Source: Fonticula alba ATCC 38817 (lineage: Eukaryota; Protista; Nucleariida). From it: a DNA stretch of 23,888 nt. The stretch is taken from the NCBI GenBank assembly GCA_000388065.2, contig KB932209.1, one strand, 5' to 3'. Made by a program: the position numbers and the translations under genes. Shown here piece after piece: positions 1-23,888 of the stretch (its first letter is position 1; the number at the start of each line of letters is the position of its first letter). The notes under the pieces are model-generated. The model was not told the origin of the DNA. It made no database searches and worked only from the letters and a program-made list of their open reading frames with translations.

Positions 1-365
1 CTCCGAGGCTCCCCGCGGCGCCCCCCGCCCGCCGCCCCCCCACCCCCACCCTCGGCCCATCGCCAAGCAAGGCACGGGCAGCGAATCGGGGCGAGGGAAG
101 GAAGGAGCCGGAAGAGACGCCCCGCGACACCTCACTTCGACCAGCATGGAGGAGGGGCGCACACGCCTGACGATAAATGCCTTTGCTTGGGGGACCGGAG
201 GGCGGGGGCCACAGCCGCGACCCGACGAAGGTCAAGAATGGGTCAACAACAAGGCCAGGCCTTTTTTCGGGAAGACATGCCCTCCCGGGCAGTGGGCAGC
301 GGCCGCCCCGGGCGCTCCTCGCGCCAGAGATTCATAGGCACCATTTGCTGGTCCTGGCGTGTGAT

Positions 366-439
366 GTCCGGATGGTGTAGTCGGTTATCATATCTGTCTT
401 ACACACAGAAGGTCCCCGGTTCGATCCCGGGTCCGGACA
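366..439 (+). tRNA. tRNA-Val-TAC: tRNA-Val, anticodon TAC (UAC), intronless
   Basis: Full cloverleaf: acceptor GTCCGGA(366-372)/TCCGGAC(432-438), discriminator A439; D-arm with AGTCGG; anticodon stem TCTGT/ACAGA with loop CTTACAC (TAC at 400-402); T-arm CCCGG-TTCGATC-CCGGG. Internal A-box and B-box (GGTTCGATCCC) present. Confidence 0.97.
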
Positions 440-442
440 GCG

Positions 443-450
443 TTTATTTT
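443..450 (+). terminator. Probable RNA polymerase III terminator of the tRNA
   Basis: TTTATTTT 3 nt after the tRNA 3' end; contains a T4 run (447-450). Confidence 0.55.
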
Positions 451-887
451 CCCTTGGGTGGTCCGCGCTTTTTGGCCGGCCCTCCGCCTCCGGGGGGGGG
501 GGGGGGCTCCCTCCTGCGCCCGTGCGTGTGTGTGGCTGTGTGCCGGTCCTCGGCCCCTTGTTCGGCGGGGCACTCTCTTTGGGCGTCGCCTATTTTCCGC
601 CCCGGCCAGCGGGAGGGCTCTCTCTCACGGATTACGCACAACCAGGGGTCGGGTGCACACGGCATTGTCATTGCTCCATTATTTCTTTTCCCTCTCGAGC
701 TCTCCCCCCCCGTGCTCTGCTCCATGTCCATCGATCTTGGCCGTCCCCCTTGGGCGTGCTCACTTGCCCCCCCCCCCCCCCCCCCCTTTTCTCGTCGGCT
801 TCCTCCCACAAGAAGCCTCCTGCCATGGATGCGAGGCGAGGAGGAAGGGACGACACACGCCACACGCGACCGGGGGAGGAGTGGTCG

Positions 888-893
888 TTTATT
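888..893 (-). promoter_or_regulatory. Possible polyadenylation signal (AATAAA) for gene A
   Basis: tttatt on + = AATAAA on -, about 430 nt downstream of the gene A stop, in an A-rich stretch of the minus strand. Confidence 0.35.
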
Positions 894-1321
894 TGGTTTC
901 TTTTCTTTTTTTCGCATGTTCACTTTGTTGACAGCGTGTGTGTCGTCGTTGGCTTTTGGTCGCGGCCTCCGAGGGGCGGCGAGCCCACCGTGTCCCGCTC
1001 TGCCCCCCTCCCCCTCCCCCCAGGGGGGTGGGAGCTTGAAGGTGGGGTGGGGGGGGGGGGGGTGCGCCGGCGCAACGCGGCCCAGCCTGAACTCAGGCGG
1101 AGGAAACGGGAAATGGGGCGGGGGGAGAGGAGGGAAGAGACGGGATGGGGCGCCGACCGAAGGAGGAAAGGCTGGCACCGGAGCCGGGCAACTGAGTCCG
1201 GCGCCGGCGTCGGGGGAGGGACAATCGAGGAGGCGGACTCGATGAAATCCACCAGCAGGGAGGAGCAAGCCCAACGAAGCCAGGGGGGCACAGTGGGGAG
1301 CTGGACAGGGGCTCCCGCCGA

Positions 1322-2596
1322 TCAGGGGGAGTCACCGCCAAAGAGGCTGGTCCAGATGAACCCGACAACCGAGGAGATGGCCGAAACCATGGCGCCAAGA
1401 ATGCCCTCCTCGGCCGGCGGGGCAGCCGGGGCCGAGGTATCCGGCACCAGCAGGGCGCCGGAGGGCTTGCCGTCGGTGGGCTTGCCGTCGGCGGGCTTGC
1501 CGTCGGCGGGCTGGGCAGCCACCGGAGCCGGGAAGACCTCCATGGCCGGCTGCGGCGGGCAGTCCGACATCGAGGCCTGGCCCTCCTCCAGGCCGGGGGT
1601 CGAGGTTGCCGCCGGAGTGGCCGAGGCAGGGGGCGCAGGCTCGACGGCCGGCTGCTTCGGGGTATCGGCCACCACGGGCTTCGGCGGGGCGGCCGCGGCA
1701 GCCACCGGCTCCGGGGCAGGGGCGGCAGCCGGAGTGGCAATGACAGTCGGCTCTGGCGGGGGCGTCACCACCGCAGCCGGCGCCGCGGGGGACTCCGCCA
1801 CGGCGGGCTCCGGGACGACGGCCATGCTGAGCGGCCGGGGAGCGGCCACCGGCAAGACCTCCGTATTGGACGGCCCAAACTGGGAGATGTCCGTTGGAGC
1901 GAGAACCATCATGGACTGGGCACGACGGCCGGTCGGTCGAACGGCCGCCTTCCTCCGCAGGGCGCTATTGTCCAGGGAGGAGGTCTGGGCAAAGGAGGTC
2001 AGGACCAGGCAGACGGGCGGCCAGACCCGGGGAAACCGAGGGGTCAGCCCGGAGAGGAAAGCAGAGCGGGCGATTGCGAGGTGGAGGGGGGGGGGGAGGC
2101 GGGGGGGGGATGGTCGATCGTGGGGTGGCAGTCACGGACATACCTTGGGGGGAGCATCAAAGGTCACGGTGCGCAAGGTGGTCGGGGTCGGCAGACGCTC
2201 GGCCTCCGGTGAGGGAGGGAACTCCGAGTCCGGAGACTTGGGATACGGCTTGGCGCCAGGGACACCCAGGGGGAACTACGAAAAAGGGAGGTCAGAGGAG
2301 CCGGAGGAAGTGGCGCGCAAAGCATGAGAGAGAGAGCGCGCGCGCGCGCGGCGGAAAAGGAGAGACCGAGGAGAAAGAACGCACGCTGATCTTGGCCGCA
2401 AGTTTGGCGATGTTGGCGCTGACTTTGACATTGGAGGCAGTGCCGTCGGGATTAAGGTGTGGCGAGCTCTGTGGGCGTCGAGCAAAAAAAGGAAAACACG
2501 AGAGGCAAGAGGAGCGGGGCGGAAGCCGGAAAATGGGTTAATAGCCGGAGGGACGTCAATGGGTGGCCACACAGGCACCTGCGGTGAACCTACCAT
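1322..2596 (-). CDS. Gene A: 293-aa Pro/Ala-rich, largely disordered protein with a CPI-like motif and a hydrophobic C-terminal helix (hypothetical)
   Basis: Exons 2596-2594 (ATG), 2468-2385 (SSPHLNPDG...SANIAKLAAKIS), 2275-2144 (FPLGVPGAKPY...FDAPPK), 1984-1322 (TSSLDNSALRRKAAVRPTGRRAQSMMVL...GFIWTSLFGGDSP*). Donors GTAGGT, GTGCGT, GTATGT; acceptors CAG, TAG, CAG with TTAAC/CTGAC branch motifs. All introns are phase 0 (125, 109, 159 nt) and the total of 882 nt is in frame. Confidence 0.72.
1463..1507 (-). repeat. 15-nt coding tandem repeat x3 encoding (A/T)DGKP
   Basis: gggcttgccgtcggt/c three times on +; protein ADGKPADGKPTDGKP. Confidence 0.85.
2326..2350. repeat. Compound (GA)n(CG)n microsatellite in gene A intron 2
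   Basis: gagagagagagcgcgcgcgcgcgcg. Confidence 0.8.
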
Positions 2597-2706
2597 AGTG
2601 GATGGGGGTCGAGGGGGCGGGCAGCGTCCGTCGGGAAACGCGCAGCGGTGGCGGCGGAACAGCGAAAAGGCGAGGAGAGGAGCAGGACAGCAGGGGCAGG
2701 TCGGGC

Positions 2707-2961
<255 letters not shown>

Positions 2962-3397
2962 CTTTTGCAAAGGCAAGAGGCGGGTAGGGAGGGGGGAAGG
3001 AGAGCTTGGGAAAACCGGGTGACTCCGAGGCTCGATCCACACGCCGGCGGCATGGTGGCTGAAAAGTGTGTGGCATGCCAAGACCCCTCTGAGCCGTGGG
3101 GGGGGGGCGCCGGGGGAGCGCGGTCTGCCCCCATCCGGGCCCTTCTCCTCCGAGGAGGGGGGGGGACTCCTCAGGCACAATGAGAGGGAAGCACGGAGTG
3201 ACGCTGGTCGGGGGGAAAAAAAGGAATTGAGACGACACCAGGCCGGCCCTCAGCCAGGGACGGTGCGATGCGTCACCCCTTTGAGGGGCGTGCTCAGCAG
3301 GCAGTCGCGAACCCTCGGGGATGGGAAAGAGCGATGCGCGCGAGGCGGAAGGCCACGCAGAGAAGGAAGAGACCCTGCGAGGGCGAGAGCAGGTCAA

Positions 3398-3429
3398 GAT
3401 GGATGGATGGATGGATGGATGGATGGATG
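3398..3429. repeat. (GATG)8 tetranucleotide microsatellite
   Basis: gatggatggatg... for 32 nt. Confidence 0.95.
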
Positions 3430-4360
3430 CCAGGGGGAGGGTACACTCATCACAGCCCAGGGACGCCCGGCACAACCTGGGGCGATCGCGAAATCCCGCC
3501 CTCCCGACGGGCAAACTCCCATACCAAATGGGATGCAAGGAGCGCGCAGGCCCTTTTGCGCATCCTCCACAGGAGTGCCCTTCGCCGGCGTCCCAAGTCG
3601 TGCTGCACCCCTCTTCCCGGCGCGCGCACACACACACGCTGAGGCGGACGCGGTGATGAATGTGCCAGTCCAATATACGGCCGGCCAGCATCGAGGTTCA
3701 CCAGGCGCGCCATTCCTCTCGCCGGGGCGGCCTAGATGCTAGGATCGGGCGCCAGGGTTTCGGCCCGCATTCACATCCTCTAACAAACTACACTCTTCAT
3801 CGGCGGGCGGGCGGGGGGGGGGGGGGGCCGATCATCAGCCTCCCCCCGCCCACAGCCCCGGCCAAGGATGCAGAGCTCCTCTCCCCCGTCCGAGCCTGGC
3901 GGAACCTGCCGGGGGATCGCCCCGCGGAACACTCAACGCGGGGCTCACTCCCACACACCCCTGCGCCCCCACGGAAGGGGGTCCACCCGCAGACACTCAA
4001 ACGCACACTCATGCACGCACCGAGGCCCGGAAAAGGGGCCGGGAAGGAGAATACCAGACGACGGTGGAATTCGTCAACCCCGTAGAACGCCAGGTCCCGT
4101 GACGCTCCCGTGCAGGGTATATCACGAGCCACGATCCATCTTCAGAACGCCCGCCGCACACCGCGGGGCCCGGCCTGCTCGGTGGGACGCCCCCTCATCG
4201 GCGAGCGGACTGGCGTGGGAGGGGCCGCGCAGCTTTGTCCAGAGATTGCCCCCCCCCCCCCCTGCTCCCCATCACCTCCCCGCCTCCTCCATTTATTTCC
4301 GCCTTTTCTCTCTTCCCCCCCCCCCCTCCCGGCTCTCCCTCTTAGTCTCGCCCAACGGAC

Positions 4361-5733
4361 ATGGTCGACGCCATCCCCGCGCCGTCGGTTGCGCCCCTGC
4401 ATGCGGGCTCGGCGTCGGTGCGCTCGCGACGCCGGGCGGCCGCGCGCGCCGCCCGCGCGGCCTCCGGCGCCGCCGGGGCCAATGCCGCCGCCGATCAAAT
4501 CACCTCCGAGCGACTGGCCACCGCCTGTGACACCATCATCCGGGAGATGATCGCATCCGTCGAGGCCGGTCGGAATGTCAACCTCAATGGTTCGCCCAAC
4601 TGCGCGCATCTCTACATGCCTTTCTCCCTCTCTCTCTCTCTCTCTCTCCCCGGGGCAGCCTGCCGATTCTTGCTCACCTCTTGTCCGCCTGGATCTCCCA
4701 CCGGTAGCCTTGAAGTCTCGCGTCTCCCGCGACATGGGCCTCGCCTCGCAGCCGAAGTTGGTGGACCTGATTGCGGCCATCCCGGCCGCGCACCGGGCGG
4801 CCCTCCTACCGCGCCTGCGTGCGAAGCCCATCCGCTCGGCATCCGGCGTGCGTGCTCCCTTTTGCCGGGCCGCCTTGCACGCGCTGCTGCCCCCACCAAC
4901 TGATGCTCACCGCTCCATCACGGCCATGGCGCCTTTTGCTGTCCCTTTTGCCTCCCCTGCGCCCCCCCCCCTCTCCTCCTCCTGTCGGGCCCGCTGCCCG
5001 CAGGTCGCCGTCGTGGCCGTCATGTGCAAGCCCCACCGCTGCCCCCACATCGCCCTCACCGGGCACATTTGCGTCTACTGCCCCGGTGGCCCGGACTCCG
5101 ACTTCGAGTACAGCACCCAATCGTACACCGGCTACGAACCGACCAGCATGCGCGCCATCCGGGCACGCTACGATCCCGGGGCCCAGGTGGCCGGTCGCGT
5201 GGCGCAACTTCGCGGCCTCGGGCACAATGTCGACAAGGTGGAGTTTGTCCTCATGGGCGGCACCTTCATGTCCCTGCCGCTGGCCTACCGGAATGCCTTC
5301 ATTCGAGACCTTCATGATGCCCTGACCGGGCGGTCTTCCAGCACCGTGCAAGAGGCCGTGGCCCTGGCCGAGCACAGCCGCGGGGCCAAGTGCGTCGGCT
5401 TGACGATCGAGACTCGGCCGGACTACTGCCTCGGCGCGCACCTCGGCCAGATGCTGACATACGGCTGCACCCGGCTGGAGATCGGCGTCCAGAGTGTCTA
5501 CGAGGACGTGGCCCGGGACACCAATCGCGGCCACACGGTCCAGGCCGTGTGCGAGTCCTTCGAGATGTCCAAGAATGCCGGCTTCAAGGTGGTGGCCCAT
5601 ATGATGCCCGACCTGCCGAACGTCGGCTGGGAGCGCGACTACGAACAGTTTGTGGTGCGCTCCCTTGTCGCCCCCCTTTGTCGGCCGCTTCATTTCCCTC
5701 CCGCTTCTTCCTCCTCTCTCTCTTCCTCTCTCT

Positions 5734-5766
<33 letters not shown>

Positions 5767-7097
5767 GCGCATGTGCGGTCGTCTTGCCCATCCTGCGGCG
5801 GCATTGCTGACCACCATGGCTCCTGCCGTCGCCCTTTCCGCAGGAGTTCTTCTCCAACCCTGCCTTCCGGCCGGATGGTCTGAAGCTCTACCCGACGCTG
5901 GTCATCCGTGGCACCGGGCTGTATGAGCTCTGGCGCACTGGGCGCTATAAGAACTACCCGCCCGATGTGCTGGTCGACCTGACCGCTCGGATTCTGTCTC
6001 TCGTCCCGCCTTGGACCCGTGTATACCGTGTTCAGCGGTGCGTCCTCAAGCTGCCAGGGTCTCCCCCCCCCCCCCCCCCCCCATCCCCATGTGCTAATGT
6101 GCCCCTCCCCTGTTCTCCCTCCCCCCCCCCTCCCTCCTTTCTCCTTGCCCCGCTGTCGAAAGTGACATTCCCATGCCCCTGGTGTCCTCCGGTGTGGAGC
6201 ACGGCAACCTCCGCGAGTTGGCTCTGGCCCGAGTGCGCGAGCTCGGCCTGGCCTGCCGCGATGTGCGCACCCGTGAAATCGGCATTGCCACCATCCGGGA
6301 CTCGGTTAACCGCATTCGTGGCCAGGCTCCGATCCCGAGCGAGGCCGACCGCGCGGCGGCCCTTGACCAGGCCGCCGCCCGTGCCGAGGCCCGGCCTGTG
6401 TGCGAGCTCATCCGGCGTGACTACACCGCCAACGGCGGATGGGAGACCTTCCTCTCGTACGAGGAGACCGAGCGCGATGTCCTGGTACGCCCGTGCCTCA
6501 CCCCGCCGCATGCCATGCTCCTCGCCCTTTGGGCCTCGCCTTTCCCCGCCCCCCCCCCCCCCTCCCTCCCCCCTCCTCTAACTCTCGGCAATCGCGCTCG
6601 ACATCCAGGTTGGCCTCCTGCGCCTGCGCAAGTGTGGCCCCTCGACAACCGGCCCGGAGCTCACCCTGCCGGAGGGCGGCTACAGTTCCGCGCACGATCT
6701 CGAACATGGTGCCGCCTGGGGCGGTGTGTCCATCGTCCGAGAGCTCCATGTGTACGGCGATGCTGTGGCCGTTCACGACCACGGGGCTGGGCGTTCCAAT
6801 GCCGGCGTTTCACCGGACGAGGCCGTGTCGGCCGGTGCGCCTCAACAACACCGCGGTTTTGGAGCCATGCTGCTGGCGGAGGCGGAGCGCATCGCTCGCG
6901 ATGAGCACCGCGCCCGCAAGCTGGCCATCATTGCCGGCATCGGGACCCGGCACTACTACCGGCGCCTGGGCTACGAGCTCGATGGGCCCTACATGAGCAA
7001 GTGGCTGGCCCCGCCGGCCGAGCTGGCTGGCCCGACTGACTTGCTTCCCGAGGGCGACTCCCTTCGTGAGGAGGATTTCCTTGTAGATGCCCTTTGA
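4361..7097 (+). CDS. ELP3: Elongator complex protein 3 (radical SAM + KAT; tRNA U34 carboxymethyltransferase), 674 aa
   Basis: Exons 4361-4589, 4708-4847, 5004-5654, 5844-6037, 6163-6484, 6609-7097 (2025 nt, in frame). Hallmark motifs: AKPIRSASG|[16 protein letters not shown], radical-SAM cysteines CKPHRC...[75 protein letters not shown]|[31 protein letters not shown]. Confidence 0.97.
4628..4649. repeat. (CT)n microsatellite in ELP3 intron 1
   Basis: ctctctctctctctctctctc(c). Confidence 0.85.
5736..5763. repeat. (CA)14 microsatellite in ELP3 intron 3
   Basis: cacaca... run preceded by a CT-rich tract. Confidence 0.9.
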
Positions 7098-7498
7098 GTG
7101 TGCAAACACCGTGAGCACGAGGGGCTTGAAGGAAATCCCGAAAAATAGACCACCGAAGCATAGGCAAGAGCACATCTAGCCCCGTGGCCGGGGGGAGGGG
7201 AGGGGCAGAGGGGAGGAAGGAAGGCGCAACAGTGTATTTATCTAAATTGGAAATCTAACATGTTGCGCGCGTGCGCCGGAGGGGGAAAGAGGTGAGGGGG
7301 CAGGCGAGGGAGGAATGGGGTGCGCCATCCTCCCGCCCCGGCACAGGCGTGGTCGCCGCATTGATCAAGGACAGAGAGGGGGGAGGGGGGAAGGGGAAGG
7401 GGAGAGAAAGGCAAGGGAAGAAGGGGCTGCCCGATGGGACCAGGCATGGCCCTTGCATCAGGCGAGGGGGGGGGGGGGGGGGGGGAGCGCGGCCGGCC

Positions 7499-7501
<3 letters not shown>

Positions 7502-7531
<30 letters not shown>
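7502..7531. repeat. (GT)15 microsatellite between the convergent ELP3 and SEL1L-like genes
   Basis: gtgtgt... for 30 nt. Confidence 0.95.
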
Positions 7532-7533
<2 letters not shown>

Positions 7534-7591
7534 AAAAGAGGCTCCATGATGAGGACGCTGGAGGGAAGCAGGAGAAGAAGACGCGGCACAC

Positions 7592-7953
7592 CTACAATGC
7601 ATCATCGCCATCTCCATCACCCCAGTCGGCGTCGGTGGTCCAAACAACACCAGACCGGTCGGTTTGGAAGGCGCGCGTGTCGGGGCGAGGCGCGGCATCG
7701 GCGGCCGGTCCGGCTGCCGGCCGCTCGGCGAGAGAGTCCCCCGAGGCAGGGGACCCCCCCTCGGGTCGGCCATGCAGCAGGTCCCGACGGAGGTACTCCC
7801 GCAGGAAGAGCAATCCCACCACCAGCAGACCGAGGGAAATGATGAAGGCATCATCGGACAGCAGGGCCACCACGCGCTGGAAGGTCCACGCGGAGGTGGC
7901 AGCGGCAGAAGCCGGGTCGATGGCCGGGATCTTCCCGCCAGCCACCGGACCAT

Positions 7954-8003
<50 letters not shown>

Positions 8004-10255
8004 GGGGTGAAGAGGGTCCACCGGCGCCCGGCGACCAAGGAAGCCAGGAACTTCTCGGCCCCGGCGGCGGCCTGCTCATCCACCAGCCCCGGGGCCACCA
8101 GCCAGCGAAGAAGGCGCCAGCCGGTGCGCGGCAGGCTCCATGGAGCCAGGGCGCGGATACTGAGCAATCCGCTCAGGGTGAGGTCATGCGGACGGAAGCC
8201 CTCCGGCAGTTCCGGGTCCGGCAAATCAATGCCAAAGAGCCAAACCAGCAACTGCCGGGATCGCTGGAGAAGTACCGCTGCAGGGGAGCTGTGCAGGGCA
8301 ATGCGCTGGTGCAGGGGGACCGTCCCGGTGGCCAGGGCCAGTGGATTGGGCCACCAACTCCAGGTGAGCATGGTCCCGAGCCCGGCCCCGGCGCCCGTGG
8401 CCGCGGGCTCCGCAATCAGACCCACATGTGCCAAGGTGCGCAGCAGGAAGAGCCACACCCGAGCCAGGAGAATGGCCAAGTGGGAATCGGGCTCGGCGCG
8501 ACGTGACAGCGACAGCAAGATGGACGCCGTGGCTAGGTCCGGCTGCACGATATCCGGATTGTAGGGACCGGCAGCGGCCGGGCCACGGTCCGGGGACCGC
8601 GTCGGCGACCCCTGCCACAGTCCAACCACCCGTAGGAGGTATCCAAGAAGATGTTCCACCAGGTCGGACATCGGCCATGGCAGCCAGCGTGCCAGGCGCA
8701 TCGGCAGTGGCACTCGCGGGGCCGGGGCCTCGGGCCCGCTGGGACCGGTGTTCGGGAGCACCGGTCCCACCGGCGTGCCCTCCGCCACCGGGACAATGTC
8801 CCGGCACCAGCCAGTGGCATGCATCCGAGCCAGGGTGAAGAGAGCCTCGCCGCTGGGGCGAGCGAAGCCGCCATACGGGCCACCGCGCCCGGTCCCTCCA
8901 GCTGCCAGCTGGTCGACACCCTGCAACAGCGAGACCCCATCGCCGATGGGGGGATCGGGCTCCCGCGCGGGCAGCCCATCGAAGAACCCCCCCTCGAGCC
9001 AATGCGTGCGAGTGTGGTTCTGAATGCCACTGCCCACCAGCAGGTCCGGGGTGATGTAATCCCCGGCCACATTGTACGGCAGGGCCGGCCAAAAGTCCAA
9101 CACATCAAGCTCGCGTGCCGACAGGGCCAGCTGCATGCCGCCGGATTGGGCCGAGCCAGCACCCCCGGCGGAATCGAACAAGGCGCCCCCCGACCGACCG
9201 CCAATGCCCATCCCAATGGCCGGATGGTTGAAGACCAGCGGCGAGTACCGGTCAATACCGGCCGCTCCAAAGAGGGAGGCCAAGCTCGCGCCACATAGGC
9301 TCCGGCGCGCGATGGCCAAATGCGTGGCCTCGGTGTGGGCAGAGGCTGGGCCGCCCGAGGTCAGGTCTGCTTGGCGGGCGGCTGCCAGCGCCGGGGCCAG
9401 CGCATCGGCCGCCGCCACCAGGCTCTCGGCCAGGGTGTTCCGCGCGATCGGGCAGCCAGCATGCGCGGCCCGGCGCCAGAAGGCCAACTCGGCCGCGGTG
9501 GCTCGATCGTCGGCTGCCGAGAAAACCCCCAGATCATGGGGACCGGCCAGGGGATTGGCCCCGCCGGCGGCTTGCTGCAAACGGTCGCGCTCCCGAACCG
9601 CCGGCCCGAGGCCCAATCGCAGCAGCGACGACGGGCATGCCAACACCGACACCCCGGCCCGGGCACATGCCACCCGAGTGAAGTAGTCAGCCAGATGTGC
9701 ATGGCCATACACAGCGGCCGGGGTGGACAAGGCCAGCGGAGGGATGACCAGCGGCGATGCCGGCAACAGGGGAGCCGTCTTGGACCCGGGCTCGGTGGCC
9801 ATGGAGACTTGAGACCGCAGCGCAGCCAGGGTATGCGCGGCGCCGTGTGCCGCGCCCGACTGGCTGGCCCCGACCTCCGACAGGGCGGCCAGCATGCGGT
9901 GCGCCGGCCCGAAGAACCCTCGGGCGATGCCCTCATGCACGCGCTCCGGCCAGGGGCGCGTTGTGTCCAGGTGCTTGAGAATCTGATTGATGGCAAGCCG
10001 ATACAGCTGTTGCACGTGGAGACCGAAAAGGAGCGCAGCAAACACAGAGATAGGGAGAGACGGAGAGACGGAGAGACGGAGAGAGAGGAAAGCAGGGAGG
10101 GAGAGACGCGGAGGCACAGAAACACAACTGAAGCCAGAGGAAACAACAAGAGCGCCAGGAAAGCGTCAGCGACCCGGGCAAATGGGAGGACATGGCTTGA
10201 TATCCATGATCCTGCGGGGAGACCAGACGGAAGGTGGGCGAAGAAGGGAGGAAAT

Positions 10256-10287
<32 letters not shown>

Positions 10288-13200
10288 GGAGAGGGAGAGA
10301 GATACGTACATTGACGGCCGCCGGACAGGCGGTCTCCGAACTGTCCGAACGATGTTCCCTCAAAAGGAGGCTATCCAGCTGGCCATCGAGGATGAGATGC
10401 GCCAGCTCGGCTGTGGCGAAGACATTTCCCGGGCGGATGTTCGACAGGGAGGCAGTCAGGCCATGCTCAGCCAGCAGAGCCTCCGCCCCGTCGGTCCCCA
10501 TCTGGGACGCGTGCACGGCTTGCTGATGCGAGTGCGCCATCACCGGCAATGACACCCGGCCAAACCCGATCTTGGCCGAGGTGAAGGGCTCGCGCAACCC
10601 CGGACCGCTGGCCCGAGCCCCGGTCATGTCGGGTGCCATGTCGAGACGATCCTCAATCAGCAGCTCGGCATCCAGGGAGGGGGCGGCCGCGCGCCGGAGC
10701 ATTCGCAATCCGCGTGGCAGATCTCGGGCAACAGAAATGCCATCTGACGGGAACCCGGCCCCGGGGAGAAGGAAGAGTCAGCCAAAGCCGAGGCAGAGAG
10801 GGAGGGAGAGAGAGAGAGAAGGATGACGGTCCACAGACAGACGCAAAGCGGGAGAGGGACGGGGGGAGGGGGGACGAAGCAAAGAGCCAGGGGACGCACT
10901 GATGTAGAAGTAGCCACAACGCGCCAGGGCCTCGGGGCTGGCGATGTCGGCCCACTCCCACTCTTCCCAGAGGTCGGCAGCTGGCCCATCGGCGGAGCTA
11001 TGGCCGGGTGGCACCGGGGGAGGGGAGCCCGACATGCGGTCGGCTTCGAGCGGCTCATCGCCGAAGAATGTCCCCAGTACATCGAGGAAGGAGAAGAGCG
11101 ACCCGTCGGCCTGAGCTCCGTCATCCGGCAGCACCGGACCGGCGTTGAGCCGCGAAGAGGGAGTGAAGTTGAGAGGCACACCAGCCACACCACAGTAGAG
11201 TGACCGGGCCACATGCTGCAAGTCGTCGGCCATCGAGTGGCCATGGCTGCCGTTGGTGCCGCCGACGCGAGCTCCCCATGGCCGGAGGTCCATCGAGAGG
11301 ATCTTGGCTCCGGCCAGTTGCAGGAATTGGTCACGCAGGGACAGCGACTGGCCGGGCGAGTGCGGCGACTGCTGCTCGGCCGCCACCCGAGCCGCCTGCG
11401 ACGCCAACGACGCCAGGATCAGCGCGGACACCGAGTCACGAGAGCGCACTCCAAAGGAGGCATACGACAGCCCACGCAGAATGCGCGACTGGCGCTCGGA
11501 GAAGGTTTCCACCAGGGAGGTGCGTAGTGGGCGCGATGCCCGGCCGCCGGGCCCCGCGTCGCCAAGTTGCTGCTGCCCGGCTCCCGGCGAGTGATCGGCC
11601 TGGTAGCCGGCCAGGGGCTGGACCATCGGGTCATTGGCGCGGGTGGATGGCTGTCCGAGAGGAGTCGTCATACCGCTGGCGGGGTGCTTCTGGTCCACCG
11701 GATCCGGGAAGATGGGTGCCCAGGGCGAGACGTTCAGCAGATCATGCAAATCCAGCTCGGCCAGTCGGCCTGGATGTCAGGCTGGTGTTAGCATCGTCGT
11801 GCCCCTATTGGGAGAGCAGAGCAGAGAGGGGGAGAGAGAGAGAGAGAGAGAGAGCAGGGAGAGCAGGCGGCAGGGAGGGACTTGAGGCCAGGGCGTGCGT
11901 ATACATACCAAGCGACCCTGGATGACCGACTTGGCGAGCTTCCTGATAGAAGCCACGCGCGGCGTCGGCTGGATCACGGCGATTCCCATGCAGTCCCCAC
12001 CGGGCAAGGTCGCCCAGAAGCAGGTCCACCGCACCTGGGGGGTCGAAATCGTCCGGCTCAATGTGGGCGATCGAGTTGCCTGGAGAACGGGCGAAACGAG
12101 TGGATTAGGGCTGGGAGGGAAGGCAGTGTACTGATGGATCCACATAACAGGGTGGGAGGGAGGGAAAGAGGGGAGGGCGGGGGGAGGGCACATACGGAAC
12201 ACCTCGCGACGGTGTTTCACGGCAGGGTCCGCAAGATCCAGGCGCTCGCCTGGGAAGGGAGGCAGGCCCACGCCCGGGAGGTAGCCAGATGCCTCGGCTG
12301 ATGTTGCATTGGGCAGGTGAGAAATGGACGAGCGCATCGGGGAGAAAGAAAGATGAAAGAGAGAGGGGGGGAGAGGGGGATCGCTGCAGGAGAGGAAGAA
12401 TCTCGGAAAAGAACCGGCGCACCAAGAAGGATGGCCTTGCGGTAGAAGATGGCCGCATTCCGGCAGTTGAAGCCGCCGCTGAAGTGATCGGCTCGCGGGG
12501 AGAGAGGCTCATCGCGGGGCTGATCCCCGGGGTCGGTACCATTGAGGAGGGGATGCTCCGCCTCCCGGGGGGGAGAGGTTTCCCCGGGAGGGGAGGCGGC
12601 GATGGGGGTGTGCTTGGCGGCATCGGCGCGTCCGATCCACCACCGGTCTCCCAGAGCCGAGAGAGCCAGGATTCGCGCATCGACCGATGTCCGAGACAGG
12701 GCGGCCGGCAGTCGAGCCCCGGCTGGCGTGGTGCCCAGAGAGGCCTCCGCCATGTGGGACAGCTGCTGGAGGGTCTGCCGGGCCGCGGCGCGATCGGCCT
12801 CGATGCCGGTCGACTGCGAGGAAGACAGGAAGTCGGGTGCCACATCAGCCGCACGCATCAGATACTCCCATGACCGATGGTGGCCGGCGGCCGATGGCCG
12901 GCCCGAGACCTCCTCCACCGAGGACACCATGGCATATGTCCCATTGGAGGGGGCTCCCCAGCCGAGACCATGCAGCAAGCCAAGCAGCAGCGGCGGTCCG
13001 GGGAGGTCAGGTGCCAGCGCGGCCGCCTCCTCGAGCAGGTCGGCTGCCTTGGCGGCACTCAGTGGCTCGAACCAGCCGAACTGCATGGCCAGGCGAGTCG
13101 AAGCACACCGATGTCAGTGGAGGGAGAAGCATCGGAGGGGATGGCACGTCGACCGGGCAAGGCACGAAGTACAAGGCCGATGGAGAGAGAGAGAGGGGGG

Positions 13201-14124
13201 GGGAGGGAGAGAGAAACTGAGGTGGCGAGGGGAAGAGGGCGCGAGGAGGGCACGCACGAGGTGCCCTTCAGCGAGGAGGAAGCGAGCATCGGCGCCAGTG
13301 GCGCTCGGCACATCGGGCGCCGCGACAACCGTCTCCAGAAGGCTCTGGGATCCGGCCATCAGCCGGCGCCAGGACTTGCCAAAGGGGAAAGACGAGGCAT
13401 CCGCGCGCTCAACCAGGGCAATGGCGACGGCCAGGCGGTGGGCTGCGCCGCGGCAGCATGGTGTTCAGCCCGAAGGAGACGACGGAATGCGCCGCGTTAG
13501 ACCAGCACCCTTGGGAGAGAAGGGCGGGGGGCGGGGGGGGGGGGGGGGGGGGCGGGGGGGGGGGGGGGGGGGGGGGGAGGGGGGGGAGCAGGGCGGTGCG
13601 AGCGGCTAACGGCGCGCGGGGGCGGAGGCACGAGCAGCAGGGGCGTGCAGGGCGGGGGGGGGCCGCTCGCCCGCGCCGGCCAGACGCCCGGCGGGGGGGG
13701 GAGGGGGGGGGGGAGGGGAACCGAGGGGGGGGACGGAAAACGAAAAGGGGGGGGGGCCAGCCGGGGGGGGAAGGGGGGGGGGAGGGGGGGGAGCAGGAGG
13801 GGGTGGTGACCCTCCAAAAGGCGTACCCGGACTGGTAAGCTGCTTAGCGCAGGTGACAACCGCCGCGCTGTCAATCGGGGAGTTAACATCTAGCGGATCG
13901 AAGCCGCACTGAAGAGGGGCATTGCGCGTGGCCAGGAGCTCCGCATAGTCGGGACTCGAGCTGGAGCTCGGTGGAACATTGGTACCGGCTGCCAGGGGGC
14001 TCAACAGGACCGTGGCCGCGGCAAGCAGCAAGAACAGCAGCCGCGGAAGGGAGGCGACAGGGAGACAGTGCGTCAAGCCTAGTCGCCGCTGTGCGCGGGA
14101 AAATACCCGGAGCCTGACGTTCAT
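7592..14124 (-). CDS. SEL1L: Sel1-repeat type I membrane protein, SEL1L/Hrd3-like (ERAD HRD1 cofactor), about 1710 aa
   Basis: Exons 14124-13827, 13442-13258, 13080-12423, 12297-12196, 12079-11909, 11769-10900, 10743-10310, 10006-7592 (5133 nt, all phases compatible). N-terminal hydrophobic signal-like segment LLFLLLAAATVLLSPLAAG. Sel1-like repeats are rebuilt across splice junctions: DARFLLAEGHL|FGWFEPLSAAKAADLLEEAA, LLLGDLARWGLHGNRRDPADAARGFYQEARQVGHPGSLG|RLAEL, EALARCGYFYI|NGISVARDLPRGLRMLRRAA, TACPAAVN|LYRLAIN, EALFTLARMHATG. DLATASILLSLSRRAEPDSHLAILLARVWL resembles the SEL1L C-terminal segment. Single C-terminal TM AFIISLGLLVVGLLFL followed by a short basic/Pro tail. Confidence 0.8.
7955..8002 (-). 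repeat. (AGC)16 coding triplet repeat encoding Ser16
   Basis: gct x16 on +; FTP-S16-HGP in the SEL1L-like ORF. Confidence 0.95.
10256..10300. repeat. (GA)n-rich microsatellite in SEL1L-like intron 7
   Basis: agagagagag... with a few GGA interruptions; (TC)n on the sense strand. Confidence 0.85.
13526..13585. repeat. Poly-G tract (sense poly-C) in SEL1L-like intron 1
   Basis: Nearly pure G run with isolated C/A interruptions. Confidence 0.8.
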
Positions 14125-14311
14125 CGGGTCGCAAACACTGGACAAGGGAGGTATGCGGAGGTGGCGGCGAAGCGGACATGCGTGAACGCGAGGGCACGGA
14201 AACACCTTGAGAAGTGGTAGAGCCCCCTCCGGAGGGGGGAGTTAGGCACGCCCTTCGGATGAGAAGGGGCGAGAGGGAAGGAGAAGGGAGGGCAGTTGCG
14301 GGCTGGGGGGG

Positions 14312-15293
14312 NNNNNNNNNNNNNNNNNNNNNNNNNNNNNNNNNNNNNNNNNNNNNNNNNNNNNNNNNNNNNNNNNNNNNNNNNNNNNNNNNNNNNNNNN
14401 NNNNNNNNNNNNNNNNNNNNNNNNNNNNNNNNNNNNNNNNNNNNNNNNNNNNNNNNNNNNNNNNNNNNNNNNNNNNNNNNNNNNNNNNNNNNNNNNNNNN
14501 NNNNNNNNNNNNNNNNNNNNNNNNNNNNNNNNNNNNNNNNNNNNNNNNNNNNNNNNNNNNNNNNNNNNNNNNNNNNNNNNNNNNNNNNNNNNNNNNNNNN
14601 NNNNNNNNNNNNNNNNNNNNNNNNNNNNNNNNNNNNNNNNNNNNNNNNNNNNNNNNNNNNNNNNNNNNNNNNNNNNNNNNNNNNNNNNNNNNNNNNNNNN
14701 NNNNNNNNNNNNNNNNNNNNNNNNNNNNNNNNNNNNNNNNNNNNNNNNNNNNNNNNNNNNNNNNNNNNNNNNNNNNNNNNNNNNNNNNNNNNNNNNNNNN
14801 NNNNNNNNNNNNNNNNNNNNNNNNNNNNNNNNNNNNNNNNNNNNNNNNNNNNNNNNNNNNNNNNNNNNNNNNNNNNNNNNNNNNNNNNNNNNNNNNNNNN
14901 NNNNNNNNNNNNNNNNNNNNNNNNNNNNNNNNNNNNNNNNNNNNNNNNNNNNNNNNNNNNNNNNNNNNNNNNNNNNNNNNNNNNNNNNNNNNNNNNNNNN
15001 NNNNNNNNNNNNNNNNNNNNNNNNNNNNNNNNNNNNNNNNNNNNNNNNNNNNNNNNNNNNNNNNNNNNNNNNNNNNNNNNNNNNNNNNNNNNNNNNNNNN
15101 NNNNNNNNNNNNNNNNNNNNNNNNNNNNNNNNNNNNNNNNNNNNNNNNNNNNNNNNNNNNNNNNNNNNNNNNNNNNNNNNNNNNNNNNNNNNNNNNNNNN
15201 NNNNNNNNNNNNNNNNNNNNNNNNNNNNNNNNNNNNNNNNNNNNNNNNNNNNNNNNNNNNNNNNNNNNNNNNNNNNNNNNNNNNNNNNNNNNN
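14312..15293. other. Assembly gap (982 N)
   Basis: N run flanked by G/GA-rich simple sequence. Confidence 1.
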
Positions 15294-16174
15294 GGAGAGA
15301 GGGAGAGAGAGGGAGAGAGGGAGGGAGGGAGGGGGGGAGAGGGGGCAAAGCCGATGGTGGGGGAAAGAGGTTGGAGGAGGAGGTGTGGCCCGAAGGGTGG
15401 GATAGGCCCCCCTCGGGAGTCGGCCCCGCCACGGCAAGAACCCCCGCCCCTCCGGCCGGGCGCCCCCGAGTTTCACATCCTTCTTCCTGGTCGCCGAGCC
15501 GGCGGGGAGAGGGGGGCCCGCCGACCCGGAATCGTCCGTTCACACACATAAACGTGCGGAGGGCAACCGGGAAGAAGATGAGCCAGCACAAAGAGACCCT
15601 GCGGCTGCAACCGAAGCATCCGGGCAGCAGCATGCAGGCAGAGCGCGGAAAAAAAAAAAAAAAACAATGCACCGGCAATAACGGCATTCCTTCGCCCCGG
15701 CCGGGGGGGGGGGGGGGGCACCGGGCCTGCGAGATCGCGCACACACACGGGGGAAAAAGCTGGCCACGGAAACTTGATCAAAAGAAGCATCGCGCCGCCT
15801 GTTGCCCCGCCCCTCCGCCCGTCCGCGGGGGGAACACTCGGGAAATCCGGCGCGCCCGCTGGAAACCATTGTGGATGATGATGGCCCAGCGGCCGGCCCC
15901 TGGCCAACCGCCCCGGAGGGCAGCTCCATGCCCGGTCCCTCCCGGGAACGACTGCATGAAGAGGAGAAGAGAAAAAAGGAACACCGATAAACACACGGGC
16001 AGGGATGATTGGCCGGGAGAGAAGAACCGCCCCACCACCCGGCAGGCCGGTTTCGGTGTGTCCCGCCCCGGGCACAGCGCGCCGCGACACGGGCGAGAGG
16101 TGGCACCCCGGCTCCAAGGCGGGGGGAAGAGGCACGCCCCCCGGTCCCGGCACCCAGGCCTGCCCCCTCCCCCC

Positions 16175-16235
16175 NNNNNNNNNNNNNNNNNNNNNNNNNN
16201 NNNNNNNNNNNNNNNNNNNNNNNNNNNNNNNNNNN
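16175..16235. other. Assembly gap (61 N) inside a poly-C tract
   Basis: N run flanked by C runs. Confidence 1.
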
Positions 16236-16236
16236 G

Positions 16237-16280
<44 letters not shown>

Positions 16281-16801
16281 CGGTTGCGGCCCCCGCCGGC
16301 GCCCGGGCCCCCCCCCCCGGGGGCGCTGGCAATAGCCCGGCTTCCGCTCTGGGGGTATCTTGTCTATTCGGGGGAGGGGGGGGGGGGGGGGACTTGGAGG
16401 AGCAGCGGATGGGTACGATCGCCACACAGAGCGGGGGGATGGGACGAAGGCCCTCGCCCACATCTTGAGCGGGGGCGCGCAAGGAGCACGAGCATGGGCG
16501 TCCTCTGCAGCACACAGACACAGCACAAGCGACACAGAGGGCGGGATCTGGCCCAGAGGCACGCCGGGAACTGGGCGCGCCATGCCGCTCGGACTTCGCC
16601 GTCTGGATGAGTGTCGGCGGAGACACGCAGAGACCCACGCCAAGGGTGGCAAAAGAGGAGGGGGGGGGGGATGGGAGTGGCCCAACTGCCGCGCGGCTAT
16701 GAAGGAGGGGCGCGAGAGGCGGGCGAGGAGAGCGGCAGGCATGATCAAAAGCCGGTCACTGGGGCTCGGCCTTTGTTGGGGAAGGAAAGGCGCGCGGCGG
16801 C

Positions 16802-19800
16802 TTAGACCGTGGCGCTCAAGCGGAAGACACGCAGCAGACCCGGGTGCAGGGCCAAATGCACCTTGGAGATGGGGTGGCTCTGATAGTCGATCACAATATG
16901 GCAGGTGCCCCAGGCAGGGATCGGAGAGCCCTGCGTGTCCGGCTCGAAGCGAGCCGCGGTGACAATCTGCCCGGCCGCCGCCGCATCGGAGTCCGACTCC
17001 GAAGTGCTGGATGCCCCGGCCGCCGTGGCCGGGCCCAAGGTGCGGACCTTGTCGCTCATGCGCGGCATGCGAATGGCGCTCGAGTAGGCGGGGTTCTCAT
17101 CGGGCACAGCATCCGACCGGCTGGCCAGCGGCGACACCTTGGCCGGCAAGGGCGCCTCGGTGAGAACGGTCGACAGCATCCCGGCCCCGGGAGAAGGGTA
17201 CGCCCCCGGGGTGACGCCTGACACGGTCCGGCCAGCGGACAGTAGGGAGGGGAAAATGCCAGCCACCGCCGGGGCCGGCAGCAGCCGGGCCAGATCCAGT
17301 AGCGCATCGCCCGAAGCCCCGGCCGAAGGAGCACGGATCACCTGAGTCAGGAGCCCCCCGCGCGGGCCCTGGGTCAGCTTCTGGAAGTAGGCCTGCTCCT
17401 CGGCGGCATCGCGCGAGCGGGAACGCTTGTGCCCGGCAGCCGCCCGCTGGGCCAGCCACTGCTCGACGGTCGGCGGAGCCGAGGCCGTCAGCGGCAGGAG
17501 GTACGGCTTGCAAGCGGCCTCGCCGGAGGAGGGGAGCTTGTCGCCGATCGCCGCAAAGGTGCCCTCCAACGAGGGAACCACCTCGGCCCCGAGCTCCAAG
17601 GTCTGCAGGTACCGGGGCGGCATGCGGGCAAGCACCGGGGCAACATTGTCCACGAGGATGCGAATGGCCGCATAGGGCAGGGGCGCATCTCCATTCGGGG
17701 TCCACTCCGGGTTGGCCAGGGTGGTCACGGCGGTGGCCGAGTCGTCGGTCGTGCCGGCGGTCACCGTGGACGAGGACTTCTTCTTGCCAGCCTGACGTTC
17801 GACCAGGCGCAAGTCCGTCAAAGCCGGCAGGTGAGTGACCGTGCCGGCGGGGTTGGCAAAGAGGCCATTGTCATCGGCGGGCCGGATGGCGCTGGCCGGC
17901 GCCACGCCGGTCAACACCTGCCCGGTAATGGCAATCGGCGTGGGAGCCCGGGCCTTCGGGGCGTTGGAGCTGAAGAAGAAGGGGAAGACCCGGCGCATGA
18001 GGCCGGGATTGGCGTTGGGCTTGGGGTTGGCAGCCTGGAATTCGGCCAGCTGCACGGGGGTCGGCTCGGCGGCCGTGATGATGACACCGGCCAGGGCGAA
18101 GATGCGCGGGGGGGCACTGCGCCGGGCCACAGGCGGCGGAGCAGCAGCACCCGCACCAGCACCCGCACCAGCACCCGCACCAGCACCAGCAGCACCCGTG
18201 CCAGGCCCCGAGGCGGCGGGGGTGGCCGCGTCGCCCGCCTTGCCGCCGGCGGCCGGGGCACTCGCCACGGCGACCGGCTCGGACCGCGTGACGGAGATGG
18301 CATCGAAGGGCCGGCTGCTGGGATCGGAAAGGACATCGCCATGCCAGTTGGCCGATTCGCCAATGGCCCGGGCCAGGGCAACCGCCGCACGGTCAATGTC
18401 ACGCGCGGCGATGGCCCCATGCGCCCGGCGGGCGGGCTCGCAGAGATTCTGCGGGCCGCCAGTGGCGCCGATAAAGCCGAAGGGCACATTGGCCAAGATG
18501 GCCTGGGCATCCGGGCGCGAGGCGAAGCCATTGACCACATTGTGGGCAAGAGAGATGCTGTCACTGATGACAATGATCCCGGCAACTGGGGGGGTGGCAT
18601 CGGACCCGGCATCCATCGGCGCAAGCCCCGGCGAGGCGGACGGGCTGGCCAGCGAGGTGAAGGAAATGGACTGTGCCTTGTGGTAGGCCTCACTCGGGGC
18701 CGCGGTCACCAGCACATGGCTGTAGCCGGCCCACTCCAGGACCAGGCGCATCGTGGCATCGTAGGCGCTGCGTGTGGTCGGGTCGATGAATACCAAGACC
18801 TGGGGCCGGCTGGCCGGCAGGGGCCGGCAAACATATCCATCAGCGAGCTGGTGCATCGCGGTGTGATGCTCCTCGGCATCGGAATCGGCACTATGAGGAG
18901 GCGAGACCCGGGGCGAGAGAAAGGCAGGGGGGTGGAAAGAAAAGGGAAGAGAGGGGAAGAGAAAAAGAGGGGAAGAGAAGAGAGAGAAAGGAATAGAGAG
19001 GAGAGAGAGAGAGAGAGAGAGAGAAAGAAAGAAAGAGAAGGGAGTCAGCATATGGAAAGGGCGTCCGGATGGGAAACCACGGACAACGACCAAACACACA
19101 GGGAAGAGAGCCACGCACAGGTATGAGAAGACCGAAACACACAGACGGCCAGCCTGGAGGAAGGCCACTTCGAACTCGGTGCGGCCCGAGGAGTCATCCG
19201 TGACCAGGGGCGTGATGGCGAAGATCTGCGGCGCGGAGATGTAAAGCGGCGAGGTGACGGTGCCATTGCCAAACTCGCCGGTCGGCATAATGGCAATGGT
19301 AGCCAGGTCGGGCCGAACAAACACATGACACACGATGTTGTCCACCAGGATGGCCACCGTGGCCAGGGCCACCGAGTCGATGGTGGCCGTGTTGAAGCGC
19401 CGCGACGGGGTGCTATGATGGCCGCCCGGAGTGGCGGGGATAATTTGCACGCCATCCATCTCGGCCGCCGGCGTGGTCGGCCGAAGGCGAGCCTCCTCGC
19501 TGTCCTCATTGCCATCGTCAAGCTGGGCGTCAGGGTCGGCGGCCGTATCGATACGCAGGCCAGCCGGCTTGGCTGGCGGGGGGGGAGCCCCGAAGCCGGT
19601 CGGAGGCGGGGCCCCGAAGCCGGTCGGGGGCGGGGGGGCGAAGGCCGCCGTCGGCGGGGGCGCCTCGAACCCAGGCGCGGTCGATGGCGCGGGCGCGGGC
19701 GCCGCCGACGCCGGGGGCGCCGCAAAGGCCGCGGCTGTCGCCGGGGCCGGCTCGGCAACCGGAGTGGGCTTGGTGACCGGGACCGGGGCCGTCGTGGGCG

Positions 19801-20822
19801 GGTTGGCGAAGCCGGAAGCCGTAGCCGGGGCGGCCATCTTCGGCATCGGCATCGGGGCCGCACTGCTTGACGCGCCGCCCGTGAAGAGGTCCGGCCGGGT
19901 GGCCTGCGCGGGGCGCTCCTTCTCCGACCGGAAGTACACCATCCACGAACCGGCCGGCGCGCGGCCGGCAATGTCCGCAAAGGTGGGAGCCGCCGAGACC
20001 GAGGAGGAAAGCTTCTCCTCCTTGCCGGAGGGATCCACCGCATAGAGGGAGAACTTGGCGCCGCGCTTGGCCTCGGCCTCGAGTTCCAGCTTCTCAATCA
20101 TGGACTTGATGGTATCCTGGATGGTATCGGTCGAGGAGGGGACCACCGACTTGTAGCCCGACGCACAGTAGATACGCAGCGGCATGGTGGGAGCGCGGCG
20201 CCGGGGAGCCGCGGCGCGGCCGCGGGCAACCGACTTCAGCGGCTGGAACTGGGGAGCAGGAGATTGCCCCCGGGGGGGGGGGGGCCGACATGCATCAGAC
20301 ATCGGAACGGGATGGCAGGCGGGGGAAGGCGCGAAAGGGGCAATGGTGATTGCAAGAGGAGCGGAGGGGGGGGGGGGGGATACCTCGCCGGAGGCAGCCG
20401 GAGGGGTTGCAGTGCTCGGAGCGGCGGCAGGGACCGTGGTCGCCGGCCGGGGGGAACCCATCCCGGGGGGCGGGCCGCCGAAGCCGGGAGGCGGGCCACC
20501 AAAGCCAGGGGGCGGGCTCCCAAATCCGGAGGATGATCCGCCAGTGGATTGCTCATCGGCCGCGTCTCCGGACGAGGAGGCGGCTGGGGTAGGCCGGCGT
20601 GCCGAGGGAGGGGGGCCCATCGGCACCTTTGTCGGTGGCGATGATTGTGGAAACCGCGCGAGGGGAGACATGAGCGGAGGGCGGGGGGGGGAGGGGGGGG
20701 GGCGGTGAGTTACCAAAGGCAGACAGTCGCAGGGGTGGCGGGATGTCGGGAACGTGACGCACTTGGATGTTGGCCGCGAGTGCGGCGATCTTCGAGCCCT
20801 GTGAGCGTGGCGGCTAAGACCA

Positions 20823-20913
<91 letters not shown>

Positions 20914-21007
20914 CGACGTGGGAGGAGAGGGACCGAGGGAAAGACACAGGTTAGCCAGCCAAACGCGGACAGCAGGGGAGGAGGCGCGGGCTGTGAAGAC
21001 GCACCAT
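16802..21007 (-). CDS. Gene C: about 1166-aa multidomain protein with a CPI-like motif, Ras-association (RA) domain, Pro-rich linker, PH-like region and degenerate sphingosine/ceramide-kinase (DAGK-family) domain
   Basis: Exons 21007-21005 (ATG; in-frame TGA 15 nt upstream), 20798-20763 (GSKIAALAANIQ; alternative in-frame TAG acceptor at 20814), 20626-20384, 20248-19119, 18890-16802 (3501 nt). RA-like LRIYCASGYKSVVPSSTDTIQDTIKSMIEKL...FSLYAVDPSGKEEKL. SphK-like segments VLVFIDP, IIVISDSISLAHNVVNGFASRPD (cf. LVVMSGDGLMHEVVNGLMERPD), VTAARFEP...IVIDYQ...HLALHPGLLRVF (cf. VVAFRLEP...FAVDGE...QGQVHP). Confidence 0.8.
18144..18197 (-). repeat. 6-nt coding repeat (GGTGC[T/G])n encoding a Gly-Ala tract in gene C
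   Basis: gcacc[a/c] units on +; protein AGAGAGAGAGAGAGAA. Confidence 0.8.
19916..20185 (-). other. Ras-association/ubiquitin-like domain within gene C
   Basis: About 90-aa ordered island between Pro-rich linkers matching the RA pattern LRIY...YKSV...T..D.I...EKL.L......FSLY.V...G.E..L. Confidence 0.65.
20824..20913. repeat. G90 homopolymer (sense C90) in gene C intron 1
   Basis: Pure G run of 90 nt as assembled. Confidence 0.85.
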
Positions 21008-21301
21008 CGCGACCCGTCCTCAGCGCGCAATGGGGTGAGAGTGGAGGAGAACGGTGGGGGAGGAGGGGCAAAAGGGAGGAAGCAGGAAGAGCGGGAGAGA
21101 GGGAGAGGCAAGGGGAGGAAAAGAGGGGGAAGAAGACAGGTGGCGTTCGGCTGTGGAAGGGCGTCGGCCGCGGCCGGCGACCTGGCACCCTTTCGGGGCA
21201 TCTCGTCGGGGATGGTGGGAAACGGAAGTTTCATTGGGGGGCGGGCGGGCGGGCGGGCGCAGGGACAAGGAGCAGGGCTGTGGCGATGGGAAGTGGAGCT
21301 C

Positions 21302-21522
21302 NNNNNNNNNNNNNNNNNNNNNNNNNNNNNNNNNNNNNNNNNNNNNNNNNNNNNNNNNNNNNNNNNNNNNNNNNNNNNNNNNNNNNNNNNNNNNNNNNNN
21401 NNNNNNNNNNNNNNNNNNNNNNNNNNNNNNNNNNNNNNNNNNNNNNNNNNNNNNNNNNNNNNNNNNNNNNNNNNNNNNNNNNNNNNNNNNNNNNNNNNNN
21501 NNNNNNNNNNNNNNNNNNNNNN
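21302..21522. other. Assembly gap (221 N)
   Basis: N run. Confidence 1.
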
Positions 21523-22284
21523 GAGCACGGACGAGTGGGCCTGGACAACGCGCTCTGCACCGGAGGGAGAATGGAGGAGTCTGGCCCCGCCCGGCCCCGG
21601 GGACTCCCCCCTTGGCTGCCGAGACCGGGAAGCCTGGCATGCCTGCCGCGCCTAGGGATGAGGTGCCCCGCCAAGGACCGGCCTGCGTGCTCTTTCGCCC
21701 TCTCCCCAGGCGGGGGCCAATTTGCGCCTGGTGCCGCCCGGGGGGGGGGGGCAGCCCGCCCGAGCTGAACACCGAGCCCAAGTCAGGAGGCGAGAAATTC
21801 CCACACACACGCACGCACGAACCGCATTCCACAGCCAGCCGAGAGAAGCCGTCTCGGACCGGCCATACGGGCTCGCAGGAAACCGCAAGGCGTCGCGTTT
21901 CTCCCCCCCCCCCCGCCCGGGACCGCAGACGGGCAGAGGGGCGGACGAGGGACCCGGCGGAGGACTCTCCCACTCCCCCCCCCCCCCCCGGCACGCATGC
22001 CGGGAATGCCTGCACCCCAGCACCATCTTGCACGTGTGAGCTGCTGTAGCAGATTGTGATCTGACTGCGGCCACTCAAACCCGCTTGAAAAACCGAGGTG
22101 TCAAACTCCCCCCGGCCTCTCCCCCTGCGGGCCGTTGTTGTCCGACCACCCCACCTCGGGGAGGGTGCTTAATAGGCCAAAGGGTGGCGGAGGGGGGAAG
22201 AGGGGGGGCGTGGCTGTGTCTTCGCAGAGGGGCGGGGTTGCTCCCCCTCCTGGCCGCATCCGCGCCCGATGCTTGTGGAGCTTA

Positions 22285-22290
22285 TTTATT
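22285..22290 (-). promoter_or_regulatory. Probable polyadenylation signal (AATAAA) for gene D
   Basis: tttatt on +, 23 nt downstream of the TGA at 22313, in a rare AT-rich patch. Confidence 0.55.
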
Positions 22291-22312
22291 ATTCTATTTT
22301 TGAAGATCTGCA

Positions 22313-23140
22313 TCATCCCGAGGAGCGCATGTGATGCGCGGAATCTAGCGCGAGAATGAGGGCCCCCACCGCGTCCAATGTGAAAGTCTCCCCGAGGCGA
22401 GTGATGCAGCTGGCCGGAGGCGCTGGGGCATCCCATCGGGAAGCGGCCGACCCGCCATCGGCACTCGCCGGCAGCACAAAGCACCAGGACGGCTGCCGAA
22501 GAGCAGCTGCGGCCAGGCGGAGGCGGAGGCTGGCAGCTCGCGAGGCTGCGGCCTGCCCTCCCGGCCCGGCCGGGCGCTCCACCGCCTGGAGGCCAGTGTC
22601 CGCCAGATGACCGAGGGAAGGCAGCAACAAATCGGGCCAGACACCGACGCAGGCGCTCGGTGGGTCGGGCGGGGTCGCGAGCAGATCGAGCGCCCGTTCA
22701 CCGGCGCACAAGGCCAATGCATCGCGCACACGCCCGAGCCACACCATCAGCACCCCGACACAGGGATCATCCCCAGGAGCGGGGCCCTGGCCGGCACGCG
22801 ATCCCAGCAGGATTACTCGAAGGTGGGCATCCAGGGCCGTGGCCATCTCATTGAGACGGTGGCCGAAGTCCCGCAGCGCCGCATCCACCGCGGGCAATCC
22901 CGCAAAGAGGCTTGTTCCCGGGGGGGAAACGGGGCCAGCCTGGTCCCGGGCCCGGCGGAGATCCCCCACAGCCGCCACCCAAAATTGCTGCTCGAGGCTG
23001 ACACCCAGCGCGGCGTGGGTCGCCATGGGCTGGATGGCCGGGGCATGTGCCAGCAAGCGGGCCGCGCTGGCCCCGATCGCCAGGAAACCGGCCACAGCCA
23101 GGCTCAATAACACACTCACAAGACGTGTGCCGGGCCTCAT
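22313..23140 (-). CDS. Gene D: hypothetical 275-aa protein with a signal-peptide-like N-terminus
   Basis: ORF from ATG 23140: MRPGTRLVSVLLSLAVAGFLAIGASAARLLA... to ...LDAVGALILALDSAHHMRSSG*. Protein-like composition and AATAAA just downstream. No family recognised; additional upstream exons are possible. Confidence 0.5.
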   Translation of the reverse strand: MRPGTRLVSVLLSLAVAGFLAIGASAARLLAHAPAIQPMATHAALGVSLEQQFWVAAVGDLRRARDQAGPVSPPGTSLFAGLPAVDAALRDFGHRLNEMATALDAHLRVILLGSRAGQGPAPGDDPCVGVLMVWLGRVRDALALCAGERALDLLATPPDPPSACVGVWPDLLLPSLGHLADTGLQAVERPAGPGGQAAASRAASLRLRLAAAALRQPSWCFVLPASADGGSAASRWDAPAPPASCITRLGETFTLDAVGALILALDSAHHMRSSG

Positions 23141-23170
23141 AACTCCATCGGGCAAGGCGGGAGCAACACA

Positions 23171-23206
23171 GGGAGGCGAGGGAGGCGAGGGAGGCGAGGG
23201 AGGCGA
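23171..23206. repeat. 9-nt tandem repeat (gggaggcga)4
   Basis: Direct reading just upstream of the gene D ATG. Confidence 0.85.
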
Positions 23207-23598
23207 GGGAGGGGGGGGATGAAGGGCCAGAGGAAGAGGGAAAGGGCCAGGGGGGGTAGGGGGGAGGCAAGAGAAAAACAGGTACCCGCCTGCCCCGGCC
23301 CGAGACCCGACACAAGAGTCCCTTTTTACATTGCTCACACCCGGCCGCCCCCCGGTGGGGGACCAGCAAGCGGACGGCAGACCGGCAGATCAGGGAGCGC
23401 GAGTCAGACTCGCGCATGTCATGTGACAACACCATGTGCCCTGACCAAGAGCGGCCCTGTTGCTCTTCCCTCTGGCTGGTCTCGCGCGCGCTCCCCCCCC
23501 CCCCCCCCCCGCCCCCGTGCCCCTAGTGGCCTGCACCATGGTGCGCGTATGCTCACGCATATACCCCCACGCCCCGGGCCCTCCCACAGGCGCGCCTG

Positions 23599-23600
<2 letters not shown>

Positions 23601-23666
<66 letters not shown>

Positions 23667-23671
23667 ACACA
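23601..23671. repeat. (AC)30+ microsatellite
   Basis: 60 nt of perfect AC, then ag, then further AC units. Confidence 0.95.
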
Positions 23672-23888
23672 ATGCAGACCCATCTGCATCCGCGCAGATT
23701 CACACGCACCCTGCCGCCCCACTTGGCGAGAAGAATCGTTACAACTGTGTGGCCCGCTGACCTAGGCCGGGCCCGGGCGGGCTCTAGAGACCTCTTGCCC
23801 CCGCGACGCCCTATTTTCGGGGCCCCTCCCCCGGTGGTACTGGCGCCATATCGCGTCGCGTTGTCCGCTCCGCTTGTCCCCCCCCCCC

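Follow-up and report, generated by a model that had tools for sequence, protein, structure and literature searches.

An orphan protein of Fonticula alba with a candidate, putatively non-catalytic sphingosine kinase-type domain

Introduction

Human sphingosine kinase 1 (SphK1) is a protein of 384 residues, CERK consists of a PH domain followed by a DAG-kinase-type domain, and Tim54 carries an N-terminal membrane anchor. The residues on which SphK1 activity depends have been mapped: Thr54 contacts ATP, the segment 79-SGDGLMHE-86 contributes further contacts, and alanine changes at the predicted ATP contacts Asn22, Thr54, Gly80, Asp81, Gly82, Leu83, Glu86 and Ser112 abolish or substantially reduce activity, while the enzyme is inactive when its Mg ligands Asp341 and Glu343 are mutated (PMC4466670). 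Asp81 has been proposed as the general base, and SphK and CERK share (S/G)GDG as their catalytic motif (PMC10243590).

The DAGK/SphK fold already has known non-catalytic descendants, namely CERKL, AGK in its capacity as a TIM22 subunit, and Tim54. CERKL has a PH region ahead of a DAG-kinase-type domain, retains the GGDGS phosphate-donor motif and is clearly placed among the ceramide kinases by its sequence, yet an intense search has revealed no kinase activity, and non-phosphorylating roles have been proposed (PMC2628313). AGK and Tim54 are both members of the TIM22 translocase of the mitochondrial inner membrane (PMC8101445). Tim54 has been proposed to derive from AGK, with a DAGK domain that in fungi as well as in Fonticula is 'virtually undetectable', the Fonticula protein having been found by reciprocal BLAST (PMC7523481). 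The kinase domain of Tim54 has faded in Holomycota, the major lineage to which Fonticula also belongs. A preliminary description of the locus considered here had presented its product as a rarely described type of pseudoenzyme; with CERKL, fungal Tim54 and the TIM22 role of AGK as precedents, this was an overstatement (PMC2628313, PMC7523481, PMC8101445).

The locus lies in a window of 23,888 nucleotides, the whole stretch of DNA analysed, from contig KB932209.1 of Fonticula alba ATCC 38817. The G+C content of the window is about 65–72%, the stretch contains several assembly gaps, and a neighbouring plus-strand ORF (4575–5810) matches ELP3. With slightly better than an even chance, the last exon of the gene encodes a diverged, non-catalytic domain of the SphK/CERK/AGK type, with a binding or structural function within a protein of adaptor type.

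Gene structure and transcription

The gene is located on the minus strand and comprises five exons encoding ∼1171 amino acids. It is spliced and transcribed, as revealed by transcript contigs over positions 16500–21200, which derive from two samples of a single 2012 study and were placed on that interval. The layout is M, 17, 81 and 376 codons, one split codon and 695 codons. The mechanically delimited minus-strand ORF (16802–20947) runs for 1381 codons and spans more than one exon, because two introns keep the reading frame and contain no stop codon. Four introns are skipped in the transcripts, every one of them GT..AG on the minus strand.

Exon 1 (21005–21145) contains the 5' UTR and a terminal ATG (21007–21005) that is followed immediately by intron 1 (20814–21004, 191 nt); the contigs join 21005 to 20813. 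The exon ends in ...GCGATG/GTGCGT, and an upstream ATG is otherwise absent in the transcript contig. Exon 2 (20763–20813) is a short N-terminal module of 17 codons whose joints occur in four transcript contigs and whose GT..AG ends were checked, its cut position being set by the '+4' reading of the transcript joint. Beyond intron 2 (20627–20762, 136 nt) lies exon 3 (20384–20626), 81 codons that are rich in proline and glycine and include GFGGPPP repeats, and beyond intron 3 (20249–20383, 135 nt) lies exon 4 (19119–20248), delimited by transcript joints, with 376 codons plus two bases. Exon 4 encodes, in this order, an RA-like segment of ubiquitin type, a long linker, rich in Pro and Ala, that carries PPPTGFGAPPP repeats, and a PH-like segment.

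Intron 4 (18891–19118, 228 nt, phase 2) is CT-rich and devoid of in-frame stops. This stop-free stretch had been a candidate for coding sequence and was rejected, as it is spliced out: all four sets of transcript contigs lack it, and it has GT..AG ends and a GC content of 0.53 and shows no codon periodicity. The coding part of exon 5 (16805–18890, 695 codons) is unbroken in the mRNA, a single contig record covering 16661–18890, and it accommodates the entire SphK-like region. The stop codon TAA occupies 16802–16804, and the 3' UTR runs on below 16500, since contigs pass that position.

Coding status of exon 5

The frame of exon 5 is open over its 695 codons plus the split codon, with no stop, whereas 6.6 stops would be expected in 695 codons from the position-specific composition of the exon itself; only 1 of 5000 shuffles was free of stops. 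The other five frames across the exon hold between 3 and 18 stops. GC1/GC2/GC3 values are 0.69/0.59/0.82, with A at only 1.9% of third positions, and this codon-position signature holds throughout the exon except in a Gly-Ala repeat. Exon 5 is a coding frame, and its openness exceeds what G+C richness would give. Given the lack of stops, the codon-position composition and the transcription, the gene is not dead: the exon is expressed, spliced and open. The earlier assertion that an ORF open for 696 codons is no pseudogene is borne out, the exact count being 695 codons and a split one. Long plus-strand ORFs over exon 5, such as 17429–19126, were considered as genes and rejected as by-products of GC3-rich coding on the opposite strand; only when read on the minus strand do the introns have GT..AG ends.

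Sequence searches

Searches and structure predictions were performed with the mechanical ORF, single exons or sub-pieces. Pfam hmmscan at E≤10 returned no family for the 1381-residue ORF, the 696-residue exon 5 translation, four sub-pieces or exons 3 and 4, with the proviso that HMMER filters conceal matches weaker than about E 0.1–0.25. The check proposed in the preliminary description, a Pfam match to DAGK_cat (PF00781, with PF19279 for the C-lobe), thus came out negative at E≤10. When exon 5 and the putative N-lobe were compared with the PDB by phmmer, either nothing or only low-complexity noise from Gly-Ser/Gly-Ala linkers was returned. A phmmer search of exon 5 against 1.84 billion cluster representatives gave no match at E≤1e-3, and the protein's own record did not come up either. 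A word search with exon 5 revealed no relative, an Atlas feature search with the same exon gave no usable match, and two metagenome scans, one with the N-lobe and one with the C-terminal 310 residues, returned nothing. Under a YegS-derived HMM the N-lobe, the C-terminus and the whole of exon 5 score no better than 1000 shuffles; this model is narrow, having been built from an E. coli YegS query whose 120 listed matches are all enterobacterial YegS with at least 83% identity. No orthologue of the gene was found in any collection searched. By sequence, then, the exon 5 region is an orphan.

These results bear on the question of whether the protein might be the Fonticula orthologue of Tim54, the AGK-derived fungal TIM22 subunit, with its faded DAGK domain. 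Tim54 is among the Pfam families that gave no match at E≤10, and the upstream parts of the protein are RA-like, Pro-rich and PH-like rather than an N-terminal membrane anchor. Reciprocal BLAST, the means by which Fonticula Tim54 was recognized, would moreover fail for exon 5, as the phmmer search of the 1.84 billion representatives produced no match. This identification is exceedingly improbable.

The predicted N-lobe

The domain is recognized by predicted structure only, and not by sequence methods. Residues of exon 5 are numbered here in the minus-strand frame from 18889. A single-sequence AlphaFold model of the whole exon has a mean pLDDT of 38.6 and displays an alternation of strands and helices at residues 30–140. 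In a Foldseek search with this model human SphK1 accounts for 8 of the top 10 rows, the best at E 6.3e-3 with 21% identity and none at E≤1e-3. Residues 18–185 folded alone, again from the single sequence, reach a mean pLDDT of 57 and a pTM of 0.60, with core blocks at 66–83. With this N-lobe model Foldseek returns 11 chains at E≤1e-3, the best at 1.2e-4; ranks 1–17 are made up of 16 human SphK1 chains and AGK of the human TIM22 complex, and DgkB follows at ranks 23–24. A shape search of the ESM Atlas places two DAGK_cat clusters at the top (TM 0.56 and 0.53), and VIA-align, used independently of Foldseek, also returns a DAGK/SphK-type fold. In its trimmed alignment, model residues 9–134 match SphK1 residues 12–119, which places the predicted lobe at exon residues 26–151 (18437–18814, minus strand). 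The predicted structure contains an N-terminal alpha/beta nucleotide-binding lobe of the PFK/NAD-kinase-like type.

A generic alpha/beta domain of flavodoxin or Rossmann-like type, unrelated to lipid kinases, could resemble SphK1 by chance, the likeness then being amplified by by-eye reading and a low-confidence model. The Z margin over unrelated folds is indeed small, and the aligner warns on middling Z values. On the other hand, rows of the SphK/DAGK family show 22–24% identity against 6–17% in unrelated rows. As the same small family tops every list from two independent models, and does so with higher identity, the predicted N-lobe most likely represents a DAGK/SphK-type domain, and a chance resemblance appears distinctly unlikely. 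SphK, AGK and DgkB are indistinguishable at the scores obtained and no CERK chain is among the matches, so that "SphK-like" is to be read as SphK/CERK/AGK-type.

The AlphaFold and Foldseek comparison with SphK1 that had been suggested at the outset therefore returns the DAGK/SphK fold, for the N-lobe only. The initial claim that the scaffold aligns with SphK1 along its length is not confirmed as such: predicted structure supports it for the first ∼150 residues, it is not matched by sequence similarity in Pfam or phmmer searches, and for the C-lobe it depends on visual alignment.

Catalytic motifs

All the SphK1-like strings quoted in the preliminary description are present, the first four being VLVFIDP (residue 31), HNVVNGFASRPD (116), FGFIG (137) and NPEWTP (393), and so are the degenerate motifs DPTTR (36), SDSI (109; in full SDSIS), TGGP (143; in full TGGPQN) and DYQ (668). 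A regular-expression scan found NPxxG, (S/G)GDG, G(S/T)GN and DGE neither in exon 5 nor in exons 2–4. As the structure aligners give ranges, that is, the first and last aligned residues, the residue-by-residue equivalences of the motifs described below are putative.

At the place of motif 1 (SphK1 NPxGGKG) the sequence reads DPTTRSA (18764–18784), which follows strand 1 (VLVFI) in both models; the register, deduced from the alignment end points, would set it against Asn22 and the Gly-rich loop. T62 (18704–18706), where strand 2 (HVLVT) of the models ends, probably corresponds to Thr54, the residue of SphK1 that contacts ATP, and would thus be kept. The place of the catalytic (S/G)GDG loop (18551–18565) reads SDSIS, one residue longer and with its Asp one place off; it lies between strand 3 (GIIVI) and the helix LAHNVVNG and would correspond to 79-SGDGLMHE-86. 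The place of motif 4 (GSGN; 18446–18463) reads TGGPQN after strand 4 (FGFIG) in the models, and would face Ser112. A candidate place for motif 5, the DGE with the Mg ligands, was located by eye and reads DYQ (16880–16888), after the predicted strand CHIVID (661–666, pLDDT about 50).

The contention that every catalytic motif is substituted is correct insofar as the canonical motifs are gone, and slightly too strong insofar as T62, the off-by-one Asp in SDSIS, a GG..N remnant and the Asp of DYQ stay. With the Asn-Pro-Gly, (S/G)GDG and GSGN loops and, by eye, the DGE Mg site replaced, canonical ATP-dependent lipid phosphorylation by the domain is very unlikely.

An active kinase with an unconventional site might still be envisaged, in which the Asp of SDSIS, T62, the GG..N remnant and the Asp of DYQ rebuild a pocket for ATP or another phosphate donor; the persistence of contact positions T62, D110, G144–G145, N148 and D668 fits such a picture. 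However, the glycine-rich loops that wrap the phosphates are all replaced by the bulkier T, R, S, I and P, the proposed general base is displaced, and Gln would stand in place of Glu343, a proposed Mg ligand. Single alanine changes at most such positions of SphK1 abolish or substantially reduce activity (PMC4466670). An unconventional kinase of this kind is highly improbable.

The C-terminal region

The remainder of exon 5 is less well defined. In the whole-exon single-sequence model residues 186–695 have pLDDT values below 50, as do 570 of the 695 exon residues overall. The strings GGLLTQVIRA (511), VTAARFEP (643) and HLALHPGLLRVF (678), quoted at the outset, are present here and, together with NPEWTP, are collinear with SphK1 by eye only. 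Hydrophobic strand-like segments occur at about 260–330, 395–480, 500–560 and 640–695, and they appear by eye, as a lead only, to be collinear with elements of the C-lobes of SphK1 and CERK. The region may either contain a much-inserted lipid-binding lobe or be largely disordered. Its Gly-Ala repeat (18143–18205, minus strand; entropy 1.2 bits) is polymorphic in length, one transcript set having a 12-nt in-frame gap at 18145.

Such features raise the possibility that the exon encodes a decaying relic: a former SphK/CERK-type kinase domain drifting under little constraint as a largely disordered tail, with only the N-lobe still foldable-looking and the function residing in the RA-like, Pro-rich and PH-like parts. 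The protein encoded by exon 5 contains 19% Ala, 10% Pro and 8% Gly with long low-entropy stretches, and decay would be consistent with this composition, the variable repeat, the widespread low pLDDT and the want of any relative in the collections searched. It would also accommodate T662P, a non-synonymous difference between the two samples just ahead of the putative motif-5 strand. But GC3 lies well above GC2, A is scarce at third positions and stops are missing along the exon outside the repeat, all of which long neutral drift would erode; hydrophobic strand-like segments recur across residues 260–480 and 640–695; and low pLDDT in a single-sequence model is no proof of disorder. The low complexity and the polymorphisms thus speak for weak constraint and the persistent codon signature against prolonged neutral drift; decay, which would share the loss of activity but leave the domain no retained role, is an unlikely account.

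Upstream segments and a possible role

The RA-like segment (19919–20185, minus strand) is weakly delineated. Its best PDB sequence match is the afadin chain 6amb_B (99 residues), which we take to be the Ras-association domain of afadin, with a borderline score of E 0.036 and 17.8 bits over 45 residues; it has no Pfam match at E≤10 and no relative among long proteins in a word search. The PH-like segment (19121–19465, minus strand), a lead only, resembles PH, PH_20, PH_14, ISP3_C, RME-8_N and Myosin_TH1 clusters in the Atlas feature search with values of 0.79–0.85, all below the 0.9 mark, and has no Pfam or PDB sequence match. Its last helix would fall at the start of exon 5 (18839–18889): in the whole-exon model a helix spans residues 3–17, so that the first 17 residues may form the end of the PH-like segment.

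In the reading that we prefer, the first ∼150 residues of exon 5 would constitute an alpha/beta domain descended from, or folding like, the nucleotide-binding N-lobe of SphK/CERK/AGK/DgkB. Replacement of the catalytic loops would have led to the loss of canonical lipid kinase activity, and the domain would have been kept as a non-catalytic structural or binding module in a protein of adaptor type. Homology to the lipid-kinase family, the loss of activity and the non-catalytic role are what we infer, and the same applies to the role of scaffold or lipid sensor put forward in the preliminary description. A more specific proposal is that of a lineage-specific adaptor whose PH-like module and motif-less SphK/CERK-type domain would still bind a lipid, be it a sphingoid base, ceramide or some other, but would not phosphorylate it; the RA-like segment would pass this signal on to a small GTPase, and the Pro-rich parts to actin or SH3/profilin partners. 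In such detail the proposal is speculative and rather improbable.

The practical value of the assignment is modest: it provides an annotation for an orphan gene and a test case for the limits of divergence of the lipid-kinase fold, and the protein could be used to ask if lipids are still read by a dead SphK pocket. It does not open any long-standing question.

Comparison with known systems

Human SphK1 (3VZB, 3VZD, 4L02 and 4V24) is the closest structural counterpart in the match lists, and the differences from it are considerable. The Fonticula protein does not match DAGK_cat in Pfam, it has other residues in place of motifs 1, 3 and 4 and, by eye, of motif 5, and an insert of ∼24 residues separates strands 2 and 3. 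The region past the N-lobe measures about 540 residues, compared with about 230 in SphK1, and the domain follows RA-like, Pro-rich and PH-like parts within one fused protein. The bacterial enzymes DgkB and YegS (PF00781 plus PF19279) keep GGDG and DGE, whereas the protein described here has neither.

A PH-like part, still at the stage of a lead, ahead of a putative DAG-kinase-type domain would be reminiscent of CERKL. Unlike CERKL, the Fonticula protein keeps no canonical motif and clusters with nothing. AGK (7CGP chain B) and Tim54 belong to the mitochondrial inner membrane, in contrast to the cytosolic-adaptor-type upstream parts found here. By analogy, Tim54 is the nearest precedent for such fading of a DAGK domain. 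What appears to be new in the present case is that the sequence signal is wholly lost and yet the predicted N-lobe is still recognizable, and that RA-like, Pro-rich and PH-like parts precede the putative domain in a single fused protein. The protein would represent a further and probably independent non-catalytic case, in a cytosolic adaptor-type architecture, and as such suggests repeated reuse of the DAGK/SphK fold as a binding module.

Gene structure and start codon

Two introns of the transcribed five-exon minus-strand gene, at 18891–19118 (228 nt) and 20249–20383 (135 nt), are multiples of three in length and devoid of in-frame stop codons, and the mechanical ORF, a 1381-codon minus-strand reading frame at 16802–20947, therefore runs through both. 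An annotation made without RNA evidence could retain these two intervals as coding sequence. At the 5′ end of the gene, exon 1 terminates in the ATG start codon, whose three nucleotides (21005–21007) are the last bases of the exon. A 191-nt intron (20814–21004) separates this ATG from the remaining coding sequence and harbours a poly(C) run of approximately 90 bases at about 20823–20916.

Overlapping reading frames and transcript variation in exon 5

Exon 5, the coding exon that starts with the SphK/DAGK-type N-lobe, is overlain by a 565-codon antisense ORF (17429–19126, plus strand), and further long ORFs are found in other frames. None of these is a gene; they are a side effect of the GC3-rich coding sequence carried by the minus strand. 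Within the exon, a Gly-Ala (GCN-GGN) repeat at 18143–18205 displays a 12-nt in-frame difference between transcript assemblies of one study. At 16906 the contigs of the second sample carry G versus T at full depth, which changes Thr662 to Pro, and at 16912 one short low-depth contig has C versus A, converting Trp660 to Gly. The differences at 16906 and 16912 may be strain or allele variants, or errors.

Other genes in the window

The plus-strand ORF at 4575–5810, which matches the ELP3 N-terminal and radical-SAM domains (E values of 1e-13 and 2e-12, respectively), is an Elongator subunit 3 gene and probably has additional exons. A tRNA-Val with anticodon TAC is identified at 365–441 (plus strand) by both ARAGORN and Rfam. 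Another minus-strand ORF (2276–3691) contains ANIAKLAAKI (2388–2417, minus strand), a weak echo of the exon-2 peptide of the five-exon gene, adjoining a very long poly-Pro-coding run (2700–2950). This echo is consistent with a candidate N-terminal module common to the two genes.
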